Positions 1 through 64,000 of a stretch of 64,000 bases of DNA are shown piece by piece (positions within the stretch are counted from its first letter, which is position 1; the number at the start of each line of letters is the position of its first letter). The position numbers and the translations under genes were made by a program. The notes beneath the pieces were generated by a model. The model saw only the letters and a program-made list of their open reading frames with translations, did no database searches and was not told the origin of the DNA. Origin of the DNA: a virus. Its lineage: Duplodnaviria; Caudoviricetes. Location: the IMG/VR virus record IMGVR_UViG_3300027751_000004, positions 1 through 64,000 of that record; one strand, 5' to 3'.

Positions 1-58
1 AGTTTCGTCAGCGAACTTAACTTTCATAATATATTCTCTCATCTCAATTTATACAAGT

Positions 59-87
59 ATTATACTACATTCAAACAGTAAAGTAAA
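59..87 (-). promoter_or_regulatory. early sigma70-type promoter
   Basis: TTTACT-17bp-TATAAT on the minus strand; drives a gene starting at 27 that runs off the window. Confidence 0.8.
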
Positions 88-104
88 GCATTTTTTAAAA
101 AATA

Positions 105-122
105 AGGGGGATTAACCCCCCT
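105..122. terminator. intrinsic terminator hairpin
   Basis: AGGGGG-ATTAA-CCCCC stem; T-rich run follows on the minus strand after ORF 128..295. Confidence 0.7.
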
Positions 123-127
123 AATCG

Positions 128-295
128 CTATAGATTTTTAGACCAGCTTTTTAGTAGGGTATCAACATTAGTACCCCAAAAGGTTTCAAGGACTTCGCGA
201 TTAGCCTCAAGCCAAGCGATTTTATTTTCGACAGTTTCAATAGCTTTAAACTCATCAACTAATACTACATACTCAAGATTTTCAAGTTTAGACAT
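128..295 (-). CDS. small early hypothetical protein
   Basis: ORF with GAGAG-type RBS directly behind an early promoter. Confidence 0.7.
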   Translation of the reverse strand: MSKLENLEYVVLVDEFKAIETVENKIAWLEANREVLETFWGTNVDTLLKSWSKNL

Positions 296-324
296 AATAT
301 ATTCTCTCATCAATTTATACACGT

Positions 325-353
325 ATTATACTACATGTATCTACAAAAGTAAA
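325..353 (-). promoter_or_regulatory. early sigma70-type promoter
   Basis: TTTACT-17bp-TATAAT. Confidence 0.8.
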
Positions 354-377
354 GGTTTTTTTTGATTATTTTTAGAA

Positions 378-385
378 TATAAATA
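378..385 (+). promoter_or_regulatory. T4-type late promoter
   Basis: TATAAATA upstream of the lipoprotein gene. Confidence 0.65.
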
Positions 386-466
386 ATATTGTCCAACGCC
401 ATAAAGTTAGCAATTACCACATGACGTTGAACAACATAAATGCTAATATAATAAGGAGCTAAAAAA

Positions 467-667
467 ATGAAGATGATCTATGCAATCTTCGCAGTAGTCC
501 TATTAGCAGGATGCAACACAATCGACTCAACATACAACAGCGCACAGAACATCGTGCAAGGGGTTAAAGACGACGTTGTAGGCATTACTGCTGGTACTCT
601 TGATAGCGTTAGTGGCGTTATCAGAGACACTGCCGAGAAGACAGACCCACCCAGTAAGAGTGAGTAG
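467..667 (+). CDS. small lipoprotein (entericidin-like architecture)
   Basis: Signal peptide with lipobox LAGC, amphipathic body, AAGGAG RBS. Confidence 0.7.
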   Translation: MKMIYAIFAVVLLAGCNTIDSTYNSAQNIVQGVKDDVVGITAGTLDSVSGVIRDTAEKTDPPSKSE

Positions 668-690
668 TATTATTTATACGAGAAACTAAG

Positions 691-698
691 TATAAATA
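691..698 (+). promoter_or_regulatory. T4-type late promoter
   Basis: Intergenic TATAAATA; a divergent copy lies at 671..678 on the minus strand. Confidence 0.5.
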
Positions 699-764
699 CC
701 TAGTTTACAATTAAGTAGCTACTTTGCCATGGACGGCATTTATTATTTTTAGGATTAAAAACCT

Positions 765-772
765 TATAAATA
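765..772 (+). promoter_or_regulatory. T4-type late promoter of the 832..5272 operon
   Basis: TATAAATA about 60 bp upstream of ATG 832. Confidence 0.65.
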
Positions 773-831
773 GATATTGTAACATATGATTACATTAATA
801 AATAAACTGAAATATTTTGGGATAAAGAATT

Positions 832-1425
832 ATGAAACTCGGAATGACTTTGATTGCTGGAATACTAGCGATGACTTCGACACTGGCGTTAGCGGAAACT
901 ACAGAGACACAGGAAACTACTGAAAACGTTCCTATCGTAGACCCTAATAAAATCGTTACCGATTCAACAACGACAAGCACAGTAACTACTCAAGCAGATG
1001 CGACAACAACAGTAAAGTCGCCACCCCCATCCGCTATTAGTCCACAAATTAATACGTCTAACTCCGATCTATGTACGACTGGGGTTTCAGGAGCAATTCA
1101 AACCCAGATATTAGGTATATCTGCTGGTAGAACTGTTCGGGATATGAATTGCGAAAGGTTAAAACTTTCCAAGACATTATTCGATATGGGTATGAAAGTA
1201 GCAGCAGTATCTGCATTGTGTCAGGACAAAAGAGTCTTTGATGCTATGATGAACGCTGGTACACCTTGTCCATATGATGGCGTTATCGGTAAAGAAGCAA
1301 AAGATCTTTGGGAATTAAATGGCGGTCAGCCAGTAGAAGAAGAAGATAAGGGTATGAGTAATGAGAGCAAAACATTGCTTGGTGGGGCTGGCGTTGCTAG
1401 TCTCCTCATTTTATTGCTACTCTGA
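832..1425 (+). CDS. exported protein: Thr-rich linker, 4-Cys domain, C-terminal membrane anchor
   Basis: Sec signal (ALA|E), C-terminal GGAGVASLLILLLL. Confidence 0.7.
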   Translation: MKLGMTLIAGILAMTSTLALAETTETQETTENVPIVDPNKIVTDSTTTSTVTTQADATTTVKSPPPSAISPQINTSNSDLCTTGVSGAIQTQILGISAGRTVRDMNCERLKLSKTLFDMGMKVAAVSALCQDKRVFDAMMNAGTPCPYDGVIGKEAKDLWELNGGQPVEEEDKGMSNESKTLLGGAGVASLLILLLL

Positions 1426-2272
1426 TGTAGTCGCTGGGACAACCCAGAATGCTGCAGCCACCTCAATGAATTGGGTGATGCAGAATGTTTTACCGCAACA
1501 GGCAGGGTTAACAGTAAATGCCTTGATATATCGTTACACGGTTGAAAAAGAGACCGAAGACGATATGGTAGTAGACATAAGAAACAAGAATGCAAAGGGA
1601 GACGAGTTTGGTTATATCTTCTCTCAGAGGGATAATTGGTCAGGAGTTCCTGGAAACAGCTTGACGCAAGTAGCACCTATAAACGATATTCCTATTGAGT
1701 ATTGGGGTGATGGCGAAATAGCAGTAGAAGGGAAGGGTAAAGTTGTTGACCCATTTATTTCATATTCATATAAATACGATACATGCTATGATCCTATGAG
1801 TGATCCTAGCTGTCCTGGATATGATAATGCTATGAGTGATTTCCTTAAACAGTTTTTGGAGGATGTTCAGAACGTAGAAGGATACTACGACCCAACCACG
1901 GATGAGTGGGTACAGCTTCAAATGGAAACCGATTCTGAGGTCGATGAAGAGACCGATGAAGAGAGGGAAGAAAGAGAGAAAATGGAAGAGGAAGGACAGG
2001 GAGTCGAAAAAGACGAGAGGTTAGTTGCGTTACAAGCAAATAACAATTTACTAGCCGAAGTCGCAAAAGTGTCGCAGGATTCATTATTAAATATTATTAA
2101 TAGTGTTCCTAGCTTCAGCGTTTATTATCAAGCGCAAATGACTGGAGGTGCGTATGCAGATGTACAAGGTTATTCTTCTGAGCGTATTCCAGATAATAAA
2201 AAGGGGTTGAGAGTAGGACTGGCTCAACAATTGTTACACACTGAGATGGTCAATTCTCAATTCAATAAATAG
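1361..2272 (+). CDS. exported acidic protein
   Basis: Hydrophobic N-terminus, beta-rich N domain, CYDPMSDPSCPGY motif, Glu-rich linker. Confidence 0.65.
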   Translation: MRAKHCLVGLALLVSSFYCYSDVVAGTTQNAAATSMNWVMQNVLPQQAGLTVNALIYRYTVEKETEDDMVVDIRNKNAKGDEFGYIFSQRDNWSGVPGNSLTQVAPINDIPIEYWGDGEIAVEGKGKVVDPFISYSYKYDTCYDPMSDPSCPGYDNAMSDFLKQFLEDVQNVEGYYDPTTDEWVQLQMETDSEVDEETDEEREEREKMEEEGQGVEKDERLVALQANNNLLAEVAKVSQDSLLNIINSVPSFSVYYQAQMTGGAYADVQGYSSERIPDNKKGLRVGLAQQLLHTEMVNSQFNK

Positions 2273-2283
2273 GAGAACGCTAG

Positions 2284-2781
2284 ATGTTCAAAAAATCATT
2301 AACCGCTGCAGCAATTTTATTCGCAGCAAGTGCTCAAGCTGCAGATGTTCCGATTACTGGTAACGTTGCTTCTAAATGTACAATCTACACAGACACGCAA
2401 GGGGTTTATGGTAACCCATTGCCAAATACACTAAGTACTCTACCAGCAGATGGCGGTGTTAAGCCAGTTATCCGTTATGACGTAGTAAATGGTGGCATGT
2501 ATAAAGCCGTTATTGCTACTCCAGATGAATTCACTGCTAGCCCAAATATCGATGATGTGCTAGACTGGGAAGGATCTATTGCTGTTGCTGAAGTATCAGA
2601 TGCTCAAATGTCTGACTACGAAAACAACAAGGTATTGTATGATAACGTAACTGAGATCGAACTGACTGTTGCTGGTTCTACTTGGTTTGACGTTACTTCG
2701 TCTGTAGACTATGGCGTAGGTAAAGCACTTCCAGGTGGTACTTACCGTGCACTAGTTTCTGCTGAGTGTATTGCTCTGTAG
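2284..2781 (+). CDS. exported fimbrial-subunit/Csu-like beta-sandwich protein
   Basis: Signal AQA|A, then VPITGNVASKCTI (pilin-like N-terminus); C-terminal PGGTYRALV strand; AGGAG RBS. Confidence 0.55.
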   Translation: MFKKSLTAAAILFAASAQAADVPITGNVASKCTIYTDTQGVYGNPLPNTLSTLPADGGVKPVIRYDVVNGGMYKAVIATPDEFTASPNIDDVLDWEGSIAVAEVSDAQMSDYENNKVLYDNVTEIELTVAGSTWFDVTSSVDYGVGKALPGGTYRALVSAECIAL

Positions 2782-2782
2782 T

Positions 2783-3163
2783 ATGAAGCACTTTTTGTTA
2801 TTTGTGTTTTGTGTGTTAGTGTCTGCTGGTGTTAAATCGCATCAGTGGACACCGACCTACCCTGACCTTGAGAGATCTCATATAAAAAACGTCAGGATGG
2901 TCAATATGGAACTTTGGAATAAGAGGGAAGAAGTCCAATTCTACGAACTTAAAGTGTTCGATTCAGAATGGAGACCAGTACCCTTTGCTACAACAAACCG
3001 TGTAGTAGAAGTACCATATCTAAAAAGAAAAAAGATTCAGATATACATTAGGGAAATAGATGCTAGCAGAGTAACTTATATCTGCTCTAGGTCTAAAATT
3101 GTTAAGGAAGACGTTGACGCAACTCCAATATCATCAAGGATTTGCTCTAAAATAAAAACTTAA
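2783..3163 (+). CDS. exported PapD-like (pilus chaperone-like) Ig-domain protein
   Basis: Signal peptide, WTP..., MELWNK, beta-strand pattern, two C-terminal Cys. Confidence 0.45.
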   Translation: MKHFLLFVFCVLVSAGVKSHQWTPTYPDLERSHIKNVRMVNMELWNKREEVQFYELKVFDSEWRPVPFATTNRVVEVPYLKRKKIQIYIREIDASRVTYICSRSKIVKEDVDATPISSRICSKIKT

Positions 3164-3175
3164 TTGGAATTATGA

Positions 3176-3613
3176 ATGAAACGTTTTGCTATTGTTATTT
3201 TATTGTTTGCAGTCAATGCTAATTCTACTGAGAATATGTCGCTATCAATGCCGTCAGCTTCTCAGAACTTTCAGTCAGATAGAGTACGTGCTGATGGGTT
3301 TGAGTGTCAAAATGCTATCGGCTCTGGCACAAATTTAGAATTTGGTGTTGTGGGTATTTTAGATAGAGGCGAAGACCCATATAATTTTTATGGCGACGAT
3401 ATCAATACTCAGATGGCTTCTGGTAATAGGATTATGGACGGTAAAGCAAAAGACGTAGGTGTCTATGCTCGAATAATCGTTCCTATCGGTGGACCCAAAG
3501 AAAGAGTTAATTGTAATACCCTATACCAATTAGAGTTGAGAAAAAGAAGGTTACAAGTACAAAAATTAGAACAAGAACTTAACCAATTACGAAATATGGA
3601 ATTTGAAAATTAA
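3176..3613 (+). CDS. exported protein with amphipathic beta-hairpin and C-terminal coiled coil
   Basis: Signal ANS; strands TNLEFGVVG and VGVYARIIVPIG; heptad tail. Confidence 0.55.
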   Translation: MKRFAIVILLFAVNANSTENMSLSMPSASQNFQSDRVRADGFECQNAIGSGTNLEFGVVGILDRGEDPYNFYGDDINTQMASGNRIMDGKAKDVGVYARIIVPIGGPKERVNCNTLYQLELRKRRLQVQKLEQELNQLRNMEFEN

Positions 3614-3625
3614 AGGGTAATCACC

Positions 3626-4348
3626 ATGATAGAATATTGCCATAAAATGGCTAAGTGTGCATCGTATGCATACTTTGATAAAAAAGAAGGTAAAAAGTTT
3701 TTTACATTACTGGGTTATACCAAACATAAATTTATAGATGTTGATGGTGCTCAGTGTCATGTAGCTTGGAACGACGGAGAGATGGTACTAGCATTCCGTG
3801 GTACAGAACCTGATGAGTTTTCTGACATTAAAGCAGATCTAAATGCTTTCCCTGATCAAGCATGGAATGGCCATGGCTTGGTTCATAATGGATTCCAAGA
3901 AGAATTAAATAAGATCTGGGACAAGGTTCTAGATGCTCTTAAAATACAAGGCGATAGAGAGTTACACATTACTGGGCATAGCCTTGGTGGTGCTATGGCT
4001 ACACTAGCGACCTCTCGTCTTAGAGAAAAGACTCGTTGCCTATACACTTATGGATCTCCAAGAGTAGGTACTCGTCGTTTTGTTAAATCAATCAATGTTC
4101 CGCATTATCGTCATGTAAATAATAACGATATCGTAACTAAAGTACCGTTTGCTATTATGGGTTACAAGCATCATGGTCACTTACGTTATATTAATCACTA
4201 TGGCGAGATACGTCATATGACTGTATGGCAAAGAGTTAAAGATCAATTTAGAGGTAGGTTTGCAGCATGGCGTAACTGTAAACCATTCGATGGGGCATTT
4301 GACCACAGCTGTGAATACTACGTCAAATACACAAGGTGTAACTGCTAA
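3626..4348 (+). CDS. class 3 lipase
   Basis: AFRGT, VHNGF, GHSLGGA nucleophile motif, TYGSPRVG, DIVTKVP. Confidence 0.9.
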   Translation: MIEYCHKMAKCASYAYFDKKEGKKFFTLLGYTKHKFIDVDGAQCHVAWNDGEMVLAFRGTEPDEFSDIKADLNAFPDQAWNGHGLVHNGFQEELNKIWDKVLDALKIQGDRELHITGHSLGGAMATLATSRLREKTRCLYTYGSPRVGTRRFVKSINVPHYRHVNNNDIVTKVPFAIMGYKHHGHLRYINHYGEIRHMTVWQRVKDQFRGRFAAWRNCKPFDGAFDHSCEYYVKYTRCNC

Positions 4349-4623
4349 TGGAATTACTAGATAAATTAACAAGCGACACATTATGGATTTATACAGCCAT
4401 ACTAGGTTCTTTATTCGGTGCTGCATTTCTAGCATATTTTAAAGATACTCGTGCTGGTCTATGGTGTTATGCTAAACTGGATCAATTTTTAGATTATCTG
4501 GTAGATAAATATGAACTTTCTTGGTTTGAACAACCAACAGATGCATGGCGTAAAAAATACCCATATGTTACTAAAAAGATTGATGAGTTAGAAAATAGAA
4601 TTAAACAATTGGAGAGAAAATAA
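4348..4623 (+). CDS. small membrane protein (possible holin)
   Basis: One N-terminal TM helix, charged coiled-coil C-terminus. Confidence 0.5.
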   Translation: MELLDKLTSDTLWIYTAILGSLFGAAFLAYFKDTRAGLWCYAKLDQFLDYLVDKYELSWFEQPTDAWRKKYPYVTKKIDELENRIKQLERK

Positions 4624-4760
4624 TGGCAAAGGCAAAGGGATCTACATCTGCTCTTGTTCCTACAATTAAAGGTACAAGTCTCGGCAGACGACCAAACACT
4701 TCTTCTATGAACAAATCAAAGAAGCGTTCATTTAAGAAATATAGAGGGCAGGGCAAGTAA
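4623..4760 (+). CDS. 45-aa basic protein (not in ORF track)
   Basis: MAKAKGSTSALVP...KKRSFKKYRGQGK; TAATG coupling at both ends. Confidence 0.65.
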   Translation: MAKAKGSTSALVPTIKGTSLGRRPNTSSMNKSKKRSFKKYRGQGK

Positions 4761-5272
4761 TGGCTGAGTTTGAATTTGGCGGTATGACGTTTAAGGGTGG
4801 TAAGATATTTGTTCTTATGACTGCTCTTTCTACTCTTGGGGGTGCTTCTTGGGCTGGCTTCGAGTTCTATAAAGATTACATGGACATGAAAGAGATTGTC
4901 CAGAATATCGACGTAGATGCTATTCGTCAGGAGAGAGAATTGCTACAGCAAGAGTTAAAGGGTGCGTTGAGTAAAGTTGACGATGCTATTGAGTACACAC
5001 GTGACATTAAGACTGGCTTAAGAGACGATATCTTAGGTATCGAGAAACAAGCAGATCGTGTAGAGGATATGGTAAGGGAAACAGAAGACGAAGTACGCTC
5101 TACAATTCAGAACGCAGAAGAACGCTTCGACCAAAAGCGTGATGCCCTGCAATCTGATTATGATCGCAAGGCATCAGCACTCCGTGACAACACGGAACAA
5201 AAACTTAAAGACTTAGAAGAAAGGTTATCCAGTAGATTACAACTAGCACTGGACAACCCATTATCTAATTAA
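4760..5272 (+). CDS. membrane-anchored coiled-coil protein
   Basis: N-terminal TM segment, long heptad region, ends LDNPLSN. Confidence 0.7.
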   Translation: MAEFEFGGMTFKGGKIFVLMTALSTLGGASWAGFEFYKDYMDMKEIVQNIDVDAIRQERELLQQELKGALSKVDDAIEYTRDIKTGLRDDILGIEKQADRVEDMVRETEDEVRSTIQNAEERFDQKRDALQSDYDRKASALRDNTEQKLKDLEERLSSRLQLALDNPLSN

Positions 5273-5550
5273 GATCCGTAGTAAGCATCTGTTTTAAAGG
5301 ATACGAACTTATCCTTACGGAAAGATCTCCATCCATTTGCTTCAAGGTCGAATACTGTTACAACGTTCTCGTTTACTGCTCGAGCCTCTGCACGGTTAAG
5401 ACCTTCATTAAGCGTAGGGGTAAATGCTTCGGGGATTAGATCACCATTGCGTGTACCATATAACTCACGGATCGATCCATCAGCCTTTTCAAACTTGATA
5501 CGTGCTGTACCATCATTCAACGCTTCTACTGCATTATTTAAAACTTCCAT
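5269..5550 (-). CDS. WYL/SH3-like small protein
   Basis: FEKADGSIR...GTRN...FDLEANGWRSFR pattern. Confidence 0.6.
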   Translation of the reverse strand: MEVLNNAVEALNDGTARIKFEKADGSIRELYGTRNGDLIPEAFTPTLNEGLNRAEARAVNENVVTVFDLEANGWRSFRKDKFVSFKTDAYYGS

Positions 5551-5574
5551 AATATTACTCCACTTTATTTAAAT

Positions 5575-6000
5575 TTAAATTTCTTCAATTGTTATCTCAC
5601 CATAGAAAGAAGTTTCAGATTCTTCTACGTGATAACCACTATCGTCAAGGTATGATTCACCTTGCTCATCAACGCCATCCCAGACTTCGTCGATAGTTCC
5701 ATCTAATTCTTCCTCTTCAGAGAAACCTCTTACATCATCTACTTCGGTAGAACCATCAAACGATGCTTGAAACTCTGAATATTCGAAATCATATGGGTCA
5801 AAAGATCCATCATCTTCTTGATTAGATGCGACCTCTAACTTTAAAACCTCATCTTGGTTCTGAGGAGTGATATTAACAGAACCACTCTTCCATACTGTGG
5901 TCAATTCTACCCTTTTGTCTCCATTAACCCAAGTTTCTTTTTCTTGGTAATTATATTTACTAGGAGAAACCGCATATCTTTTACCTATTTCAAAACTCAT
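5575..6000 (-). CDS. acidic hypothetical protein (paralog family with 11541 and 14548)
   Basis: Shared motifs, see findings. Confidence 0.65.
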   Translation of the reverse strand: MSFEIGKRYAVSPSKYNYQEKETWVNGDKRVELTTVWKSGSVNITPQNQDEVLKLEVASNQEDDGSFDPYDFEYSEFQASFDGSTEVDDVRGFSEEEELDGTIDEVWDGVDEQGESYLDDSGYHVEESETSFYGEITIEEI

Positions 6001-6003
6001 AAT

Positions 6004-6582
6004 TTATCCTGTAATTGTTTGGTAAATTTCTTTCCAGTTAGCAAGTCTCAGCGCATCACCATCATACGAGGAGTTATGGGCATGAGCCACTAGTATAGAG
6101 TCGAGACCCATTTCAATACCAAGATCAGCATTTGCTGGTTTATCTTCAACCCAGTAGCAGTCAGTGTCTTTATAATCAAGCAGAGCATCATCTTTATCAG
6201 CACCAGTATCAAGGTAAACAAACTTATCAAAGACACTATCACCGAACATTTCACGCAGGTTTTTAGTTCTTAGATGTTGCGCATACTCATCAGTGCTTAG
6301 ACTACTAATACAATGGAAGACATAACCATGATCAGAGTGTAGCTTCTTGATATACTTAATAGCATCTCGTAGTGGAGGGAGTTTACGAATCTGGGCACTT
6401 TCATTAAACATACGAACCAGACGTCTCTTTTCTGGCTTAGAAAGACCATACTTCAGATCAACTTTATACTCGTTTTTAGAGACAACATCATAACCATGCT
6501 TTGCCATCCAGTTCTCGAATGCGAACTCCCAATCAAGCATAACACCATCACAATCAACTAAAATTATTTTATCACGTCTCAA
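6004..6582 (-). CDS. HAD-family 5'(3')-deoxyribonucleotidase
   Basis: DCDGV motif I, WVEDK motif. Confidence 0.8.
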   Translation of the reverse strand: MRRDKIILVDCDGVMLDWEFAFENWMAKHGYDVVSKNEYKVDLKYGLSKPEKRRLVRMFNESAQIRKLPPLRDAIKYIKKLHSDHGYVFHCISSLSTDEYAQHLRTKNLREMFGDSVFDKFVYLDTGADKDDALLDYKDTDCYWVEDKPANADLGIEMGLDSILVAHAHNSSYDGDALRLANWKEIYQTITG

Positions 6583-6614
6583 CTCAACACTCCTTAATCA
6601 CAAAATATACCCAT

Positions 6615-6643
6615 ATTATACTACATTTAAAACTAAAAGTAAA
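6615..6643 (-). promoter_or_regulatory. early sigma70-type promoter
   Basis: TTTACT-17bp-TATAAT. Confidence 0.8.
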
Positions 6644-6646
6644 GTA

Positions 6647-6847
6647 TTATTTTACCCAAACATGAATAAATTTTTCAGGTAATTTATCACAACTATAATA
6701 GGGTTCAACAAAATTCATAACCTTAACACACTCACCTGTCGAATAACTAAACTGAACTTCAGGGATCGACGATAAGTGATCTAAGATAATACAAAACCAA
6801 ACCAAACCACATAATATTGCCGTGGCGTAGAATAACTTATTCATCAT
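6647..6847 (-). CDS. small membrane protein
   Basis: N-terminal TM, Cys pair. Confidence 0.6.
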   Translation of the reverse strand: MMNKLFYATAILCGLVWFCIILDHLSSIPEVQFSYSTGECVKVMNFVEPYYSCDKLPEKFIHVWVK

Positions 6848-7004
6848 TCTTTACCTCTTGAACAATCAAACCTTTAATTCCAGTAGAGAGCATCGCCTTA
6901 TATGCTTCACGCTCTGTATCATAATAAAAATTCTCACCAATCAAAACGATAGACTCTTCTCTATCAACAGGACAACGATCCGTTGGTTTTTTAATTACCC
7001 ACAT
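6837..7004 (-). CDS. 55-aa hypothetical protein (not in ORF track)
   Basis: MWVIKKPTDRCP...; fills the gap between flanking genes with overlaps. Confidence 0.5.
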   Translation of the reverse strand: MWVIKKPTDRCPVDREESIVLIGENFYYDTEREAYKAMLSTGIKGLIVQEVKNDE

Positions 7005-7182
7005 ATGCTTTTACCTTTTTAAATTTACGTCTAGATTTAGAGAATTGTTTTAGAGGATTATTAAACATAATCACGTCAGTAGTGTTACGCTTTACATACC
7101 CAACACAATGTCCTGCAGCGTTGAGTATGTAAGTATGATTAGGCATATCCCAATCAGTTACCTCTTGCAACCAAGTATTCAT
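6991..7182 (-). CDS. early hypothetical protein
   Basis: Coupled ORF in an early cassette. Confidence 0.6.
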   Translation of the reverse strand: MNTWLQEVTDWDMPNHTYILNAAGHCVGYVKRNTTDVIMFNNPLKQFSKSRRKFKKVKAYVGN

Positions 7183-7385
7183 TATGCAGCCTCAGATAAC
7201 TTAGCATGTTCACCATCAGACCTAACCTCGGCAACATAACGCTCTACAGGAGCAGGAACAATATACCCATCAGAAAGAGCCATCTTGTTTTCGGCATAGT
7301 CAACACTCACAGCAATAATCTCTTTCACTTGTAACCATTTGTCTTCATTGACAAGACGAACATAATCACCTTCAAATATAATCAT
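7182..7385 (-). CDS. early hypothetical protein
   Basis: Coupled ORF. Confidence 0.6.
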   Translation of the reverse strand: MIIFEGDYVRLVNEDKWLQVKEIIAVSVDYAENKMALSDGYIVPAPVERYVAEVRSDGEHAKLSEAA

Positions 7386-7582
7386 TATACAGCCTCCAAA
7401 AAACGTGAATCAGTACCATAGTCCATAGCCTGCACGGGGCGATGGTTAACCAGTTCCCAGAAATGTTTGTCTAGGACAGAGAACGATAACAAAGGGGCAA
7501 CCCACTCAGTACCGTCTTCAAACGAAACATAAGTAGGCTCACTTTTCAACGCACTTTCAAGGATATCTAAGCTCATAATCAT
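7385..7582 (-). CDS. early hypothetical protein
   Basis: GAGAG RBS behind an early promoter. Confidence 0.6.
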   Translation of the reverse strand: MIMSLDILESALKSEPTYVSFEDGTEWVAPLLSFSVLDKHFWELVNHRPVQAMDYGTDSRFLEAV

Positions 7583-7607
7583 CTCTCTTTATCAATTCAA
7601 TACAAGT

Positions 7608-7636
7608 ATTATACTTTATTTCAAAGCCAAAGTAAA
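7608..7636 (-). promoter_or_regulatory. early sigma70-type promoter
   Basis: TTTACT-17bp-TATAAT. Confidence 0.8.
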
Positions 7637-7643
7637 GGGTTTT

Positions 7644-7997
7644 TTAAAATAAATAGTTCGGACCAGTCCACTGAATAGAGTAATCTTCAAAGATATTACC
7701 ACGGGCATGGTTACGAGCAGGAGCATTATAACCTGCAGCCATTAAGATATCGCCTTTCTTAAACTTTTTATCATCTTCAAGAACGACAAAACCCCAGACA
7801 CGAGAACCAACATTACCATTATCACGAACTTCGTCGTTGGTAATCTTAAGATACTTGCGTCCAGGTTTTAGGGTTAGTTCGTCACGGAACTTTTCTACTC
7901 TAGTCTCATCATGATACTCAGTTCTCTGAGACCATCTGTCGTAGTCGTTACCGATTCTTTCTAGGAGGGTTGTTACAGCAGTATCAAAATTATTCAT
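7644..7997 (-). CDS. early hypothetical protein of a type common in T4-like phages
   Basis: GRKYLKI...KKGDILMAA...APARNHARGNI. Confidence 0.7.
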   Translation of the reverse strand: MNNFDTAVTTLLERIGNDYDRWSQRTEYHDETRVEKFRDELTLKPGRKYLKITNDEVRDNGNVGSRVWGFVVLEDDKKFKKGDILMAAGYNAPARNHARGNIFEDYSIQWTGPNYLF

Positions 7998-8028
7998 AAA
8001 ATAGTCTCTCATCTCAATTTATACAGGT

Positions 8029-8057
8029 ATTATACCACCTATTGAGATGAAAGGCAA
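8029..8057 (-). promoter_or_regulatory. early sigma70-type promoter
   Basis: TTGCCT-17bp-TATAAT. Confidence 0.75.
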
Positions 8058-8118
8058 GGTTTTTTATAACTTTTTTTATAATATTTTGTTATATGCTTAG
8101 AACTTTTCAGTATATGGC

Positions 8119-8373
8119 TTAATAAACCGCCATAATACTTTCTGCTGGTAGGAGACCAGCTTTCTCGCCTTCATGACGAACCTTCACTACGCCAGCCCAG
8201 CTAGTTACTACTTTATCTCCAGCTTCGATGCCTTCAACTTCTGGACCGACTGCCAGAACAATTGCTGGTTTAGCTACATCTGGTGCGGCACCAGACATAA
8301 TAATACCTCCAGCCGATACCGCATCTTCACCTTTTACTTCAACAACAAGTACAAAATCTTTTAATGGTTTCAT
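8119..8373 (-). CDS. groES: GroES/Cpn10-like co-chaperonin
   Basis: MKPLKDFVLV, SAGGII mobile loop, VLAVGP, GDKV. Confidence 0.8.
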   Translation of the reverse strand: MKPLKDFVLVVEVKGEDAVSAGGIIMSGAAPDVAKPAIVLAVGPEVEGIEAGDKVVTSWAGVVKVRHEGEKAGLLPAESIMAVY

Positions 8374-8389
8374 TTCAATTCCTTAATAA

Positions 8390-8959
8390 TTATTTGCTTT
8401 TTGTTCGATTCTTGCTTACTTTCTTGGCTTTCTTTTCTAGACGTTTGACAACTTCGTCGCCATCCATCCAAAGGTCTTTATTATCCAGCATAGCTTGGAT
8501 TTCTTTATCGCTCAAGAAGTCGCTATAAATGTCACGGAGTAATTTCTCAGACCAAACACGTTCATGTACAATACTATCATACATCTCACCACCCTTACCG
8601 AACTGACCGCCAGAGTAGTTATGGAACATAAACATAGAGTGAGAACTAATCTCGAATACATCTCCCTGTAGGAATATCATAGTGGCTGCAGACATACAAG
8701 CACCCTCTACTGATACGCAAACAGTCCCTTCACATTCACCTAATACACGCATCATTTGTATTGCTGTGAACAGGTCGCCCCCATAAGAATTGATATGTAT
8801 TTTTACAATATCATTTGGACCACATGAACGGATAATATCAAACCATTCGACATAATCTTCACCCCCACCAATGTGGTCAGTAAGGTAGAAACTATGTAAA
8901 CGACCAATAGGTCTATCAGAGAAGTAATCCTTCCCTTTTGTCGGAGCAAGTGAATCCAT
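8390..8959 (-). CDS. ClpP-like serine protease
   Basis: INSYGGD, CMSAAT catalytic Ser, MFHN His. Confidence 0.8.
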   Translation of the reverse strand: MDSLAPTKGKDYFSDRPIGRLHSFYLTDHIGGGEDYVEWFDIIRSCGPNDIVKIHINSYGGDLFTAIQMMRVLGECEGTVCVSVEGACMSAATMIFLQGDVFEISSHSMFMFHNYSGGQFGKGGEMYDSIVHERVWSEKLLRDIYSDFLSDKEIQAMLDNKDLWMDGDEVVKRLEKKAKKVSKNRTKSK

Positions 8960-9141
8960 TATAAATTTTCCTTGTTTGTTCGATTTCTTAGTATTTTATT
9001 TTGTTCGGTCAAGACGTAGACCTTTTGTTCGAGTTGTTCGATATAGTCTTGAACAACTTGCCTTTCGCATAGAGTTTGACAGCACATATCAAGCTCCATC
9101 TTTGCTCTATCCTGCAAAGAGTTTTCTTCTTCTATACTCAT
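8959..9141 (-). CDS. small coiled-coil hypothetical protein
   Basis: ORF coupled to the ClpP-like gene. Confidence 0.55.
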   Translation of the reverse strand: MSIEEENSLQDRAKMELDMCCQTLCERQVVQDYIEQLEQKVYVLTEQNKILRNRTNKENL

Positions 9142-9805
9142 CAATGGTACTCCATAATTTATCAGTCCAATTGTCACGGTGTTCAATAAACACTTGAGGT
9201 TCTTCATTATCAACAGAGATAATAGTAACCAATTGCGTTATTGGCATACCAGTCCTTTCTTCCCACATAATAGAATATGCAGACTCTTGAATGAAGTAGT
9301 TAGTAATCCATTCTTTCTTCTTAGTTTTAGCAGATGTCTTGAAGTCGATTATAGAAAGTTTACCATCAAACTCAGCAACGCAGTCTACACGACCAGCCAT
9401 CTCGAGGTGGTTAGAGTACAATGCAGCTTCTTGAGCATATACCTTACCAATACGGGAATCAAGGATAGGTTTTACGTCAAGGAATGAACCGATAATAAAC
9501 GGGGTGTATTCCTTTCGGTAGTCTTCCTTGTTGTTTATATAGTCCTCAATAATAGCATGGACTGCAGTTCCTCTGATAGATGCTTTACCAGATATGCGGT
9601 TTGCTTCCTCTTCACCGACTCTTTTTCTCCACTTACGAATAGAATCTTCGGATAGAATAGAGAGTACGTTGGTTACAGAGGGGTAATCTTTTCCTTCTGG
9701 GGTTTTGTAGTGTCGCTTGGTATAGCCTTTAGCGTAATTTAGATCTTCATAGGGGAGAAGTGAATCTAGGTGCTCAAAGGTTCTGCTCTTCTTGATTTGA
9801 CTCAT
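9107..9805 (-). CDS. PD-(D/E)XK exonuclease (Cas4-like superfamily); start uncertain
   Basis: YPSVT, RGTAVH, AGRVDC, IIDFKTS motifs. Confidence 0.85.
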   Translation of the reverse strand: MSQIKKSRTFEHLDSLLPYEDLNYAKGYTKRHYKTPEGKDYPSVTNVLSILSEDSIRKWRKRVGEEEANRISGKASIRGTAVHAIIEDYINNKEDYRKEYTPFIIGSFLDVKPILDSRIGKVYAQEAALYSNHLEMAGRVDCVAEFDGKLSIIDFKTSAKTKKKEWITNYFIQESAYSIMWEERTGMPITQLVTIISVDNEEPQVFIEHRDNWTDKLWSTIDEYRRRKLFAG

Positions 9806-9932
9806 AATAATCCTTTTGATACTTAGGTTTTCTCTTTTTAGAGGATAACCGCTTTCGTTTTTTAGGGAGATCGTCACCCTTATAAGATTTCTTATTATAT
9901 TCGAACTTTCTTAACTTTGACATCTTGTTGCC

Positions 9933-10616
9933 TTACTTTATACCCATCATTTCTTTAGTCATAATGTAATCCCTCACAAAGTCAGATCTTACAATATCTT
10001 CCCAAGAAAACTCGAAGACTTTGAAGTTCTTTAGACGTTCAACAATAGCCATGAACTGAAGGATTCCATTTTTGTCTCTCTCCTTATCGAAGTCGGACTG
10101 GTAGTAGTCTCCACACATAATGAATCGGCAGTTTTGCCCGACTCGAGTTATGACAGAGTCTAATTCGTGAAAATTAAGGTTTTGCATCTCGTCTACGATG
10201 ACGATAGCATTGTTTAGAGTCATGCCTCTTATGAACGAGGTGGACATAAACTCTAGTGTATCAAAGTTAGTCAACTTAACCCAAGAGTCAGAGTCTTGGA
10301 ATATTTCGGTACATATGCTCTTATATGGTCCAGCATATGCATCTTTCTTCTCGGTTTCGTCTCCAGGAAGGAAACCAATGTCCCGAGTTGGTACAATAGA
10401 TCTTACAATTACTACCTTTTCAAACTCAGTAGACTTATCTAGGACTGCTTCGAGAGCAAGATGCATGGCTAGGAACGTCTTACCTGTACCTGCCGAACCA
10501 GACAGCACAAGATTGAATGCGCTGTCCCATGACTCGAATACTTCTTGTTGCTTATCGGTAAGTGACTCGATCTGAGTCATATTTTCTACACGAAGTTTAG
10601 CGATTTTACCAGCCAC
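9933..10616 (-). CDS. phoH: PhoH-family ATPase
   Basis: GSAGTGKT, GFLPG, RGMTL, DEMQN, GDYYQSD. Confidence 0.95.
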   Translation of the reverse strand: MAGKIAKLRVENMTQIESLTDKQQEVFESWDSAFNLVLSGSAGTGKTFLAMHLALEAVLDKSTEFEKVVIVRSIVPTRDIGFLPGDETEKKDAYAGPYKSICTEIFQDSDSWVKLTNFDTLEFMSTSFIRGMTLNNAIVIVDEMQNLNFHELDSVITRVGQNCRFIMCGDYYQSDFDKERDKNGILQFMAIVERLKNFKVFEFSWEDIVRSDFVRDYIMTKEMMGIK

Positions 10617-10617
10617 A

Positions 10618-10872
10618 TTAATCCCTTATATTGTTGATTGTACAGCCTTCCTTGACTTTAGAAAGAACTTCTTTCCACCCATCGCCAGCTTTCCTTAAAG
10701 AGCCACCAGTCTCATTATAATTAAATGAAGGTGCGCTAATAGACTGACTTACTTTATCCTCTGCGCCACATTCTGGGCAGGGGTTTTTGGTTGGTTCGTC
10801 ACGCTCTGATATTTTACAGAACTTAGTAAACACATGCTCACATGCCTTACACTGGTAATCATAAGTTGGCAT
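10618..10872 (-). CDS. FmdB-family zinc-ribbon protein
   Basis: MPTYDYQCKAC...CPECG. Confidence 0.85.
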   Translation of the reverse strand: MPTYDYQCKACEHVFTKFCKISERDEPTKNPCPECGAEDKVSQSISAPSFNYNETGGSLRKAGDGWKEVLSKVKEGCTINNIRD

Positions 10873-11309
10873 TAAACCACACCCTCTTTGATTAAACGCT
10901 CACGGTTGGCAAGGTGTTGTGCTTCAACCTCATCTTTAGAACCGCCAAAGTATGGAACAGCATGACCTTCTTCAACTAGGATCTGAGTTACTGGTCTCCA
11001 AGCATCAACATTAGAATCATAGACTGTAAAGTCTCCAAGGATACGACCAAACTTACCTTTCATATCCTCACCCTTTTTACTTACTTGTGTTTTAAGTACA
11101 GGGTCTTTTCCGAGAAGCGACTTCAATCTAGCTTTAGATGCTAGACCAAACTTCTTCTCTACTTTATCACGAGTTCTCGACTCAGGAGTATCAATACCCA
11201 TGATACGAACTCGCTCTTTCTTTAACCAAACGCCAAACCCTAGATCAATATCAACATCTACAGTATCACCGTCAATCACTCTAACTACTTTAGTTTTATA
11301 TTCATACAT
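10872..11309 (-). CDS. thermonuclease (SNase-like)
   Basis: RVIDGDT, RIMGIDTPE, GKFGRIL. Confidence 0.9.
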   Translation of the reverse strand: MYEYKTKVVRVIDGDTVDVDIDLGFGVWLKKERVRIMGIDTPESRTRDKVEKKFGLASKARLKSLLGKDPVLKTQVSKKGEDMKGKFGRILGDFTVYDSNVDAWRPVTQILVEEGHAVPYFGGSKDEVEAQHLANRERLIKEGVV

Positions 11310-11313
11310 TGTA

Positions 11314-11544
11314 TTATTTTCCTTCTATCCAACATTTGGCTTGTATATCTGCCCATGACATTGTCTTTTCGGGATAAAACTCATCCCTTGTAAATACTCC
11401 ATCCTCAAAGAACCTACATCCATAATACTCTTCACCAGTTGCTGATTCTTTAGTGAAAACCGAGACACATCGAGGTGTCTCATGCTCAGAGTGGTAGGTC
11501 TTAACTACCCGAGAGATAGGCATTTTGGCGTTTGATTTGATCAT
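11314..11544 (-). CDS. hypothetical protein
   Basis: Coupled ORF. Confidence 0.55.
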   Translation of the reverse strand: MIKSNAKMPISRVVKTYHSEHETPRCVSVFTKESATGEEYYGCRFFEDGVFTRDEFYPEKTMSWADIQAKCWIEGK

Positions 11545-11975
11545 TCTTCTACTAATTCTAAACCAGTTCTAGTCGGTAGCCACACCGATTTCCTCGAGGT
11601 TTCGTAGAAACCATTTGACGTGACCCAATCAGTGTCGATTACATCTGGTTTCTCTTCATCTGAGCGCCAGTCTTTTATAGAGAACACATTTATGCGAATC
11701 ATGCCTGCAGGTAAATCGAATGTATGTTTCTTAAAGGAACTAATGATAAGAGGTTCTTGAGTTTTCAATCTATTAACCTCAGCTTCGTTCTGCGGAGTTA
11801 CTGTACAATTACACATAACAATAGGCATTATAGTTGCAGCTCTTTGAGTTACCGTAGAACTATCCGACGGTTTAACAAAGTAAATATCTGTTACTGGGGA
11901 AATGCTACTCCTCACCTTATATGTTTTACCGACTTCGATTTCCATCGTATTCCTCGTTATGGGGTTTATATCCAT
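11541..11975 (-). CDS. hypothetical protein, paralog of 5575..6000
   Basis: IEVGKTYKV and VTPQNEAEV match FEIGKRYAV and ITPQNQDEV. Confidence 0.6.
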   Translation of the reverse strand: MDINPITRNTMEIEVGKTYKVRSSISPVTDIYFVKPSDSSTVTQRAATIMPIVMCNCTVTPQNEAEVNRLKTQEPLIISSFKKHTFDLPAGMIRINVFSIKDWRSDEEKPDVIDTDWVTSNGFYETSRKSVWLPTRTGLELVEE

Positions 11976-11984
11976 TATTTAGCT

Positions 11985-12194
11985 TTATTTCCAAGTAGAT
12001 TTTTCTTCTACGGCAAATTGACAACCATGGATAAAATCTCTATCTTCTTCCGAGAGAACAGACCAGTAGAAGCTAAGGTTATCTATCAACTCAGTTACTA
12101 CTTCAGGGTCGGAAAGATGCTGGTTAGTATTCATCAGTTCTTCGAGCATATCCATCTTGCGATCGATCTTTTTTCTTAAAGGATAATCAGACAT
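11985..12194 (-). CDS. hypothetical protein
   Basis: MSDYPLRKK start overlaps the end of the preceding gene. Confidence 0.6.
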   Translation of the reverse strand: MSDYPLRKKIDRKMDMLEELMNTNQHLSDPEVVTELIDNLSFYWSVLSEEDRDFIHGCQFAVEEKSTWK

Positions 12195-12738
12195 ATTGAA
12201 ACCATTTTGGCGTTGATCTTTTAGTCCAAGACATCTTGAACCTTTCTTGTTTAGTATGGTAGAAGGCACGGTATGACTTAACAGCATCTTCGAACATACA
12301 CTCAGGGTTAGCACCCATAGCAAGTTTGAATGGGGTTTGTTTCACGGCAGGGATATTGTTGGGGACTGCCTTGAGTGCATCACGGAGTTTTGTATCGGTA
12401 GAGTGGACTTTACTATAGCGATAACGGTACTCGTCGCACAAAGCAACAAAGTGTTTGTAATGCCAGTCATAGTTTTCGGCAGACTCCATAGTCCAGACAG
12501 TACAGGGGTGATGCATATGAACCGCCTTGTACAAACTGTTTTCTCTAGAGTCGGGCAACTCCCAGTACCTGCTCATGGTCTTGCCTGATTTAGAGGGTCG
12601 TCTAGACTCTGCCCCATCTAGCATTCGATGAGCTGTTGAAAGCATTTGCGCTGACTCAAGAATCATCTTAACAACATGTTTGTCGCATTGCTCTTGAGCA
12701 GCAATAATTGGATCATTATTAAGTACAAATATATTCAC
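12187..12738 (-). CDS. pyrimidine-dimer DNA glycosylase/DenV-like protein
   Basis: (GTG)NIFVL...CDKHVVKMILESAQML...HPCTVW...EYRYRY. Confidence 0.7.
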   Translation of the reverse strand: MNIFVLNNDPIIAAQEQCDKHVVKMILESAQMLSTAHRMLDGAESRRPSKSGKTMSRYWELPDSRENSLYKAVHMHHPCTVWTMESAENYDWHYKHFVALCDEYRYRYSKVHSTDTKLRDALKAVPNNIPAVKQTPFKLAMGANPECMFEDAVKSYRAFYHTKQERFKMSWTKRSTPKWFQYV

Positions 12739-12761
12739 AGTAATATTCCATAATAAAAAGT

Positions 12762-12800
12762 AGATGGGGCTATTATACCCCATCTTGAATCAAAAGTAAA
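12762..12800 (-). promoter_or_regulatory. early promoter whose -10 is the loop of a terminator-like hairpin
   Basis: TTTACT-17bp-TATAAT; AGATGGGG-TATAATAG-CCCCATCT followed by ACTTTTT. Confidence 0.7.
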
Positions 12801-12807
12801 GCCTTTT

Positions 12808-12969
12808 CTAAGCAGCTTCCAAGTCAGTAATATAGGTAGAGATGTACTCATATTTCTCTTTAATCTTGTGGGCTAAATGCTTCTTGCCCTGTTTTTCTAA
12901 CTTCCACATATAATGCTTCAGTTCTTTTGAGTCTTTTTTCAAGCGTTCTATCTGACTGGGGTTTATCAT
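12808..12969 (-). CDS. 53-aa helical protein (not in ORF track)
   Basis: MINPSQIERLKKDSKEL...LEAA, strong GAGGAG RBS. Confidence 0.7.
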   Translation of the reverse strand: MINPSQIERLKKDSKELKHYMWKLEKQGKKHLAHKIKEKYEYISTYITDLEAA

Positions 12970-13074
12970 AGGTGTCTCCTCTCAGGTTAAAAGAAACATA
13001 ATGAAGAAAAGAACAAATACTCCTATGGTTGAGCGGGGAAGCCAATCTTCCCCACGATTGACTTTAATATGAGA

Positions 13075-13497
13075 TTACTTCTTAATTAACCCATCCCATA
13101 CACTAGAACACAGTTGTTTAGTAATCCCTTTATATTTCTGCGCCAGTTTCTTGTCTTTCATCCAGACAATCAGTTGCGCATCTTTTTCGTGAATGGATTC
13201 TAACAACTCGATAAACATCGACTCTCGCTTTACCGTATTAAGTTTCTCTCCTGGTCCACCAGTTACAAAATATCTCAAGGTCTTTGACTTTTCTATCAAA
13301 GACGCTTTTGGCTCTGGGTTGGGGGTGTATGGAGGTTGACCTTTAGGTAAAAGAGTGAATTTGATACTATCGTCATATGAACCTTTGACGATATCTCTAA
13401 GTGCTAGGCAGGAATTGTCTAGCAAAACTTTCTTTTTCTCTTCACGGTTTTTAGCTTCGGCAGCTAACTCGAATATTTCATATAAATGTTTTGACAT
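13075..13497 (-). CDS. conserved hypothetical protein following RNase H
   Basis: LPKGQPPY...KRESMFIELLESIH. Confidence 0.7.
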   Translation of the reverse strand: MSKHLYEIFELAAEAKNREEKKKVLLDNSCLALRDIVKGSYDDSIKFTLLPKGQPPYTPNPEPKASLIEKSKTLRYFVTGGPGEKLNTVKRESMFIELLESIHEKDAQLIVWMKDKKLAQKYKGITKQLCSSVWDGLIKK

Positions 13498-13499
13498 TA

Positions 13500-14348
13500 T
13501 TAGTGGAACTCCTCTACACACTCGATTAGCATATTACAACGATTCTTAATAAGATAATTCAATACTTTCATCTTGGGTGCAGGCTTTGATTCGTTATAGT
13601 TATTTATAATATTTTGTTTTAGCACTTCAGGCATTTCAGATAAATCAATCATTTGTCGGTTACGGCAGAAGTTACGGTATGTCTCTGAATCCATAATCTG
13701 CTCAAGGTCATCAGTATTATGTAGCCATGCTTCTAACTTCTTTTTCGTAATCGGAGATTGACGTAGACCATCAACCAAAGCATTATCAGGGGATAATACA
13801 TTAGGAACACCATCGCTAGAATCGCCACGCATGATATGCTCAAGCAAATATGAACGTGGGTTATTCTCTTTGATTAATGCTTTCTTGTATGGAGAATACT
13901 GAGCCACGTTATCAAACTTGTGTAGCTGTATAAAGTCTTTATCCGCAGATACAATCATAACTGGCTCGTGCTGACCAAACTCCTGAGAGTTGTAAGACAA
14001 AGCACCAATGATATCATCAGCTTCAGCACCTCTAACCTTTAGCACTTTATAAGGGAAGTTATTAGTCAAGTCTTCCGATAGTTGATTGATAGTACCAAAG
14101 ATTAGATCCCAGTTGCGGTCATCTTTATCACGGGACTTCTTACGGTTTGCCTTATACTCAGGGAAAACGTCTTTACGCCAAGAACCACCCTCACAAGCGA
14201 TAACCATTTGACCATATTCCTTACGGAACTTTTTGTTATACATACGGATGGTATTCAAAATAGTATGGCGTATCAGACTCTCGTCTTCGTCTGCTTTATA
14301 GGCGAATATAGAATTTACTGCTACACCATTATAATCTAGAATAATCAT
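13500..14348 (-). CDS. rnh: T4-type RNase H / 5'-3' exonuclease
   Basis: YKANRK, EADDII, SADKDFIQL, GDSSDGVPN. Confidence 0.95.
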   Translation of the reverse strand: MIILDYNGVAVNSIFAYKADEDESLIRHTILNTIRMYNKKFRKEYGQMVIACEGGSWRKDVFPEYKANRKKSRDKDDRNWDLIFGTINQLSEDLTNNFPYKVLKVRGAEADDIIGALSYNSQEFGQHEPVMIVSADKDFIQLHKFDNVAQYSPYKKALIKENNPRSYLLEHIMRGDSSDGVPNVLSPDNALVDGLRQSPITKKKLEAWLHNTDDLEQIMDSETYRNFCRNRQMIDLSEMPEVLKQNIINNYNESKPAPKMKVLNYLIKNRCNMLIECVEEFH

Positions 14349-14557
14349 TACTCAGCCTCGACAAGTTGACCATAACTAATAGTGAAGAAAGGAAGAAGGA
14401 TAACTGTACCCTCAAACTGCATTGGGGTATGTGTTTCGGTATTCAGGTTATATGTCCAAACCAACTTACTATCTACAAATTCAATATCTAAACCTAGACC
14501 GTTACGCAGTTCGAAACTGAATATCCGACCAAATATTATTTTATTAATCATGACCAA
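14348..14557 (-). CDS. hypothetical protein
   Basis: Coupled ORF. Confidence 0.55.
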   Translation of the reverse strand: MVMINKIIFGRIFSFELRNGLGLDIEFVDSKLVWTYNLNTETHTPMQFEGTVILLPFFTISYGQLVEAE

Positions 14558-15081
14558 TCTACCTCACCATGTTCATCACATTCATTAATTGAAAGGGCAC
14601 AGTGGATCTGTTGATGACAGCCTTTGTGATCCCATCCATCGCTTTCTATACCACAATCGAACTCTTCTGCGTATAGGGTTTCAATCTCTTCTAGAAGTTT
14701 TTCCTTTTCTTCTTCGGTCATATCCCCACGCACAACCTGTAGATTCCAATCAGTAGAGCAACCATCCCACATTTCAAGCATATCTGCGTGATAGTCATCC
14801 ATCTCAAACCATTCTTCTTCGGGGTCTGGCAACCAAAGTTCTTCTAACTTGGCATCTTCACCATAGAACTCGTAGAAGTCTTCAAGAGAATCTATATCTC
14901 TATCCTGTAACTCTTCTAAGATTTCGTCATCGGTTTCGGGGTAACGAACTACAAACGATCCGCTACGATACAACTCTTCCTTTGTTAACCAGCAAACAGT
15001 GCCGTCTTCGAACTCTTTCTTCCAAGTAGACAAGTCGGTCACACACTTCTTAAATTGGGGTTCAATCAAATAATATTTCAT
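14548..15081 (-). CDS. highly acidic early protein
   Basis: Behind an early promoter; RSGS motif shared with 5575..6000. Confidence 0.7.
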   Translation of the reverse strand: MKYYLIEPQFKKCVTDLSTWKKEFEDGTVCWLTKEELYRSGSFVVRYPETDDEILEELQDRDIDSLEDFYEFYGEDAKLEELWLPDPEEEWFEMDDYHADMLEMWDGCSTDWNLQVVRGDMTEEEKEKLLEEIETLYAEEFDCGIESDGWDHKGCHQQIHCALSINECDEHGEVDWS

Positions 15082-15113
15082 TACAAACAGTCTCCACGTG
15101 TTTAATAGTACCT

Positions 15114-15142
15114 ATTATACTACACTTTATTATAAAAGTAAA
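15114..15142 (-). promoter_or_regulatory. early sigma70-type promoter
   Basis: TTTACT-17bp-TATAAT. Confidence 0.8.
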
Positions 15143-15281
15143 GGGTTATTTTGAAAAATATTTCTCTAGATATTCAAGGTGATCCCGAAGACTTAACTTC
15201 TCTTTCTTGGCTTGGGATACTATTTGGTCAGAAGCACGATCGGCTTCTAATTGTTCCACTATTGACTTTTGATCTTCATAC

Positions 15282-15740
15282 TTATTCTTTACGTATTTCA
15301 GATAGCTGTTGCTTGGTGCTTTCATATTGTAGTCCTCTTAAATGTGCTCTGCGCACTTTAGCGGATATCCAGTCATTATAATAATCGTCTCTGAGTAAGA
15401 CATCACGCTCGAATTGATACTTCGCTTCGTAGTAAGTGCATTCGGCTTTGGTTTTACATAATACTAGTATGGTTCTTTCGAATCTATCAGTACCACGAGT
15501 AGATACTTGTTCCTTCAATACCTCGCTAGAACCATAATAGGTTTTCCAATCTGATTCAACTTTTAATCGCTTTTTCCTCTTACGAGTCTTAGTAATAGGG
15601 AGAGTTTTTGCTCTCCAGAAGAACTTCTTACCAATATACTTCTTACCGTTATCAAGATCTAATATCTCGTAGACAAACCCATATATTACTTTAGGGTCGA
15701 GTTCTTCTGGCTCGTAAGGTTTACCATCATATAACCACAT
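15282..15740 (-). CDS. GIY-YIG endonuclease
   Basis: YGFVYEI...KYIGKK, YYGSS, YYN. Confidence 0.85.
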   Translation of the reverse strand: MWLYDGKPYEPEELDPKVIYGFVYEILDLDNGKKYIGKKFFWRAKTLPITKTRKRKKRLKVESDWKTYYGSSEVLKEQVSTRGTDRFERTILVLCKTKAECTYYEAKYQFERDVLLRDDYYNDWISAKVRRAHLRGLQYESTKQQLSEIRKE

Positions 15741-15777
15741 AACAATACTCTAATTAGTTTCTTTAGAGTATTTATTC

Positions 15778-15939
15778 CTACCAAGAATCGTCATATTCTG
15801 GAGTGTCAAAGTCTAACTCGGCAAACCTCTTATGATCCGTACCGCAGAAAGGGCAATATCTTGGCTCTAGTTCGGATCCGTCAAATAACACATTATGCTC
15901 TACCTCATACTCAGCATCACAGCAGGCACAAGTGATCAT
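15778..15939 (-). CDS. 53-aa zinc-ribbon protein (not in ORF track)
   Basis: MITCACC...YCPFCG; overlaps the glutaredoxin stop. Confidence 0.7.
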   Translation of the reverse strand: MITCACCDAEYEVEHNVLFDGSELEPRYCPFCGTDHKRFAELDFDTPEYDDSW

Positions 15940-16172
15940 AAGGTCATTCCCTTCATTGTTACATGTTGGTTTAACTGCTCTAATCCACCAACAACTTCTT
16001 TATCTTCTAATATGAATGGCATAGATCTAACGTCAGGATACTTACCCCTAAAATCTTCAAGAGAAATATCTCGGTTCAGTTTTACCTCTTCAAATGCAAG
16101 GTTCTTTGTTTGTAAAAGGTTTTTAGCACTGACGCAGTTTCCGCAGTTATCTTTTGAATATATCGTAAACAT
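15936..16172 (-). CDS. nrdC: glutaredoxin
   Basis: CGNC active site, RSMPFI, VGG. Confidence 0.9.
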   Translation of the reverse strand: MFTIYSKDNCGNCVSAKNLLQTKNLAFEEVKLNRDISLEDFRGKYPDVRSMPFILEDKEVVGGLEQLNQHVTMKGMTL

Positions 16173-17293
16173 TATAGGGATAATCCTTGTAGTGTGTCGT
16201 TAGATAGGTCTTGCTTAATACCCCCAACAACATATGAGCTGATTTCAGTTTCTTGCGGGGCAACTTGTACGTTACCACCCCCAATCCATTTTTCTGTCCA
16301 TGGAAGTGGGTTTGCTTGAGGAACGTGATAGTTTGAGTGAATGCCAAGAGACTTCATTCTCTTTGCCGCAATCCATTCAACATAATCATTTAACAGGTTA
16401 GAGTTTAATCCTATCATAGAACCATCTTTGAATAGGTATTCTGCCCATTGCTTTTCTTGATTCACTGCTTCTTCAAACATAGCAACTACGTCTTCTTCGC
16501 ATTCTTTTTTAATCTTAACAAAGTCTGCGTCGTCTTTAGGTAGTAGCCTGAGTAGCGATTGAGATGCAGCAAGGTGCGTATTCTCATCACGTGCAATAAA
16601 CTTAATAATCTTTGCATTGCCTTCCATCTTCTTTAATTCGGCAAATGCCCATGAACAAGCAAAAGAAACGTAGAAGCGAACACCCTCAAGTACATTAATC
16701 GAGTTTAGTACCATCCATAGTTTCTTCTTGAGGTCGTACATATTGATGTTGACTTTCTTACGATTGACTGTGTGTTTCCCTTCTCCTAGTAATTGATACC
16801 ATCGAGAATACTCAATAAAGTCGTCATAGTATTTGGAGATTCCTTCGGCACAATCAGCAATCTCATTAATATCTAGCATCTCGTCAAATACCTTAGAAGG
16901 ATCTGAATAGATGTTACGAATGATATGAGTATAAGATCGTGAATGGATAGTTTCCATAAACGTCCAAGTCATTACTAGCGGTTCAATCTCAGGGATAGAA
17001 GCAACAGGCATTAACGTCTCTGCTGGACCTCGACCCTGTACAGAATCTAGTAAGATTTGTCTTTTAAGGTTAGAAGTAAAGATATGCTTTTCGTGGTCGG
17101 TTAGTTTTGAAAAGTCTATCTTGTCTTTTGATACGTCCACTTCTTCTGGTCGCCAGAAAAACCCTAGCATCTTATCTGTGAGTTTATCTAGTTGCGCATA
17201 CTTCAATGTGTCATAACGAGCAATATCTACGCTCTCGTCAAAGAACATCTTGCTCTCTATATGCGATTTTGTTTTCTTTTGAAACACGCTCAT
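16172..17293 (-). CDS. nrdB: class Ia ribonucleotide reductase beta subunit
   Basis: FFWRPEE, ETIHSRSY, EGVRFYVSF, RDENTH, VAPQE. Confidence 0.97.
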   Translation of the reverse strand: MSVFQKKTKSHIESKMFFDESVDIARYDTLKYAQLDKLTDKMLGFFWRPEEVDVSKDKIDFSKLTDHEKHIFTSNLKRQILLDSVQGRGPAETLMPVASIPEIEPLVMTWTFMETIHSRSYTHIIRNIYSDPSKVFDEMLDINEIADCAEGISKYYDDFIEYSRWYQLLGEGKHTVNRKKVNINMYDLKKKLWMVLNSINVLEGVRFYVSFACSWAFAELKKMEGNAKIIKFIARDENTHLAASQSLLRLLPKDDADFVKIKKECEEDVVAMFEEAVNQEKQWAEYLFKDGSMIGLNSNLLNDYVEWIAAKRMKSLGIHSNYHVPQANPLPWTEKWIGGGNVQVAPQETEISSYVVGGIKQDLSNDTLQGLSL

Positions 17294-17305
17294 TAATCTT
17301 TCCCT

Positions 17306-19594
17306 TTATATTTTACAGCTTTCGCAATCTTCGTCATCGTATTCTCCTTGAGGGAGATCGGTTAATGCTTCTTCTTTCAGTTCGCCAGCACCGTCGAAAG
17401 TGTTGCTGTAATACAATTGTTTACCACCGTATTTGTAAAAACTTACGATGTCCTTTATCATCTGCGACATAGGCACTTTACCATCTTCAAAGTGCTCAGG
17501 GTTATAACTGGTATTGACTGATATACCCTGATCGATATACTTTTGTAGTACTGCGCAGACTTTTAGATAACCCTCTGGTGTTTGTTGATCCCAGAGTAAG
17601 TCGTATTTATTTTTAAGGTGATGAAACCCAGGAACTACCTGCGCCATTACACCATCTTTTGATTGTTTGTATGATACCAAAGCACGAGGTGGTTCAATAC
17701 CATTCGTGGAGTTACTTATTTGCGCAGAAGTTTCTGCAGGCATGAGAGCCATAAGAGTTGAGTTACGGATACCAGTTTCTTTCAACTGCTCACGTAATCC
17801 TTCCCAATCCATTCTCTCAGCGTGAGGTACAAGGTCATCTACATCTTTCTTGTACGTTTGATTTGGAGTTATTCCCCAAGCATATTTAGTATCGCAAACA
17901 TTTTCAATAGAACCTTTTTCGACTGCTAGGTCGGCAGATGCTTTAATAAGGTGATAAGACCATGCTTCGGTATATTCATCAATCGTTGCCAGAGCATCAT
18001 CGTTATACTTTAGACCACGTTTGGCTAGGAAGTACGCAAGGTTGATGATGCCAACGCCCAGAGGTCTACGGTTCATAGTCGACTTCTCTGCTGCTCTTAC
18101 AGGATATGCCTGATAGTCTAGCAGGGCATCCAATGCTCGCACTGCAAGGGAACAATACTTCTCGAAGTCTGATGGCTTATCGATAAGACCCCAGTTGATT
18201 GCGGATAGAGTACAAAGACTAATCTCTCCTTCTTCGCCATTTATGTCTTGTAATGGCTGAGTAGGTAGATTGATTTCGCAGCAGAGGTTAGACTGTTTGA
18301 TAGGGGCAAGTTTTGGATCAAACGCACCATGATCGTTAGCGTGGTCTACGTTCATCAGGTAGATACGACCAGTGTCTTTACGCTCTTGTAGATATTGCGT
18401 GAATAGGTCTATCGCTTTGATGGTTTTCTTTCGAATAGAAGTAGATCGCTCATACTTCTCGTATAACTTACGGAACTCGTCTTGATCGGCATAGAATGCT
18501 TCTAGCAATCCAGGAACTTCATTTGGGCTGAACAGAGTAATATTACCGCCAGTCAATAAACGCTCATACATTAGTTTATTAAACTGGAATGCATAATCCA
18601 TATGACGTACACGATTCTCTTCAGTACCTTTATTGTTCTTGAGTACAACTAGGTTCTCGAACTCTAAGTGCCAAGCAGGTAGATAGACAGTTGCCGCACC
18701 CCCACGAACACCACCCTGAGAACAAGACTTAACTGCAGCTTGGAAGTATTTGAGGAAAGGGATTACACCAGTATGAACAACAGATCCGTCTCCGACCTTA
18801 GATCCCTCTGCTCTAATGGCACCAGCACTAATACCGATACCTGCTTTCTTAGAGATATAACGTACAACAGCAGAAGAAGTAGAATTGATAGAGTCTAGAG
18901 TATCGCCACTTTCGATTAATACACAACTAGAGAACTGACGAGTAGGAGTACGAACACCAGCCATGATAGGAGTGGGTAGGGAAATATAGAAATTAGATAC
19001 CGCATCATAGAACTCTTTTACATAGCGGATACGAGTCTCTTGTGGGTATTCAGAAAATAGAGTCGCACCAATCATCATGTATGCAATCTGCGGAGTTTCA
19101 TATATCTTACCAGTAGATCTATCTTGTACTAGATACTTTCCACGGAACTGCTCCATAGCAACATAGGTAAACTTATCATCACGATCGTGTTTAACGTAAC
19201 CATCTAGTTGATCGATCTCATCACGGTCATACTTCTCCATGATACCGCCATCATAAACATTCTCGGATACGTTGTTGATAATTACTTCAGCAAGGGATAG
19301 TGGCTCATATTGTCCGTAAACTTCTTTGCGGAGTTTGTAGTTTACGAGTCTTGCGGCAACAAATTGATAGTTTGGAGTATGTTCTGATATAAGGTCTGAC
19401 GCTGACTTGATCAATAACTCGTGGATCTTATCTGCTTCGATACCATCATATAATTGTATATTGGATTTTAATTCTATTTCGGAAATAGAGACGCCAGTTA
19501 TATCATGGGTCGCCCAATCTAGAACTTTGTGGACTTTATCTAAGTCGAATAACTCTTTACGACCGTCTCTTTTAATAACGTTGATGGATTTCAT
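17306..19594 (-). CDS. nrdA: class Ia ribonucleotide reductase alpha subunit with ATP cone
   Basis: VIKRDG cone, QFSSC, SNLCCEI, C-terminal CESC. Confidence 0.97.
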   Translation of the reverse strand: MKSINVIKRDGRKELFDLDKVHKVLDWATHDITGVSISEIELKSNIQLYDGIEADKIHELLIKSASDLISEHTPNYQFVAARLVNYKLRKEVYGQYEPLSLAEVIINNVSENVYDGGIMEKYDRDEIDQLDGYVKHDRDDKFTYVAMEQFRGKYLVQDRSTGKIYETPQIAYMMIGATLFSEYPQETRIRYVKEFYDAVSNFYISLPTPIMAGVRTPTRQFSSCVLIESGDTLDSINSTSSAVVRYISKKAGIGISAGAIRAEGSKVGDGSVVHTGVIPFLKYFQAAVKSCSQGGVRGGAATVYLPAWHLEFENLVVLKNNKGTEENRVRHMDYAFQFNKLMYERLLTGGNITLFSPNEVPGLLEAFYADQDEFRKLYEKYERSTSIRKKTIKAIDLFTQYLQERKDTGRIYLMNVDHANDHGAFDPKLAPIKQSNLCCEINLPTQPLQDINGEEGEISLCTLSAINWGLIDKPSDFEKYCSLAVRALDALLDYQAYPVRAAEKSTMNRRPLGVGIINLAYFLAKRGLKYNDDALATIDEYTEAWSYHLIKASADLAVEKGSIENVCDTKYAWGITPNQTYKKDVDDLVPHAERMDWEGLREQLKETGIRNSTLMALMPAETSAQISNSTNGIEPPRALVSYKQSKDGVMAQVVPGFHHLKNKYDLLWDQQTPEGYLKVCAVLQKYIDQGISVNTSYNPEHFEDGKVPMSQMIKDIVSFYKYGGKQLYYSNTFDGAGELKEEALTDLPQGEYDDEDCESCKI

Positions 19595-19623
19595 TTAATA
19601 CTCCGCTGGTGTAATATAGGCAT

Positions 19624-19652
19624 ATTATACTATAAAAAGGCAATCAAGTAAA
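19624..19652 (-). promoter_or_regulatory. early promoter of nrdAB
   Basis: TTTACT-17bp-TATAAT. Confidence 0.8.
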
Positions 19653-19664
19653 GGGAAATATTGA

Positions 19665-20042
19665 CTATTTTTCTTCTTGTGGTTCGTAATATTCTTTGTA
19701 CTTGATTATTATCGTGCGCTGTTTATCTATATAGTTTCGGAGTTCTAAAAGGTTGACTGCCAGCTTTTCGTACCCATCATCTGAGACCCCAAATAAAACG
19801 AGGTCGACTTTATCTTTAGATAATTTTTCCCAGACAGAATCTACATTGTCTTGGGTTACGACATAAAACTTGACTGGCATTGGCTCAAGCGTGGAAGGGA
19901 ATTGTAAGTTGAGTGGCGGTTTATCTTCCGCTCGTGTAACAACTTCAAGAGGATCTACTTTCTTACCACCCAGATTAAGGATGGAACACCCATTAAGGAG
20001 TAACAGGGGTATAATTAGGATTAGCGATTGACGGACATTCAT
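19665..20042 (-). CDS. outer-membrane lipoprotein, o-spanin (Rz1-like)
   Basis: Lipobox LNGC, Pro-rich segment, overlaps the i-spanin 3' end. Confidence 0.7.
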   Translation of the reverse strand: MNVRQSLILIIPLLLLNGCSILNLGGKKVDPLEVVTRAEDKPPLNLQFPSTLEPMPVKFYVVTQDNVDSVWEKLSKDKVDLVLFGVSDDGYEKLAVNLLELRNYIDKQRTIIIKYKEYYEPQEEK

Positions 20043-20490
20043 TATTTGACTCACTTTTCAATTTAGCGTTAATCTCTTTTTCTGTTAAAGGAGATCCGCT
20101 TACTATTTCAAAACAACGGTTCACATTGTTGCTTGCTCTATTAATAATTCGTTCTATCGGTCTAGGTTTAGCAATAGCCAAAACACCAAAGTCTCTTGGG
20201 TTGCCATTCTTAGATTGATTAAACTTAGTCTTCAATTCTTTCATTTGCTTATCGAGTTTTGCGTTATTCTCTACGATATCTTGATTGATAGACTGTATTT
20301 GTTCAAAGTCTTGTTTTAGAGTTTCGATATATTGAGATTGTACTTCGGCAGCATCCTTCAACTTCTGCTCATTTGCCTGAGAGATAGCCAAGTTAGCTTT
20401 TAGATTAGTTACATACCAAAGTCCAAACCCTATAACCAAAACAATAACAAGCGATGTTACAGCTTTTATTGTACCACTTGCACCAAACAT
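19993..20490 (-). CDS. i-spanin (Rz-like)
   Basis: N-terminal TM, long coiled coil, C-terminal Cys. Confidence 0.7.
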   Translation of the reverse strand: MFGASGTIKAVTSLVIVLVIGFGLWYVTNLKANLAISQANEQKLKDAAEVQSQYIETLKQDFEQIQSINQDIVENNAKLDKQMKELKTKFNQSKNGNPRDFGVLAIAKPRPIERIINRASNNVNRCFEIVSGSPLTEKEINAKLKSESNNECPSIANPNYTPVTP

Positions 20491-20491
20491 A

Positions 20492-20779
20492 TTATAATCC
20501 GTTAGCAGACCTGCGACGAATAGCACGCATTGCACCAGTAGTTGAATCACGAAGTACCACTACTGATTGAGTGTTACGAGTTGCATAGTCATATATAGTT
20601 TTTTGATTTTCGTCAGCCAAGTCTAGATACTTAGACCAACGCTCGAATTTGTTTCTGCCTGTGTCAAACTTACGGAAGACCTCGGCAGGAACTTCAAACA
20701 TTTTATACTTCTGTTTTTTCTTAGTGAATAAAGGAGCATCTTTTACTGCTACGTCTCCAGATACAGTAGTTTCTTTCAT
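20492..20779 (-). CDS. conserved hypothetical protein
   Basis: Coupled ORF in a late block. Confidence 0.65.
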   Translation of the reverse strand: MKETTVSGDVAVKDAPLFTKKKQKYKMFEVPAEVFRKFDTGRNKFERWSKYLDLADENQKTIYDYATRNTQSVVVLRDSTTGAMRAIRRRSANGL

Positions 20780-21351
20780 TACTTTAAGTTCTCCTTTGTC
20801 ACATATATTGTTGTTGTACTTTTACCAAGAGTTGCTTCGTAAATTGGAACGTTCATAACAGAACCAACTGGTTCAGCATTCGCAGCTATGGTAACTTTAG
20901 CACCTGCAGGAGCATCTTCAAAGGTAGCAGGGATTAGCACTGCATCTTTCAAGCGATGTACCCCAGGAGTTATATCAGCAGATACACTTTCCTGTAGGTC
21001 AGGTTTATCTACCTCTAATTGGTCAAATAAAGAATCCATCATATCTTGTAGTTGTGCCTCATCCATTTCAGTTTCTTCTTTAATCAAGAATAATGCTGCA
21101 GCATATGAAGCAAATGCTGTTTTACCAAAAGGTAATTTTTCTAGTATGCGTTTAAGGTTAAACACCAAACGATGAAATGTAGTATATGCAGCCTTCTCCT
21201 CTGGAGTCTTTAACGTTGTTGCTTTGCGCAAGACCTTACCGTTTTCGTCGATAATGCCTAGCGCATGCGCTTCCATATCTACCCACTTTTTAGTTAATGT
21301 GCGGATAAATTTAAACGTATAGAATAAATCTGCTGCTCTTGATACACTCAT
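20779..21351 (-). CDS. conserved T4-like hypothetical protein
   Basis: LGIIDENGKVL...FHRLVFNLKR. Confidence 0.7.
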   Translation of the reverse strand: MSVSRAADLFYTFKFIRTLTKKWVDMEAHALGIIDENGKVLRKATTLKTPEEKAAYTTFHRLVFNLKRILEKLPFGKTAFASYAAALFLIKEETEMDEAQLQDMMDSLFDQLEVDKPDLQESVSADITPGVHRLKDAVLIPATFEDAPAGAKVTIAANAEPVGSVMNVPIYEATLGKSTTTIYVTKENLK

Positions 21352-21716
21352 AGTTTTCTCAGTTTCTCTACTATTTCCTGGTCTAGCGGAATATCGACTT
21401 TGTCCTCAAGAGGGATGTAGTTTAGGTACACCAAGAAAGTCTTGAGTGTGCTCCAATATTCTACTTCCATCTTATGAAACATCATCTGATTCGCTGGCGT
21501 AATACCAAATACGTTATACAAGACAATAAGATGATTCAATATCAACCTTTCTTGTAGATCGCCATAGTTTAAGTATCTGTTAAATAATCTCTTTAGATAC
21601 TTAAACCTTTTCAGATCATCATAGAACTCGGCTGCGTTTTCGCACTGCGGGTTATCGTAATAATGTGCCGCAAATAGATCAAAGTTCTCTTCAGTTATAT
21701 CTTCAAATATTTTCAT
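21348..21716 (-). CDS. conserved T4-like hypothetical protein
   Basis: YDNPQC...EFYDDLKRFKYLKRL...LILNH. Confidence 0.7.
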   Translation of the reverse strand: MKIFEDITEENFDLFAAHYYDNPQCENAAEFYDDLKRFKYLKRLFNRYLNYGDLQERLILNHLIVLYNVFGITPANQMMFHKMEVEYWSTLKTFLVYLNYIPLEDKVDIPLDQEIVEKLRKL

Positions 21717-21777
21717 TAATTATACTCTTATTATGCTAAAAAATCAACAACTACAAAGAGTATTTATCGGGGTTAAA

Positions 21778-23013
21778 TTACTCCCCTTCGGCTGTTCTCT
21801 TAACCTTATGTGCGTCTTTAAAATCCTTTTCGCCTTTAGCACGTGGTTGTTCTACCTCGTCAACCTTTTCTGGCTTCTCATGGGTATAACCAAGTTTCTT
21901 CATACGCTCATGATCTTCTGGCTTTTCTGCTTTGTAGCCTTTACCAGTCTTAGGATCGTACATCATATGAGGCTCGAAATCGCTCTCAGCTAGTGCGTCG
22001 ATTACTGCTAACTCAAACAACTTTGCAGCTTGCTTTATAGAAATAGTCTCGATATCGCCAAACTGATTCTTAGTTCTTACGTTTACTTTACGACCTTTTA
22101 ATCCTAACTCAAGATCATAAAACTTGCCGTCTTTACCACGAACTTTCTTGATTGCAGCTTCATTGATACCTTCATAGTCTTCAACTCGATACTTCTTGCC
22201 TGAAACGATAAACTCGTCATCGCCATTCAATTTAGCAGCAGCAAGTGCTTTGGTGAATGCATTACCCTCGTTCTTGGTCGATTCCATTCTACCCTTAACT
22301 TTAAACATTTTGTAAGATCCATCTTTAACAGCTTTCATCGCTTTTGCATGATATTTTTTGGCAGATCGCTCGTCTTTGAATGTAGCGGGGGATTCTTCTG
22401 GCTTACCCTTTTTGTTATAATATTGAACAGCGTAGTAATCTTCATTTAAATCTTCTTTCAACCTTACAACATATTTACCACTAGCATCTTTGACAACCTT
22501 ACTGCCTTTATGCTTTTTTGCAAGCTGGCTCGCTTTTGCTTTAGAGAACATACCAGCATCATGATAGCCATCATCAGATTCGCCTTTACCTTTTTGATCA
22601 AGGTATTTCTCTTCACAAACAGAATCTTTACCTTGCTCGATAACTTCGTTCTGAGATGCAGCTTCAACTTCTAGAGTTTCATCTTGACCAGTGATGACTC
22701 GGTTTACTGCGTCCGTCAGATCAATATCTTCTTTCTGAGTCTTTTCTGTCTTTTCTTTCTTTACTGCCTTGCTAATAGCTTGGCGACGTTTCTTAAGATA
22801 TTTGTCTGCAGCATCAGTATCACCGTCGTTATCGACATCATCATCTTCTTTGCCGACTGGGTCAAGTTTTGCCTTTGCTTCTTGAACAACTTCTTCTTGT
22901 TCAGCAGCAGGTTCTGGGGAGGGGGTTTCTTCTACAACAACTTCTTCTTTAGGCTCATACATAGTCTTGTAAGCAGAAGCGATTGCTTTGGTTATATCTA
23001 GGTCAGTGGTCAT
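21778..23013 (-). CDS. charged low-complexity protein, probable internal head/scaffold protein
   Basis: Lys/Glu-rich modules separated by (L/I/V)xE sites typical of gp21 protease substrates. Confidence 0.55.
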   Translation of the reverse strand: MTTDLDITKAIASAYKTMYEPKEEVVVEETPSPEPAAEQEEVVQEAKAKLDPVGKEDDDVDNDGDTDAADKYLKKRRQAISKAVKKEKTEKTQKEDIDLTDAVNRVITGQDETLEVEAASQNEVIEQGKDSVCEEKYLDQKGKGESDDGYHDAGMFSKAKASQLAKKHKGSKVVKDASGKYVVRLKEDLNEDYYAVQYYNKKGKPEESPATFKDERSAKKYHAKAMKAVKDGSYKMFKVKGRMESTKNEGNAFTKALAAAKLNGDDEFIVSGKKYRVEDYEGINEAAIKKVRGKDGKFYDLELGLKGRKVNVRTKNQFGDIETISIKQAAKLFELAVIDALAESDFEPHMMYDPKTGKGYKAEKPEDHERMKKLGYTHEKPEKVDEVEQPRAKGEKDFKDAHKVKRTAEGE

Positions 23014-23015
23014 TT

Positions 23016-23315
23016 TTATAGTCCTATAAGATTAAAGTATCCAGCAACTAATGCTGCGGATGTTGTTGTTAATAGGATCCAAAAGACCCTAGCGATGACA
23101 TTGACTGTTCTTTCATTGTCATCTACTTTCTTTTCTATTCTATCGAGTTTCTCTGAGAATCTGTTCATACGGTTATAGTAATTCCTATTACTGTCTTCCA
23201 TAGAAAGGATCTTTTCCTCTGTTCGAGCCAACGATACCATAGCTTCAGATAGTTTATCTATCTTTTCTTCTATTCTATCAAATCTTTTTTCTAAATTATC
23301 TTCTGAAGTGGGCAT
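23016..23315 (-). CDS. coiled-coil protein with C-terminal TM (holin/XhlA-like architecture)
   Basis: Heptads followed by one TM helix. Confidence 0.5.
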   Translation of the reverse strand: MPTSEDNLEKRFDRIEEKIDKLSEAMVSLARTEEKILSMEDSNRNYYNRMNRFSEKLDRIEKKVDDNERTVNVIARVFWILLTTTSAALVAGYFNLIGL

Positions 23316-23660
23316 TTAGTCATCTACCTTTGCGTTGGCTCTCCATTGGAAACAAGACCAGTATCTTGCTTTCCATTTTGGACCTGGATCTGCGCAGTTA
23401 TGTCTTGCACGAAATGATGCACGACGTTTAGGATCGTCCCTTTTAATTTCCATATCGGGGTCGCCAAATCGAACTATTACTACAGTACCTTTCTCATTCT
23501 TTACATAAACGGCAAACTTCTTGGATTCATTTGGTGTTCTAAATGGATTATTCAGCTTAACCTTGCGCCCCTGATACTCGGATTCGGTTATTTCTATATC
23601 TTCGTATAGGTCGCATTCTTCGCATTTAGCGTCGATCCATTGTGAGAAATTGTTTACCAT
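23316..23660 (-). CDS. conserved phage hypothetical protein
   Basis: VRFGDPDM...RRASFRARHNC...ARYWSC. Confidence 0.7.
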   Translation of the reverse strand: MVNNFSQWIDAKCEECDLYEDIEITESEYQGRKVKLNNPFRTPNESKKFAVYVKNEKGTVVIVRFGDPDMEIKRDDPKRRASFRARHNCADPGPKWKARYWSCFQWRANAKVDD

Positions 23661-23670
23661 TACATGTACC

Positions 23671-23958
23671 TTATTCGTCGTCAATCATACGCATCAAAGT
23701 CTTAGTGTCAACTCCTGGAACTTGCCCAGCAACTTTGTTTGCATACCATGTAACGCTGTGTTTTAGTTTACCGCCACCTTCTTTCTTTTTACGAGCGATA
23801 ATCTGATTAGTCAGGTCAGCAGCATATTCATATCTACGCTTACCAACTGTCTTGGATTTAATAAGTTTTATAATAGCAGACATAGTCATATCCTTCACAT
23901 CCTGTTTTCTTTCTTGGATATAAGAATCGTTTGCTGCTTCTTTATTTAAAACTTGCAT
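23671..23958 (-). CDS. basic hypothetical protein
   Basis: ORF in the late block. Confidence 0.6.
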   Translation of the reverse strand: MQVLNKEAANDSYIQERKQDVKDMTMSAIIKLIKSKTVGKRRYEYAADLTNQIIARKKKEGGGKLKHSVTWYANKVAGQVPGVDTKTLMRMIDDE

Positions 23959-23973
23959 TTAGTTTCCCCAAAC

Positions 23974-24258
23974 CTAAAAATGTCTATCAGCCCATCTTTG
24001 AGCATCTTTCTTAGCATCCCCGACATTCTTATAACCTGTCACAGGGTGCTTTACTTTATTCTTTGTCTTATCAAACAATGTGGGTATTACCTTTTGACTT
24101 CCGTCTTTATTCTTTCTTAACGAGTCCATACCCGAAAGTTTTATTTCCCAGTTTCCATCAGAAGAAACATGACTGTAAACTTTCTTATTCCCTTGACGAC
24201 CATCAGGTTTCTTTACCCACTTGATAGTTGCTTCGTCAAATTGTTTGAATGACATCAT
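23974..24258 (-). CDS. putative internal head protein
   Basis: MMSFKQFDE capsid-targeting-like N-terminus. Confidence 0.55.
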   Translation of the reverse strand: MMSFKQFDEATIKWVKKPDGRQGNKKVYSHVSSDGNWEIKLSGMDSLRKNKDGSQKVIPTLFDKTKNKVKHPVTGYKNVGDAKKDAQRWADRHF

Positions 24259-26027
24259 TACATTTTACCGCCAGCATCGACGAATGCAGCAATCGCCATT
24301 TTCTTTTTCTTCTTGTCGGACTTACCTACAAACTGAGGAGCATTTGATTTCATAAAGTCATCAATCCATGCACCTAACCCATCTGAAACTTCAAGTTCTT
24401 CCTTGATACCTTTATGCTTTCTCCATAGATCAGCATCAGTAGTTTTCTGGGTTTTACCGCCAGTAACAAAAGAGTTAACACGTGCTAGACCCCATTGCTG
24501 AGGAGTAGTTCCAGGTCTATGACCAGTACGCCATGCAGCTACACCACGGTCATACACTTTCTTTAATATCCCATACGCTACGCCAGTCTTTTCGGACTTG
24601 TTCTTCAGTGCTTTCTTAGTATCTTCAACTAAAACACCTTCAAACGACGACTCATAGTTCTCATAAGATAAAACTGGGCTAGAAGTCTTAAAGTTCTTCT
24701 TGCGCATAATAGTTTTATTTACAACTTCAAACTCGTCTTTCTTTTTGTCGTAATTAACTACAACTGGCAAATTAAGATCTGATTGTAAGTCTTTTAACAC
24801 AGCTTCTGTATCGCCATGTTGTTTGATCTGCTTACCTTTATTCTTCTTAATTTTCTTAAATAGCTTTTGTATCTCTGCTACAGAGATAGCTGGTTTATTG
24901 CGGTCATCATTCATACGATCCGCAAAGTGTCTTGTAAACTCGATATCGATATTTAGTTTCTTTAGCAACCTATCCCCAAACTTTTCTAGGTCATTTAGTT
25001 GCTTTTGTGATACATCTTCGCCAAACATCTTCTTGTACTTATTAGTGTATTGGCTTGGCGTAGTCTTAGCGTCTTTATCTCCTGGAGCAGGTTTATATGC
25101 TTTAGGATCATCATCGTCTAACTTAGCACCACGTTCGAAGTGAGAGTCACGTGATTTCTTATCTTTCTTTTTAACGCCAGACATATACTTCTGTGGCTGT
25201 CCAGTTTCTTTGTCCTTACGTTCCATCAACTTTACGTCTGATATCCACTCACGAGTACGTTCACCGTCGCAAGATTCAACCATAACATAGTTTGCGCCAA
25301 GCATTATCACCTGACCGATCTGTTCTCTATATTCTACTACGTCACCCTCTTTAAGTAGTTCGCCAGCAACATATGCTTCACGATCTTCAGAGACTGATTC
25401 TAACTTAATATGCTTGCGGAAGTCATGAGACTCTTTAAGACCCATTCCTTTACGCACAGCATTAAATAAATCTTTGGCACCCTTAAATCCTCTGGGTAAT
25501 CCTTTAACGAATAATTCATAATCGTTTGCATCAGCTGCAGCACGCATTTTAGATGCCGACATACCTGATACGTCATCCGCATCGGGATCACGCTCGCCTG
25601 CAGATACAATGTTTATCTCGTCAAAGTTATAGTAACCATGACGACCTTTAACGTCATTGTAACGGTTGATCAGGTCTTGGAACTGTTTAACACGATCTGA
25701 TCCTACAACCATAGTAACTCGGTTGAACCCTTGGTCATATAACTTAACTACAATGTCAAATACTGTTCTTGCTTTAGCATCTAGTATGATATTCCTAGCG
25801 TGACGTGGGAATATCTTCCGCATAAACTTGATTTTACTTTTGTAATCAAGAGGATTCTTTTTAGCATCGTTAGAATGAGAAGCATACACAAAATACTTGT
25901 TTCTACCCGCAACTTTAGCAACGGCATCAAGTAGTTTCTCGTGTCCTGTAGTCGGTGGGTTAAACCGACCAAAGGTGAACACTGCTTCCTTTACTTCTTC
26001 AGTAACATATTGTCTAAAAGACTTCAT
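24258..26027 (-). CDS. HIGH-type nucleotidyltransferase (cytidyltransferase-like) multidomain protein
   Basis: FGRFNPPTTGHEKL, KNPL, VGSDR, MSASKMR; further C-terminal domains. Confidence 0.8.
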   Translation of the reverse strand: MKSFRQYVTEEVKEAVFTFGRFNPPTTGHEKLLDAVAKVAGRNKYFVYASHSNDAKKNPLDYKSKIKFMRKIFPRHARNIILDAKARTVFDIVVKLYDQGFNRVTMVVGSDRVKQFQDLINRYNDVKGRHGYYNFDEINIVSAGERDPDADDVSGMSASKMRAAADANDYELFVKGLPRGFKGAKDLFNAVRKGMGLKESHDFRKHIKLESVSEDREAYVAGELLKEGDVVEYREQIGQVIMLGANYVMVESCDGERTREWISDVKLMERKDKETGQPQKYMSGVKKKDKKSRDSHFERGAKLDDDDPKAYKPAPGDKDAKTTPSQYTNKYKKMFGEDVSQKQLNDLEKFGDRLLKKLNIDIEFTRHFADRMNDDRNKPAISVAEIQKLFKKIKKNKGKQIKQHGDTEAVLKDLQSDLNLPVVVNYDKKKDEFEVVNKTIMRKKNFKTSSPVLSYENYESSFEGVLVEDTKKALKNKSEKTGVAYGILKKVYDRGVAAWRTGHRPGTTPQQWGLARVNSFVTGGKTQKTTDADLWRKHKGIKEELEVSDGLGAWIDDFMKSNAPQFVGKSDKKKKKMAIAAFVDAGGKM

Positions 26028-26028
26028 A

Positions 26029-26490
26029 TTATCCGTTCTCAGATTTTTTGGTTAGACGATCTTTTTCATCCGTCTTAACTTTCTTCAATAGTCTCTTAGC
26101 TAGTTTCTTGACCAGACCTTGCTTCTTCTTAACTTTATCATCAAGCTGTTGGCGTGCAGCAAAGCTCATCTTTTTGATGTCTTTACCTTGCGCAATTTTC
26201 TTCTTAACTATTTCGACGGCTTGCTTCTGGGCTCTCTTTTCTAGAGTGCCTTTAGTTGCCTTCTTCTTGGAAGCGATCTCTTTGGCTCTTTTGATTTTGG
26301 CTTTGTTCTTACGCATTGCTTGAGACAATTTACGTCTTGCCTTCATGTCAAGTGCTTCTTGAGCTTCTACTTCTTCTTCATCAATAGAATCTCCAGCAGA
26401 CTTTCTGCGTCTCTGTTTCATGTACTCTAGCCACTCATCATCTCCCATACGTGGATCACTAGCCACTACCAAATCTTTAAAGCTGTACAT
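26029..26490 (-). CDS. very basic late protein, probably virion-internal
   Basis: MYSFKDL N-terminus, Lys-rich; own late promoter. Confidence 0.6.
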   Translation of the reverse strand: MYSFKDLVVASDPRMGDDEWLEYMKQRRRKSAGDSIDEEEVEAQEALDMKARRKLSQAMRKNKAKIKRAKEIASKKKATKGTLEKRAQKQAVEIVKKKIAQGKDIKKMSFAARQQLDDKVKKKQGLVKKLAKRLLKKVKTDEKDRLTKKSENG

Positions 26491-26519
26491 TTCATTGTTC
26501 CCTTAGTTTAATCTATTAC

Positions 26520-26527
26520 TATTTATA
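26520..26527 (-). promoter_or_regulatory. T4-type late promoter
   Basis: TATAAATA. Confidence 0.7.
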
Positions 26528-26530
26528 AGA

Positions 26531-27757
26531 TTACTTGTCCCAACCTTTGATGTAATCATTAGAAAAATTAGCATGACTGAATTTCATTCTATTGACCAGT
26601 TTAAGTGCACTGCCGTCATTATCGATAGCAACATAACCCTCTGGAGCAGTTACAATGAATCCGTCTTTTGTTCTTAGTAATGTACCGATACTACTTGCTT
26701 GATCCATCTTTTGGATGATCATTTCTTTAGCATCAATCAATTGGTTCATTAGATCAAAGATAACTTCTAGGTTCTTCGAGTTACCTGTCAAGAAGAACTT
26801 TAAAACATCATCACGCTTATCTGTTTGAACCTTTTTACCTTTTGCTGTCTTACGCTTATCTGCTTCTTTCTCGAAGTGACCATTGATATACCTAATTAGA
26901 TCACGCACATGAGATTTCGTATTCTTAACCTTTTGCCCAGCCCTGACCTTAGTATTGAAATGTACTTTGGTCAATCTAAGCAATTCAGGGTTGTTAGAGA
27001 TAGCATTAAGTGTCTTAGAGTCTATCTTCTTAAATAATTTACCAGCATTAGATATATACTTAGTAACTTCTTTTGTCTCTTTCTCGGTAAATGTAGCTTT
27101 ACCAGAAATATCAGTAAACTCTGGATCAACAAACCAAACGTTCTTAGACTTCTTAAGACCACTTGAAATGCTTTTACCAAATGACGCTTTCATAGTCTCA
27201 AAAGAAGAACCAGAGTACGTTGTATGCCAGACTACACCCATCTTAGATGCCTTGATAGCTTTCGCCATGTCTGAATTAGCTGGTACAGCATATACAATTG
27301 TATTCGGGTGGAAGGTAATAACTTTCTCGCCTTCGTAGGTTTCGCTCTTTAGGTCGCTCTTACTGTATAAGAAGTCTCCCTGAATCACGCCAGTAATGCC
27401 CAACTCTGGTAAATACTTCAGAGCAAGTTTCAATTTATCTGCCAATTCACCGCTAGTATCGGCATCTACTTCCGCATTCGTTTTATAGATTTTTGGATTC
27501 TTGGCAAAAACACCTTTTTTAGCCACGAAGAATTTACCATCTGACGGATCTTGACCAGCAAAGATAGCAGGAGCACCATCCCACTTAACAGTAGTAGACA
27601 CGCCCCGACTAGAACTGCCAGATAACATGTCACGCATAGATCTAAGAACATTAATAGCTTGTCTCGCACCAATAACTCCTCCATTCAAAACAGCATCTTC
27701 AAGATGCTCCATATGTGTATTTTTTTGTTCGGTCAAGAACTTATTAAACGATAGCAT
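26531..27757 (-). CDS. ligase-like nucleotidyltransferase (KxDG) protein
   Basis: TVKWDGAPAI, QGDFLY, PEGYV, LKLVNR mirror ligase motifs I, III, IV, V. Confidence 0.6.
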   Translation of the reverse strand: MLSFNKFLTEQKNTHMEHLEDAVLNGGVIGARQAINVLRSMRDMLSGSSSRGVSTTVKWDGAPAIFAGQDPSDGKFFVAKKGVFAKNPKIYKTNAEVDADTSGELADKLKLALKYLPELGITGVIQGDFLYSKSDLKSETYEGEKVITFHPNTIVYAVPANSDMAKAIKASKMGVVWHTTYSGSSFETMKASFGKSISSGLKKSKNVWFVDPEFTDISGKATFTEKETKEVTKYISNAGKLFKKIDSKTLNAISNNPELLRLTKVHFNTKVRAGQKVKNTKSHVRDLIRYINGHFEKEADKRKTAKGKKVQTDKRDDVLKFFLTGNSKNLEVIFDLMNQLIDAKEMIIQKMDQASSIGTLLRTKDGFIVTAPEGYVAIDNDGSALKLVNRMKFSHANFSNDYIKGWDK

Positions 27758-28992
27758 TACATCCATCCTTTAAAGTTTACAAATTGAGAAACCTTATCTA
27801 AGTCTCTAAAACCGAAATTAGATTTAAACAAAACTGTATCACCGCTTTTAAATGTAACTCCAGTATTCACTTTGCTATCGTCTTTCTCAAACTCAATGTC
27901 GAAGTCTTTCTTCATACTGTCTAAGATCTTATTAAACTCTTTACTCTGGCGACTAGAAAGAACTTTTACATCCTTACCAGCCTTTGACTGTACCGAAAGG
28001 TACAGAGTGTCCGCACCATCAAACCCTAGTAGCTTAATCATGTTTTCGTTTATCTGTGCTTTGTTTTTCTTATATTGTTTTTCAAAAACATCAATCATAA
28101 GGTTACGGACTTCAATATAGACTCCCCTGTCATCTAAGATTTCCTTGGCTGCAGGTCTACCTATTTCGGACTTCAACTTTGCGGGGGAATCTGGACCAGC
28201 CTGAAGATCAGCTATACGCATCATTTGATCTCGTAAGCCATACTTCTTTATAAACTCGTCGACCTTTGCTTTGACTGACTTCTTAGTTTGGAAGCCACCG
28301 ATAGCTGGATCTATAAGGTTAATCACCCAGCTAGTGAAAGTAGAATTAGAAACATTTATGTTCCAATTCTTATATGCTTTCAAAGATGCTTCTATATGGT
28401 CAATCACTTCGTTAGTCTTTTTCTTATATGCGATTAATTCAATATCAGCTTTTGTGATACCTTTACCCGACTCACCTGTAAGTCTAACTTCAAACTCTGT
28501 AAACTCTAAGTCTTCAACGCTGGTCTGTATATCGTTCCATATACTAGCACCCATTGCTGCACCTGACTCTTCCATGCGTTGTGCTTCAGACTTTACTTTA
28601 GAAATATTGGTTCCGAAGTTTAAACCTTTGGCAAGTAGTTTATCTTTTTTGTATTTGTCTTTATGAGATTTGAGTTGTTGTACTGTCATACCACGCATAC
28701 TGCCACCAGCATTAGCGATTAGTAATGCCAATTCATAAGCAGTACAAAACTCTGAATAGTATCCCATTCGGGATTTTAGATCTACCTTATCGGTCTTTGC
28801 TTCGTTTAATGGTTGCCCATCAGTAGCATAATTCAACTTTATTTTAGCAGTTTTACCGAATCCAAGTTTACCAAAGGCTTTTTTTACAGACTTAGAAATA
28901 GTCCGCACAGCTTTCTTGATTTTTTTACTCAGAGATCGCAAGGAATCCACGAGTCCTTCGTTTATCTCTTGATATTCTTTAAATCTCAACAT
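27757..28992 (-). CDS. putative PD-(D/E)XK nuclease, probably virion-internal
   Basis: KADIEL...EASLK; MLRFKEYQEINE N-terminus. Confidence 0.45.
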   Translation of the reverse strand: MLRFKEYQEINEGLVDSLRSLSKKIKKAVRTISKSVKKAFGKLGFGKTAKIKLNYATDGQPLNEAKTDKVDLKSRMGYYSEFCTAYELALLIANAGGSMRGMTVQQLKSHKDKYKKDKLLAKGLNFGTNISKVKSEAQRMEESGAAMGASIWNDIQTSVEDLEFTEFEVRLTGESGKGITKADIELIAYKKKTNEVIDHIEASLKAYKNWNINVSNSTFTSWVINLIDPAIGGFQTKKSVKAKVDEFIKKYGLRDQMMRIADLQAGPDSPAKLKSEIGRPAAKEILDDRGVYIEVRNLMIDVFEKQYKKNKAQINENMIKLLGFDGADTLYLSVQSKAGKDVKVLSSRQSKEFNKILDSMKKDFDIEFEKDDSKVNTGVTFKSGDTVLFKSNFGFRDLDKVSQFVNFKGWM

Positions 28993-29025
28993 TGTGTGTA
29001 TGAATCCTAAAGTAAATTATACATC

Positions 29026-29033
29026 TATTTATA
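29026..29033 (-). promoter_or_regulatory. T4-type late promoter
   Basis: TATAAATA just past the terminator. Confidence 0.7.
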
Positions 29034-29042
29034 ATAAAATAA

Positions 29043-29060
29043 ACCCCCAATTAAGGGGGT
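29043..29060 (-). terminator. intrinsic terminator ending the early cassette
   Basis: ACCCCC-TTAATT-GGGGGT followed by TTATTTT. Confidence 0.75.
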
Positions 29061-29069
29061 CTATAGGGT

Positions 29070-29114
29070 TTGTGGCAAATTATTGAGTGAGAGAGAGAGA
29101 GAGATTTGCCACAA
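29070..29114 (-). ncRNA. candidate regulatory stem-loop with CU-repeat loop
   Basis: Perfect 11-bp inverted repeat TTGTGGCAAAT/ATTTGCCACAA around a 23-nt loop with a (GA)8 tract. Confidence 0.45.
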
Positions 29115-29129
29115 GAGAGAACAATTAGT

Positions 29130-29330
29130 TTAATCAATGAATAGGTGCTTGTATCCTTTCTTCTCGACAGTCCTTACTTTAGGGTTTGGTGCTTTGTAGC
29201 CAGCCAATTCTATTTCACGATTTAAACGAGATACCATATCGAATACTTCAGCAACCTTTTCAATCTCGCTCTTTCTGTAAGAGCCGACATAACTTGAATC
29301 AGATTTTTTCATTTCATGATTTAATTTCAT
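29130..29330 (-). CDS. hypothetical protein
   Basis: Last ORF of the early cassette. Confidence 0.6.
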   Translation of the reverse strand: MKLNHEMKKSDSSYVGSYRKSEIEKVAEVFDMVSRLNREIELAGYKAPNPKVRTVEKKGYKHLFID

Positions 29331-29569
29331 TACACTATATCCTGTATTCTATTTCCTTCATCATTAGTTCCTGGGATTATATGGACAGAGCCATCTTCCA
29401 TCTCTATCAATTCTACAACTCCAGACTTGTGTAACTGTTGTAATATAGTTTGTACCGATACTTCGATACCATTCTTCATCCCTTGACTATACGCTTGAGT
29501 TTGATAGCGATGCATACTTACTATGAAAAAAGCAAACAGTATAAATAACATCCAATATTCTAAAAACAT
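29330..29569 (-). CDS. small membrane protein
   Basis: N-terminal TM. Confidence 0.6.
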   Translation of the reverse strand: MFLEYWMLFILFAFFIVSMHRYQTQAYSQGMKNGIEVSVQTILQQLHKSGVVELIEMEDGSVHIIPGTNDEGNRIQDIV

Positions 29570-29985
29570 AATTCTAATTCCACAATACAATCTTCAGCAA
29601 GTTTACTTTCCATATCATATGCCTCACGTTCCCAAGGGCAATCTTCATACTTCGATTTACTATAATCTTTTTCTTTCCAAAGGATCTTACCATCAACACA
29701 GCGAAGTTCCCTACGAGCATATTGCTTAACATGTATCATTTCATGACAGATCGTAGCAACTAGATCCTCAACTGGGAGAGATTTACTGATACTCAGCTCA
29801 AATTCAGAGTTTGTATCACCTTCAAGACAGTACCCGAACGCTTTTTCTAATTCTTCGAAGTTCAGCGTAATTTCTAGAGTACTATGGCGTGGGAGCAGTT
29901 TAAAGACGCACCAGCTAATAATCCTATCAGCAAGTTCTCGCTCTACCTTTCTTCCGCCATTTACCTCGATATAGTTCATCAGCAA
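29560..29985 (-). CDS. zincin-like metallopeptidase
   Basis: CHEMIHVKQY (HExxH), PWEREA. Confidence 0.8.
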   Translation of the reverse strand: MLMNYIEVNGGRKVERELADRIISWCVFKLLPRHSTLEITLNFEELEKAFGYCLEGDTNSEFELSISKSLPVEDLVATICHEMIHVKQYARRELRCVDGKILWKEKDYSKSKYEDCPWEREAYDMESKLAEDCIVELELCF

Positions 29986-30048
29986 ATCTCCCCCAGAGAA
30001 TTAATACATATATTATATATTAAAATTCAAAGAAAAACAACAACTATT

Positions 30049-30180
30049 TTACTTAATTCCCGCAATAATTCCAGCAACAAAATCTGTTGTGGTATTAGTT
30101 TTTATAGAGATATCTATGATGCTGTATCCAGCATTATACAATTCCTGTATCTCAAGGATAACATTACCAATTTTAGACAT
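30049..30180 (-). CDS. small HTH-like protein
   Basis: IQELYNAGYSIIDIS pattern. Confidence 0.45.
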   Translation of the reverse strand: MSKIGNVILEIQELYNAGYSIIDISIKTNTTTDFVAGIIAGIK

Positions 30181-30556
30181 ATATACCCCATTCAGCAAAT
30201 AATTCTTCAGTATCTTCAGGTTTAGAAGTGGTAAAATCATTACCAGTCTTCGGCGAAACAAACTTGAGTTGACTCAAAAGGTAGTCTTTAGACCAACCAT
30301 CATCTAGATTGATACGTTGTTCGTCAACCCAATCTTCAAGAGGTCGAACGCCTACAGGATACTCCTTGTAGTATAGGTCGTTCGAACCAAACGCAGCCAT
30401 AACAAAAGCCAGAGCATCAGCCTCACGACCGAGGTCTTCGACGAGATAATCACTACCACCTTTCATCTTCCAGCTATTTGTACCGCTTTTGAAAGAACCC
30501 TCTTCAGCGTGAGAGCCATAATTCTCGATAAGCTGGGTAGAAACAATATACTTCAT
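30173..30556 (-). CDS. early hypothetical protein
   Basis: TQLIENYG...WKMKGGSDY; behind an early promoter. Confidence 0.7.
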   Translation of the reverse strand: MKYIVSTQLIENYGSHAEEGSFKSGTNSWKMKGGSDYLVEDLGREADALAFVMAAFGSNDLYYKEYPVGVRPLEDWVDEQRINLDDGWSKDYLLSQLKFVSPKTGNDFTTSKPEDTEELFAEWGIYV

Positions 30557-30584
30557 AATCTATTCTCTATCAATTAATACACTT

Positions 30585-30613
30585 ATTATACTATAATCAG
30601 ACCTAAAAGTAAA
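30585..30613 (-). promoter_or_regulatory. early sigma70-type promoter
   Basis: TTTACT-17bp-TATAAT. Confidence 0.8.
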
Positions 30614-30626
30614 GCCTTTTTTTGAA

Positions 30627-30986
30627 TTAAGCCACAACTTTGTATGGCGTATCCCACTCACCAAAATTGATATCAGTATAATGACTTCTATTAAAGTAAT
30701 CAGTCATAGCATCATCTTCATTGAAGTAATCTGGACCCTTCATCGCAGCAAGAAGTTCAGAGATAAACGATACCAACTTGGGGTTGTTAGCATAGTGATC
30801 CTGATACCAATGCTCATTTACTTGATAATGACTCGTGGGATCAAACTTAACTTCACCCTCTTTCAGTTTAACAACAAGAGTCATATGATGTCTAACAGAA
30901 ATAGAACCCTTAACTTTGTACTTCTTAAGGACTTCTTTAATAGCAGGAGCAAGTTTCTTTTTATCTTCTTGGGATACATAAGCCAT
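30627..30986 (-). CDS. early hypothetical protein
   Basis: MAYVSQE...DDAMTDYF; GAGAGAG RBS. Confidence 0.7.
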   Translation of the reverse strand: MAYVSQEDKKKLAPAIKEVLKKYKVKGSISVRHHMTLVVKLKEGEVKFDPTSHYQVNEHWYQDHYANNPKLVSFISELLAAMKGPDYFNEDDAMTDYFNRSHYTDINFGEWDTPYKVVA

Positions 30987-31005
30987 AATAATATTCTCTC
31001 TCAGA

Positions 31006-31299
31006 TTAAGCAGATTTGTTTACATAGGTATTGTGGTTTTTAATGAACCATCTTTCCACAACAGGATAACCATCAGCATCTTCATCAGTGATGACATAGG
31101 CAACAGTCTTCAATACACGAGCATATCTCCAACTGTTTTCAGCCACCCATACTTTATGGGGATAGTTCTTACTTGAAACGAAATGCTCAGGTTCATCATT
31201 CACAGAAAACTCAAAAAGGTTTTCATAATCTTTCTCGACGAAAGAACCAACGATAGTAGCATCATATTCGAAGTAAGTTTTAGTCGGGGCAAAAGCCAT
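31006..31299 (-). CDS. early hypothetical protein
   Basis: First gene behind an early promoter. Confidence 0.7.
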   Translation of the reverse strand: MAFAPTKTYFEYDATIVGSFVEKDYENLFEFSVNDEPEHFVSSKNYPHKVWVAENSWRYARVLKTVAYVITDEDADGYPVVERWFIKNHNTYVNKSA

Positions 31300-31331
31300 A
31301 TTTCAACACTCTCTCAATTAATTACAAGAGT

Positions 31332-31360
31332 ATTATAACCCGATTCTAAACAAAAAGCAA
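31332..31360 (-). promoter_or_regulatory. early sigma70-type promoter
   Basis: TTGCTT-17bp-TATAAT. Confidence 0.75.
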
Positions 31361-31412
31361 CCTTTTTATTGAATTATTTTAACTTTTTTTATATCGATTT
31401 GTTATATGCTTA

Positions 31413-32084
31413 TTACTCTGAGATATAAGAGAGACCGAGAGGGAATATCTCTCCAATGCATTGGGCAACTGCTCTTGCTACTTCCATATGCTCTTTCTGC
31501 GTACCATTACCAGAGCGCAACTCAATGAAGTGTATCCATGAGCGAATAGACCCTTGCATATATAAACGAGACTTGGTTAATCCTTCGGGTAATACTGCCC
31601 TTGCTTGCTCTTTGGCAATACCCTTTTCAAGTGCCCAGTTATATGCTTTCTCGGCTGCAGAGATAACGCTTTTCTGCGCTGCTTCCCAGTTCTCCATCAA
31701 TGCTTTATCTTCCGAATCAATACTATTCTGACGGTTCTTAGTGTCTTGTAGTCTTGCTTCTCGGATAACAAACTGATCCCCAAACTCTGACGGATCCGCA
31801 TATCTTTGAGAGAACTCTTGGAAGGCAAATGATCGGTGACGTAAAATCTGCCTTGCAATATCCCGAGTGGTTTCTATTTCTAGAGTAGCTGATGCCATTT
31901 CAAATGGCGACCAGTGCTTATGTTTTGCTAGATAGTTTAACAAACGCTCCGAAGTCTCAGAGTTAATTTGATTACTAGGATTAGAGACTCGAGCACAGAA
32001 TGCGATCAAGTCTTGAATGTCGTCCATACCTTCAGTCTGGAATGCTTCGGTTGGCTGGGTATGTCCTACAATTTGTACTTTCAT
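31413..32084 (-). CDS. thyX: flavin-dependent thymidylate synthase
   Basis: HWSPFE, RHRSFAFQEFSQRY signature, EQARAVLP. Confidence 0.95.
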   Translation of the reverse strand: MKVQIVGHTQPTEAFQTEGMDDIQDLIAFCARVSNPSNQINSETSERLLNYLAKHKHWSPFEMASATLEIETTRDIARQILRHRSFAFQEFSQRYADPSEFGDQFVIREARLQDTKNRQNSIDSEDKALMENWEAAQKSVISAAEKAYNWALEKGIAKEQARAVLPEGLTKSRLYMQGSIRSWIHFIELRSGNGTQKEHMEVARAVAQCIGEIFPLGLSYISE

Positions 32085-32101
32085 TTAGTCACCTTACTTT
32101 A

Positions 32102-33508
32102 TTATACTTGGAAACCGCTGTAATCACGTTTCTCGTTATTTCCCCATGTCGCCACAGGTTTATCATTGGCTGGCGTAGTTGGTGCTGCAGAGTCAATTAG
32201 ATTCTGAGCAGATTCTTCTACATCATATAGCTTCATCTTAGACCTATCAACCCCAACAACAAACCGCTTGTTTGCTCCAGGATCATTATATCTATTCTTC
32301 AATTGCTTCACTAATATCTGACCTAACTGCTCGAGTTCCTCGCTACTGATCAGGGCAAACATAAAGTCCGCAGTAGCAGGTAGACCAAACGATTCAGAAG
32401 TATCTTCAAGACCAACATCAGAGTTACCATAACCAGATCTTGTAGTCTGAGTTGCCGACATGATAGGAACGTCAAACTCTACAGCAAGACCACGTATCTC
32501 TTCAGCAATAGACTTGATCAAAGAGTAGGTATTCACCGAGCCACCCAGACCTTTCATACGAGACGATGAACAGATATTAAGATAATCAATATAGATTACA
32601 TCTGGTATAAAGTTCTTCTTCAACTTCAACTCGTTCAGTAACGCACGGAAGTGACCAACATGCGCAGATCCAGTAGGATATTCTTTGATGATTAGTTTGC
32701 CTTGAGTTTTCTTAGCAATCTTCTCGACCTTACTATCAAACATTTCTTTAGATAAAGTCTCAAGCTGATCAATAGGAAGATTCATCAGGTTCGCATCAAT
32801 ACGTTCAGCAATACGCTCTTCAGCCATTTCCATAGTAATGTAAAGAACATTTTGACCCTGAGATAGGTTTGCTCCAGCACAGTGACACATGAACAAAGAC
32901 TTACCAACACCAGTACCAGCCATTGCGATATTCAGAGTCTTACGAGGCAATCCACCTTTAGTGATACGATTGAAGTAATCAAGATCAAATGGTATACGAA
33001 CTTCTTCACGATGATAGAACTCATAACGACCCTCAGCACTATCAACATAATCATGACCAACACTGCGGTCAAACGAGATGCCCAATGCTTCGGATAGGAT
33101 ATCGGGCAATGCGTTCTTGCTTAGTGTTTGGTGTTTACCGTCAATGATATTGATAGATTCTAGGATAGCAAGGTGAATGGCTCGATCCTGACACCATTTC
33201 TCTGTAGACTGCATAAGCCAAGTTTCATCAACAGCTTCAACAGTCTCAAACATCTGCTCGACCTGTGAACTGATCTCGCCAACATCTACGCCACGTAGGT
33301 CGGCTGAGTCCAGTTCAATTAGGAATGCTTCTCTGGTAGGCAGGTTGTTAAACTTAGCTACAAAGTTGCCGAGTTCTTGAAACACAAACGAAGTAGATTC
33401 AGAGAAATACTCAGCCTTCAGAAATGGTATAACTTGACGAGCGAAGTGCTCGTTCTGAATTAGGTTCCTGAGTATTGTTGTTTCCAGATTCGCTTGCATC
33501 TTCACCAC
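32102..33508 (-). CDS. 41: replicative helicase gp41
   Basis: AGTGVGKS, TMEMAEE, IDYLNIC, SESFGLPATAD, KNRY. Confidence 0.95.
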   Translation of the reverse strand: MVKMQANLETTILRNLIQNEHFARQVIPFLKAEYFSESTSFVFQELGNFVAKFNNLPTREAFLIELDSADLRGVDVGEISSQVEQMFETVEAVDETWLMQSTEKWCQDRAIHLAILESINIIDGKHQTLSKNALPDILSEALGISFDRSVGHDYVDSAEGRYEFYHREEVRIPFDLDYFNRITKGGLPRKTLNIAMAGTGVGKSLFMCHCAGANLSQGQNVLYITMEMAEERIAERIDANLMNLPIDQLETLSKEMFDSKVEKIAKKTQGKLIIKEYPTGSAHVGHFRALLNELKLKKNFIPDVIYIDYLNICSSSRMKGLGGSVNTYSLIKSIAEEIRGLAVEFDVPIMSATQTTRSGYGNSDVGLEDTSESFGLPATADFMFALISSEELEQLGQILVKQLKNRYNDPGANKRFVVGVDRSKMKLYDVEESAQNLIDSAAPTTPANDKPVATWGNNEKRDYSGFQV

Positions 33509-33788
33509 CTATCCTATAGTCTTCTTTACCATCAAATGCAGACATAATTATATCTCTTAATATGTCCCCAGTTAGCATTTTAAAATCATCATCACCTTCA
33601 AGTGCAGCGGATTCCTCTTTAGGTTCAAGTACACCCATTTCGAAATTTAGCTTTGCATGATCATGCTCAGGGACTTCCTGAGCACTCACTGCACCATAAC
33701 CTACAACTACATCCTTGTATTTGCCATCAGTAATACGCACGCCCCAGCTGTCATAGCCTTCAACGTCGATTAACTCATAACTCACCAT
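33411..33788 (-). CDS. hypothetical protein at the T4 gene 40 position
   Basis: Synteny between uvsX and 41. Confidence 0.55.
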   Translation of the reverse strand: MVSYELIDVEGYDSWGVRITDGKYKDVVVGYGAVSAQEVPEHDHAKLNFEMGVLEPKEESAALEGDDDFKMLTGDILRDIIMSAFDGKEDYRIGGEDASESGNNNTQEPNSERALRSSSYTISEG

Positions 33789-34833
33789 TGGCGATCTCCT
33801 CCATGTCAATGGTAGTAACACCACCGACACCAAACTGGTATTGCTTCTTGATAAACTCTTTGAAGTCAGAGTTAGCAAAGATTGGCTCCCAGAAAGATTC
33901 TTCTTGGGTGGCTTTCATACGAACCTTTTGACCCATCTCGCCAGTGCTTTGATCAACAGTAGCATACCAACCATTACTCGGTTTAATCACATATCCGCCA
34001 ACAAGGGCAACATCAAGTAATCCAGAGTAATTAACGATACCGCCATCAAAAGTTACCTTGATTGGGATCTTAGATTTCTCTCGAACAAACCTTGACTTTT
34101 CTACGTTGATTACAAAGTCATACCCTTCAATCTCACCTGAGCTCAGTTTGTTTTGACGTCTACCAACAATCCAGATATTATCTGCAGAGTAGTAGATACC
34201 AGTACCGCCAGATACAATATCTTTAGGGAACAATCCGATTTCCTTATAGGTATGATTGATAGCAATCAAAGGAATATTCTTCATGGTTAGGTATGGGGTG
34301 GTCATACGGAATAAACCTTTCAACGCTTTGGCTCGAGACATGTCAGCAACTGACTTCTCATTCAATGCGTCTTCAAGTTCTTTCTTAGATGCTAAGTTAC
34401 CAATTGAATCGATTACTACAATAACCTTTTCATCACGAGCAAGATTATCAAGCTGACCAACAAGGTCGAACTTTAACTCTTCAACGTCTTTGATAGGGGT
34501 GTGTAGAACACGATTAATATCGATACCGAACGATTCGAAGTATGATTGCGGTGAACCAAATTCTGAATCATAGAAAAGCATTACGGCATCGTCATACTTG
34601 CGAAGATAAGCTGCAGCCATCTTTAAAGCAAAAGAAGTTTTGAAGTGTTTACTCGGTCCAGCCAAGACTGTAAGACCTGAAGTAAGACCACCATCTACAT
34701 CACCCGACAATGCGACGTTCATCATAGGAACGTCTGTCGGGATAATATCTTTTGTATTAAAGAAGGCTGAATCAGCTAGTGTATCGCTTTCTTTAATCTT
34801 CGAATTTTTTCGAAGTTTATCCATCAAACTCAT
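33775..34833 (-). CDS. uvsX: RecA-like recombinase UvsX
   Basis: AGPSKHFKT, YDSEFG, DSIGNLAS, GGTG. Confidence 0.95.
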   Translation of the reverse strand: MSLMDKLRKNSKIKESDTLADSAFFNTKDIIPTDVPMMNVALSGDVDGGLTSGLTVLAGPSKHFKTSFALKMAAAYLRKYDDAVMLFYDSEFGSPQSYFESFGIDINRVLHTPIKDVEELKFDLVGQLDNLARDEKVIVVIDSIGNLASKKELEDALNEKSVADMSRAKALKGLFRMTTPYLTMKNIPLIAINHTYKEIGLFPKDIVSGGTGIYYSADNIWIVGRRQNKLSSGEIEGYDFVINVEKSRFVREKSKIPIKVTFDGGIVNYSGLLDVALVGGYVIKPSNGWYATVDQSTGEMGQKVRMKATQEESFWEPIFANSDFKEFIKKQYQFGVGGVTTIDMEEIANGEL

Positions 34834-34859
34834 AGTTTATCTCCAATTAATGAGACCAT

Positions 34860-34888
34860 ATTATAACATATTATTGAACAAAAGTAAA
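34860..34888 (-). promoter_or_regulatory. early promoter of uvsX-41-thyX
   Basis: TTTACT-17bp-TATAAT. Confidence 0.8.
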
Positions 34889-34896
34889 GCGATATT

Positions 34897-35412
34897 TTAC
34901 TTTGGACGCTTCGGTAGACTATTCGAGACTTTGCTCTTAATTTTTCTGATCAACTCGTGCTTAGTTAAACCTTTGTGTAGTTTACAGCCAAGATCTTGTC
35001 CATAGACGTACAATTGCTTTGAGTTATAACCCGAAATGGATTGGATTTGTTCTCGAGCTTTACGCAACGCTTCATCATACACTGTCTGAGGATCATCAGA
35101 TTCTTCCTCTACTGGTACTTCTTCAGCAGGAGCCTCTTCTTTAGACTCAATGAATGCTTCTGGGGACAAATTCTCAATAATAGGATCATCGCCCAAGTCA
35201 GGGGTTTCTTCTGCTTCTGCTGGAGTAAACTCTACTACAACATCGTCATCAGTAGAAGTATCTACCTCTACCTCTACCTCTACTTCAGTTAATTCTGTTT
35301 CTTCTACAGATTCCGCATCGTTAATTGCTGCTTGAATCTGCGCCTTAGTCATTTTGTCTGTTACGTCCAGACCCATCTCTTTAGCTTTCGCTAATAGTTT
35401 TTTCTTAGTCAT
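34897..35412 (-). CDS. protein with two Rho-N/HeH-like domains and an acidic linker
   Basis: TKKKLLAKAKEMGL...MTKAQI and KLHKGLTKHELIRKI. Confidence 0.6.
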   Translation of the reverse strand: MTKKKLLAKAKEMGLDVTDKMTKAQIQAAINDAESVEETELTEVEVEVEVDTSTDDDVVVEFTPAEAEETPDLGDDPIIENLSPEAFIESKEEAPAEEVPVEEESDDPQTVYDEALRKAREQIQSISGYNSKQLYVYGQDLGCKLHKGLTKHELIRKIKSKVSNSLPKRPK

Positions 35413-35413
35413 T

Positions 35414-35614
35414 TTAGACCCTCGCCTTTTGTATTCTTCGAACCATTTCTTTTTTAACAAGACCTTTGTGTAGTTTAACTGACTCACTAGCACCCAATTC
35501 AATTAACTGAGTTCTTGTAAGTTCCATCAACTCTTCATCAGTTTGTTTCGTTTTTAGATCATTTAATTCGCTGTTACAAAATAAGTCTTTAATAGATTTC
35601 AAAAAGTTTAACAT
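35414..35614 (-). CDS. single Rho-N/HeH-like domain protein
   Basis: LTRTQLIELG...KLHKGLVKKEMVRRI. Confidence 0.55.
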   Translation of the reverse strand: MLNFLKSIKDLFCNSELNDLKTKQTDEELMELTRTQLIELGASESVKLHKGLVKKEMVRRIQKARV

Positions 35615-36558
35615 TATATTACCTCACTGTTACGATAAGCATACTCAATAGCCGAGTTTGCCTCTAATTTAATTGGTCGTTTTTCATACCAATTGCCTGT
35701 TTCCCGATCCAATTCCCGCATAAGTATTTCAATCTCAGAGTCTGTGATCGGATAACCTTTGCGGATAGCATTGAATGCGAGAGAAACCATAAACTGGTAC
35801 ATCTTATGATACCAACCAGTTTCAGAAATAATACGATACTCAGCCAACATCTGCTTATTTACAAATGGGCAGTCGTAAATACCATTCCAGTTATATTTAT
35901 TCTTATTCTCTAGCTTAGTTTTGCGATGAGCAATAACTTCTTTCTGTAATTCTTCAGGTAAACGGTCGAGAAAGTTGTTACCTGTTTTCTTTTCAATATA
36001 AGGATGCTTACTGAGAAGACTATCGATACCAATATCTCCGCCAGAACGTGTAAAGAAAAAACTATATGACCCAGAATAATCTGCAGGGATATAGTACATT
36101 CTACTTAGATCTTTAGTTTGACGATCGGAGAGATTACCTATCTCTGTATTCAAAGCATGCCAGAAGTGTTTGATTTTATCAGCAGGAACGTGTTTGTCTA
36201 ATTTAAATACTAATCTGAATTTAGGTTTATCTTCTGTGCTACTCGCAGTAGAGTAACACATATAGTACCATTCAGGAGGGACTATCGAGTTAAGTTCTTG
36301 TTTAAGATCACCTTTAAATTCATGTTCATCGACATCTACTGCGCACCACCCCGCCCATGCAGTAACGTTTACATTTCTTCTAGTCGTATTTGGTTCATAA
36401 ATTGCGGGTGAGATTAAGTAAGCATCATGCTTATTCTCTACTGCAGCTTTACTCAACCCAAGAAACGTATTTTCAAGATATTCCCACTTCTCGAAGTTCA
36501 TACGCTTATGAGTTTCATTATCGAAACGATTTTTAAATATAGTTAAACAATAATCCAT
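35614..36558 (-). CDS. primase-polymerase (AEP-like) with primase C-terminal domain
   Basis: AVDVD, YSTASS...KFRLV, KDLSRMYY. Confidence 0.65.
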   Translation of the reverse strand: MDYCLTIFKNRFDNETHKRMNFEKWEYLENTFLGLSKAAVENKHDAYLISPAIYEPNTTRRNVNVTAWAGWCAVDVDEHEFKGDLKQELNSIVPPEWYYMCYSTASSTEDKPKFRLVFKLDKHVPADKIKHFWHALNTEIGNLSDRQTKDLSRMYYIPADYSGSYSFFFTRSGGDIGIDSLLSKHPYIEKKTGNNFLDRLPEELQKEVIAHRKTKLENKNKYNWNGIYDCPFVNKQMLAEYRIISETGWYHKMYQFMVSLAFNAIRKGYPITDSEIEILMRELDRETGNWYEKRPIKLEANSAIEYAYRNSEVI

Positions 36559-36569
36559 AATAACCCCTA

Positions 36570-37115
36570 TTATACTATAGATGATAGTATAAAGTCAACT
36601 ACTTTTTTCGTGTCGTCAACGTTTTCGTGCCTCATTTCTTTGACACATCCTTCTTCTTCACCAAATAGAGTAACCTTGTCGCCATACTTCTCAGCAATAC
36701 GACTTACTTTAGTCTTTACAGTTTGGATGAATTTGTCACTTTGGTTTGAACCACGTTGCACGTATCTCCGTTGCCTTTCCTCGTCAGATACAGTCAAGTG
36801 AACAATAACTTTGTCGTCAAAGCAATCAAAGAAACCTCCATTATTGAGTCTGTCACCCTCGCCAATTACTACCTCGTCACGATCTTCGCTATAGTATTCA
36901 ATTGCTTTGGGTGCTACCGCCATTGATAGTCTATCGGTGCCAGAGAACGTCTCTCCTTCCTCGTACTTGCCTAGAACACGTAGGTGTCCAGAGGTATGAC
37001 TATCGAGTAGATCGATTGGTCGGTTAGTAACCCAATCATTATAGCGACTCATAAACTCTTTCATTACAGTAGACTTACCGCATCCTGGAAGTCCAATCAA
37101 ATATATTAGTTTCAT
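36570..37115 (-). CDS. P-loop nucleotide/DNA kinase of a base-modification cluster
   Basis: GLPGCGKS, GTDRLS, EGDRL; adjacent to the transferase. Confidence 0.75.
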   Translation of the reverse strand: MKLIYLIGLPGCGKSTVMKEFMSRYNDWVTNRPIDLLDSHTSGHLRVLGKYEEGETFSGTDRLSMAVAPKAIEYYSEDRDEVVIGEGDRLNNGGFFDCFDDKVIVHLTVSDEERQRRYVQRGSNQSDKFIQTVKTKVSRIAEKYGDKVTLFGEEEGCVKEMRHENVDDTKKVVDFILSSIV

Positions 37116-37124
37116 ATTATACCT

Positions 37125-38144
37125 TTACATAAATGCGTCAAGACCCATTACCACTTGACTGTCTTCGTTAAACATCCAATTCAATCTATCAATGTTGCCA
37201 GTTGATACAAACTCAGAATACTTAGACTTATTGATAACCCTAGTTTCATATACACGCTCGTCTAGAGTTTCCTCACGAGCCTGCCACAATACTTCCCATT
37301 CAATACCAGCCCAGTCATCTGCTTCGACTTTACGGATCTCTTCAGCAACTCTATCATTATAGTAACCCAAGTATCTACCATGATGCTCACGGAATATCTT
37401 CTTGAATGCGCAGAGAGCAGTTTCCATAGTGAATGTATTTAGATCTTTATCAAGGTGAGAGAATCTACTCTTCATCTCAACTAGTATAGACTTTGCCTCA
37501 TCCTCTAGCCACTGATATTCATCTGGCGTAAGTTTAGCATCATACCAATCATCTTTACCGAGAGCCATACACAAACCATTGCGGTGAGATCTAGAACCAC
37601 CATAATCCTTTAAGAGTAAAGTCCTAGGAACGTTAGGTATATGGGCAGTATGGTTTAGATGCTGTAGGAAGAACCAAGTAGAGTATCTACCAAACTTATA
37701 GAACTTGTCTGTAACTGCGTTGTATAGGTTATCAAAGTTGACATACTCGTTATCACCCATAAGAGACTCGAACGATTCACGCTGAGATCTAGATCCAACA
37801 AACTCCGCATAGGACTTGAACATATCTGGCAAATGACCTTTTGACCACTTAGTGTCTGTTTGATATCTGAGACGTTTATAGTTCTCAGTGTTCCAAAGAC
37901 TCATGCGGTCATAGGTAGCAAGTTCGAAGTCGGGGAACTCGTTGATAAGGATCCAAGCGGTCGGCAGATAATATGTGTTGCCATATAACCAAGACAACCA
38001 TATTCTCTGCTCTGAGTTATGCTCGAATCTATCATTGAGGTAGTTAGTCATCCATACGGCAGGGTCGCAGTCTTTATATTCTACCGACCAAGCATACCAC
38101 TTTATGAATGCTTCTCTACGATTTTGTTTTAATCTATAATCCAT
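37125..38144 (-). CDS. amino-acid:DNA transferase (aGPT-Pplase family, HhH-glycosylase fold)
   Basis: DCDP, FGRYSTWFFLQ, METALCAFKK, GRYLGYY; cluster context. Confidence 0.7.
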   Translation of the reverse strand: MDYRLKQNRREAFIKWYAWSVEYKDCDPAVWMTNYLNDRFEHNSEQRIWLSWLYGNTYYLPTAWILINEFPDFELATYDRMSLWNTENYKRLRYQTDTKWSKGHLPDMFKSYAEFVGSRSQRESFESLMGDNEYVNFDNLYNAVTDKFYKFGRYSTWFFLQHLNHTAHIPNVPRTLLLKDYGGSRSHRNGLCMALGKDDWYDAKLTPDEYQWLEDEAKSILVEMKSRFSHLDKDLNTFTMETALCAFKKIFREHHGRYLGYYNDRVAEEIRKVEADDWAGIEWEVLWQAREETLDERVYETRVINKSKYSEFVSTGNIDRLNWMFNEDSQVVMGLDAFM

Positions 38145-38145
38145 A

Positions 38146-39438
38146 TTACTCTTCAAATGCAGGAAGTACATCAACCTGAATATCTAGCTGGTGGAAGTTG
38201 ATGGTATCTTTTAGGTCTTTTAACCAAGAGCCATCTTCATGCTCAGCGATCTCCATCTTAGAAGTATAGTGAAGAACAATAGCACCTTTATCGGCACTGA
38301 CGTTTTTCATTCTACGACATATATAACCAAACGCTTGACCATGTTTTGCTTTAGACATCTGAGCATGAACAGTAGCGATATTATCCTTACCATAGTTTTC
38401 CCATTCATACCGCTCAAAGAACGCATCATCATAAGCAATGATGTTAGATTGATACTTCAGAGATGCCTCTGTTTTCTGTATGCGGTTTTGAACAGACTTA
38501 AACAAACCACTTAGCTTTTTCTTAGAGGGGATTACAAGGATGAATCTATCATAGATTAGTTTCCTTGCTCGCTCCTCTTGTAGCGGTTGCGATATATCAA
38601 GTTTCTGCTCGAGGATGAAGTTTTGCATCTGGCGTTTGATATCTTCATCGCTATTATACTCACGAATCTTATCACCCTCTTTGTTCATTAACATACCAAA
38701 GAAGTTGTAGTTCGTTTTCCTAGTTTTCTCATTAGAGCCAAACTCCGACTCGTTAATAAAGATAACAGGAGCAGTAGATATTCCTCGGACTTTCATAAGG
38801 GCAGCAGTTCGGTTGTTACCATCTAGGATAGTACGCTCGCCATCAGATTTAACCACAACTGTAATCGGGTCGAGTAACTCAGATATCTTCTCTGGGTTCT
38901 CTTCCATAGCGTTTACTAGTTTACTCACATGATGTGGCTTAATAGTTTCTACACGGACTTGGTTCTTACTGTACGATGATAACTGGTTCAAAGGCACTTG
39001 TTGAACATCGTATTTGCTACCTGCTATATTATCGGCAATTGTTTTGATTCTTTGATTCTCATCAGCAAAGGAGTTTTCGATTTCAATACCGTCAGTCTTA
39101 CCCTCGATATAATCAATAATAACTTCCTTCATCTCTGGAGTGATAAGTGCCTCGTCAACACAATGCGCATTATTCTTATAATTGTACATGAGGTCTCTGG
39201 ATACTTTGGTGCCATACTTGAGGGCAAACCACTCAAGGGTTTTTGCGATATCTAGATCTTGCTCTTTGCCCACATAGATTATACTGCGTTTGAGTAGACC
39301 ACAACTGTAGTCTTGCCAAAACTCTGGATTCTCGGATGATGAAATGTAGAATGATTTACCAGCTGGTTGTAACCCGATATACATCTTACTGGATTCAATA
39401 TTGCGATATGCATAAACATATACGTTATTAGTCAACAC
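38146..39438 (-). CDS. GIY-YIG-like N-terminus fused to a ParB/Srx-like domain
   Basis: YVYAYRN...MYIG; PITVV...ILDGNNRTAAL; GTG start with GAGGAG RBS. Confidence 0.55.
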   Translation of the reverse strand: MLTNNVYVYAYRNIESSKMYIGLQPAGKSFYISSSENPEFWQDYSCGLLKRSIIYVGKEQDLDIAKTLEWFALKYGTKVSRDLMYNYKNNAHCVDEALITPEMKEVIIDYIEGKTDGIEIENSFADENQRIKTIADNIAGSKYDVQQVPLNQLSSYSKNQVRVETIKPHHVSKLVNAMEENPEKISELLDPITVVVKSDGERTILDGNNRTAALMKVRGISTAPVIFINESEFGSNEKTRKTNYNFFGMLMNKEGDKIREYNSDEDIKRQMQNFILEQKLDISQPLQEERARKLIYDRFILVIPSKKKLSGLFKSVQNRIQKTEASLKYQSNIIAYDDAFFERYEWENYGKDNIATVHAQMSKAKHGQAFGYICRRMKNVSADKGAIVLHYTSKMEIAEHEDGSWLKDLKDTINFHQLDIQVDVLPAFEE

Positions 39439-39472
39439 GTGCTTTTCTCCTCTATTCGGTCAAGCAAGTAGT

Positions 39473-39501
39473 ATTATATAATAAAATGACACAAAAGTAA
39501 A
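39473..39501 (-). promoter_or_regulatory. early promoter inside the modification cluster
   Basis: TTTACT-17bp-TATAAT. Confidence 0.8.
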
Positions 39502-39509
39502 GGTTTTTT

Positions 39510-40043
39510 TTAAAAGAATTCTGTGAGTCCTTCTGGCTCTACAAACACTTCAACACAACCACCTTTACCTTTCTTGTTTACTGCAGCAAAGATTGTTGGG
39601 TCTGATATATCATAGTAACCATCTTGAAATGTATTATTGATACGGAACATTGATAATTGACATCCGCTTTTCTGTTTACCTAGAAACTGAAACCCACATT
39701 TCTCGTAAAAGGCAACAGCATCTGGCTCGGACGAAACACGGTAGTATAGTGCTTTATCTGCCTTTGCCCTTTGTAAAGATTCGATACAAAGTGTTCTACC
39801 GACCCCTTTACCTCTATGATTAGCAAAAGTATGAAGCAGTTGAAGGTTCGCTACTTTTGGCGAACGTTTTGACACAGTTGTGATGATTGCTCCGAGTAAG
39901 TCGTTACCGTCCCAGAGACCAATGCAATAATCCCACTGCCCCTGCATGTTCGCCTTTGTTACAAATGTTTTGGCGAACTTGTCTGCAGGATCAGTAGTAA
40001 TGGCAGAAGTAAATTCTTCTGCTGTAGTTTTACGCAACTTCAT
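39510..40043 (-). CDS. GNAT acetyltransferase
   Basis: HRGKGVGR acetyl-CoA motif, AVAFYEKCGF. Confidence 0.9.
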   Translation of the reverse strand: MKLRKTTAEEFTSAITTDPADKFAKTFVTKANMQGQWDYCIGLWDGNDLLGAIITTVSKRSPKVANLQLLHTFANHRGKGVGRTLCIESLQRAKADKALYYRVSSEPDAVAFYEKCGFQFLGKQKSGCQLSMFRINNTFQDGYYDISDPTIFAAVNKKGKGGCVEVFVEPEGLTEFF

Positions 40044-40902
40044 GGTATTCACGCTTTTTAGTTCCACGTTCTTTAGCCCATTTAGTTTTCTGATGACCGA
40101 CCCACTGGTTCAAATTCCAATCAAATGGAGGGAACTCATAGTCTCCTTCCGATAGTATTTCTTTTACGCTTGGACCACCGTTTAGGGCAGCATCTATAAA
40201 TGCTTCAACGAAGCGGAACATAGACTCCATATGCTTGCGTTCAGTTGTAGCACGGAAGCAACGGAACTCTATCGTACCAGTGTGTTTCATACAATAGGTA
40301 TTGATAGCATATCTGAAAGGTCTACCCATAGAAACTCCATCCTTACCTGCTGCGTGTAACTTGATAAAGTGATCAAAGTCGGTAGCAAGATTCATGATAT
40401 TGTTTGCCATGTATTCAGGCATTTGACGACCACCATCATACTTCATGTACATCTTAGCACCTTTTGCTTTCTTCATTGAACCAGATTCGTGAAAGAGTCC
40501 GCAGTTCTCGACAACATCAGCTTGGTTATCTTTGATGTACTTTATCAAACGCTTCAGAGCGTCTAGATCTTCAGTCAGCTTTGGTACATAAACATGTAGG
40601 TGAGAATGGCTGAGGCAGTTAGAAGTAGGTTCGCAACCCTGATCAATAAACCACTGTTTAACCTCTTGGATACGGTCTACCTGTCCTTCCCAAGTTTTAG
40701 TCGGTTTGGTATTAACCTCACCGCCAAACGGAGGGTCTTCACCTAGAGGGTCGCAGGCAACGTATCTATAAGGATCTCGTAGATTAACTACGTCAGTCTC
40801 GGAGTATTCCCAACTACCAAGATGTTCGGGTATTTCTAACCTGCGGTCAATATCGCCCCATTCAATTTCATATCCCCAAGTAAAGTCTTTTTTATCATAC
40901 AT
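40030..40902 (-). CDS. amidoligase (glutamine synthetase/COOH-NH2 ligase fold)
   Basis: WGYEIEW, GGEVN, HSHLHV, TIEFRCF. Confidence 0.75.
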   Translation of the reverse strand: MYDKKDFTWGYEIEWGDIDRRLEIPEHLGSWEYSETDVVNLRDPYRYVACDPLGEDPPFGGEVNTKPTKTWEGQVDRIQEVKQWFIDQGCEPTSNCLSHSHLHVYVPKLTEDLDALKRLIKYIKDNQADVVENCGLFHESGSMKKAKGAKMYMKYDGGRQMPEYMANNIMNLATDFDHFIKLHAAGKDGVSMGRPFRYAINTYCMKHTGTIEFRCFRATTERKHMESMFRFVEAFIDAALNGGPSVKEILSEGDYEFPPFDWNLNQWVGHQKTKWAKERGTKKREYHEVA

Positions 40903-40914
40903 AACAATTTACCT

Positions 40915-41529
40915 TTAAGGTTGTAAGTCTTCACCAGCATAATCTACTCGGCTGGTTTCTAAAGTTTTAAATCCACTACGTTTAATAATATCTTGAGTTG
41001 ATGAGTATATCTTACCTCGATCAACTTCGGCTGTCCAAAGTGGACGTTTACCATTACGCATATATTGTATACCATTTCTGTCCAAAAGTAAAGCAGAAAT
41101 TGATGCGGTTTCCCAAGCAGTAGGATCTGGTCGATGAAACAGTAACTCAGAGTCGTTTGCCGTTTCACAATCTAACTCGTATAGATCTTTCCAGTTCTCT
41201 GGTAACTCTTGAGAGATAACCCCATTATGAACAAGAGATAAACCCTCATCCGCAATAGGTTGATTGAATCTAAGGTCAGAAGTGCTATAACGACAATGAG
41301 CAACTGCCTTCATATCTCCATTCTCGTCAACCCAGTCTGCTGGATTATTGTTCTTCATAAACTCAACAGCATCTACTGGCTCTTTAATGGTATGAACCTT
41401 ACCCTCTTTCAGGTAAGATACGCCAGTGGCATGCTTGCCTCTAATCCTAGATTCAATGAATAGGTGACGGATAGAAGATATATCCTTAGCAGTTACGCCA
41501 CTTATCTCAATACCAATTACTGCGCACAC
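40915..41529 (-). CDS. class II (Ntn) glutamine amidotransferase
   Basis: N-terminal MCAVIG, RGKHATG, HCRYST, QP, HNG, NDSE. Confidence 0.9.
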   Translation of the reverse strand: MCAVIGIEISGVTAKDISSIRHLFIESRIRGKHATGVSYLKEGKVHTIKEPVDAVEFMKNNNPADWVDENGDMKAVAHCRYSTSDLRFNQPIADEGLSLVHNGVISQELPENWKDLYELDCETANDSELLFHRPDPTAWETASISALLLDRNGIQYMRNGKRPLWTAEVDRGKIYSSTQDIIKRSGFKTLETSRVDYAGEDLQP

Positions 41530-42941
41530 TAGAAGAACTCCTCCAAACTTGCTTTTTCTTCATATGCTTCAGGGTGGTACTTTTCTACCATTTCTCGACC
41601 ACCAGTAGATTCAAGATACTCGTACCATTCATCAGAGTCCCACATTGAAGGTGATACGCCATTCCATCGATCACGCCACATAGGATGCTCTTTGTTAAGT
41701 CTACGATGATCAACAAACTGTCTGCGGATTACCTCATAGTCATACGAGCCAAGCTGTAGCATATCCTCGCGGAAGTAGAATACTAGCGACATACGAAGCA
41801 TATCATCTTCACCTGAGTCAGGTGCTTCGATCGGAGTGTTACCGTGAATGATTCTCATATTATCTACAAGCAGTAGATCTCCTGGACGAGCATTAATAGC
41901 CATACGAACTTCAGGGCAACAGAGATAACCGCCTTTCCAATCTGTACCATCTTTGGTAACTACTGTTAGATTGCTGAAACCCTCATTCAAAGAACCAGCA
42001 TCACGATGACAAGCCATACGTGCGTTACGATCTTTGGTGGTTGTATTTACAGTAATCGTAGTAAAGGTAGTATCCTCGCCAATAAGGAATCGTTTGTCCA
42101 TTTGCTCAGCGCACTTCTGTTGGCGACCATATCGTACAGGTAGCAAACGTTTGAACTCAGCTTCTAGTTTACGAGCAAACGGATAGCATTTCTCAAAGGT
42201 TGTGCGATTATGCTCAGTGAACGAAGTCGGTCTACCAAACGGAATACGAGGATACCTACCATAGAAGCCAGCAATACCAGACCACAATGCTGCTGCGTAA
42301 GAAGTTTGAGAGATGTAGCTATCATATATTTTCTTAGCCGTAACTGATGCTTCACGCAAGTCAGCATCTCTTAGTTCTTCCATTACAGTGTTAAAGAATG
42401 TGCGGTAATCGCCATAATCATTCTCAACTTTAGATCGTAACCAAACAGAACCACGTGCTTCGTTATTACCGCTACCAAGATACTTTTCTTTGATAGCTTC
42501 AAGAGGATCGGAGCCATCAAGAGATAGCGGTTGACCATCCATGTAATACTTGAGGACTTCTACCTGATAGGGAGTTACCCAATCACGCCCACCACTTTTC
42601 TCTACTCGCTCACCTGCTGCCAAACCACGATTATGAGATTCAACCGCAGCATCGAACAAACCATCAAACGCACCTGATTGCTCGTCTGATGTGAATGTGT
42701 TTTTACGGAACTTGAATGCTATTCTATCTTCATTAAGTTCGCCAACCTCACCATCTACATTAGATTCCGCTGGTAAGTATACGTCGGCATCACTATCAAT
42801 TACGATATCGTAGCTTTCTTCCGTAGCAAATTTACCGAGCAAGTCGTCTTGGTTCTCGACAAAAAGAGCAACATATACGTCTTGCCCCTCATCGCCTTTG
42901 AACTTCTGCCACTTGCGACCATTTATATCAATTATTTCCAT
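41529..42941 (-). CDS. TET/JBP-family 2OG-Fe(II) dioxygenase
   Basis: FTTITVN, CHRDAG (HxD), IHGNTPI, RMSLVFYFRE. Confidence 0.85.
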   Translation of the reverse strand: MEIIDINGRKWQKFKGDEGQDVYVALFVENQDDLLGKFATEESYDIVIDSDADVYLPAESNVDGEVGELNEDRIAFKFRKNTFTSDEQSGAFDGLFDAAVESHNRGLAAGERVEKSGGRDWVTPYQVEVLKYYMDGQPLSLDGSDPLEAIKEKYLGSGNNEARGSVWLRSKVENDYGDYRTFFNTVMEELRDADLREASVTAKKIYDSYISQTSYAAALWSGIAGFYGRYPRIPFGRPTSFTEHNRTTFEKCYPFARKLEAEFKRLLPVRYGRQQKCAEQMDKRFLIGEDTTFTTITVNTTTKDRNARMACHRDAGSLNEGFSNLTVVTKDGTDWKGGYLCCPEVRMAINARPGDLLLVDNMRIIHGNTPIEAPDSGEDDMLRMSLVFYFREDMLQLGSYDYEVIRRQFVDHRRLNKEHPMWRDRWNGVSPSMWDSDEWYEYLESTGGREMVEKYHPEAYEEKASLEEFF

Positions 42942-42964
42942 AATATTCTCCTAATACAACGCAT

Positions 42965-42993
42965 ATTATACTATACTTCATACTAAATGTCAA
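42965..42993 (-). promoter_or_regulatory. perfect-consensus sigma70 promoter of the modification cluster
   Basis: TTGACA-17bp-TATAAT. Confidence 0.85.
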
Positions 42994-43372
42994 GCACTTT
43001 TTTCAAATCAGGTTCAGAATAATCTGGACCCTTTAGAATCTTACCATCTTCACGATAGATGGGTTTACCATCCTCGCCCAACTTACTCATATTAGATCTT
43101 TGTACCTCACGGAAACAAGCGTCAAGGTCAATACCAAATGCGTGTCCTGCGCCATAGGTAACATATAGAATATCAGTTAGTGCGTCAGCAACCTCAACCA
43201 TATCCTTTTCTGCCATTGCTACAAATAGTTCTTGTAGTTCTTCTTTGATAAGTTCGTATCGTAGAGCAACAGTATCTAAATCTGGGAACTCAGGCGATCG
43301 CTTTACTTCCTGCCCAAAGGCATCCATAAAGACATTTACTTTGTTAAAGTTTGTTTGGTAATAGTGTGTCAT
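42983..43372 (-). CDS. MazG-like NTP pyrophosphohydrolase
   Basis: LIKEELQEL, EVADALTDILYV, EVQRSNMSK. Confidence 0.85.
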   Translation of the reverse strand: MTHYYQTNFNKVNVFMDAFGQEVKRSPEFPDLDTVALRYELIKEELQELFVAMAEKDMVEVADALTDILYVTYGAGHAFGIDLDACFREVQRSNMSKLGEDGKPIYREDGKILKGPDYSEPDLKKVLDI

Positions 43373-45894
43373 TGAAAAAAGTCCTCTAGTGATATTTTCT
43401 CTTCTTCGTTCCAGCCGATTGCGGCAAGTATTGGTCTAACAACTTCCAAGAATGCTTTGTCGAACTGGAGGTCATAGTCAACGTATTTATGCAGCTTTAA
43501 ATCTTCGGGTAAGAAGTCTGGGAATGCGATTACATTTTCTTTAATAGGGTTTGGTACTTTAAGATAGGCAAACTTTATCTTTTCGCCATCTTTGATTGTT
43601 TGATACTTACGACCCAAGCCATTAGTCTCAATTTGATTATTGTAGAGTAATGACCCACGAACATGAATAGGTGTACCCTTCCTATAGATGAGTTGGCGGT
43701 CTACCCAATTAGTTACATTAGAAACTCCACGAGGGAATGCTACATCCTCTGGCGGTAGAGTGATAAAGTAATCCTTGAACTGCTTGATTGCCATTTGGGT
43801 TGTAGCTTCATCCTGAGTTATGATAACCTTGAACAACTCTTTGAGTGCTTTACGACAAGATGCGGGAGTAGAGGATTTAACTGCTTCGATACCCATAATC
43901 TTGAGTTTAGGTTCTGCGTATTGAACACCCTCGTTATTATGTACGTTTAGTATGTAACGTTTCTTAGCAGTCCAGATACCAGCATCAGCAATAGCTTCAC
44001 GAGCCATGACCATCTTGTTCTCATAAGCATCCATATACTCAGCTAGGTCGCCATAAGAATTTTCTAGCATAGGCTCGAACTGTTCAGAACAGACCTTATC
44101 AAGCATCTTTACAGTTTCAGCTTTGGGTAAGTCTTTGAAGTATTTATCGACGAGAGGTTCAAAGTTAATATACAACGAATCAGTATCGATGGCGATAACA
44201 TAATCTTTATCTTCTCCGATAATCTTGGACATGAATCGATTAACTGCCTGCTCTGCCCACCTGATCGATAACTGACCTGATAGCGTAATACCCTCAGCAA
44301 TACGCAGGTCAAAGTAACGGAACCAGCGATTACCAATAGCACCATAGAGAGAATTCATCATAATCTTGATAGCCATCTGTTCATTATCGAGAGTGGATAT
44401 CTTTTTCTCTAGTTGATATACTTCGGTCTTTTTAGTTTTATCAACGCCCTCTAGTTCCTGCGTGGCATCTAGCATCTGACGCTTTACTTGTTTCCTGCCA
44501 GCATATAGACTACCAACAACCTCAGGAATAACTCCACAAATATCCTTACGATAATGCGAACCATTTGCTGCCATGGTACAGTCGGGGCGTGCACTTTGAG
44601 GTTTACGACCCGACAAACAAGCATCAACGTTCACCCCCATAGTCGCATCATTTACGATAGTCTCGGGAGACATATTGTACTGCATAATCAGGTGAGGGTA
44701 TAGAGAGTTTAAGTCAAAGGAAACGACCCAAGCATGGCGACCAACCATAGGACTTTTAACAAAACCTCCAGGAAAGTCAGTCTTCATCTTTTCTTGTTTG
44801 GGCGGTACTGCTGTTTTCTTTTCGTATAGTTCTCGATAGAGGAACGTATCCCAAATACCAGTAGTACCAAACGCATCGCTGTAGTTTACCCCAGCTTTGT
44901 ACGCCAGAGTCATACACAAGGTGATGAGACCCATCTTATCTTCTAGTCGGTCAACTAGTTCTACGTCTTTGATATTATAGTCAACGAACTTCTGGTGATC
45001 GTGTTTGTACAGAGTAAAGAGATTACCATACTCCTCATAGGATAACTTGTTCTCCCCCAAAACAACATGGGCAATATGGTCAAGTTTGTATGACTCTTCG
45101 GCAGTATAGGTAAACTTCCTATAGAGATCCAAATAATCTATCTGCTCAACACCTTTGATCTCAAACTTCTGCTCGGTCTTACCTTTGATAGTAACCTTGC
45201 GCTCGTCGATTTTACCCCAAGGTGATAGTTTCTTAGCCATATCCTGACCAATCACTTTAGTTATTCGGTTGATCATATAGGTCATATCAAACAGAGTTGA
45301 GTTCCAACCAGTAATTACATCTGGCATGAACCGAGCATTAGACCAATGGGTAACAAACTCCATAAGTAATCTGGCTTCGGACTCGCACTTCTTGTAGATA
45401 ACTTGATTGTCCTGCATAATGGACTTAGAGGTATCGTAGTCGCCCAGACCCCAAACATAATATATGTTATCGATATTATTCTTAAGAGTAATTGTGATTA
45501 CTGGGTGATCTGCATATTGAGGTTCAGGGAATCCCTCGTCGGAAGCGACCTCAATATCGATGGTAGTGACATTGATAATGTCACGATTGAACTCAATAGT
45601 TCCTGGATACTTTTCCTGAACATACTGAGCAATGTAATTTGTATTGCCGTGAATCTTGAAGTTAGAGGTATCCCCATATTGCTGGATAAACTCCCTTGCT
45701 TCACGCATTGTATCGAAGTCTATTGGCTTGAGTGGTGCACCTGTTAAGGATTTCCAATCACCGCCTTCAGCTGGGACATATAGGGTTGGTGAGAAACGGA
45801 CACGTTCGGAATATTTATTCCCATCACGATATCCACGGACAAGTATGTCGTTAGAGAATCTGCTAACTGAGGTGTAGAAAGTATTATTCATCAT
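43369..45894 (-). CDS. 43: family B DNA polymerase gp43
   Basis: DIEV exo I, SFDLNSLYPH, KIMMNSLYG, IDTDS, KKRY; no intein or intron. Confidence 0.97.
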   Translation of the reverse strand: MMNNTFYTSVSRFSNDILVRGYRDGNKYSERVRFSPTLYVPAEGGDWKSLTGAPLKPIDFDTMREAREFIQQYGDTSNFKIHGNTNYIAQYVQEKYPGTIEFNRDIINVTTIDIEVASDEGFPEPQYADHPVITITLKNNIDNIYYVWGLGDYDTSKSIMQDNQVIYKKCESEARLLMEFVTHWSNARFMPDVITGWNSTLFDMTYMINRITKVIGQDMAKKLSPWGKIDERKVTIKGKTEQKFEIKGVEQIDYLDLYRKFTYTAEESYKLDHIAHVVLGENKLSYEEYGNLFTLYKHDHQKFVDYNIKDVELVDRLEDKMGLITLCMTLAYKAGVNYSDAFGTTGIWDTFLYRELYEKKTAVPPKQEKMKTDFPGGFVKSPMVGRHAWVVSFDLNSLYPHLIMQYNMSPETIVNDATMGVNVDACLSGRKPQSARPDCTMAANGSHYRKDICGVIPEVVGSLYAGRKQVKRQMLDATQELEGVDKTKKTEVYQLEKKISTLDNEQMAIKIMMNSLYGAIGNRWFRYFDLRIAEGITLSGQLSIRWAEQAVNRFMSKIIGEDKDYVIAIDTDSLYINFEPLVDKYFKDLPKAETVKMLDKVCSEQFEPMLENSYGDLAEYMDAYENKMVMAREAIADAGIWTAKKRYILNVHNNEGVQYAEPKLKIMGIEAVKSSTPASCRKALKELFKVIITQDEATTQMAIKQFKDYFITLPPEDVAFPRGVSNVTNWVDRQLIYRKGTPIHVRGSLLYNNQIETNGLGRKYQTIKDGEKIKFAYLKVPNPIKENVIAFPDFLPEDLKLHKYVDYDLQFDKAFLEVVRPILAAIGWNEEEKISLEDFFQ

Positions 45895-45901
45895 ATAGTA
45901 T

Positions 45902-45930
45902 ATTATACCGCATTTAATGGTAAAAGTCAA
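45902..45930 (-). promoter_or_regulatory. sigma70-type promoter abutting the gp43 start
   Basis: TTGACT-17bp-TATAAT. Confidence 0.75.
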
Positions 45931-45948
45931 GGGATATTTTAATAAAGT

Positions 45949-45971
45949 TGGGAGGGAATCTCACCCTCCCC
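45949..45971 (-). terminator. terminator hairpin
   Basis: GGGAGGG...CCCTCCC stem followed by an ACTTT run on the minus strand. Confidence 0.6.
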
Positions 45972-45976
45972 AATCT

Positions 45977-46096
45977 CTAAATTATAGCAGATGGAAACGC
46001 AGCAATAACAATAGTAGCAGGTGCAATCAATAAAGCTGCACTTAAAATTATAATTGCTTCGAATCCAGACCTGATATTATCATGTTTCTTTTTCAT
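45977..46096 (-). CDS. 39-aa membrane peptide (not in ORF track)
   Basis: MKKKHDNIRSGFEAIIILSAALLIAPATIVIAAFPSAII; GGAG RBS. Confidence 0.6.
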   Translation of the reverse strand: MKKKHDNIRSGFEAIIILSAALLIAPATIVIAAFPSAII

Positions 46097-46153
46097 GATT
46101 AACTCCAGTAAATTGTGTTTCAACAATCTACTAGGTTTTCGCTGTCAAAACGT

Positions 46154-46606
46154 TTAGTCTTGAATAAACGTTTCTTTCTTTGATGCCCCAGTAGATCCGA
46201 TTTCGATCTTGCGGGGACGCTTCTCTTCTGGGATTACTACCTTCAGCTGAACAGCAAGGATTCCATCCTTCAGATCGGCTCCGTGAACTTCGACATACTC
46301 AGATATTCTAAAGGAACGATTGAACTTCTTGGCACTAATGCCTTTGTGAATATACGATCGACCTCTATTTTTATGTTCTCCTCGAACAAAGAGTGTGCGG
46401 TCTTTGACTTCAATTTCAAGCTCGTCTTCAGCAAAACCAGCAACAGCCAACTCCACCATATAATTCTCATCATCAACTTTGAGGATGTTATGTGGGGGAT
46501 AATGATCGTTAGCGTGTCTTGCGACCTTATCTAACTCGTCGAATAAATGGTCAAACCCAACAAACGCTGAGCGTGGGAATAGTGATTTAACATTGATATT
46601 AGTCAT
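46154..46606 (-). CDS. hsp20: small heat shock protein (IbpA-like)
   Basis: VGFDHLF, YPPHNI, LAVAGF, HKGIS, ADLKDGIL. Confidence 0.95.
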   Translation of the reverse strand: MTNINVKSLFPRSAFVGFDHLFDELDKVARHANDHYPPHNILKVDDENYMVELAVAGFAEDELEIEVKDRTLFVRGEHKNRGRSYIHKGISAKKFNRSFRISEYVEVHGADLKDGILAVQLKVVIPEEKRPRKIEIGSTGASKKETFIQD

Positions 46607-46612
46607 GTCTTT

Positions 46613-46633
46613 TCTCCTTTGTTTAAAGCAAGA
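46613..46633 (-). promoter_or_regulatory. ROSE-like RNA thermometer
   Basis: UCUUGCUUU-AAAC-AAAGGAGA pairs over the SD with a bulged G. Confidence 0.6.
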
Positions 46634-46668
46634 TTAATATGGAACCCGACAACTCGGCATTCCGACTT

Positions 46669-46676
46669 TATTTATA
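46669..46676 (-). promoter_or_regulatory. late promoter of hsp20
   Basis: TATAAATA. Confidence 0.65.
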
Positions 46677-46733
46677 AGATATAAACTTATGTTTGAAAAA
46701 CGAGGGGTAATTAAACCCCCCTAGATGTTAAAC

Positions 46734-46817
46734 TTACTTAGACGCTTTCTTGACGCCAGAAGTAGCTTTAACTTGTTTGGTGTATTTTACACCTCTGTAA
46801 GTTAGTTCGTAACTCAT
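46734..46817 (-). CDS. 27-aa YRG-motif peptide (DUF4278-like; not in ORF track)
   Basis: MSYELTYRGVKYTKQVKATSGVKKASK; AGGAG RBS; hairpin at about 46703..46722 downstream. Confidence 0.7.
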   Translation of the reverse strand: MSYELTYRGVKYTKQVKATSGVKKASK

Positions 46818-46894
46818 CGCATTTCTCCTATTAGGATTATACGATTCTTTTAACGCATGAACCAATGCGGGTCTCTACGTGGACCAAACAATTG

Positions 46895-47560
46895 CTAGGA
46901 TTTCTTTTGAGACTTAATCCATTTAGCAGCAATTTTGTTTTCAGGTGGTTTTTTAGACCACACCATAATCTTCTTGTATGCACTCATAGTCCCACGTTCA
47001 ACGTCTGAACTAGTAGAGTTATCAACAATCGTTAGTCTATCACGGAATAGATTCTGAAATTTACCTATATTCTTTTGTACGTCTTTCCACATATCTTCTA
47101 CGCTATCGTCTGGTAGAGATCTTGATCTGTTTCTGTTACGCTCAAGGGCAGTATCTAAATCGGTATTTACAAAGATCATAGCAACAGCATACCCAACTTT
47201 ACGAAGCATGTCAACCTGTTTCTTGATCTTTGCATAGTCCTTACCAGTGCCGTCTATCACTAGACCAAGTCTACCCTCGACGGCACGTTCCATCTTTTTA
47301 CCAGTAAGTGCCTTTGACTTGGCACGTACATCTTGACCTTGAACCGAAAAGAGAGCTTCTGGATCCATAGTCAACCCAGCTTTCTTTAATCCTTTCTCAA
47401 AAGCATCGTCTGAGTTTATTAGTTTAAACCCTAATGCTTGTAATGCGGTCTTACCGACCACAAAAGACTTACCACTTCCTGGACCACCAGCCAAAAATAC
47501 TGCCTTGAAAATGGCAGGATCGTTTACTCCTTCCTCGAGATAAGTCTTAAAACTTAGCAT
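46895..47560 (-). CDS. zeta-toxin/AAA_33-like P-loop kinase
   Basis: AGGPGSGKS, INSDD, VIDGTG, ALERNRNR. Confidence 0.8.
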   Translation of the reverse strand: MLSFKTYLEEGVNDPAIFKAVFLAGGPGSGKSFVVGKTALQALGFKLINSDDAFEKGLKKAGLTMDPEALFSVQGQDVRAKSKALTGKKMERAVEGRLGLVIDGTGKDYAKIKKQVDMLRKVGYAVAMIFVNTDLDTALERNRNRSRSLPDDSVEDMWKDVQKNIGKFQNLFRDRLTIVDNSTSSDVERGTMSAYKKIMVWSKKPPENKIAAKWIKSQKKS

Positions 47561-47977
47561 TTACTTTACACCTATGTTGTACTTTGGACAAAGTTCCCAG
47601 TCGTGTTTTTCTTTATGAGAGATAATCTTAATCTGCCTTAATGGTGCTTTATTTTCTGCTTGTTCTTCTTCAACAAGATCTAATAAACCCCAGTCAGACA
47701 ACAAAGTCGCAATGGTGTTTCTCCTTTCTACGTCATTCTCCATAAGGTTACTCGGTTTACCATCCAACATAAAGAGTTCTTTAAAATGAATGATAAAGTA
47801 TCTACCTTGCTTGTGTAATATATGACAAGACTGATACAGTTTGTTATCCTTACGAGAAGCCACACCCATTCTCGTCAACGTTTCACGAACTTTTAAAAAG
47901 TCGTCAGGATGGCTTAATCGTACTTCCAGCATTGAAGCTGGAGTCCACTCAATTGGTTTTTGATCTTCTAGTTCCAC
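47561..47977 (-). CDS. regA: translational repressor RegA
   Basis: DDFLKVRETLTRMG, LYQSCHILHKQGRY, HFKELF. Confidence 0.95.
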   Translation of the reverse strand: MELEDQKPIEWTPASMLEVRLSHPDDFLKVRETLTRMGVASRKDNKLYQSCHILHKQGRYFIIHFKELFMLDGKPSNLMENDVERRNTIATLLSDWGLLDLVEEEQAENKAPLRQIKIISHKEKHDWELCPKYNIGVK

Positions 47978-48341
47978 CTTTATCTACCTTATTCTTCAAT
48001 TCAATTAATTGTTCATCAGATAGCAATCGTAACGCCTCACGTGCTCTCTCACTGCCATAACCGAAGTATTCTTTGACCACTTCGATGTTATCAAGGGAAT
48101 CTGCTTTTGCCCACTTGGAGAAGCGTTTTCCCTTCCTAATACTATTTATAAGATAATGAAACTGCAGTTTGTTATCAAGGTGGTGATAACGATTCATCTC
48201 ATTTGCAAACAGTATTGTATCTAGGAACTGTGAGAGACCACGGTTCACGATAAATGGGTTATATCCTTTCTCAGCATCATCATCTACCATTATATCTTTT
48301 TTGGAAGAGTTGATTGACTTTAAGAACTCGAATGGGTTCAT
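47949..48341 (-). CDS. 62: clamp loader small subunit gp62
   Basis: YNPFIVNRGLS, ANEMN, KRFSKW; synteny. Confidence 0.9.
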   Translation of the reverse strand: MNPFEFLKSINSSKKDIMVDDDAEKGYNPFIVNRGLSQFLDTILFANEMNRYHHLDNKLQFHYLINSIRKGKRFSKWAKADSLDNIEVVKEYFGYGSERAREALRLLSDEQLIELKNKVDKGGTRRSKTN

Positions 48342-49276
48342 CGTTTAAACTCCACGGATCCCATAACCTCAGTCATACAAGCAACAAGGTTAAGTTCGTG
48401 GTCAGCAACAAACGCATCTTTGTATTGATAGTCTGCTAGGATAATAACAAGTTGAGGGATAGAGTTTGGCTCTACGAAATCATACATCGTGTCGTAGATT
48501 CTACGGAACACAACAGAGGGTTCTACGTCCATATTATTAGCAACCCATGAACGCATAGACTTGAAGTTCTTTTTCTTGAGGTAATCTACAAGAGACTTGA
48601 TATTCTCGTCTTGAAGGTTGATCAATATACCAGCATCAATTGTACCAGATAAAGAATATCTCTGACACTCATTGATTACTCGACGGAAGTCAGGGAAGTG
48701 TTTGTTAACTAGTTCTACAATTACTTTTTGGTCGTAGGTTACTCCCTCACTAGTTAGTATCTCGCACACACGCTTGAACATACCAGCAGCAAGGTTTGGC
48801 TTTTCGTCTTTGGGAATATTGAAATCATAGACCGAACAACGAGAATGTAGTGGTTCAATGATCTTGTTTTTGAAGTTACAGGTTAGGATAAATCTACAGT
48901 TATTGGCAAACTCTTCAATAAACCCACGCAAAGCAGGTTGAGTAGATTGCGCATTCAGATAATCAGCCTCATCTAGGATAACCACTTTGTAACCACCCTG
49001 TAGTGAAACAGTAGAAGCAAAGTGACGAATCTTAGTACGCAGGGTATCAATATTACCGCTTTCAGATCCGTTTATGATTATCCAATCCAACCCCAACTCA
49101 TTACACAATGCTTTAGCGACTGTCGTTTTACCGACACCAGCCGTACCAGTGAAGAGCATATTAGGAAGCTCTCCACCGCTTACGATTTCGCTGAAAGTTT
49201 TGTTGAGTTGAGTTGGTAGGATAGCTTGATCAATTGTAGCTGGGCGGTATTTCTCCACCCAAAGGAAGTCGCTCAT
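48338..49276 (-). CDS. 44: clamp loader large subunit gp44
   Basis: LWVEKYRP, GTAGVGKT, DEAD, SRC. Confidence 0.95.
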   Translation of the reverse strand: MSDFLWVEKYRPATIDQAILPTQLNKTFSEIVSGGELPNMLFTGTAGVGKTTVAKALCNELGLDWIIINGSESGNIDTLRTKIRHFASTVSLQGGYKVVILDEADYLNAQSTQPALRGFIEEFANNCRFILTCNFKNKIIEPLHSRCSVYDFNIPKDEKPNLAAGMFKRVCEILTSEGVTYDQKVIVELVNKHFPDFRRVINECQRYSLSGTIDAGILINLQDENIKSLVDYLKKKNFKSMRSWVANNMDVEPSVVFRRIYDTMYDFVEPNSIPQLVIILADYQYKDAFVADHELNLVACMTEVMGSVEFKR

Positions 49277-49314
49277 GTTACATCTCCATAATAAAATAAT
49301 AAATCAATGGTGCT

Positions 49315-49343
49315 ATTATACTATACTTCAATCAAAAAGTAAA
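49315..49343 (-). promoter_or_regulatory. early promoter of 44-62-regA
   Basis: TTTACT-17bp-TATAAT. Confidence 0.8.
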
Positions 49344-49350
49344 GGTTTAT

Positions 49351-49665
49351 TTATGGCATTTGAATCCCGCCAGCACCTGCTTGAGATCCGCCAGCACCAG
49401 CAAGTACAATACCAGAAACCATTTGACGGTAAGCATCTGAAACTTCTTTGTTAGTTTCAGTTACAAACACGTACTGCTGGAACACAACCTCTTTAGGTTC
49501 TTTAGTACCAGTCATGGCAACTCCAGGAGCAAATCCCATGCCATTCTCATTCTGTACCAACATGCGGGGATCTTTTAAGGTGATTGTTGCTCCAATCTCG
49601 CCTTTAAGTTTACCGATGTATTCTCCTGCTACACATACTATAGTAATAATATCATTTTCTTTCAT
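49351..49665 (-). CDS. small Sm-like beta protein
   Basis: DIITIV...GEYIGKL...TLKDPR...SGIVL. Confidence 0.55.
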   Translation of the reverse strand: MKENDIITIVCVAGEYIGKLKGEIGATITLKDPRMLVQNENGMGFAPGVAMTGTKEPKEVVFQQYVFVTETNKEVSDAYRQMVSGIVLAGAGGSQAGAGGIQMP

Positions 49666-49710
49666 TTCAATTTCCTGTTAGTTTATTTTAATTTATATAA
49701 AAGCTGTTTG

Positions 49711-52700
49711 CTATGTATTTCCATATTCCGCAACAACAACTTCTATATATGCTGTTTCCGGATCTACCGATGAATCAGTCCCAGAATATACTATATAGTA
49801 AGTTCCTGGGGTAGTAAATTGAGTGTCCCAGCGTAACATCCCAGTTTTCGAGACTGGGTATTCATCTTCATCATAGCTATAATGTCCTGATTCGATAAAG
49901 TTTGACTTATATATTCGGTGACCATAATCTGTGTGGCTTGACATGACTGTCCCTTTGACATAATTATCACCAGCATCAGGATACGCCATACCTATCCCTA
50001 ATGGGTTAGCATCCACATCATCCATATCTATATCGCCACCTGTTTTACTACTTTTCACAATTAGAAAATCTGTAGATGAGATTTCTGAGTTATCATAATT
50101 ATCTATCAGCCAATTTTTCTGGGCGGTATCGGGTAACTCATTAGGTAATTCAGGCATATACGATAAATTTAGCACGGCTCCAACTTCCACATAAATTTGA
50201 GTTCTTGCAGCCTGTCCAGCTGCTGTATTACCGCCTTTTGCATCGGAATAAGAAAAGTTGGGTACTCCATTATTAGCATCCCGATATTTTCGGGATCTTG
50301 CAACAAGGGTATCGTCTTCCAACCTCTGTATATAGAAGCTGTAAACATTTGGGTATGTAATTAATCCTTGGAATTTTGTTCTAAAGAATATTTCGTCTAT
50401 TATATGATTCTGAGACAAGCTGAGCAAACCTGCTCCAGAATCGTCAACAGGTTGAACTCCATGTATTCTTAGTGAATGCACCCTTTCAAATTTAGAGGCT
50501 GCTCCAATTTCCAGATTATCTAACTCTGTTCTTTTACCATCATATCCCCAATGGTTTGAACCAACATCACTATTCCAATTACCCGTGTCACTAGGATAAT
50601 TATATGCGAACCTAGTGACGATTTTTCCAGCTACTTGAGCACCAATTTGGTTACCAATTCTTATAGGTGTTACATAGGGTGACCTAGAACCATACTTATC
50701 TTTATTTCCGAATCCTTCCCGATCGACATCTGTCAAGAATTTCACCGAAGATAAGTGAACCTCACCATCAGCATCTTCATGCCTATTCGGGTTAGTTCCA
50801 TCTGAAACTGACTGGCTACTGTTATTATAATCGAATGGACCAGAATCCCCTTTATTGTCACCCCTAAAGTCTTGATTCAAAGACTTAAACCCATGAATTG
50901 TTGTTAAGTCATCTAGTATAGTAACGTCAGGGATATAGGTTGTTTCACTGGTAGGTTCTTCGGTTAATGATTCTCTACCCACGATTTCACTATTAACCAA
51001 TTCAACATTTATTCCTGTGACTTCGTAAAAACCATACAAATTGTAATTAGCTTCGCTAGGACCAGCACTTGTGTCAGTGAATAATAATGTTTCGCTATAA
51101 CCTTCAGCTGGTATATCAATTACTGTAAAACCAGCCTGCCCGATATCTTGAGACGCTATTCTAACAAACGCATCTAGGCTTGAATCTAGATCACCGTTAG
51201 GATCCCTAAATCTGACATGAATATCAGTATTTGTTGGATAGAAGAAATTTCTGCCGTTAGGCGAAATAGAAGTTCCCGTCCAATCAACAGCACCAAACTG
51301 AATTTGTTTTCTTTTTCCATCAGTAGATCTGAATCTCAACCCACGAGTACCATCCACTTTATAATGCACTTCAGGGGCAATCCCTTGCTGAACAAAACTA
51401 GCGGTGGCGGAGGGGTTTAATGTACCAAGAAAAAGATTCCTGGCAAGACTATTCCCTCTTAAGTGAGAAGGGATTTCGTTTTGTCCTTGTACTGTAAAAG
51501 TCGTAGCACCATCGGCTAATCGATCATGAGTTGCCTGATATGTAGGGTCTGCGTCAGGATAATCTTCAAATCTTAAGGATACATCTGTATGTATTGGCTC
51601 TCCGTGAAATTCGGCAATTTCGCTGAATGTAACATCTGGTTCTTTCCCAAGGCTCATCCTATTGTCTATAAGTTCTTTGCCGTCAAGTAAGCTATTGTCT
51701 CGGGCGTACTTATCAAATAACATTTCATTTCTTGGGTATTCTGAATGATCTTGTAGAGTAATCGAGAACATTCGCCAATCCTGATCTGCGATATCCCCAT
51801 TACCTCCAGGATCTCTTGCAGGTTTAAATCTGGATACTAATCTTTCAATACGTTTTCCGTTGTTATCTAGAACAGACTCAGTTCCTTTTAGTAAGAAATC
51901 GTTATCTTCCCTAAGTTCGTTAAAAACTGTCCTACAATAAGTACCATCTGGGTACTCAAAATTCATTAGGCTACCGCCATTACTAACATATAATTCGTAA
52001 ATCGGGCAATCGTCGTCTAAAGGATCTTTATCAACGCAAACTACCCTAAATGTGTAGCCTAAGTCTACAAAATCTCCATATGGTTGATCTGTGTCCATCA
52101 AGTTGTCGACCCCGATGCCCTCAACGTCTTTGGCTTCTGCAAGCTGACCTTGATGCGCACCAGATGCTTCATATGGCAATAAGCTAGAAGAAAACACTGT
52201 ACCTGGATAGTTATTGTCCTGAGCCCAATGGTCTCGGTGTCTCCAAAAACCTTCATGATCTATATGTCTACTATCAAAACCGTAACCGCTGAAGTATGGT
52301 AGTTTCCTAGAGGGAAACCCATATGGGCTAAAGAACTCAGTTTCAAACATTACAGGGATATCTTTGTAAGCCTTAAATTTACTTTGTGCTCCAGGAGTCT
52401 TAATTGGTTGATAAACTGAATTTGCAGAAGAACCCCCTGTCGGGGCGTTATTCGCATAGCTTACAGAACTTTTAGTTTCTACTTGTGAGCCAAAATGTAT
52501 GACATGGGGGGCTAGGTCATCCCTTTCTCTATTATTAACTGCAAAAAAGGTTTGTGGATGAAGAGGCGGTCTATACCGTTGAATATCCCATTTGAAAGAT
52601 AAAGCCAACATTGTATTGGCGTATCTAGATACTGGTCTATATCTAGATGGATAATGTTTGTGGAAGATTGAATGGGCGTCGCAACCTATAGAGATATCAG

Positions 52701-55080
52701 ATAGATAGTGATCAAAGGTTCCGCTTCTCCAGTAATGTGTAGTGCCACCATTTTCTAATTGCTCCCTCAGGTCTTTTTCGTTTTCGTTGGGAGCAATGTC
52801 ATAGATATGTTCTACCATAGGATTGAGAGCAACATGAGAACCCTGAGATGGCCAATATATAGTATCAGTATTAATACCTTTGGCTCTTATAATTTTTAAA
52901 CCAAGATCTTCTGCGGAGTTTTTGCCTCTGTCGTTGTCATAGTCAATTGTTTTTCTAGGATACTTCTGGCCAATGTCAATCAGATCATCTAAGTATGCGC
53001 CACCGCCAGCAGTGTCAAAGGTGCTTCCGGTTGTTGAAGACATTTCTCCAAATCTTATTGTGGGAGTTGTTTGTAAACCACTAACGAAAGGCATTGTCTC
53101 TGGTTCTACATTATAGGTTGATTCTGACAGGAGTGGGTCGGATCCCACACCATCAGAATCGGAAGTGTCAGTTTCTGTAAATAGTTTTACTGAACTTAAC
53201 CCATTGTCGCTACCATAATCGCTTTCTTCCGAGGTCAACTCATAAAGATCTCCGCCAATAGTGAAATTACTGAGCCTATTCATCGTGCTTACTTCAGTCT
53301 GAATATCGCTCGCTACTGCCCCTATCGTACAGTAAGAACCGCTATGGAATTGGTCGTTCAAAGAGATAACCTTAGCATCATCTGGAACGGTACAATAATC
53401 ATCTGGAGTTTCAGGTGCATCGACAGAACTTGGAGTGTCGGCATCAGCATAAGATTTTATGATAACTTGGTCATCATCGCCATTTACACCCACAAGGAAG
53501 TACAATGACGCTTCCAACGCTGGCGGTGCTCCAATACCACCAGGAATCGACGTAGATGAACCTGTCCTATTAGTTGTTTGGATGTTAATATATGGGTCTC
53601 CAAGAGAAAAAACATTATCTCTAGAATTATTGTTAAGTACACTTTCGGGGACATTACCCCAATAAGCTATAATAACCCCTGTACCTACATCTCTATCTGA
53701 AGCATAAACCACTTGTTTATTTGGCAAAGAGAAAGGGTTGGCTGTATTTTCACTTGAAATTATTTGAGGGACGCCATAATTACTTTCGAAATCATCAACA
53801 AAGCGTCGAGCTACGCTAACTTGACTGAAGTCAGCTTTTAGGATAAATACTGCAGTAGTGTGACCAACGTCCCCAGAATAATCTAAACCTGATTTATAAA
53901 CGTCCAAAGGTTGCATATTAATATGCGCTCCACCATAAATCGGCGTGCGCCAATTGAAAACTTTTCTGACTTCCCCTTGCTTCATCCCCGCATCGGTAAA
54001 TCTTTCAACCCTAACTTTTTTTGCGTCACTATCAGAAAGCAATTTGTGCTCCACCTTTGTAACGCCAGCTAACATAAACCCTTTTATGTCACTAGAAGTT
54101 TCGTTCCTTTCTGGTTGATGTGGATATTCATATCTTGGGAAAGTAGTCCCTCCCAAATATTCATACCTAAGTTGGCTAATTTGAATATATGTCTTACTCG
54201 CCTCCTTCCAAGATCCATCTGCAGGGATTGTAAAGTATGCTGGATCTCCATCCGCCTCCAAAAACTCTCCACCATCGTGAAAAGCAGGACCACCCCAAGT
54301 GAAAGTATGGATATTATTTACATCAGTTGCTCTAATTTCATCGTATCTATCCGCATCTTTAGTACCAGTCCTAAGTGATGGCGGTATGGTAGTTAAATCT
54401 TCATGAGCGTACAAGAATGGAAATTTAACACCCATCATGTTTACGGTGTTGCCATTGGATCTAGCGTCAGCGTAAGGGAATGTGGTAAAATCATCAGAAG
54501 AGTCTGTGTAAAACGTGATTTCTCCTACACGAGACCTTAGATAAAGGGATACATAAACAGCGTTATTTTCTTTGGTTATTCTGATTTCCGATTCTAAACC
54601 AAAATGTTCGAACAAGTAGTCAAATTCGTTATTATGCCCAAAATGGTTAGTACATATACCATTTCTATCTTTTGATATATGGTATGTTCTGATTCTAGTT
54701 TCTGGGTCGTATTCTGTATTTTCTTGCCATCTGTTTGGGTTCTCTTGCGACAGTTGGCTAGCGAATGGTTTCATCCGCTTCATAGTAATCCCATCAGAAT
54801 CAGATCTGACAGGAGTGTACGGTTGATGTATCCAATTGGTTAAATCACCTGCGGGGTTATTAAAGTAGATAGCATCAGTGAACCCTAATCGTGAGAAAAC
54901 ATCGTCTGCTAGATCATTGCCTTTATAAAATATAGGTTTGGGGTCATATAACCCAGTGCCGATTTTAGTTTGAGAGTATGAATTAAGGGATACTGATGAC
55001 GTTACATTGTTAAAGTTATCTCTAACTTCGGATAACTTTATAGGTGTACCAGCATTTTTCCCGCCTACTTTATTACTCAT
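49711..55080 (-). CDS. 1789-aa protein, possibly virion-associated or receptor-binding
   Basis: Uninterrupted ORF rich in G/S/T/D/N/Y; late and early promoters upstream; no recognisable enzyme motif. Confidence 0.55.
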   Translation of the reverse strand: MSNKVGGKNAGTPIKLSEVRDNFNNVTSSVSLNSYSQTKIGTGLYDPKPIFYKGNDLADDVFSRLGFTDAIYFNNPAGDLTNWIHQPYTPVRSDSDGITMKRMKPFASQLSQENPNRWQENTEYDPETRIRTYHISKDRNGICTNHFGHNNEFDYLFEHFGLESEIRITKENNAVYVSLYLRSRVGEITFYTDSSDDFTTFPYADARSNGNTVNMMGVKFPFLYAHEDLTTIPPSLRTGTKDADRYDEIRATDVNNIHTFTWGGPAFHDGGEFLEADGDPAYFTIPADGSWKEASKTYIQISQLRYEYLGGTTFPRYEYPHQPERNETSSDIKGFMLAGVTKVEHKLLSDSDAKKVRVERFTDAGMKQGEVRKVFNWRTPIYGGAHINMQPLDVYKSGLDYSGDVGHTTAVFILKADFSQVSVARRFVDDFESNYGVPQIISSENTANPFSLPNKQVVYASDRDVGTGVIIAYWGNVPESVLNNNSRDNVFSLGDPYINIQTTNRTGSSTSIPGGIGAPPALEASLYFLVGVNGDDDQVIIKSYADADTPSSVDAPETPDDYCTVPDDAKVISLNDQFHSGSYCTIGAVASDIQTEVSTMNRLSNFTIGGDLYELTSEESDYGSDNGLSSVKLFTETDTSDSDGVGSDPLLSESTYNVEPETMPFVSGLQTTPTIRFGEMSSTTGSTFDTAGGGAYLDDLIDIGQKYPRKTIDYDNDRGKNSAEDLGLKIIRAKGINTDTIYWPSQGSHVALNPMVEHIYDIAPNENEKDLREQLENGGTTHYWRSGTFDHYLSDISIGCDAHSIFHKHYPSRYRPVSRYANTMLALSFKWDIQRYRPPLHPQTFFAVNNRERDDLAPHVIHFGSQVETKSSVSYANNAPTGGSSANSVYQPIKTPGAQSKFKAYKDIPVMFETEFFSPYGFPSRKLPYFSGYGFDSRHIDHEGFWRHRDHWAQDNNYPGTVFSSSLLPYEASGAHQGQLAEAKDVEGIGVDNLMDTDQPYGDFVDLGYTFRVVCVDKDPLDDDCPIYELYVSNGGSLMNFEYPDGTYCRTVFNELREDNDFLLKGTESVLDNNGKRIERLVSRFKPARDPGGNGDIADQDWRMFSITLQDHSEYPRNEMLFDKYARDNSLLDGKELIDNRMSLGKEPDVTFSEIAEFHGEPIHTDVSLRFEDYPDADPTYQATHDRLADGATTFTVQGQNEIPSHLRGNSLARNLFLGTLNPSATASFVQQGIAPEVHYKVDGTRGLRFRSTDGKRKQIQFGAVDWTGTSISPNGRNFFYPTNTDIHVRFRDPNGDLDSSLDAFVRIASQDIGQAGFTVIDIPAEGYSETLLFTDTSAGPSEANYNLYGFYEVTGINVELVNSEIVGRESLTEEPTSETTYIPDVTILDDLTTIHGFKSLNQDFRGDNKGDSGPFDYNNSSQSVSDGTNPNRHEDADGEVHLSSVKFLTDVDREGFGNKDKYGSRSPYVTPIRIGNQIGAQVAGKIVTRFAYNYPSDTGNWNSDVGSNHWGYDGKRTELDNLEIGAASKFERVHSLRIHGVQPVDDSGAGLLSLSQNHIIDEIFFRTKFQGLITYPNVYSFYIQRLEDDTLVARSRKYRDANNGVPNFSYSDAKGGNTAAGQAARTQIYVEVGAVLNLSYMPELPNELPDTAQKNWLIDNYDNSEISSTDFLIVKSSKTGGDIDMDDVDANPLGIGMAYPDAGDNYVKGTVMSSHTDYGHRIYKSNFIESGHYSYDEDEYPVSKTGMLRWDTQFTTPGTYYIVYSGTDSSVDPETAYIEVVVAEYGNT

Positions 55081-55118
55081 TTAGATTTCGCCCTGATTGA
55101 TGATAAGGATGTTACCAT

Positions 55119-55197
55119 TATTTATATGTTTAAACATTCCCGAATATGATATTTATTATACCCTATTTACAGTTATAAGTCAAGTTTATTATAAATA
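55119..55197. promoter_or_regulatory. divergent promoter region
   Basis: TATAAATA on minus at 55119..55126; TTGACT-17bp-TATAAT on minus at 55155..55183; TATAAATA on plus at 55190..55197. Confidence 0.7.
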
Positions 55198-55221
55198 GTA
55201 TTAGACAATTTGGAGAAATTC

Positions 55222-56010
55222 ATGGCACAATATAGCAGAAGAGCACAACAGTATTTAAGCAACGGCACAACTAATTTTGAAGTTAACATGCTTGCTGATC
55301 AAGACGGCAACATCATTAACTCGTTTGGTGCTGCCTCTAATATTCCCATTGCTTCTGGTGCCGTAACTGGTCATAGCCATATTAATAAGTTTGGTTATAG
55401 TGACTCTATTGCAAGCCTTTCTACTATCTGGGACGGATCAAACATCTACAGTTACTCAACTTCAGCAGGTGCAGTAACAGTAACATCTTCGTCAACAGAT
55501 GATGCTGGTGCGGTAATTGAAGTTCAAGGTCTCGACTCAAGTTATCATTTGGTAACTCAGGATATCGTTTTAGGTGCAACTGGTGCGACTAATCTTATTA
55601 GAGTATTCAGAGCAAGACTTAAAACGCCAGCATCTGACGAAACAACCAACATCGGTATTATCTCGGTAAGCATTGGTGGTGATTTAAGAGCGAAGATCCT
55701 AGCAGGTAAAGGTCAAACATTGATGGCTGTGTATACTATTCCTGCTGGTAAGACGGGATACTTATTAAACCTTACAACATCAGTCGATAAAGCTACAGCT
55801 GTCACTTATAGACTAACTGTAAGAGAGATAGACGATGGAGGGTTTCAAATTAAAGGGCAATTTGGTACTTTTGGAACTCCATTAGATCACAGTTATCCAA
55901 TACCATTGGTGTTTACAGAAAAGACTGATATAGAAATTCAAGCAGAGGCTGGCAATTCTTGTGGCGGTGGTGCTACTTTCGATCTGATACTCGTCGACAA
56001 TCCAGCCTAA
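55222..56010 (+). CDS. late beta-rich protein, likely virion structural
   Basis: Lone plus-strand gene with late promoter and GGAG RBS; INKFG, GQTLMAVYTIPAG, EKTDIEI. Confidence 0.6.
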   Translation: MAQYSRRAQQYLSNGTTNFEVNMLADQDGNIINSFGAASNIPIASGAVTGHSHINKFGYSDSIASLSTIWDGSNIYSYSTSAGAVTVTSSSTDDAGAVIEVQGLDSSYHLVTQDIVLGATGATNLIRVFRARLKTPASDETTNIGIISVSIGGDLRAKILAGKGQTLMAVYTIPAGKTGYLLNLTTSVDKATAVTYRLTVREIDDGGFQIKGQFGTFGTPLDHSYPIPLVFTEKTDIEIQAEAGNSCGGGATFDLILVDNPA

Positions 56011-56205
56011 TTAGGGTCTTTGATCCCAAGGTTCTCTTTCACGGACTTCTTTTTCTGCGCTTTCTTCAGTTACTTCTGCGCAATCATCTACCGCACTGGG
56101 TAAGTCTTTTTTACCAAAGATAGCATCCCAGTTATCGTCAAATTTATTTTGGTCTGCAGCCTTGCGCTGTTTGCTACCTTTACCGCCCTGCCATTGTCCG
56201 CTCAT
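56011..56205 (-). CDS. hypothetical protein
   Basis: GGKGSKQR...FDDNWDAIFGKK. Confidence 0.6.
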   Translation of the reverse strand: MSGQWQGGKGSKQRKAADQNKFDDNWDAIFGKKDLPSAVDDCAEVTEESAEKEVREREPWDQRP

Positions 56206-56426
56206 TTAAGTATACCTGTTAAAAGTGTTAAAGTCATGACTGTATTTAGCATAATCAACGCACGATCTTTCCACGCAAGACTGACAGTCAACCAGCCAAT
56301 AGAACCGATTAAAGAGAAATATAAGTCAAACAAATGGTATTGCTCGCCTGCGCTTCTGAAAGCAACTGCTAATAGTATTGCAATCGATGCAGACCACTTT
56401 ATCAACCATATGGTTCTGTCACTCAC
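56202..56426 (-). CDS. small three-TM membrane protein
   Basis: Hydrophobic; IKW...GW...WKDRALIMLN. Confidence 0.65.
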   Translation of the reverse strand: MSDRTIWLIKWSASIAILLAVAFRSAGEQYHLFDLYFSLIGSIGWLTVSLAWKDRALIMLNTVMTLTLLTGILK

Positions 56427-56528
56427 AAGTAGTGATTCCAGATATAAGAGATAATCTCAAATAAACCCATGGTTAAAACCAAACTTCCTGCAGCTAAACC
56501 TAAGCCATACATCATATCAATAAACATA

Positions 56529-56765
56529 TTAGTCATCCCGTATCATCAAATTTGGTGGTCTTTCATCTTCCATCCATTCTTCATGGAGAGTATACCACTC
56601 AAGAGCCAGTGTTTTCTTTGGGAACTTGGGGCTGACTATCACGCCTTTAGAGTTCTTCCAAAAGTATTCATCCCAACCATTTTCGCTTGTTATATTAAGT
56701 TCCACAGTTCTTCCTTTAAAACTTTGGTGCGTATTTGTGATAGAGTTTTGTAGATTCGTTAACAA
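56529..56765 (-). CDS. hypothetical protein
   Basis: ORF in operon. Confidence 0.5.
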   Translation of the reverse strand: MLTNLQNSITNTHQSFKGRTVELNITSENGWDEYFWKNSKGVIVSPKFPKKTLALEWYTLHEEWMEDERPPNLMIRDD

Positions 56766-56919
56766 GACCTTCTTTTTTACAAGCGTTCATCTTATCTTGA
56801 ATACCATAACTCTCATCACGACCTTTTATAAATGCTCTGTGGTCGTCGCTCATTGAATAGAACCAATCATGATCGACCAGCATAGTTTCTAACTCTTTCA
56901 ATATTTCAACTTTGTTCAT
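56716..56919 (-). CDS. hypothetical protein
   Basis: HDWFYSMSDD motif. Confidence 0.6.
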   Translation of the reverse strand: MNKVEILKELETMLVDHDWFYSMSDDHRAFIKGRDESYGIQDKMNACKKEGLVNESTKLYHKYAPKF

Positions 56920-57346
56920 ATTTCTCCACCTCAATGCCACATTGATGTAAAAACTCAATACCTTGATTAGTCCTGTAATCATTCTTATATATTACTTTCT
57001 TAATCCCAGATTGATAGATCAACTTGGCGCATTCTATACAAGGAGAATGAGTGATGAATATATCAGCACCCTCTCCGCTTTCTGACGACTTAGCAAGTTT
57101 TGTTATTGCGTTTGCTTCTGCGTGTAACACTTCTGGTTTTGTTTGTAAAAACTGAATGTCGCCATTTGGCCATTTAATTTCTTCTTCACAGGTATTATCC
57201 CAACCAGATGGCATACCATTATAGCCAATGGAGATGATGCGATCATCTTTTACGACAATCGCACCAACTTGTAGCTTTTTAGCTGTACTGAGTTTTGAGA
57301 ACCTTTCGGCTACGTCAATATATGCGGATACGAACTTATCCTTCAT
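56906..57346 (-). CDS. cd: dCMP deaminase
   Basis: GYNG, HAEANA, PCIEC. Confidence 0.92.
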   Translation of the reverse strand: MKDKFVSAYIDVAERFSKLSTAKKLQVGAIVVKDDRIISIGYNGMPSGWDNTCEEEIKWPNGDIQFLQTKPEVLHAEANAITKLAKSSESGEGADIFITHSPCIECAKLIYQSGIKKVIYKNDYRTNQGIEFLHQCGIEVEKYEQS

Positions 57347-58202
57347 CCAATAATTGCCCGAGCGTGGAAGGTCCAGCTATACCGTCAGCATCTAATCCAT
57401 TTTTGTCTTGCCATTCCTTGAGTACAATCTCAGTACCAGCACCGAAGATACCATCAGCGCCAATACCTAATGCTTCTTGCATTAGCTTAACACCATCGCC
57501 ACGTGATCCTTTACGCAATACACCGATATCTTCTAGGTCGATATCACCTTCATCTTCTTCGTGATCTTGAGAGTCGCAAGACTCTACACCCAAAGCATGA
57601 AGTGCTTCTTCCCAGTGATGTATTCTATCTTCAAGACCGATATAACCGCCATTGATTCGACGAGTTAGTTTCTTCATGTCTTGAGTGTCAGAATACTTAT
57701 TAAGATTATTTTCATTCCAAAACCAAATTGCAGCTAGGATACCATAATTTGGATCTTCACTTAGTAGGTCTGGATTGTCAATAACTTCAGGGCAATCCAT
57801 ATCTTCTGCAAACGCAAGGTAGTTGTTTTTACCAGTTAGCTGAATTGGTCCACGACCACGATAGTTCCATCCATCACCCGACTCAGTCGGTCCATTACCC
57901 ATACGGTTTGCATAAACTACATTAGCAATCGCTTCAGGGTTTCTAGCATACTCTTCAGCATCATGATCACCACGTGCGAAGTATTTACCAAAAACAGCAT
58001 CCAATGCCTTTGCCGAATAGTTTAAGTTTTCGCTGAATACTCGCCAGCCACCAGACTCATGCCCACATTGTGCTAGGAATGCCGCAATACGATATGGTGT
58101 ATTAATCTCGTATTTCGGAAACAACTCACGCATGGCATCACACCATGCGGAAGCATCACTACACCTTGGGAATAACTCTTTAAATTGAGAATCGCTTATC
58201 AT
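57336..58202 (-). CDS. GH19 endolysin with C-terminal peptidoglycan-binding domain
   Basis: FLAQCGHESG, ENLNYS, YRGRGPIQLTG, INGG; DGIFGAGT/DGIAGPST. Confidence 0.92.
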   Translation of the reverse strand: MISDSQFKELFPRCSDASAWCDAMRELFPKYEINTPYRIAAFLAQCGHESGGWRVFSENLNYSAKALDAVFGKYFARGDHDAEEYARNPEAIANVVYANRMGNGPTESGDGWNYRGRGPIQLTGKNNYLAFAEDMDCPEVIDNPDLLSEDPNYGILAAIWFWNENNLNKYSDTQDMKKLTRRINGGYIGLEDRIHHWEEALHALGVESCDSQDHEEDEGDIDLEDIGVLRKGSRGDGVKLMQEALGIGADGIFGAGTEIVLKEWQDKNGLDADGIAGPSTLGQLLDEG

Positions 58203-58205
58203 TTA

Positions 58206-58466
58206 TTACTCCTTGATGATATTAGCAATATGAGTTTCAAATTGCTCGACCTTATCAACACGGTTCGGCCAATAAATGTAATCCTTTTCTGGATTCATTT
58301 TTAGGTTAGTTAAAAGTGGTAGAACAGCATTGTATAGTCTATTCAACCTGTCCTCTAATCCTGACGCAGTATCTGTAGTAGCACTGATAACTGACTGTGC
58401 TTCACGGACTGCGTCTAATTCACTCTCATCTACAGCCGTGAAGCCAAAATCGAAAATATCACTCAT
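58206..58466 (-). CDS. conserved hypothetical protein
   Basis: FDFGFTAVDE...NPEKDYIYWPNR. Confidence 0.7.
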   Translation of the reverse strand: MSDIFDFGFTAVDESELDAVREAQSVISATTDTASGLEDRLNRLYNAVLPLLTNLKMNPEKDYIYWPNRVDKVEQFETHIANIIKE

Positions 58467-58723
58467 TTTACAATTTCCTCGTATAAAGTTTCAAAGTCCT
58501 CCGATTCGGATTGGACTTCAGTAAAGTTTTGCTTATGATATACTTTAGCAAGACGCTTTAAGTATTTAGGGTTTAAGCCAACTTCATCTTTGATTTTCAC
58601 ACAAATATCACGCTGTAATTCACGTTCAGAGTCTTGTCTAACCATAGAATTAGACATTTCTACGACCGCATCCTTAACAGTTTTCTTATCATTCGGGGAA
58701 GAGGGAATTATTACACTTGTCAT
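58463..58723 (-). CDS. T4 DsbA-like dsDNA-binding protein
   Basis: KYLKRLAKVYHKQNF...FETLYEEI. Confidence 0.65.
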   Translation of the reverse strand: MTSVIIPSSPNDKKTVKDAVVEMSNSMVRQDSERELQRDICVKIKDEVGLNPKYLKRLAKVYHKQNFTEVQSESEDFETLYEEIVK

Positions 58724-58749
58724 TATATAGTCTCCGTAGAAGCAGCAGA

Positions 58750-59022
58750 TTACTCTGCTGCAGGTTCTTCAGTTGGTTCTTCTGGGGGTGTTCTACCTTC
58801 AGGATCAGGGTCAACATCTGCATCAGCAGGTTCTTGCTGAGGGATATTAGCGTCAAGGAATGCAGCAACTTTATTCCGCAAAGCACCTACAGTTTCCAGT
58901 TCCTGAGGCTTAAACGCACCTCTAGTGGCACACGCATCAATTACAGATAACATATTACGGATATCATTCAGATTGATATCGGGAGTTTGTGCTTCATCAG
59001 CAACAGTATTTTCTTCGCTCAT
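58750..59022 (-). CDS. conserved hypothetical protein
   Basis: IDACATRGAFK...ELETVG; acidic Pro-rich tail. Confidence 0.65.
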   Translation of the reverse strand: MSEENTVADEAQTPDINLNDIRNMLSVIDACATRGAFKPQELETVGALRNKVAAFLDANIPQQEPADADVDPDPEGRTPPEEPTEEPAAE

Positions 59023-59032
59023 TTTATTTTCC

Positions 59033-59710
59033 TTATGCATTAAACTTTGAATTTTTCTCAAGGGCAACCCAGTATGTTACTTCACCAGTCGCAAATTGAG
59101 AGATTAATTTAGACGAGATAGACACTTTCATATCACCACCAACAAACTTAAAGTTAGAGATATTGAAGATCATCTCGAATGAAGAGTCAGGTCGAGTAGC
59201 AGACGGGATAGACATTTCATAACTGTTAGAGGTAGAGTCTTTAGTATCGGTCACCTTAACAGTAACGCCAGAACCACCTTCTTCACCTACAACCACAACG
59301 TCACTAGAACCTAGTGCAGCTGCCGCACGTCGAATAGAAGACAATTGATCTTCAGTAATGTCCAGTTCAATCTCGCAAGCAGGCATAGTAATGTCTTTTT
59401 GCGGAGTAGTTAGGATAGAAGCATCAGAGAAGAAGTAGTTTACAGACTGACCACCCTCGCTAATCTTAACAGTCTTACCATCATCGCCAAACTCGAGGTC
59501 TGGGTCTTCAAACATACCTACAACCGAAAGGAATTCATTCAGGTCATAGATACCAAAATCCTGAGGGAAAGATTCAGCAACATTGGCTGTCGCTAGAATA
59601 TTCTTTGCTTCAGAAATAGTTTTGATTACGTTACCAGCCTTTACAACGATATTGGGATTAATCGTTGAGAAGTTCTTTAGCATCGCAACCGTTTCATTCG
59701 AGATTTTCAT
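59033..59710 (-). CDS. 45: sliding clamp gp45
   Basis: LKNFSTINPNI, FGIYDLNEFL, YWVALE. Confidence 0.93.
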   Translation of the reverse strand: MKISNETVAMLKNFSTINPNIVVKAGNVIKTISEAKNILATANVAESFPQDFGIYDLNEFLSVVGMFEDPDLEFGDDGKTVKISEGGQSVNYFFSDASILTTPQKDITMPACEIELDITEDQLSSIRRAAAALGSSDVVVVGEEGGSGVTVKVTDTKDSTSNSYEMSIPSATRPDSSFEMIFNISNFKFVGGDMKVSISSKLISQFATGEVTYWVALEKNSKFNA

Positions 59711-59738
59711 GTTGTTCTCCATAGTTAAAGTTGGCAAT

Positions 59739-59767
59739 ATTATACCTTATTTCTCGCCATTAGTAAA
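59739..59767 (-). promoter_or_regulatory. early promoter of gene 45
   Basis: TTTACT-17bp-TATAAT. Confidence 0.75.
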
Positions 59768-60163
59768 GTGTTTTTTTGCTACTTCATCCCATTCAAGGGG
59801 AGTAACAGAATCGATAGAAGCAGGAGAGATACCAGACTCAACAGGTTTACTTGCGAGTGGTACTTCATTTGCTGGGGATGCGTTGAGGGTTTGTTCAACT
59901 CTGTCGTGCTCATAAAGGGCAAGCAAGCCATAGTGTATAACCTTCAACAGGTCTTTGCGGTGGTCAGAACGACTACCTTTTTGACCATATCGGTTTGAGT
60001 ATTTATCCACGTTTCCGAGGAAGAAACCCATACCACGCCCACGATCAACAATGACCTCAGACGTTTGAATCTTATCGCCACCATAGTGTTGACTATAGGT
60101 GGCGTCGACATATTCTTTTATTTCAGAGAGAAGTTCGCCCTCTCTAAATTTATAATTGATCAT
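59747..60163 (-). CDS. DUF3310-like protein
   Basis: YSQHY, GFFLGNVDKY..RYGQK, DLLKVIHY. Confidence 0.75.
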   Translation of the reverse strand: MINYKFREGELLSEIKEYVDATYSQHYGGDKIQTSEVIVDRGRGMGFFLGNVDKYSNRYGQKGSRSDHRKDLLKVIHYGLLALYEHDRVEQTLNASPANEVPLASKPVESGISPASIDSVTPLEWDEVAKKHFTNGEK

Positions 60164-60171
60164 TTAATCTC

Positions 60172-61344
60172 CTAGAAAGCAGGTTCGTCATTATCAATAG
60201 CATCTAACACATCACCTAGATTTACTTCAGGGGCGACCTCATTAGAGTCAATTTTACTGTATAAGTCTAAGAAGGCAGACTTTGTATCTTCATCAAAACG
60301 GTTTACACATAACTCAATAGATCTAGCACGGTCATTAAAGATAGAAAACGTTTGAGCAATGTGACATAGGCGACGAGTAGAAATAATATCTTCAACACCA
60401 CCATCAGCATAAGTCTTGCGAATAATCTCAGACCAAGTAGTTAGCTTATCAGCAAAGTCAGTATCAACCGCACCAAACTTATCCATATGGTTCAGTAGGA
60501 TCTTTTTCTCTATTGCGAGAGAAGGGTAAGGTTGCTCAACAGTAATACTGAATCGCTCCAGGAATGCTTCATCAATAATCGTAGCAGCAACAAACCTGCC
60601 ATCTTCCGAACCTTGACCTTTGGTGTTAGCAGTAGCAATCACGTTGAATCCAGGAGCAGGAGTAATCATCTCACCAGTTTTCTTAATCATAACTGGCTTA
60701 CCCTCAAGAACACCCTGAAGAGCCATCAAACGATTAGAAGAACGATCAACTTCATCGATCAGAAGTATCGCACCAGCTTCCATCGCTTTGATAACTGGAC
60801 CCTTTTGGAAAACTGTCTCACCGTTGATCAAACGGAAACCACCGATTAGATCATCCTCATCAGTCTCAGGAGTAATCTGAACACGGACATACTCACGCTT
60901 AGATTTAGCGCACGCTTGCTCGACCATCATTGTTTTACCATTACCAGATAGACCAGTAATAAAGGTTGGGTAGAACATACCCGAATCAATAATAGTTTTA
61001 ATGTCTTTGAAGTTACCCCAGCTGACATAAGTAGAGTCAGCAGAAGGAACATAGACTTCATTGTTAGTAACAGATTGTACAGCAGTCATTAAAGGTTTTC
61101 TCTCAGCTGGAGCATTAGAAGTTTGCTCAGCATTAACATTACGGAAAGGAAGGATCTGAGCTTCCAAATTCCAAACACCACGTGAAATTTTATTATCGGC
61201 AATCATCACCTCACGGTAGACTCTACCTTTTGCAACGCCAGTAGCATCGCAGGCATCATATATATCTTTGTTACGGAAGTGGCTTCGGTCAGGAAAACGT
61301 TTAGCCAACTCACTGTAAAGTGGAGCAAAAGCATATGTACTCAT
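60172..61344 (-). CDS. MoxR/CobS-like AAA+ ATPase
   Basis: GLSGNGKT, DEDDLIGG, LLIDE, TANTKG, FLERF, STRRL. Confidence 0.9.
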   Translation of the reverse strand: MSTYAFAPLYSELAKRFPDRSHFRNKDIYDACDATGVAKGRVYREVMIADNKISRGVWNLEAQILPFRNVNAEQTSNAPAERKPLMTAVQSVTNNEVYVPSADSTYVSWGNFKDIKTIIDSGMFYPTFITGLSGNGKTMMVEQACAKSKREYVRVQITPETDEDDLIGGFRLINGETVFQKGPVIKAMEAGAILLIDEVDRSSNRLMALQGVLEGKPVMIKKTGEMITPAPGFNVIATANTKGQGSEDGRFVAATIIDEAFLERFSITVEQPYPSLAIEKKILLNHMDKFGAVDTDFADKLTTWSEIIRKTYADGGVEDIISTRRLCHIAQTFSIFNDRARSIELCVNRFDEDTKSAFLDLYSKIDSNEVAPEVNLGDVLDAIDNDEPAF

Positions 61345-61386
61345 AATATAATCTCTCTCTAATCAATTAACTCATTCAATACACAT

Positions 61387-61415
61387 ATTATACTACATTT
61401 AAACCCAAAAGTAAA
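61387..61415 (-). promoter_or_regulatory. early sigma70-type promoter
   Basis: TTTACT-17bp-TATAAT. Confidence 0.8.
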
Positions 61416-61443
61416 GGGTTTTTTAAACTTTTTTGATCTTTTT

Positions 61444-63522
61444 TTAAGCGACCATCTCAGCAAACTTACTAGCAAGAACACGGTTGCCTTTCTTAGACTT
61501 AGCAAACTTCTTAAACTCACGAGTCAGCGCACCTTTAGAATCATCTTTAGGGGCAAAGTCCGTAGTAGCAGTATCCAACTTTGTAGTTCTCAGGAAGAAG
61601 TATCTATCGAAACCTAACTGGTCATCAACAGATACACCGCCTTTTCTCCAGTCAGTAAGGACAGGTCTGATCTCTTGCTCAGTGTCATAACCTTTACCCT
61701 CGGAGCGATACAAACGATATCTAACATCATTGGCTCGGTTAGTTAGGAAGTAACAAACCGTATTACAGCCAGTATGTTTTTTCAACGACTCAACCAGAGT
61801 TTGAGTACCAGCATAGTTAGTCTTACAATTGATACGCTCGCCACCTACAGTGAACACCATTCGATTAGAGTTAAAGTAGCCATCGTTCATATCGTGAACT
61901 TGCGCATAGTCATAACGAATAGTGTTAGTATCACCATCACTCAGCAGAGTAAAGTTTACTTTGTCAAGACCATAAGTATCACGGAAGTCAGGAATCAAAG
62001 TATGCATAGCAATCAATGCCTGATTCAGAGGAGTACCACCCATCATTTCATGCGTAGACTCATGGAAGTTATAGATTTGATAACAAGCAGTTTCAAAGTC
62101 TTTCTTGCTCATCTCATTAGAAAGTAACTCAAACAGAGACATAGATTCCCAATCAATAACGTGTTTAAAGTTACGCTCTTTAAGACCATTAGAAGTAAAC
62201 CCATAAACACGGAAAGGGATATTCACTTTACGACAAAAGTGTGCGATATTGATAGCTTGTTTCTTTACATTAGCAATACAATCATCCATAGAGCCAGAGT
62301 AGTCAACCAACATTACCAGACCATGATTCTTAGCATCAGCCAGCTTGGTAGTTCTAGCGAAGATATCTTCGTTGTATTTGTAAGAGTATAGTTTAGTAAC
62401 ATCAATAGAACCAGTCTTAGAAGTTCTAGATCTTGAATAGCGATATGCAGCTTTCTTCATCTCAAACTCACGAGCCATAGTATTAACTACAGACTTGGTC
62501 TCAGCCAAGAACTCATCATAAGATTGGGTCACGTATCTACGCTGATACCAATGAGTGTTTTCATCAGACCTTTCATTAATAAGAGTTTTGTAATCAGCAA
62601 CAAGACTCTTGGCTTCCTTTAAAGTTAGGGAGCGAACAACTACAGGGGAACTATCACCATCATGGCTTTCTAGAAGATCAGACTCTTTAGAACGGAACGC
62701 TTCATCAGTCTCAACGATTTCGTTACCAGCACCAGCATTGCTAGAGAATCCTTCCTCAATATCTTTACTTACATCTTCCTCGCTATCTTCAGTATCCTCT
62801 CCTTCGATTTCTTCGACAACGTCTTGTTGTTCGCTGTCCATTTCACTATCTTTACTCTCAGGAATGCCAGATTGATTGTCAGTTGAAGGTGAATCCTCTG
62901 TACTTTTTTCCATACTTTCTTCATCGTTATCCCCCTCAGGATTTTCATTTTGATTTTGAGCTTGATCCTGTTGTTTCTCAACACCTACATAGTCAAGTAA
63001 AGATCTAGCAGCATCAACAACTTCTTCCCACGTTTCAGCAGAGAAACATTTCTTTACTACAGGAAGTTCGTCTTTATCAAATGTAATATCTACTAGTTGG
63101 TTCAGTTTGGCTTTAATATTGATACGGTCGGGCAAACCATAGGAAGAATATTCCCTATCCTGAGTACCAAAGAAGTTTTCGTCAAACAAAACTTGATAAC
63201 CACCTTGGAACGACTTAACTAATCCTGGATACTTACTACGGATCATTCGCTCAATGCGGATATCTTCAATAATGTTAAGGAATGAACGAGGAATACCCTC
63301 GACATCTATTTCGGAATCATGCCAACCCTCTCTAGGAGTAAACAAAGCATGACCGACCTCATGACCGATAAGCAGGTCTTGAACATCAGCACCTTTGTCT
63401 TTCCATAGGGGAAGATTTAGAACACGGTTAATAACATCAAACGATGCGGTCTGGTAGTTACCCTCACGCACCTCAATGTTTTCATTAGCAAGCAATCTAG
63501 CTAGAGTAGATTTAACTGTCAT
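61444..63522 (-). CDS. CobT-like protein: metallopeptidase-like N-terminus, acidic linker, vWA domain
   Basis: HEVGHAL (HExxH), NIIEDIRIE, DYSGS MIDAS, GGTPL, LSDGD. Confidence 0.85.
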   Translation of the reverse strand: MTVKSTLARLLANENIEVREGNYQTASFDVINRVLNLPLWKDKGADVQDLLIGHEVGHALFTPREGWHDSEIDVEGIPRSFLNIIEDIRIERMIRSKYPGLVKSFQGGYQVLFDENFFGTQDREYSSYGLPDRINIKAKLNQLVDITFDKDELPVVKKCFSAETWEEVVDAARSLLDYVGVEKQQDQAQNQNENPEGDNDEESMEKSTEDSPSTDNQSGIPESKDSEMDSEQQDVVEEIEGEDTEDSEEDVSKDIEEGFSSNAGAGNEIVETDEAFRSKESDLLESHDGDSSPVVVRSLTLKEAKSLVADYKTLINERSDENTHWYQRRYVTQSYDEFLAETKSVVNTMAREFEMKKAAYRYSRSRTSKTGSIDVTKLYSYKYNEDIFARTTKLADAKNHGLVMLVDYSGSMDDCIANVKKQAINIAHFCRKVNIPFRVYGFTSNGLKERNFKHVIDWESMSLFELLSNEMSKKDFETACYQIYNFHESTHEMMGGTPLNQALIAMHTLIPDFRDTYGLDKVNFTLLSDGDTNTIRYDYAQVHDMNDGYFNSNRMVFTVGGERINCKTNYAGTQTLVESLKKHTGCNTVCYFLTNRANDVRYRLYRSEGKGYDTEQEIRPVLTDWRKGGVSVDDQLGFDRYFFLRTTKLDTATTDFAPKDDSKGALTREFKKFAKSKKGNRVLASKFAEMVA

Positions 63523-63549
63523 ATAGAATACCTCTCAATCAATACATGT

Positions 63550-63578
63550 ATTATACTATAAGTAATTGAGAAAGTAAA
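63550..63578 (-). promoter_or_regulatory. early sigma70-type promoter
   Basis: TTTACT-17bp-TATAAT. Confidence 0.8.
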
Positions 63579-63601
63579 GGGTTTTTTTGAATTATTTTAA
63601 A

Positions 63602-64000
63602 TTATTTTATCTTACTGAAGTTTCTTTCCTTAGTAAACTCTATCTTAGATCTAAACTTGCCGTCTAGAACATCACCTTTGTGAGATATGATAAACGTATT
63701 AGTTCCTTCCTCTAGAGTCTCAAGGATCTTGAGTAGATTCTCGATACCATCATTATCTAGAGAAGAGTCAAACGTTTCGTCTAGGATCAATAAGTTAGAA
63801 GAAGCACTATTCTTCATACGAGCAATTTGACGCCATGTAAACAATAATGCCAAATCAATACGTTGTTTCTCACCCTCACTGAACGAGGCATAGTTAAACG
63901 AGTCACGGAAACGGGATTTGATAGTCTCAGTGAAACTCTCATCAAGGTTGAAAGAAACATAGAAGTCCATAACCTGCAGGTAATGATTGATGAGTTTATT
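63602..64000 (-). CDS. 46: recombination ATPase gp46 (Rad50-like), C-terminal part
   Basis: FSEGEKQRIDLALL signature, LILDETFD, ISHK. Confidence 0.93.
   Translation of the reverse strand, partial: NKLINHYLQVMDFYVSFNLDESFTETIKSRFRDSFNYASFSEGEKQRIDLALLFTWRQIARMKNSASSNLLILDETFDSSLDNDGIENLLKILETLEEGTNTFIISHKGDVLDGKFRSKIEFTKERNFSKIK

Follow-up and report, generated by a model that had tools for sequence, protein, structure and literature searches.

The main finding of this analysis is a probably late envelope block in which one module of three genes (P3, P4, and P5) may encode a chaperone-subunit system that lacks an usher and works on the host envelope as infection ends, a reading to which we assign a probability of about one in two. 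The cassette consists of two modules, A (P1, P2, and P9) and B (P3, P4, and P5). Export signals, conservation, synteny, folds, and predicted docking were obtained directly, while the polymerisation of P3, the part played by P5, the timing, and the benefit are what we infer. The source of the P1-P5 cassette is an uncultured marine T4-like phage.

Organization and expression of the block

Positions refer to the window, which is the whole 64,000-nt stretch of DNA analysed (Table 1). A first-pass annotation of this DNA had described five plus-strand genes behind TATAAATA, running against the dominant strand. Both the motif and five packed open reading frames (832-3613) were found again, the latter exactly where that annotation had placed them, and nearly all remaining genes of the window lie on the minus strand. 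The motif occurs 13 times in the window versus 5.9 expected, a count reached in 0 of 100 shuffles, and it is this promoter-like motif that suggests that P1-P5 are probably expressed late in infection. Contigs of four marine RNA libraries span 800-3765 and join P2, P3, and P4, with adjacent early genes covered as well; as support for transcription these contigs are weak, being uninformative on starts, strand, and level, and they are no proof of it.

Table 1. Features of the envelope block and its surroundings (positions in the window)
Feature	Position	Strand	Description
TATAAATA	378..385	+	Late-promoter-like motif; precedes small lipoprotein gene P0
P0	467..667	+	66-aa lipoprotein, lipobox LLAGC; opens plus-strand envelope block; Pfam LPAM_1 E 4e-4
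TATAAATA	691-698	+	Further copy
TATAAATA	765..772	+	Late-promoter-like motif; 60 nt before P1 start
P1	832..1425	+	Signal peptide, Ser/Thr-rich linker, 4-Cys domain, C-terminal hydrophobic anchor
P2	1361..2272	+	Signal peptide, beta-rich N-terminal domain, acidic linker; overlaps P1 3' end by 65 nt
P3	2284..2781	+	Exported Ig-like subunit
P4	2783..3163	+	Exported, PapD-like (chaperone domain 1), single domain
P5	3176..3613	+	Exported; SLNLxLP strand, beta-hairpin (53-62, 93-105), C-terminal coiled coil
Lipase	3626..4348	+	Class 3 lipase/esterase without signal peptide; Pfam Lipase_3 E 6e-24
Small membrane protein	4348..4623	+	Weak XhlA (lysis-associated) similarity
P8	4623..4760	+	45-aa basic protein, in common with Pelagibacter podophage HTVC115P gp50
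P9	4760..5272	+	N-terminal transmembrane segment, long coiled coil, C-terminal DNPL[SA]N

As the first-pass annotation had stated, all five proteins carry predicted Sec-type signal peptides, called here by a heuristic rule on the N-terminal sequence. Each N-terminus has K/R, a 10-residue hydrophobic core from residue 4-6, and then a small-x-small site (ALA/E, CYS/D, AQA/A, VKS/H, and VNA/N for P1 to P5, respectively), and the same pattern recurs in 87-100% of homologues (63-83 per family). Across the whole 120-kb contig, which is estimated to be 66% complete, 8 of 135 open reading frames of at least 70 aa look exported, and five of these are P1-P5.

Conservation and the two modules

Synteny across phage contigs had been suggested as a check, and the cassette genes do co-occur in hundreds of contigs, with the order P1-P2-P3-P4-P5-P9 at 130 of about 182 related loci and most of the remainder cut by contig ends. 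The proposal that the five genes form one system has to be given up, however, as P1 and P2 go with P9 in a separable module. P9 is always last in the cassette and stands directly behind P5 or P2 at 154 loci; P1, P2, and P9 are found in SAR11 podophages, and their module also occurs without P3-P5. P2, a predicted secreted protein with a variable head, has a CxxxxxxxxCPGY motif in its N-terminal domain and a conserved C-terminal H..MV..Q[YF]; at loci that lack P3-P5 it takes longer forms (415-914 aa) in which the C-terminal motif is retained. HTVC115P shares both P8 (gp50, phmmer E 3.8e-13) and P9 (gp49, E 2.6e-20).

The four cysteines and C-terminal anchor reported earlier for P1 are both present in the sequence, and the 4-Cys domain (about residues 60-160) is highly conserved. 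P1 matches phrog_20531 and has more than 540 relatives among viral contigs, with its core also present in Pelagibacter, Roseobacter, and Ralstonia phages. Among 185,579 species genomes, all P1 matches fall in MAG contigs of mutually inconsistent taxonomy, which are therefore likely phage contigs. P1 had also been credited with a strand pair similar to that of P5 and, like P5, with forming rings. As hhalign paired nothing but the signal peptides of the two proteins (probability 9%), kinship between them was rejected and the ring proposal is left without evidence, as is the suggestion that P2 is a tip or adhesin. Kinship between P2 and P3 was likewise rejected.

Sequence searches placed few of these proteins in known families. 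Pfam, NCBIfam, and PHROGs gave no informative family for P2-P5 when all nine proteins of the block were searched, Pfam gave nothing consistent across all members of the P3, P4, and P5 alignments and their Vibrio and Erwinia homologues, and profile searches of PDB sequences with P1-P5 returned no match. No phage record matched positions 400-5300 by megablast or P3 and P4 by tblastn, and no description of the cassette was found in the literature searched.

Cultured phages and the lysis neighbourhood

The trio P3-P4-P5 is also carried by Vibrio phages Brizo, 1.205.O, and K120 and by Erwinia phage pEp_SNUABM_01. The Vibrio homologues were reached via P5 only and then confirmed by profile comparison (hhalign gave 96.5%, 89.9%, and 97.9% for the Brizo trio); in pEp_SNUABM_01, P4 and P5 matched the models and the P3-like open reading frame was recognised by eye only. 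The P5-like protein of Brizo was not found in 401 genomes sampled from one order. A holin-type gene and an M15 endolysin are found downstream of the trio in Brizo and 1.205.O, large phrog_10818 proteins precede it in three Vibrio phage lineages, and the end of P5 is overlapped by a lipoprotein gene in the Vibrio phages. This context points to a lysis and tail-fibre neighbourhood and not to a classical fimbria.

One explanation for such a neighbourhood is that P0, P1, P2, the trio, and P9 form a lysis or egress accessory that spans or weakens the envelope, either spanin-like or by disrupting the outer membrane, with P3:P4 serving as a structural strut or regulator and not as a fibre. In addition to the position of the trio and the overlapping lipoprotein gene, this would fit the XhlA-like membrane protein (Pfam XhlA E 2.9e-4, below cut-off; phrog_1193 hemolysin E 0.002) and the lipase within the block, the P1 homologues of CRP-810 and MW202481, which precede lysozyme genes by 2-3 genes, and the overlap of P1 and P2, which resembles some spanin gene pairs that also overlap. 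P9, with its transmembrane segment and coiled coil, appears to have the topology of an i-spanin, and the P0 gene ends about 4.1 kb ahead of the P9 start. The lipase gene, which sits between P5 and P9 here, is found in 5 of 84 loci. However, none of the nine proteins of the block matched a spanin family in PHROG or Pfam, 1.205.O has a separate transmembrane and lipoprotein pair behind its endolysin that resembles its own spanins, and nearness to lysis genes may mark a hot spot for accessory genes and nothing more. Overall, we regard a lysis accessory as rather unlikely.

More generally, the cassette is like known phage envelope accessories (T5 Llp, lambda Lom/Bor, and the spanins Rz/Rz1) in its exported or lipoprotein products and its overlapping gene pairs, and the Vibrio phage trio, after putative fibre genes and before the holin-type gene and endolysin, is placed as phage accessory genes are. 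The T5 Llp gene, for example, adjoins the receptor-binding gene. Unlike these accessories, with which it has no homology, the cassette has another architecture and includes a putative chaperone-subunit pair.

The PapD-like protein P4

The first-pass annotation had taken P4 for a single PapD-type Ig domain, and an AF2 model (pLDDT 93), Foldseek, and Z-scores agree with this at the level of the fold. The top Foldseek matches to the model are DraB, PapD, FaeE, Caf1M, SafB, and FimC (E 8e-5 to 1e-3), and VIA-align Z-scores are 10.9 for Caf1M, 10.8 for FimC, and 10.7 for SafB (range 10.6-10.9). Residues 19-126 of P4 superpose on chaperone residues 1-115 with an rmsd of 2.5-2.9 over 98-104 residues, and a fold search independent of Foldseek put the same chaperone families on top. 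The fold is also near MSP/ASH domains (Z 9.3-9.7) and a glycosidase Ig domain (Z 10.3), with rank 50 at 7.3, and a BFVD fold search returned uncharacterised viral proteins only. The models support P4 as a single PapD-type Ig domain at the fold level only. In sequence, PapD_N (PF00345) had no match at E up to 10 in 41 members of the P4 family and none anywhere in the 120-kb contig.

The mature protein begins HQWTPTYP, has invariant N46, R48, C101, and C121, and ends in a last strand S118-[RK]-I-C-S-K. The N-terminal His of the mature protein, a conceivable metal-binding site, is replaced by Leu in the Vibrio homologues. A second, C-terminal Ig domain is lacking: P4 has 126 aa, and the best 120 of the 2549 clusters in its family are all 114-129 aa long, in a search that covered lengths of 63-228 aa.

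The Ig-like protein P3 and its predicted complex with P4

The description of P3 as pilin-like stands in part. The ITGNVASKCTI start and terminal GxY strand on which it was based are correct in their sequence details, its ends are pilin-like, and Foldseek ranks pilin-type domains first for the AF2 model of its Ig-like sandwich (pLDDT 92; CfaB, FimF, CsuA/B, Caf1, and the PapG pilin domain, E about 1e-3). By Z-score, however, the sandwich is a generic Ig fold, with the best values (8.0) to MSCRAMM and integrin domains, CBM domains also among the best matches, and pilins not at the top, and by this measure a pilin-specific fold is unsupported. No fimbrial or SCPU family of Pfam or NCBIfam matched P3 or any aligned member, and the P3 pattern was absent from the 185,579 species genomes scanned.

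Its termini show the pilin-like features. Across 51 sequences, the N-terminal peptide reads [VI]22, P23, [IV]24, G26 (50 of 51), and [VI]28, a sequence pattern of alternating hydrophobic residues like that of a donor strand, and P3-like proteins of Vibrio phages, at about 22% identity, show the same alternation ahead of the Cys. C32 and C162 are invariant, and P150/G152/Y154 is followed by a last strand with alternating small residues.

Pairing P3 (2284) with P4 (2783) in a multimer model had been suggested earlier, and the predicted complex scored 0.74 versus 0.00 for the best of three controls. For comparison, 58 of 80 solved complexes attained that mark, as did 2 of 110 mismatched pairs; these counts apply only roughly here because own alignments were used for P3:P4. 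Runs share at least 96% of contacts, with partner pLDDT of at least 87. In the model, the last strand of P4 runs parallel to P3 158-164 (contacts 159-117, 160-118, 161-119, 162-120, 163-121, and 164-122) and antiparallel to the first strand of P3 (34-118 and 32-120), which is the geometry of donor-strand complementation in silico, while P3 residues 21-28 stay free. The score may reflect memory of solved chaperone-subunit complexes and is a measure of likeness, not of binding. A C32-C162 disulfide in P3 is hard to reconcile with the model because both cysteines contact I120 of P4.

P3 and P4 could also form a periplasmic heterodimer that does not polymerise, in which P3 is a carbohydrate- or protein-binding module of Ig or CBM type that P4 stabilises by beta-strand augmentation, and the likeness to pili is convergent or confined to the fold. 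The Z-scores of P3 to MSCRAMM, integrin, and CBM domains are consistent with this, as are the wide occurrence of the PapD-like/MSP fold outside pili, the lack of membership in any pilus sequence family, and the presence in the genome of a single P3 copy and a single P4 copy, which leaves no minor subunits. Single-domain s-type Ig proteins like P4 (Z 9.0-9.7 to P4) include the MSP domain of VAP, the Enterococcus WxL-interacting protein, and the ASH domain of CEP192, and several MSP/ASH-type domains bind partner peptides through strand addition. Unlike P4, these proteins are cytosolic or belong to Gram-positive surfaces, and none is known to have a pilin-like partner in the periplasm of a Gram-negative cell. 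What speaks against the heterodimer is the N-terminal peptide of P3, which has no part in the fold or the predicted interface but is strongly conserved, its donor-strand-like alternation being retained in distant lineages. A simple heterodimer is, in our view, distinctly improbable.

Comparison with chaperone-usher systems

The nearest known system is the set of chaperone-usher pre-assembly complexes (FimC-FimA, PapD-PapK, Caf1M-Caf1, and SafB-SafA; archaic CsuC-CsuA/B; alternate CfaA-CfaB). As in these complexes, P3 and P4 are both predicted Sec substrates, the model of P4 fits onto chaperone domain 1, the first and last strands of P4 lie on the first and last strands of P3 in the model, and P3 has N-terminal alternating hydrophobic residues, a small residue in mid-peptide, and a Cys at the start of the first strand. 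In addition, strand A of P4 (W-T-P-T-Y-P) resembles W6-P7-I8-Y9-P10 of CsuC, and archaic CsuA/B with its chaperone alone forms ladders, polymerising without an usher via its N-terminal 12 residues (PMC4654587).

There are also differences. Unlike chaperone-usher systems, P3 and P4 come without an usher, with one subunit gene and no detectable sequence homology, and have the small hairpin and coiled-coil protein P5 in the place of the usher; the genes are carried by lytic phages with a late-promoter motif in front. The two-domain carboxylate anchor is impossible in P4 because the whole second domain is missing, and the Cys pair of P3 joins the first and last strands and not strands A and B. That a large usher is absent had been noted earlier and is borne out: the contig yields nothing for PF00577 (about 800 aa) at E up to 1, its 120 kb contain no large open reading frame with a signal peptide, and neither the roughly 180 loci nor the Vibrio and Erwinia phages have an usher beside the cassette. 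With no usher, no second domain, and no family membership, the function may be chaperone-subunit-like, but this is not a chaperone-usher system. No gene for an outer-membrane pore was found, and phages therefore seem to employ a portion of the bacterial mechanism for building pili in some task near cell lysis.

P5 and a possible surface fibre

P5 belongs to phrog_37374, and 182 Vibrio and 3 Erwinia phage records contain relatives; a search of the ESM Atlas gave unnamed viral clusters only, and no structure. The two amphipathic strands and coiled coil proposed for it earlier fit its conservation profile. The 93-105 strand is amphipathic, with V94, V96, A98, I100, I102, and I104 on one face, the tip of the hairpin (63-92) is hypervariable with many indels, and invariant Cys 44 and 113 lie at the hairpin base.

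Such a protein raises the question of a true surface fibre, in which P5 would oligomerise through its coiled coil, its hairpins forming a small outer-membrane pore that replaces the usher, and P3 polymers would be threaded out for receptor masking, phage exclusion, or cell aggregation. The order subunit, chaperone, P5 mirrors the chaperone-usher gene order fimA-fimC-fimD, and the amphipathic strand, the variable loop, and the two Cys of P5 suit a pore, as does a weak, sub-threshold match of the Erwinia P5-like protein to the OEP/TolC family (E 0.0017). The trio behind large phrog_10818 proteins in three Vibrio phage lineages also recalls T5, where a receptor-blocking gene lies beside the receptor-binding gene. 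However, outer-membrane families gave no match to P5 across 40 members (a single OMP_b-brl hit had E 0.15), the amphipathicity of the first strand is not clean, mature P5 has about 100 residues and is thus far from known ushers, and late expression is an odd moment for building fimbriae. A surface fibre is accordingly judged improbable, an assembly in the periplasm, active around lysis, being the likelier of the two.

Proposed role and significance

The usher-less chaperone-subunit system that we favour would work as follows. After Sec export, P4 would bind Ig-like P3 in the periplasm, its last strand laid parallel beside the last strand of P3 in donor-strand complementation. The free N-terminal peptide of P3 would then take the place of P4 on a following P3 or some other acceptor, and P3 would grow into a short periplasmic polymer with no usher involved, for which the CsuA/B ladders formed with chaperone alone offer a precedent (PMC4654587). 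P5, with its hairpin and coiled coil, may be an oligomeric anchor or platform. Perhaps the assembly of P3, P4, and P5 coats or masks envelope material, or perhaps it helps to break the outer layers, at the end of infection; we do not take it for a classical exported fimbria.

It is tempting to speculate further that a minimal pathway for fibre assembly, independent of an usher, is present in lytic phages from several lineages that are unrelated to one another, with one Ig-like subunit, a half-size PapD-like chaperone, and P5 forming a polymer within or upon the dying host's envelope, a proposal we hold tentatively and with more doubt than confidence. The carriers range from marine T4-like phages through T5-like and other Vibrio phages to an Erwinia phage. 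Vibrio phages Brizo and Thalassa can be grown on laboratory strains of Vibrio campbellii/harveyi, which puts the question within reach of direct tests.

If true, donor-strand-exchange machinery would have gained a new branch and late phage functions a new class, for example receptor masking or a coating of debris that protects the progeny. To our knowledge, the only known cases of donor-strand complementation are those of bacterial chaperone-usher pili, always with a two-domain chaperone and an usher. Here, a stripped-down set of a one-domain chaperone, one subunit, and no usher occurs in thousands of environmental phage sequences. Should docking and polymerisation prove real, the set would show the minimal parts needed for donor-strand assembly and that phages acquired this chemistry, and would assign a function to a gene block that, among those without annotation, is one of the commonest in marine T4-like phages.

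A block of predicted exported proteins in a divergent T4-like phage

The window covers the initial 64 kb of an IMG/VR contig of 120 kb (estimated completeness 66%) from a divergent T4-like phage whose DNA polymerase is 52% identical to that of Phage C48C1 and about 49% identical to those of cyanomyophages. Nearly all window genes lie on the minus strand, the exception being the plus-strand block at 467-5272 that encodes the proteins P0 to P9 (Table). The motif TATAAATA, which we take to be the core of a T4-type late promoter, is present on the plus strand at 378, 691 and 765, and 13 copies were observed in the window against 5.9 expected.

Table. Coordinates of the block and of related features in other phage records
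Feature	Record	Position	Strand	Description
P0	window	467-667	+	66-aa lipoprotein
P1	window	832-1425	+	
P2	window	1361-2272	+	
P3	window	2284-2781	+	
P4	window	2783-3163	+	
P5	window	3176-3613	+	
Lipase	window	3626-4348	+	class 3 lipase
XhlA-like	window	4348-4623	+	small membrane protein
P8	window	4623-4760	+	45 aa, basic
P9	window	4760-5272	+	transmembrane coiled-coil protein
129-aa ORF	window	19665-20054	-	lipobox-like N-terminus
180-aa protein	related locus L002	7319-7861		signal peptide, IRNNNPGNIK
180-aa protein	related locus L003	7607-8152		signal peptide, IRNNNPGNIK
P3-like ORF	Brizo (L188)	5190-5660		hhalign 96.5%, E 9e-10
P4-like ORF	Brizo (L188)	5645-6052		hhalign 89.9%, E 2e-6
P5-like ORF	Brizo (L188)	5968-6345		hhalign 97.9%, E 6e-13
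phrog_10818	Brizo (L188)	41-5132		upstream of trio
phrog_10818	Vibrio phage L189	195-3098		upstream of trio
phrog_10818	Vibrio phage L190	674-3130		upstream of trio

The first-pass annotation had described P1 to P5 as five exported proteins, and this was confirmed by a simple rule (a basic residue, a hydrophobic core and a small-x-small site): in all five, the N-terminus has a basic residue, a hydrophobic core that starts between residues 4 and 6, and a cleavage site of the small-x-small type, a pattern kept in 87-100% of homologues (63-83 per family). Only 8 of the 135 ORFs of at least 70 aa in the whole contig look exported, and five of these are the adjacent P1 to P5. The contig's only other clearly exported-looking ORF of this size encodes 129 aa with the N-terminus LLLLNGC and lies among early genes.

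Marine metatranscriptome contigs from four studies, at least 95% identical, span 800-3765; a single one (1731-3106) joins P2, P3 and P4, and another (3267-3765) joins P5 and the lipase gene. Their length differences, one of 3 nt (2264-2266) and another of 9 nt (2822-2829), are in frame. These contigs are no proof of transcription, and such libraries may contain DNA.

Two modules rather than one system

Relatives of these proteins are numerous, with more than 540 for P1 in viral contigs, 257 for P5, 106 clusters at 50% identity for P3 and 2549 clusters at 90% identity for P4. In profile searches, the order P1-P2-P3-P4-P5-P9 was found in 130 of 185 loci, and contig ends cut most of the others. 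Eleven loci have P1(-P2)-P9 without P3 to P5; their P2 is long (415-914 aa), yet ends in the same terminal H..MV..QY motif. Pelagibacter podophage HTVC115P encodes P1 (gp54, E 3e-43), a P2-like gp53, P8 (gp50) and P9 (gp49, E 3e-20), and in myophage Mosig a P1 homologue (E 7e-35) precedes genes that are P2-like and P9-like by eye only. Because P1/P2/P9-type sets thus occur in other phages and in loci without P3 to P5, the five genes fall into two modules, P1/P2/P9 on the one hand and the trio P3-P4-P5 on the other, and the earlier view of all five as one assembly system is not borne out.

A lysozyme gene lies two to three genes downstream of P1 in Roseobacter phage CRP-810 and in a freshwater podovirus. 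The C-terminus of P1 (window 1361-1425, residues about 180-197) and of its relatives has GG or GxG, then a Leu-rich stretch and at most one further residue; it may serve as a tail anchor or as a sorting signal of the GlyGly-CTERM/rhombosortase type, and NCBIfam gave no match. P1 was also found, at 41-71% identity, on contigs assigned to MAGs of Aquiluna, Melainabacteria, Methanobacteriota, Bacteroides, Polynucleobacter and others; these are most likely phage sequences placed in the wrong bins. No bacterial chromosomal copy was confirmed, either by scanning 185,579 species genomes for the P3 pattern or by searching 401 genomes of one order with the Brizo P5-like protein. The very basic P8 ends in KKRSFKKYRGQGK and is conserved with HTVC115P gp50 (E 3.8e-13), directly preceding the P9 homologue in both phages. 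In the related loci L002 and L003, a 180-aa protein between P5 and P9 occupies the position of the lipase; it had no Pfam match and may be a wall-acting enzyme.

The trio in cultured Vibrio and Erwinia phages

With P5 as tblastn query, matches were obtained in 182 Vibrio phage records and 3 Erwinia phage records. In the T5-like Vibrio phage Brizo (MK895508), three consecutive ORFs match P3, P4 and P5 in turn. The end of P5 is overlapped by the gene for a 67-aa lipoprotein; genes for a holin (phrog_860) and for an M15 endolysin begin about 550 nt past P5, or some 400 nt past the lipoprotein gene. Upstream are two large phrog_10818 proteins that lack signal peptides. Phages 1.205.O and K120 likewise have a large protein ahead of the trio, and in 1.205.O the region downstream contains a holin-type gene together with an M15 endolysin. 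Erwinia phage pEp_SNUABM_01 carries P4-like and P5-like genes and then an ORF that is P3-like by eye only.

The P5-like ORF of Brizo is split in the annotation, with gp139, gp140 and gp141 overlapping parts of it. The phrog_10818 proteins (818-967 aa, no signal peptide), which immediately precede the trio in three Vibrio phage lineages, may be fibre or receptor-binding proteins.

A chaperone-like domain and a candidate Ig-like subunit

The P4 model (pLDDT 93, from a 41-sequence alignment) gave Foldseek top matches that are almost all chaperones of chaperone-usher systems (DraB, PapD, FaeE, Caf1M, SafB, FimC and CsuC; E 8e-5 to about 1e-3). VIA-align placed P4 19-126 on chaperone residues 1-115, with Z-scores of 10.9 for Caf1M, 10.8 for FimC and 10.7 for SafB and an rmsd of 2.5-2.9 A over about 100 residues. 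The same chaperones led a Foldseek-independent search of 48,161 representative chains, in which a glycosidase Ig domain reached Z 10.3, MSP domains 9.3-9.7 and rank 50 Z 7.3. The modelled fold of P4 is therefore PapD-like, as in chaperone domain 1, by a small margin over other superfamily members. The first residue of mature P4 (residue 20, window 2840-2842) is His in all 41 sequences of the T4-like clade; the Erwinia phage homologue also begins with His (HQFWP), and Vibrio phages have Leu there.

For P3 (pLDDT 92, 51 sequences), chaperone-usher pilins rank first in Foldseek (CfaB, FimF, CsuA/B, Caf1 and the PapG pilin domain), though only with E about 1e-3 and TM 0.4-0.5; by Z-score, generic Ig domains are best, at 8.0 at most. 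Residues 21-28 lie outside both the modelled fold and the predicted P4 interface. This N-terminal peptide is conserved ([VI]22, P23, [IV]24, G26 in 50/51, [VI]28, then S-K-C32), and the Vibrio phage homologues, at about 22% identity, remain hydrophobic at positions -10, -8 and -4 relative to the Cys and have a small residue at -6. As read from sequence, the alternation resembles the donor-strand pattern of pilins.

A complex model of mature P3 with P4 scored 0.74, the best of three controls scoring 0.00. Among solved complexes, 58 of 80 come up to the score mark that it passes, and among mismatched pairs 2 of 110, counts that are only rough here because our own alignments served as input; the pass may stem from likeness to solved complexes, showing resemblance rather than binding. 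The runs share at least 96% of contacts, with partner pLDDT of at least 87. The lowest-error P3-P4 pairs ascend together (159-117, 160-118, 161-119, 162-120, 163-121 and 164-122), and the last strand of P4 is therefore parallel to the last strand of P3, while pairs 34-118 and 32-120 place it antiparallel to the first strand. In donor-strand complementation, the F strand of the subunit and the chaperone strand run parallel. The predicted geometry is thus that of donor-strand complementation (terms as defined in PMC4654587). The first strand of P4 (20-26) and its invariant N46/R48 region lie near the modelled P3 C-terminus. The only two cysteines of P3, 32 and 162, are invariant and both contact P4 I120 in the model, an arrangement not easily reconciled with a C32-C162 disulfide.

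The third member of the trio, P5, combines a conserved SLNLxLP strand, a hairpin (53-62/93-105) and a C-terminal coiled coil. The second hairpin strand is cleanly amphipathic, the tip (63-92) is hypervariable and rich in indels, and the invariant Cys 44 and 113 sit at the hairpin base. Searches against known families and structures gave no match; P5 might form an outer-membrane hairpin pore.

Relation to chaperone-usher pili

The proposal of a usher-less pilus system stood in part: a chaperone-like and subunit-like pair holds at the level of fold and predicted docking, and sequence searches of the 120-kb contig (estimated 66% complete) detected no usher and no PapD_N; the unity of the five genes did not hold, and a surface fimbria is unproven. 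While P3:P4 resembles a chaperone-subunit pair in fold and predicted docking, several defining features of chaperone-usher pili, namely a second chaperone domain, an usher and sequence membership, are missing. No P3 or P4 family member matched the PapD_N, Fimbrial or SCPU models, and the 120 P4 relatives listed of 2549 clusters are all 114-129 aa without a Pfam domain. P3 and P4 therefore make up a chaperone-subunit-like pair that falls outside the chaperone-usher family. When the archaic subunit CsuA/B is co-expressed only with its chaperone, in the absence of an usher, it assembles into SDS-stable polymers, for which its 12 N-terminal residues are needed (PMC4654587). Given this precedent and the donor-strand-like peptide of P3, it is plausible, by analogy, that P3 polymerises in the periplasm without an usher.

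Follow-up and report, generated by a model that had tools for sequence, protein, structure and literature searches.

What might be the role of a perfect stem with a repetitive pyrimidine loop that lies between the last gene of an early phage cassette and the terminator of that cassette? The locus is part of a 64-kb stretch of DNA (hereafter the window, i.e. the whole stretch analysed), which is the first part of a 120-kb IMG/VR viral contig that is approximately 66% complete. An earlier note on this DNA had described a perfect 11-bp stem on the minus strand, in a 3' UTR before a terminator, and this description was confirmed at 29114-29070. The note had further proposed that the loop of this hairpin is complementary to the early-gene leaders of the phage, and that a small RNA derived from the 3' UTR could act on the early regulon.

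The sequence identifies the source as a marine T4-like phage. The DNA polymerase of the contig is approximately 50% identical to the polymerases of cyanomyoviruses and of phage C48C1, and the window carries several T4-type signals, including TTTACT-N17-TATAAT early promoters, TATAAATA late promoters and a gene for the translational repressor RegA (minus strand, 47570-47932; Pfam PF01818, E 3e-46). The runs containing this phage are marine metagenomes. The Pfam model for RegB found no match in the phage contig, but it found none in the controls either. In megablast and blastn searches of the hairpin region against GenBank phages, no match was obtained.

Results

The hairpin and its surroundings

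All features described in this section are encoded on the minus strand. The 11-nt 5' arm (29104..29114), which is matched by the covariance model R1 described below, forms a perfect inverted repeat with the 3' arm (29070..29080), and the resulting 11 bp close a 23-nt loop (29081..29103) consisting of (CU)7 followed by ACUCAAUA, an anti-leader and anti-Shine-Dalgarno-like sequence. Nowhere else in the 120-kb contig does a (CT) run exceed four units. A second CU tract, UUCUCUC (29115..29121), is single-stranded, lies just 5' of the stem and is invariant in L122-L127 (L numbers denote loci of related phages). An intrinsic terminator (29036..29064), composed of a G/C stem with a 6-nt loop (29064-29039) and a U-run, starts 5 nt past the stem and closes the early cassette, so that the window copy has the defined 3' end by which members of the family are recognised. 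Together, hairpin and terminator fold at -28.7 kcal/mol (z = -6.8), and none of the shuffled sequences was as good (0/200).

The hairpin is located in the 3' UTR of a 66-aa ORF (29130..29330), the last in the cassette, which has homologues in close relatives only and whose TAA is 15 nt from the hairpin. Because this stop codon is so close upstream, the window hairpin has no promoter of its own, and no sigma70 promoter (TTGAC-N17-TAnnnT) was seen before it. The early promoter, TTTACT-N17-TATAAT, and the leader of the cassette that ends with the hairpin are found at 30557..30620. On the same strand, 446 nt upstream of the hairpin, a gene of 139 aa (29560..29979) encodes an HExxH metallopeptidase-like, SprT-like protein, as judged from a match to Pfam SprT-like/DUF6782 below the cut-off, from an alignment and from synteny. 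The promoters of the next gene (29016..29044), a sigma70-like GTTTAT-N17-TATAAT and a T4-type late TATAAATA (29033-29026), are 100% conserved in relatives, and the ATG of this gene is at 28992. Three 411-aa ORFs are present on this strand (21778-23013, 26531-27766 and 27757-28992); the second matches DUF6267/phrog_455, and the third, with the late promoter in front, is located immediately past the hairpin module.

A contig from an RNA library spans 29077-31399 and includes the loop. This is coverage only, possibly from DNA carry-over, and since RNA-library contigs cannot show ends or abundance, it indicates that the region is covered and nothing further. The ends of the RNA-library contigs, at 29077 and 29000, flank the terminator and promoter, which is a weak hint of transcript boundaries. 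A role of the stem as a repeated operator was rejected, as its half-sites occur elsewhere in the window at no more than chance frequency; antiterminator pairing between hairpin and terminator was also rejected, as no G-run is available for the C-run of the terminator.

A family of hairpins with free stems and a conserved loop

Loci of related phages were searched with two conserved genes of the neighbourhood as anchors, one for DUF6267 and one for the SprT-like HExxH protein. An unbiased script for intergenic hairpins with long loops returned many wholly different stems that share one loop core, ACCUCUCUCUC. The covariance model R1 was seeded on six alignable members; the unrelated stems could not be aligned using MAFFT. 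In the SprT-centred loci, 26 sense-strand matches to R1 were found, including the window copy and those of close relatives, and the 607 kb of DUF6267-centred loci gave 0 matches. The window hairpin scored 20.6 bits, with an E of 0.011 in 467 kb and 0.003 in its own contig. R1 has exactly one match in the 120-kb contig and likewise one in Melnitz, a cultured Methylophilales phage whose genome is complete, and approximately 50 copies were found in IMG/VR contigs. R1 found no match in HTVC008M, S-SM2 or P-SSM2, and its marginal matches in C48C1 were rejected, as these represent the antisense strand of a leader.

The family takes the form of a 9-16 bp stem of free sequence and a pyrimidine loop of 20-30 nt, in which the core is usually followed by CAACUCUCUC or a variant. 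The loop core demanded of R1 family members, (A)CCUCUCUCUC, is present in the window copy, where the loop opens with CUCUCUC and without ACC; the near-identical strain L005 has UCCCUCUC.

Covariation of the stem in related phages, which the earlier note had named as a check, was clearly observed. In the alignment fitted with R1, double-sided, compensatory changes occur at 13 of 13 stem pairs and 95.9% of the cells are paired; the covariation score is 0.635, compared with 0.18 for shuffled alignments (0/500 reach it) and at most 0.12 with slid partners. Since this alignment was fitted to the structure, a second set was ascertained by the loop motif alone (30 contigs), and in this set 25 of the 30 have full stems, 96% of the cells are paired and G-U pairs are frequent. 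L132 and L263 differ by two compensatory pairs. The plus-strand scores of R1 are far above its minus-strand scores, and the G-U pairs, the low antisense scores and the orientation of the flanking signals together indicate that the structure resides in the sense-strand RNA.

In a search of Rfam 15 with 27-32 kb of the window, the best match was Phe_leader, with 29.5 bits against a threshold of 55, and among 18 loci of relatives, tRNAs alone passed the gathering threshold. No description of the CU-loop element was found in Rfam 15 or in the literature searched. The hairpin very probably belongs to a conserved structured RNA family of marine T4-like phages (Kyanoviridae-type, Melnitz-like and relatives), which is apparently previously undescribed.

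Some hairpins at the margin of this family deserve mention. The CU hairpin of L131 was excluded, as it is inside an ORF. In a more distant T4-like contig (L161/L162, 2314-2357), a terminator follows a hairpin of the 3' UTR whose GGGAGGAGGU stem has 10 bp and whose CU-rich loop has 24 nt; this hairpin has no R1 match and its leader match is not significant, and it was left out of the family, of which it may be an analogue or a divergent member. In the family members L248, L275 and L287 (approximately 2310-2470), the 3' part of the loop, UCAUCAUAA, can pair with UUAUGAUGA approximately 30 nt downstream, in a possible pseudoknot or alternative hairpin, and a terminator of the promoter-early stem-loop (PeSL) type with TTGACA in its loop comes next.

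Variation among close relatives

The same module is present in two IMG/VR contigs (99% protein identity) and in six Tara/Logan contigs (approximately 87% nucleotide identity). In close relatives, the stem arms (the 5' arm in L005 and L122-L127), the loop tail CUCACUCAAUA and the upstream CU tract are invariant. In the relatives with approximately 87% identity, 44 of the 45 hairpin positions are identical, compared with 74-93% in the flanks and 73% in the terminator, where one compensatory change, C-G to G-C, was observed. While stem and tail are fixed, (CU)n ranges from 4 to 7, with an extra CUCA unit in some copies, and an RNA-library contig and a DNA contig differ by one and two units. Marine strains that occur together (L005, L122-L127, runs X15 and X9) thus vary in the length of this microsatellite.

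Scanning of 117 loci with the shared promoter-leader motif revealed no further (CT)n hairpin. This motif, TATAATA-NN-TGTAT-WR-ATTGA, was also observed in T5-sized contigs (L025, IMG/VR, 121,750 bp, and others), and it is thus not clade-specific. Purine-rich initial transcribed regions of the AUUGAGAG type seem to be common to strong early promoters of unrelated phages.

Gene-like architecture and synteny

In most relatives, the element is a stand-alone unit consisting of a sigma70 promoter, the hairpin and then either a terminator or tRNA-Gly. The sigma70-type promoter ends 6-10 nt before the stem, with constant spacing, at 11 or more loci; in Melnitz, 8 nt separate the end of TTGACT-N17-TATGAT from the stem, and downstream of the element come a G/C hairpin and its U-run. 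In at least 15 loci, tRNA-Gly(UCC) starts 6-13 nt past the stem, and as this tRNA is directly downstream, cleavage by RNase P would release the hairpin as a 5' leader. A promoter of its own together with a terminator or tRNA strongly implies a discrete small RNA in these relatives. The earlier note's idea of a small RNA is thus supported in the relatives; in the window, where no promoter precedes the hairpin, a discrete RNA is hypothetical. The order of stop codon, hairpin and terminator, i.e. the 3'-UTR form, is found in the window and in L132, L263, L192, L275, L287, L248 and L272. A 5'-UTR form is found in L226 and in L270/278/286, where the loop pairs in cis with the next start region over 8/8 and 12/12 positions.

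The position of the element relative to protein genes is also conserved. Among the 30 loop-motif contigs, all 26 that were testable (26/26) have the SprT-like gene 100-550 nt downstream on the same strand; the order is reversed in the window lineage, L132, L263 and L192, where this gene comes first and the hairpin shortly after. The hairpin adjoins the HExxH (SprT-like) gene in all lineages. At several loci (L312, L313, L315, L323, L325, L326, L338 and Melnitz 35.3-39.7 kb), the surroundings are a translation neighbourhood with tRNA-Arg(UCU), tRNA-Thr, tRNA-Gly and ribosomal protein S21, in the order tRNAs/S21, GH108 lysozyme-like gene, CU-loop RNA and SprT-like gene. In the Melnitz genome (MZ577097.1, 38547-38726; L289, 3239-3418), the 59-aa CDS MelnitzEXVC044M_66 starts within the hairpin and crosses the terminator and the next promoter. 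The CU-loop element thus exposes this CDS, and with it at least one annotation of a published genome, as probably spurious.

Complementarity between the loop and the early leaders

Every leader listed in the earlier note was found on the minus strand, behind TTTACT-N17-TATAAT early promoters, and nine early promoters carry a leader of the type UGUAU-AAUUGA-GAGAG. The best predicted pairing with the loop, -21.0 kcal/mol, is that of the leader at 61345..61386, followed in this account by the AUUGAGAUGAGAGA-type leader at 7998..8028 (-17.1 kcal/mol), which also has a cis anti-leader arm over its own promoter. Others are the leaders at 7577..7607 (AAGAGAGA type), 63523..63549 (AUUGAUUGAGAGG), 296..324 (AUUGAUGAGAGA), 28..58 (AUUGAGAUGAGAGA, with a gene that runs off the contig start) and 31300..31331 (AUUGAGAGAGUG), and an intercistronic start region with UGAGAGAGA is located at 30987..31005. 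The leader of the cassette that ends with the hairpin has drifted in the window and pairs weakly with the loop (-9.3 kcal/mol), whereas its counterpart in L122-L126 contains AUUGAGAGAGAGA and pairs at -19.1 kcal/mol. The leader of the SprT-like gene in the window also pairs weakly (-12.6 kcal/mol). Between GAGAGA and AUG, the early leaders have an A/U-rich stretch that is similar to published RegA operators.

Against shuffled controls, the match between loop and leaders is significant. The summed RNAduplex energy of the loop with the nine leaders of the family is -134.6 kcal/mol, which 0 of 500 mononucleotide shuffles reach. When (CU)7 is retained and the 9-nt tail is shuffled, 34 of 500 reach this value (p approximately 0.07), indicating that most of the signal is CU against GA. 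Of the two complementarities that the earlier note had claimed, the one to GAGAGA thus carries most of the signal, and the one to the upstream AUUGAG adds only weakly. Compared with approximately 8000 intergenic 23-mers from both strands, leaders excluded, the windows of the loop rank 1st against the leaders (z approximately -5), and no other non-self sequence of the 120-kb contig complements the nine-leader family as well. As CU-rich loops match any purine-rich RBS, this complementarity is partly compositional. The RNAcofold runs of the 3' UTR with the leaders, which either opened the stem or used the CU tract at 29115-29121 for intermolecular pairing, were not counted as evidence, since this program cannot represent kissing between a loop and a leader.

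At two early promoters, 7998-8118 and 63523-63601 on the minus strand, promoter-spanning hairpins were observed, in which a 5' arm over the -35 box and spacer complements the downstream leader and RBS. In read-through RNA, these hairpins would mask the start region, and in promoter-initiated RNA, they would not; this arrangement is of the T4 e/soc/I-TevI type.

Candidate targets across the family

The leaders of SprT-like genes commonly read UUUGAGA-AA-AGAGGU, and the first two-thirds of the loop, counted from its 5' side, are nearly the reverse complement of this sequence. The SprT start region is 1st or 2nd among the start regions of its own locus at 15 of 26 loci, and its mean fractional rank over the 26 loci is 0.31 (p 0.00025, an optimistic value because the loci are phylogenetically related). 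The leaders of the operons containing the element pair with the loop at -19.1 kcal/mol in L123, -17.8 in L132 and -16.9 in L192 (shuffle p at most 0.002), the last through a different, lineage-specific 9-nt match. Cognate pairs of loop and SprT leader were not better than non-cognate pairs (permutation p 0.075). Scans of the start regions and of the whole genome of Melnitz revealed no outstanding loop target, and counts of GAGAG before ATG in five isolates were not above the control, Melnitz having no GAGAG regulon.

With respect to the early regulon as the target, the significant complementarity in the window phage and in relatives therefore speaks in favour of the earlier note, but the co-variation result and the lack of a GAGAG regulon in Melnitz do not. 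Across the family, we infer the best candidate target to be the leader of the SprT-like gene next to the element rather than the early regulon.

Discussion

The loop is what has been conserved in this family, suggesting that it is the working part. Herein, we propose that the RNA acts through this loop, which would serve as an extended anti-Shine-Dalgarno-like sequence and pair with purine-rich leaders of the type UUGAGA...AGAGG(U). The predicted targets include the nine early leaders of the window phage and, for most lineages, the leader of the SprT-like gene beside the element. Such pairing would mask the RBS, and translation would be tuned or shut down as the stable RNA accumulates. In L270 and L226, the loop would pair in cis with the start region directly downstream, and the window and a few other lineages carry the element at the end of an early cassette, in the 3' UTR immediately ahead of the terminator. 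In our judgement, the explanation as a whole, a conserved RNA whose loop pairs with leaders and masks their RBS, stands at about an even chance of being correct, and the antisense tuning of translation, taken as a mechanism, is tentative and falls at or slightly below that level. A point against the antisense reading is that RegA is already present as a protein repressor of early start regions. A bolder version, which we consider unlikely, is that a dedicated RNA mimics and extends the anti-Shine-Dalgarno tail of 16S rRNA and competes with ribosomes for UUGAGA...AGAGG messages, and might, on accumulating, be a timer that closes early translation or might reprogramme initiation together with S21 and the tRNA cluster. 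If true, no trans-acting regulatory RNA family would have been described for T4-type phages before this one.

The main rival to antisense pairing is that the loop binds a protein or mimics another molecule and is not an antisense seed. In the mimic or decoy version, the RNA would titrate a factor that reads the 16S tail or pyrimidine-rich single strands, and candidate partners are ribosomal protein S1 or S21, a cold-shock protein, a host nuclease and the neighbouring SprT-like protein. The conserved CACCUCUCUC resembles the 3' tail of 16S rRNA, CACCUCCUUUCU. Several observations would fit well: the conservation of the loop is far stricter than that of any one candidate target, cognate co-variation with the leaders is absent, Melnitz has no clear target, the element is strictly linked to one protein gene, and phage S21 and tRNA genes are within a few kb at many loci. 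However, the partners named so far are only candidates, S21 was not found in the window's own contig (66% complete), and protein binding leaves the 12/12 cis pairings and the significant leader complementarity unexplained. We therefore assign to this rival a small, although appreciable, probability.

It is distinctly improbable that the hairpin is merely a structural or processing element, e.g. a stabiliser of the 3' end, a helper of the tRNA-Gly precursor or PeSL punctuation for cassette shuffling, with a loop that has no function in trans. Such a barrier hairpin needs neither a loop of 20-30 nt nor a conserved one, and in this family the stems vary and the loop is kept. Its position next to terminators and promoters in a hyperplastic early region does recall PeSLs (PMC2839356), and the element is a tRNA 5' leader at many loci and has a (CU)n of polymorphic length among strains. 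Nevertheless, PeSL stem-loops are short G/C hairpins without a conserved loop, the CU-loop element occurs once per genome and not once per cassette, and the true terminator is separate and follows the hairpin.

That the inverted repeat with its (GA)n.(CT)n spacer works at the DNA level, whether by forming a cruciform or triplex, as a hot spot of recombination, as an origin or as the target of an endonuclease, has a very low probability. Although the spacer is a mirror repeat, its length is polymorphic and a putative homing endonuclease is encoded near the element in Melnitz, G-U is frequent in the stems and even the commonest pair in one column, which on the other strand means A-C mismatches; furthermore, R1 scores the sense strand far higher, and the promoter, the U-run of the terminator and the tRNA are all oriented with the element. 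Finally, a chance match or fossil without function, arising either through slippage of a microsatellite or as an early-leader relic inverted by cassette recombination, might be suspected from the resemblance of the loop's plus strand to a leader and from a (CT)n of 4 to 7 units, with an extra CTCA unit in some, between near-identical strains, but compensatory stems across the family, fixed synteny and a promoter and terminator of its own in relatives exclude a neutral relic, and this reading is effectively refuted.

According to a 2010 review of post-transcriptional control in T4, no trans-acting small regulatory RNA of this phage had been functionally characterised, and the genomes of relatives may offer candidates (PMC3014915). 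The CU-loop element is such a candidate, with strong comparative support for its structure, a clear gene-like architecture in relatives and a constant partner among the protein genes. The CU-loop RNA is also testable, since one phage that carries it, Melnitz, can be cultured on its OM43 host H5P1. Moreover, one RNA module is put to three uses, for it stands alone as a gene in some phages, forms the leader of a tRNA in others and is part of a 3' or 5' UTR in others still, and this module is a useful case for the origin of regulators embedded in UTRs.

Comparison with known systems

The RsaE/RoxS-type sRNAs use C/U-rich loops to base-pair with and mask Shine-Dalgarno sequences. The likeness is that of a small RNA made of hairpin and terminator, whose exposed pyrimidine loop complements the RBSs of several mRNAs; in contrast, the CU-loop RNA is phage-encoded and unrelated in sequence, has a CU repeat and not a C-run, and its targets are predicted. 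Ruiz de los Mozos and colleagues reportedly described, in 2013, an anti-SD element in the 3' UTR of S. aureus icaR. There, as in L132, L263, L192 and the L123 type, a pyrimidine motif in the 3' UTR complements the SD region in the 5' leader of the same mRNA; the differences are that the CU motif is shown in a conserved hairpin loop and is elsewhere an independent gene, and that the leader of the window's own cassette matches weakly. The c4 antisense RNA of P1/P7 (Rfam C4) also has loops that pair with the RBS region of a phage mRNA. Like the CU-loop RNA, c4 is a small phage RNA that is co-transcribed with or adjacent to its target, but fold, sequence and phage group differ, and the Rfam scan of the CU-loop loci gave no match.

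Within the T4-type phages, rnaC and rnaD (species 1 and 2) of T4 are stable RNAs in the tRNA cluster that are co-transcribed with tRNAs and whose function is unknown (PMC3014915). These are likewise small, stable and tRNA-linked; their folds look unrelated, as rnaC and rnaD are 119-139 nt long, multi-helix and tRNA-like, without a CU loop. PeSLs are promoter-early stem-loop cassettes of T4-type phages (PMC2839356, PMC4122927), defined as short G/C stem-loops that overlap a sigma70 early promoter or are fused to it and that occur many times per genome in hyperplastic regions. The window's terminator and promoter at 29064-29016 fit this description, and the region is a hyperplastic early one. 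The CU-loop hairpin itself was rejected as a PeSL, being a single copy upstream of the PeSL terminator, with A/U in its stem, a long conserved loop and no internal promoter. Finally, T4 masks early start regions by means of RegA and of cis hairpins at e, soc, 49 and I-TevI (PMC3014915). The proposed outcome, masked early start regions, is the same, and the window has both RegA and hairpins of the e/soc type at approximately 8070 and 63580; however, these known devices are a protein or act strictly in cis, whereas the CU-loop RNA would act in trans, or else from the opposite end of the mRNA.

Follow-up and report, generated by a model that had tools for sequence, protein, structure and literature searches.

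In the phages M6, ViI, PaMx11, SP10 and PhiW-14, 5-hydroxymethyluracil (5hmU) enters the DNA from hmdUTP, supplied via a dUMP hydroxymethylase, and is hypermodified by a kinase and then by an amino-acid:DNA transferase (AADT), which carries out a substitution at the C5 methyl group (Lee et al. 2018; Lee et al. 2021, PMC8989533). In PaMx11, the GNAT enzyme gp48 further acetylates 5-NmdU to 5-AcNmdU (PMC8989533). In base J synthesis, the kinetoplastid TET/JBP enzymes JBP1 and JBP2 instead hydroxylate thymine in DNA post-replicatively, and the 5hmU is then glucosylated directly. O'Toole et al. (PNAS 2026, PMC13229309) showed by experiment that 5hmU is the product of phage T-dioxygenases, some of which depend on a ParB protein, and associated these enzymes with genes for a GATase, a kinase and an AADT. 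Lee et al. (2021, PMC8989533) described metagenomic contigs in which a TET_JBP gene replaces the dUMP hydroxymethylase beside AADT and kinase genes, together with genes for an amidoligase and an amidotransferase to which no role was assigned. GATase, kinase, AADT and ParB are the regular partners named in these two papers, so that the cassette type analysed here is already published and its novelty was overstated in the earlier note; the remark that this gene combination has no defined end product did hold in the literature searched. We add here the distinction between core and add-on genes, a partner for the GATase and a clamp-type tail.

The window analysed comprises positions 1 to 64,000 of the IMG/VR record IMGVR_UViG_3300027751_000004, a 120-kb sequence estimated by CheckV to be ~66% complete. 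It carries a seven-gene cassette of an uncultured T4-like phage, whose products most likely oxidise thymine in the phage DNA and extend it with a larger side-chain. Nine elements had been proposed downstream of gp43, and the analysis of open reading frames, Pfam profiles and structures recovered all of them, on the minus strand, at the coordinates given below. The gene of the family-B DNA polymerase gp43 (43369..45930, minus strand; DNA_pol_B; phrog_262, E 0) is followed by that of a MazG/PRA-PH-like NTP pyrophosphohydrolase (42983..43372; PF01503, 3e-23). The end of the latter is overlapped by a perfect sigma-70-type promoter sequence, TTGACA-17-TATAAT (42993..42965; 12/12 matches, 17-nt spacer), which was the top match in the 10.7-kb region scanned and is the putative promoter of the cassette. 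The MazG-like gene lies upstream of this promoter and is not adjacent to the cassette in the loci L016, L019, L025 or L026 of other phages; it is therefore a neighbour and not, as had been supposed, a cassette member. A second promoter-like site on this strand, TTTACT-17-TATAAT (39473..39501), precedes the ParB-like gene. Its 10/12 matches are about equally frequent in shuffled sequence, and it constitutes weak evidence for a promoter.

The first cassette gene (41529..42941) encodes a TET/JBP-family Fe(II)/2OG dioxygenase of 470 residues, a putative DNA thymine C5-methyl hydroxylase. As previously noted, it contains the HRD...H...R motifs; it matches PF12851 (Tet_JBP; 3.3e-16, 59 bits for a cut-off of 34.9) and phrog_24024 (5e-144). 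Its homologs form at least 2374 clusters, with PF12851 in all. Sequence comparison with solved TET/JBP structures gave no match, the sole hits being of the TauD/clavaminate type over ~50 residues, and its relationship to JBP1/JBP2 is distant. The genes for an ordinary dTMP supply, ThyX (31440-32027) and dCMP deaminase (56987-57325), are present as reported. Neither a ThyA-family hydroxymethylase (PF00303) nor a C5-methyltransferase (PF00145) was detected, and this absence, first remarked in the window, extends through the whole 120-kb record; since the record is ~66% complete, either gene could sit in the missing third. PF00145 is also absent from the complete genomes of C48C1, DLP6 and Cr30, which encode orthologs 40-64% identical. 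Post-replicative oxidation of T to 5hmU fits this evidence and is supported as the reaction of the dioxygenase. In gene set and architecture, rather than by clade placement, the system resembles the ParB-dependent T-dioxygenase pathways (5mYOX clade C1, PMC13229309): a Tet_JBP enzyme with an extended C-terminus and without a neighbouring C5-methyltransferase is linked to a GATase, a P-loop kinase, an AADT and a ParB-fold protein. However, the dioxygenase is longer here (~470 residues versus ~300).

In order to delimit the cassette, we compared 25 well-flanked related loci. The dioxygenase, GATase, AADT and kinase genes are each present in 25/25, whereas the amidoligase gene is found in 19, the GNAT gene in 17 and the ParB-like gene in 9. 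The first four thus constitute the core and the other three are add-ons; in locus L057, the four core genes are contiguous and form a minimal unit. The GATase (40915..41529; GATase_6, 6e-9) is a stand-alone class II (Ntn) glutamine amidotransferase of 204 residues, which starts with Met-Cys and whose residues C2, R30, G31, R80, N102-G103 and D126 are invariant across homologs. The AADT (37125..38174; formerly aGPT-Pplase2 type) belongs to the expected transferase family (PF18724, ADDT, 7e-19). E251 and C255, invariant in its METxLC sequence, correspond to the E-T-x-x-C catalytic motif (E243/T244/C247) of PaMx11 gp46, which is conserved in the 5-hmdU phages. The 181-residue P-loop kinase (36570..37115; PF18751, Ploopntkinase3, 1.7e-12) is a putative 5-hmdU DNA kinase on the basis of its family and context, and the proposed order of phosphorylation followed by transferase substitution fits these data.

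The GATase and AADT co-vary with a rho of 0.71 across 49 non-redundant cassettes, compared with 0.28-0.39 for the remaining core pairs, bearing in mind that a shared recombination history can mimic physical partnership. In the 28 extended cassettes the same pair has the highest value of all (0.68), while GATase-amidoligase is the lowest GATase pair (0.13). Over the two sets, the kinase co-varies best with the dioxygenase (0.39-0.50). Because the GATase co-varies with the AADT and not with the adjacent amidoligase, we propose that the AADT is its partner and uses glutamine-derived ammonia as nucleophile; the product would be 5-aminomethyl-dU, which would subsequently be N-acylated. The AADTs known to us as characterised use glycine, serine or putrescine, and we know of none shown to use ammonia. 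PurF, the glutamine PRPP amidotransferase, may offer an analogy: it too has a class II Ntn glutaminase (Cys1, Asn-Gly oxyanion hole, Asp) whose ammonia displaces a phosphate-type leaving group at the partner site. In PurF the domains are fused, whereas the two proteins would be separate here, with a base in DNA as the acceptor.

The amidoligase (40030..40902, 290 residues), a GS-fold carboxylate-amine ligase of the Amidoligase_2 family, itself gave a sub-threshold match to PF12224 (E 0.007). Its identity is upheld by transitivity, 47 of 90 remote homologs matching this profile (best 3.7e-13), and by its predicted fold: the AF2 model (pLDDT 97.8) is most similar to glutamine synthetase, gamma-glutamylcysteine ligase, YbdK and PafA. 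Residues E12, E14, E62, R197, E212 and R214 are invariant. We propose that this enzyme and the GNAT acyltransferase (39510..40067, 185 residues; Acetyltransf_10, 9e-12) are optional tailoring enzymes, the latter comparable to PaMx11 gp48. Unlike the 5-hmdU phages, the cassette includes no PLP decarboxylase, radical SAM or FAD enzyme, and nothing characterised in those phages corresponds to its GATase or amidoligase.

The ParB-like gene (38146..39438) always occupies the slot between the GNAT and AADT genes, and was found in 15 of 80 loci overall. Its 430-residue product, for which there are 34 full-length homologs, has no Pfam match. The AF2 model (pLDDT 86.5) comprises three domains: a GIY-YIG-like N-domain (residues 1-88, resembling those of I-TevI, PD-T4-3 and UvrC), a ParB/Srx-fold middle domain (residues ~129-325, resembling ParB, Noc, KorB and Srx) and an alpha/beta C-domain. 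Foldseek retrieved Noc, ParB and KorB at E-values of 4e-5 to 1e-3, and VIA-align gave Z-scores of 8.2 for pNOB8 ParB-N and 6.4 for I-TevI; MxParB and CcParB of the clade C1 pathways are among the best structural matches. We regard the protein as an optional accessory; it most likely corresponds to the ParB proteins that activate phage T-dioxygenases, and is a candidate activator of the dioxygenase. Two observations count against such a role: its gene lies four genes downstream of the dioxygenase and is missing from most related cassettes, and the ParBs studied are ~200 residues long and of another architecture, lacking the additional N- and C-domains.

The dioxygenase (...ASLEEFF), the GNAT (...GLTEFF) and the AADT (...GLDAFM) end in a tail of the SLExFF type also seen in gp43 (...ISLEDFFQ) and gp55 (...NLELFMG) of this phage. 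In T4, the C-termini of gp43, gp55 and gp33 bind the sliding clamp gp45 and are interchangeable (PMC2988020); in these ligands too, a variable linker leads to a short motif of hydrophobic and acidic residues at the very C-terminal end. The tail is present in 119/120 and 66/69 dioxygenase homologs of two sets and in gp43 of 13/13 related loci, and is variable in GNAT homologs (strict form in 7/37). It was also found in TAGT glycosyltransferases encoded beside the dioxygenase in other T4-like phages, and in none of 80 GATases, 42 amidoligases or 59 kinases. The kinase thus lacks the tail although it would also act on DNA, and this, like the poor conservation of the GNAT tail, counts against clamp tethering. 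gp45 is encoded within the window. As the dioxygenase, the AADT and some GNATs share the tail of gp43 and gp55, these DNA base-modifying enzymes are predicted from their sequences to be clamp binders and are probably tethered to gp45, a feature not discussed in PMC13229309.

Other readings of the chemistry were weighed. The earlier note had left open 5-methylcytosine as the substrate, as for clade A/B phage TETs, in which case the kinase and transferase would modify 5hmC and the methyltransferase would come from the host or the unsequenced third of the genome. Phage TETs that oxidise 5mC do exist, a P-loop kinase role on 5hmC was suggested for some contigs (PMC8256090) and in vitro work found that the characterised T-dioxygenases accept 5mC as well (PMC13229309). 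We nevertheless consider this very unlikely: besides the missing PF00145 in this record and the three ortholog genomes, just 6% of 5mYOX pathways are accompanied by a C5-methyltransferase, the pathways with a linked kinase and AADT are assigned to the T-dioxygenase clade (PMC13229309), and every characterised AADT and kinase pair acts on 5hmU derivatives (PMC8989533). The note had also paired the GATase with the amidoligase. In such a route, phosphorylated 5hmU would receive a free amino acid, such as glycine or serine, from the AADT; the amidoligase would amidate the carboxylate of this residue with GATase-derived ammonia and the GNAT would acetylate its amine, yielding a capped amino-acid side chain. 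Characterised AADTs do transfer amino acids (PMC8989533), and the nearest cultured homologs of this AADT are ViI-like aGPT-Pplase2 proteins (28% identity over 93% of its length). Moreover, the GATase and amidoligase genes adjoin in every extended cassette, and a Vibrio jumbo phage has a 7-deazaguanine gene cluster in which a distant amidoligase and an Ntn hydrolase are encoded close together. However, six of the 25 cassettes and the minimal unit retain the GATase without an amidoligase, showing that it has an amidoligase-independent job, and the co-variation values run against the pairing, so that we regard this route as unlikely.

Two further alternatives concern the ParB-like protein and the tail. 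The former could be the product of a selfish free-standing gene of the homing-endonuclease type, or a nuclease directed against unmodified host DNA, rather than a dioxygenase activator. The modelled GIY-YIG-like domain, the promoter-like site of its own, the weak similarity of the C-domain to restriction-endonuclease folds and the patchy distribution over both TET subgroups, in a single intergenic slot elsewhere empty or filled by an unrelated 203-aa ORF, make this possible. We think it less likely, as 25 of 34 members have Asn in place of the second catalytic Tyr, no Arg occupies the I-TevI R27 position, and versions just 25-31% identical keep the same slot, suggesting long residence. Furthermore, some phage T-dioxygenases experimentally require ParB-fold partners (PMC13229309), and in Pelagibacter phage HTVC112P a small ParB that aligns to residues 144-284 of the protein studied here is encoded directly upstream of the TET homolog. 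As for the tail, it might serve another purpose, for example as a signal for turnover or for assembly of the enzymes with one another, or be a peculiarity of the lineage. Chance matches do occur, since one baseplate hub protein ends in ...GLQSFF, and a recent preprint (10.64898/2025.12.06.692756) could not reproduce the gp45 interaction reported for T4 alpha-glucosyltransferase. This explanation appears improbable given that the motif is shared with two classical gp45 ligands of the same phage, is kept at the extreme C-terminus of ~185/189 dioxygenase homologs despite a variable linker, and is absent from TET homologs of non-T4-like phages, which have no T4-type replisome.

On balance, we favour a mobile cassette by which T4-like phages would hypermodify thymidine after replication; each step is deduced from homology and context. 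The dioxygenase would hydroxylate thymine in phage DNA to 5hmU, as shown for related phage enzymes, and the kinase would convert it to 5-phosphomethyl-dU. The conserved AADT cysteine would attack C6 and an amine displace the phosphate, by the known mechanism of the family; unlike in base J, the hydroxyl would thus be phosphorylated and then replaced by a nitrogen nucleophile. With the stand-alone glutaminase acting with the AADT in a PurF-like manner, this nucleophile would be ammonia. In an extended cassette such as that of this window, the ATP-dependent amidoligase and acyl-CoA-dependent GNAT may N-acylate the resulting amine or, alternatively, act on an appended residue by acylating and capping it. 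Unlike in the 5-hmdU phages, 5hmU would arise in the DNA polymer itself, through a dioxygenase, and with clamp-tethered enzymes the pathway would probably act just behind the replication fork.

The cassette lies on the minus strand, downstream of the DNA polymerase gene gp43 (43369-45930, minus strand), in an IMG/VR record of 120 kb from a T4-like phage, with a CheckV completeness of about 66%; the window covers the record's first 64 kb. A MazG/PRA-PH-like gene (42983-43372; PF01503, 3e-23) and a promoter TTGACA-17-TATAAT (42993..42965), matching at 12 of 12 positions, precede seven genes, all in the same orientation: a Tet_JBP dioxygenase (TET, 41529-42941; PF12851, 59 bits), a stand-alone class II glutamine amidotransferase that starts with Met-Cys (GATase, 40915-41529), a 290-aa amidoligase-like protein (40030-40902) assigned through profile matches of its homologs and an AF2 fold, a GNAT (39510-40067; Acetyltransf_10, 9e-12), a 430-aa ParB-like protein without Pfam match (38146-39438) described from an AF2 model, an amino-acid:DNA transferase (AADT, 37125-38174; PF18724) and a P-loop kinase (36570-37115; PF18751). 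The gene set and promoter that the earlier note had placed downstream of gp43 are thus borne out by ORFs, profiles and folds. ThyX and dCMP deaminase, which it had also named, were both found, and the ThyA-type hydroxymethylase and C5-methyltransferase that it had not seen in the window are likewise absent from the 120-kb record, itself about 66% complete. Just upstream of gp43 lie an Hsp20 gene (46154-46606) and a P-loop ATPase/polynucleotide-kinase-like gene (46895-47560), and the order Hsp20-gp43-MazG-cassette is seen again in the related locus L024. The MazG gene had been listed within the cluster; synteny in related loci speaks against this, as MazG does not move with the cassette, and we removed it from the gene set. 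The cassette is real and well delimited, and it belongs to a published class rather than to a new kind of system. Similar neighbourhoods were indeed predicted before, by Lee et al. and by O'Toole et al.; the former reported amidoligases and amidotransferases as co-associated, with an undefined role (PMC8989533). In the papers that we found, no end product is defined for these genes in combination, in agreement with the earlier note.

Gene content was judged in 25 related loci with sufficient flanks. The dioxygenase, the GATase, the AADT and the kinase are each present in all of them (25/25), while the amidoligase is found in 19, the GNAT in 17 and the ParB-like gene in 9; locus L057 consists of the four core genes in contiguous order. 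The cassette occupies various positions in the phage backbone, behind gp43, gp46/47 or a DnaB-type helicase, and therefore moves as a module. The complete gene set of the window was seen in metagenomic contigs only; none of the cultured phages in the collection searched has it. The family numbers at least 2374 clusters for the dioxygenase and at least 553 for the amidoligase, and IMG/VR contains at least 588 GATase-bearing loci. A small ORF of 76-144 aa, without family match, often separates the AADT and kinase genes in relatives (L016:12266-12496, L015:7015-7449, L026:11056-11487) and is not found in the window.

The dioxygenase of the window matches PF12851 with 59.4 bits (cut-off 34.9; E 3.3e-16), a domain present in all 120 listed dioxygenase homologs. 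Its iron triad HxD...H and its 2OG-binding Arg are carried by the motifs ACHRDAG, IIHGN and MLRMSLVFYF, the roles being assigned by motif order and not from a structure. An ESM Atlas search with the N-terminal half returned sub-threshold Tet_JBP leads only. Three cultured T4-like phages, C48C1, the Stenotrophomonas phage DLP6 and the Caulobacter phage Cr30, encode orthologs with 40-64% identity and are its closest cultured carriers. GenBank labels these three proteins (loci L001-L003) 'SNF2 DNA repair protein'; they contain no SNF2 domain, and the label was presumably carried over from JBP2. The modules beside the dioxygenase in these phages include TET-associated glycosyltransferases, a UDP-galactopyranose mutase and a nucleotidyltransferase, with an AADT and a kinase in Cr30. 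No C5-methyltransferase was found in the complete genomes of the three phages, which favours thymine as the predicted substrate of the dioxygenase. Phage enzymes of this type, named 5mYOX, were established as post-replicative T-dioxygenases in vivo and in vitro (O'Toole et al. 2026, PMC13229309). According to the same study, one T-dioxygenase subclass depends on an activator resembling ParB; GATases, P-loop kinases and AADTs are 'consistently linked' with this subclass. The window displays the neighbourhood of these ParB-dependent T-dioxygenases (clade C1, PMC13229309), with a GATase, a P-loop kinase, an AADT and no adjacent C5-methyltransferase. The TET step put forward in the earlier note, action of the dioxygenase on T, thus has experimental backing in relatives, while its central inference repeats published predictions.

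The AADT scores 68.9 bits against PF18724 (cut-off 26.2); the earlier note would have counted a lack of match to the transferase family at 37125..38144 against its reading. In the 'METALC' motif of the AADT, neither E251 nor C255 varies in six orthologs with identity down to 26%. The catalytic motif of PaMx11 gp46 comprises the metal ligands E243 and T244 and the cysteine C247 (PMC11472151); by motif correspondence, the AADT keeps the Glu-Thr-x-x-Cys used by PaMx11 gp46 in covalent C6 catalysis and phosphate displacement. The AADT profile search did not recover the PaMx11 gp46 chain, and the 28% identity of the AADT to ViI-type proteins is too low to read its nucleophile specificity. The kinase matches PF18751 with 47.7 bits (cut-off 27) and has the Walker A motif GLPGCGKST; its tblastn matches are Cr30 and actinophage genes annotated as 'adenylate kinase', the characterised M6 and ViI kinases not being among them. 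In the GATase (GATase_6, 6e-9), residues M1-C2, R80, N102-G103 and D126 do not vary among eight orthologs with 42-49% identity. It thus displays a complete class II catalytic set without a synthase domain, and therefore needs a partner. Sequence searches of solved structures with the ParB-like protein, the amidoligase, the dioxygenase, the AADT and the AADT profile gave nothing useful, so that fold prediction was needed.

The amidoligase of the window scores below the PF12224 cut-off (16.7 bits vs 22). Nevertheless its assignment is upheld by sequence and model, since 47 of 90 phmmer homologs match this family (Amidoligase_2, best 3.7e-13) and the AF2 fold agrees: the top Foldseek rows of the model (pLDDT 97.8) are all GS, GCL, YbdK, PafA or Dop, with weak E values of 3e-3 to 3e-2. 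Residues E12, E14, E62, R197, E212 and R214 are invariant. In cultured phages, tblastn gave two distant matches for the amidoligase and none for the GNAT. Vibrio phage 2.275.O (L027, MG592671.1 332034-336294) carries an amidoligase homolog with 26% identity beside QueF-like, QueC-like, GTP cyclohydrolase I and Ntn 'nucleophile aminohydrolase' genes, and an amidoligase and Ntn pairing may also be used in 7-deazaguanine DNA modification. Between the window and L024, which share about 90% nucleotide identity over 12 kb, the cassette proteins are 90-97% identical and the amidoligase 75% (40030-40902 vs L024:8001-8873), a difference that points to recent exchange of the amidoligase alone between cassettes. 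A recent horizontal transfer of the ParB-like gene, 95% identical in L024, was considered and rejected, L024 being similarly close throughout and the amidoligase being the swapped gene.

We compared pairwise identity matrices between cassettes, using 49 non-redundant cassettes (set 1) and 28 extended ones (set 2). The GATase-AADT pair gave a rho of 0.71 in the 49 cassettes and 0.68 in the 28. With its adjacent genes, the GATase gave 0.31 (49) and 0.37 (28) for TET and 0.13, the lowest of the GATase pairs, for the amidoligase (28 extended only). The TET-kinase pair reached 0.39 (49) and 0.50 (28), GNAT-AADT 0.50 (28 extended only), and the other core pairs 0.28-0.31 (49) and 0.26-0.47 (28). Both this co-variation and the minimal four-gene cassette point to the AADT as the partner of the GATase, rather than the amidoligase, with which the earlier note had paired it for amidation. 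Shared recombination history is another possible source of the co-variation. If the AADT is the partner, the most economical chemistry would be that glutamine-derived ammonia acts as the AADT nucleophile, in a PurF-like manner, to yield 5-aminomethyl-dU. In PaMx11, 5-aminomethyl-dU arises by another route and is subsequently acetylated by a GNAT (PMC8989533), a direct precedent for the GNAT of the window. The GS-fold amidoligase would attach a carboxylate, which may be an amino acid, to the amine of 5-aminomethyl-dU or to an appended residue.

The AF2 model of the ParB-like protein (pLDDT 86.5) is organized in three parts. Residues 1-88 resemble GIY-YIG domains (I-TevI, Z 6.4, a middling fold match), residues ~129-325 show the ParB/Noc/KorB/Srx fold (pNOB8 ParB-N, Z 8.2; Foldseek E 4e-5) and residues 333-430 form an alpha/beta domain with weak matches. 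The ParB boxes Q160/R162 and G207-N208-x-R210 are conserved, and an invariant Asn stands where chromosomal ParB has its hydrolytic Glu, as judged by motif order and spacing and not by MxParB alignment. The clade C1 ParBs (PMC13229309) combine a nucleotide-binding domain with a C-terminal domain and have no DNA-binding domain; the architecture here differs by its GIY-YIG-like N-terminal domain. In both dioxygenase subgroups, most cassettes do not have the gene, which is absent from 16/25 related loci. In the GIY-YIG-like domain, Y9, E69 and N89/N90 are invariant, the second catalytic Tyr is replaced by Asn in 25 of 34 sequences and no Arg occupies the expected position; the fold resemblance stands, and membership among active nucleases is doubtful. 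Homologs of the ParB-like protein, full-length with 40-67% identity or distant with 25-31%, are always encoded in the slot between GNAT and AADT. The favoured role is that of an activator or loader, by analogy with ParB176; a selfish or anti-host nuclease is less likely. A 203-aa ORF in the ParB slot of locus L026 proved unrelated to this family. In the Pelagibacter phage HTVC112P, the gene immediately upstream of the TET homolog encodes a small ParB that aligns to residues 144-284 of the ParB-like protein; this compact unit (L109, 6973-9195) encodes the ParB (209 aa), the TET (302 aa) and an FkbM-type methyltransferase. This cultured pelagiphage offers a tractable case of the ParB and dioxygenase pair.

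Three cassette proteins, the dioxygenase (...ASLEEFF), the GNAT (...GLTEFF) and the AADT (...GLDAFM), end in a tail of the type found on the phage's own gp43 (...ISLEDFFQ) and gp55 (...NLELFMG). T4 gp43, gp55 and gp33 attach to the sliding clamp gp45 through hydrophobic-acidic C-termini that are interchangeable (PMC2988020); the gp45 gene is located within the window. The tail motif is present in 119/120 database homologs of the dioxygenase, in 66/69 dioxygenases of an independent locus set and in 13/13 gp43 polymerases. It was counted in 27/63 AADTs under a strict definition, the frequent other endings being mostly GLExF-like, and in 7/37 GNATs, and is lacking in the GATase (0/80), the amidoligase (0/42) and the kinase (0/59). 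The tail also occurs on TET-associated glycosyltransferases that neighbour the dioxygenase in other T4-like phages, DLP6 and Cr30 among them, and it is absent where the TET homolog comes from a podovirus, a siphovirus or a non-T4 myovirus. This conservation across homologs suggests, at the level of sequence, a tethering to the gp45 clamp of the enzymes that act on DNA: the T-dioxygenase, the DNA transferase, the TET-associated glycosyltransferases and some GNATs would ride gp45 through a polymerase-type tail. The GATases of the window (40915-41529) and its orthologs share a conserved acidic ...(E/D)DLQ near the C-terminus (EDLQP, IEDLQ, DLQYELC), which differs from the clamp-type tail and may be a partner-docking motif. 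The baseplate hub protein phrog_150 (full record, 118777-119481, outside the window) ends in ...EGLQSFF, the only structural protein of the record to do so; the likeness is probably fortuitous, and chance hits therefore occur. PMC13229309 does not mention gp45, 'clamp' there referring to ParB/KorB clamps only, and the gp45 interaction of T4 glucosyltransferases is disputed (10.64898/2025.12.06.692756).

As a whole, we propose only tentatively, and as less probable than its alternatives taken together, a clamp-coupled hypermodification combined with an amination of split PurF type: an Ntn glutaminase acting as a separate protein would feed ammonia to the AADT to form 5-aminomethyl-dU, which would then be acylated to an undescribed base. 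Clamp coupling may account for the lack of activity of such dioxygenases produced in E. coli on their own. A genuine clamp tail would be the first sequence-level case for replisome tethering of phage base-modifying enzymes, an idea already debated for the T4 glucosyltransferases, and reconstitutions in E. coli would then need clamp and loader and no C-terminal tags. Cassettes of this family are very frequent among uncultured T4-like phages of apparently aquatic origin; the chemistry to be resolved is narrowed to four core genes, a predicted glutamine-derived nitrogen on the thymine C5-methyl and two optional acylating enzymes.
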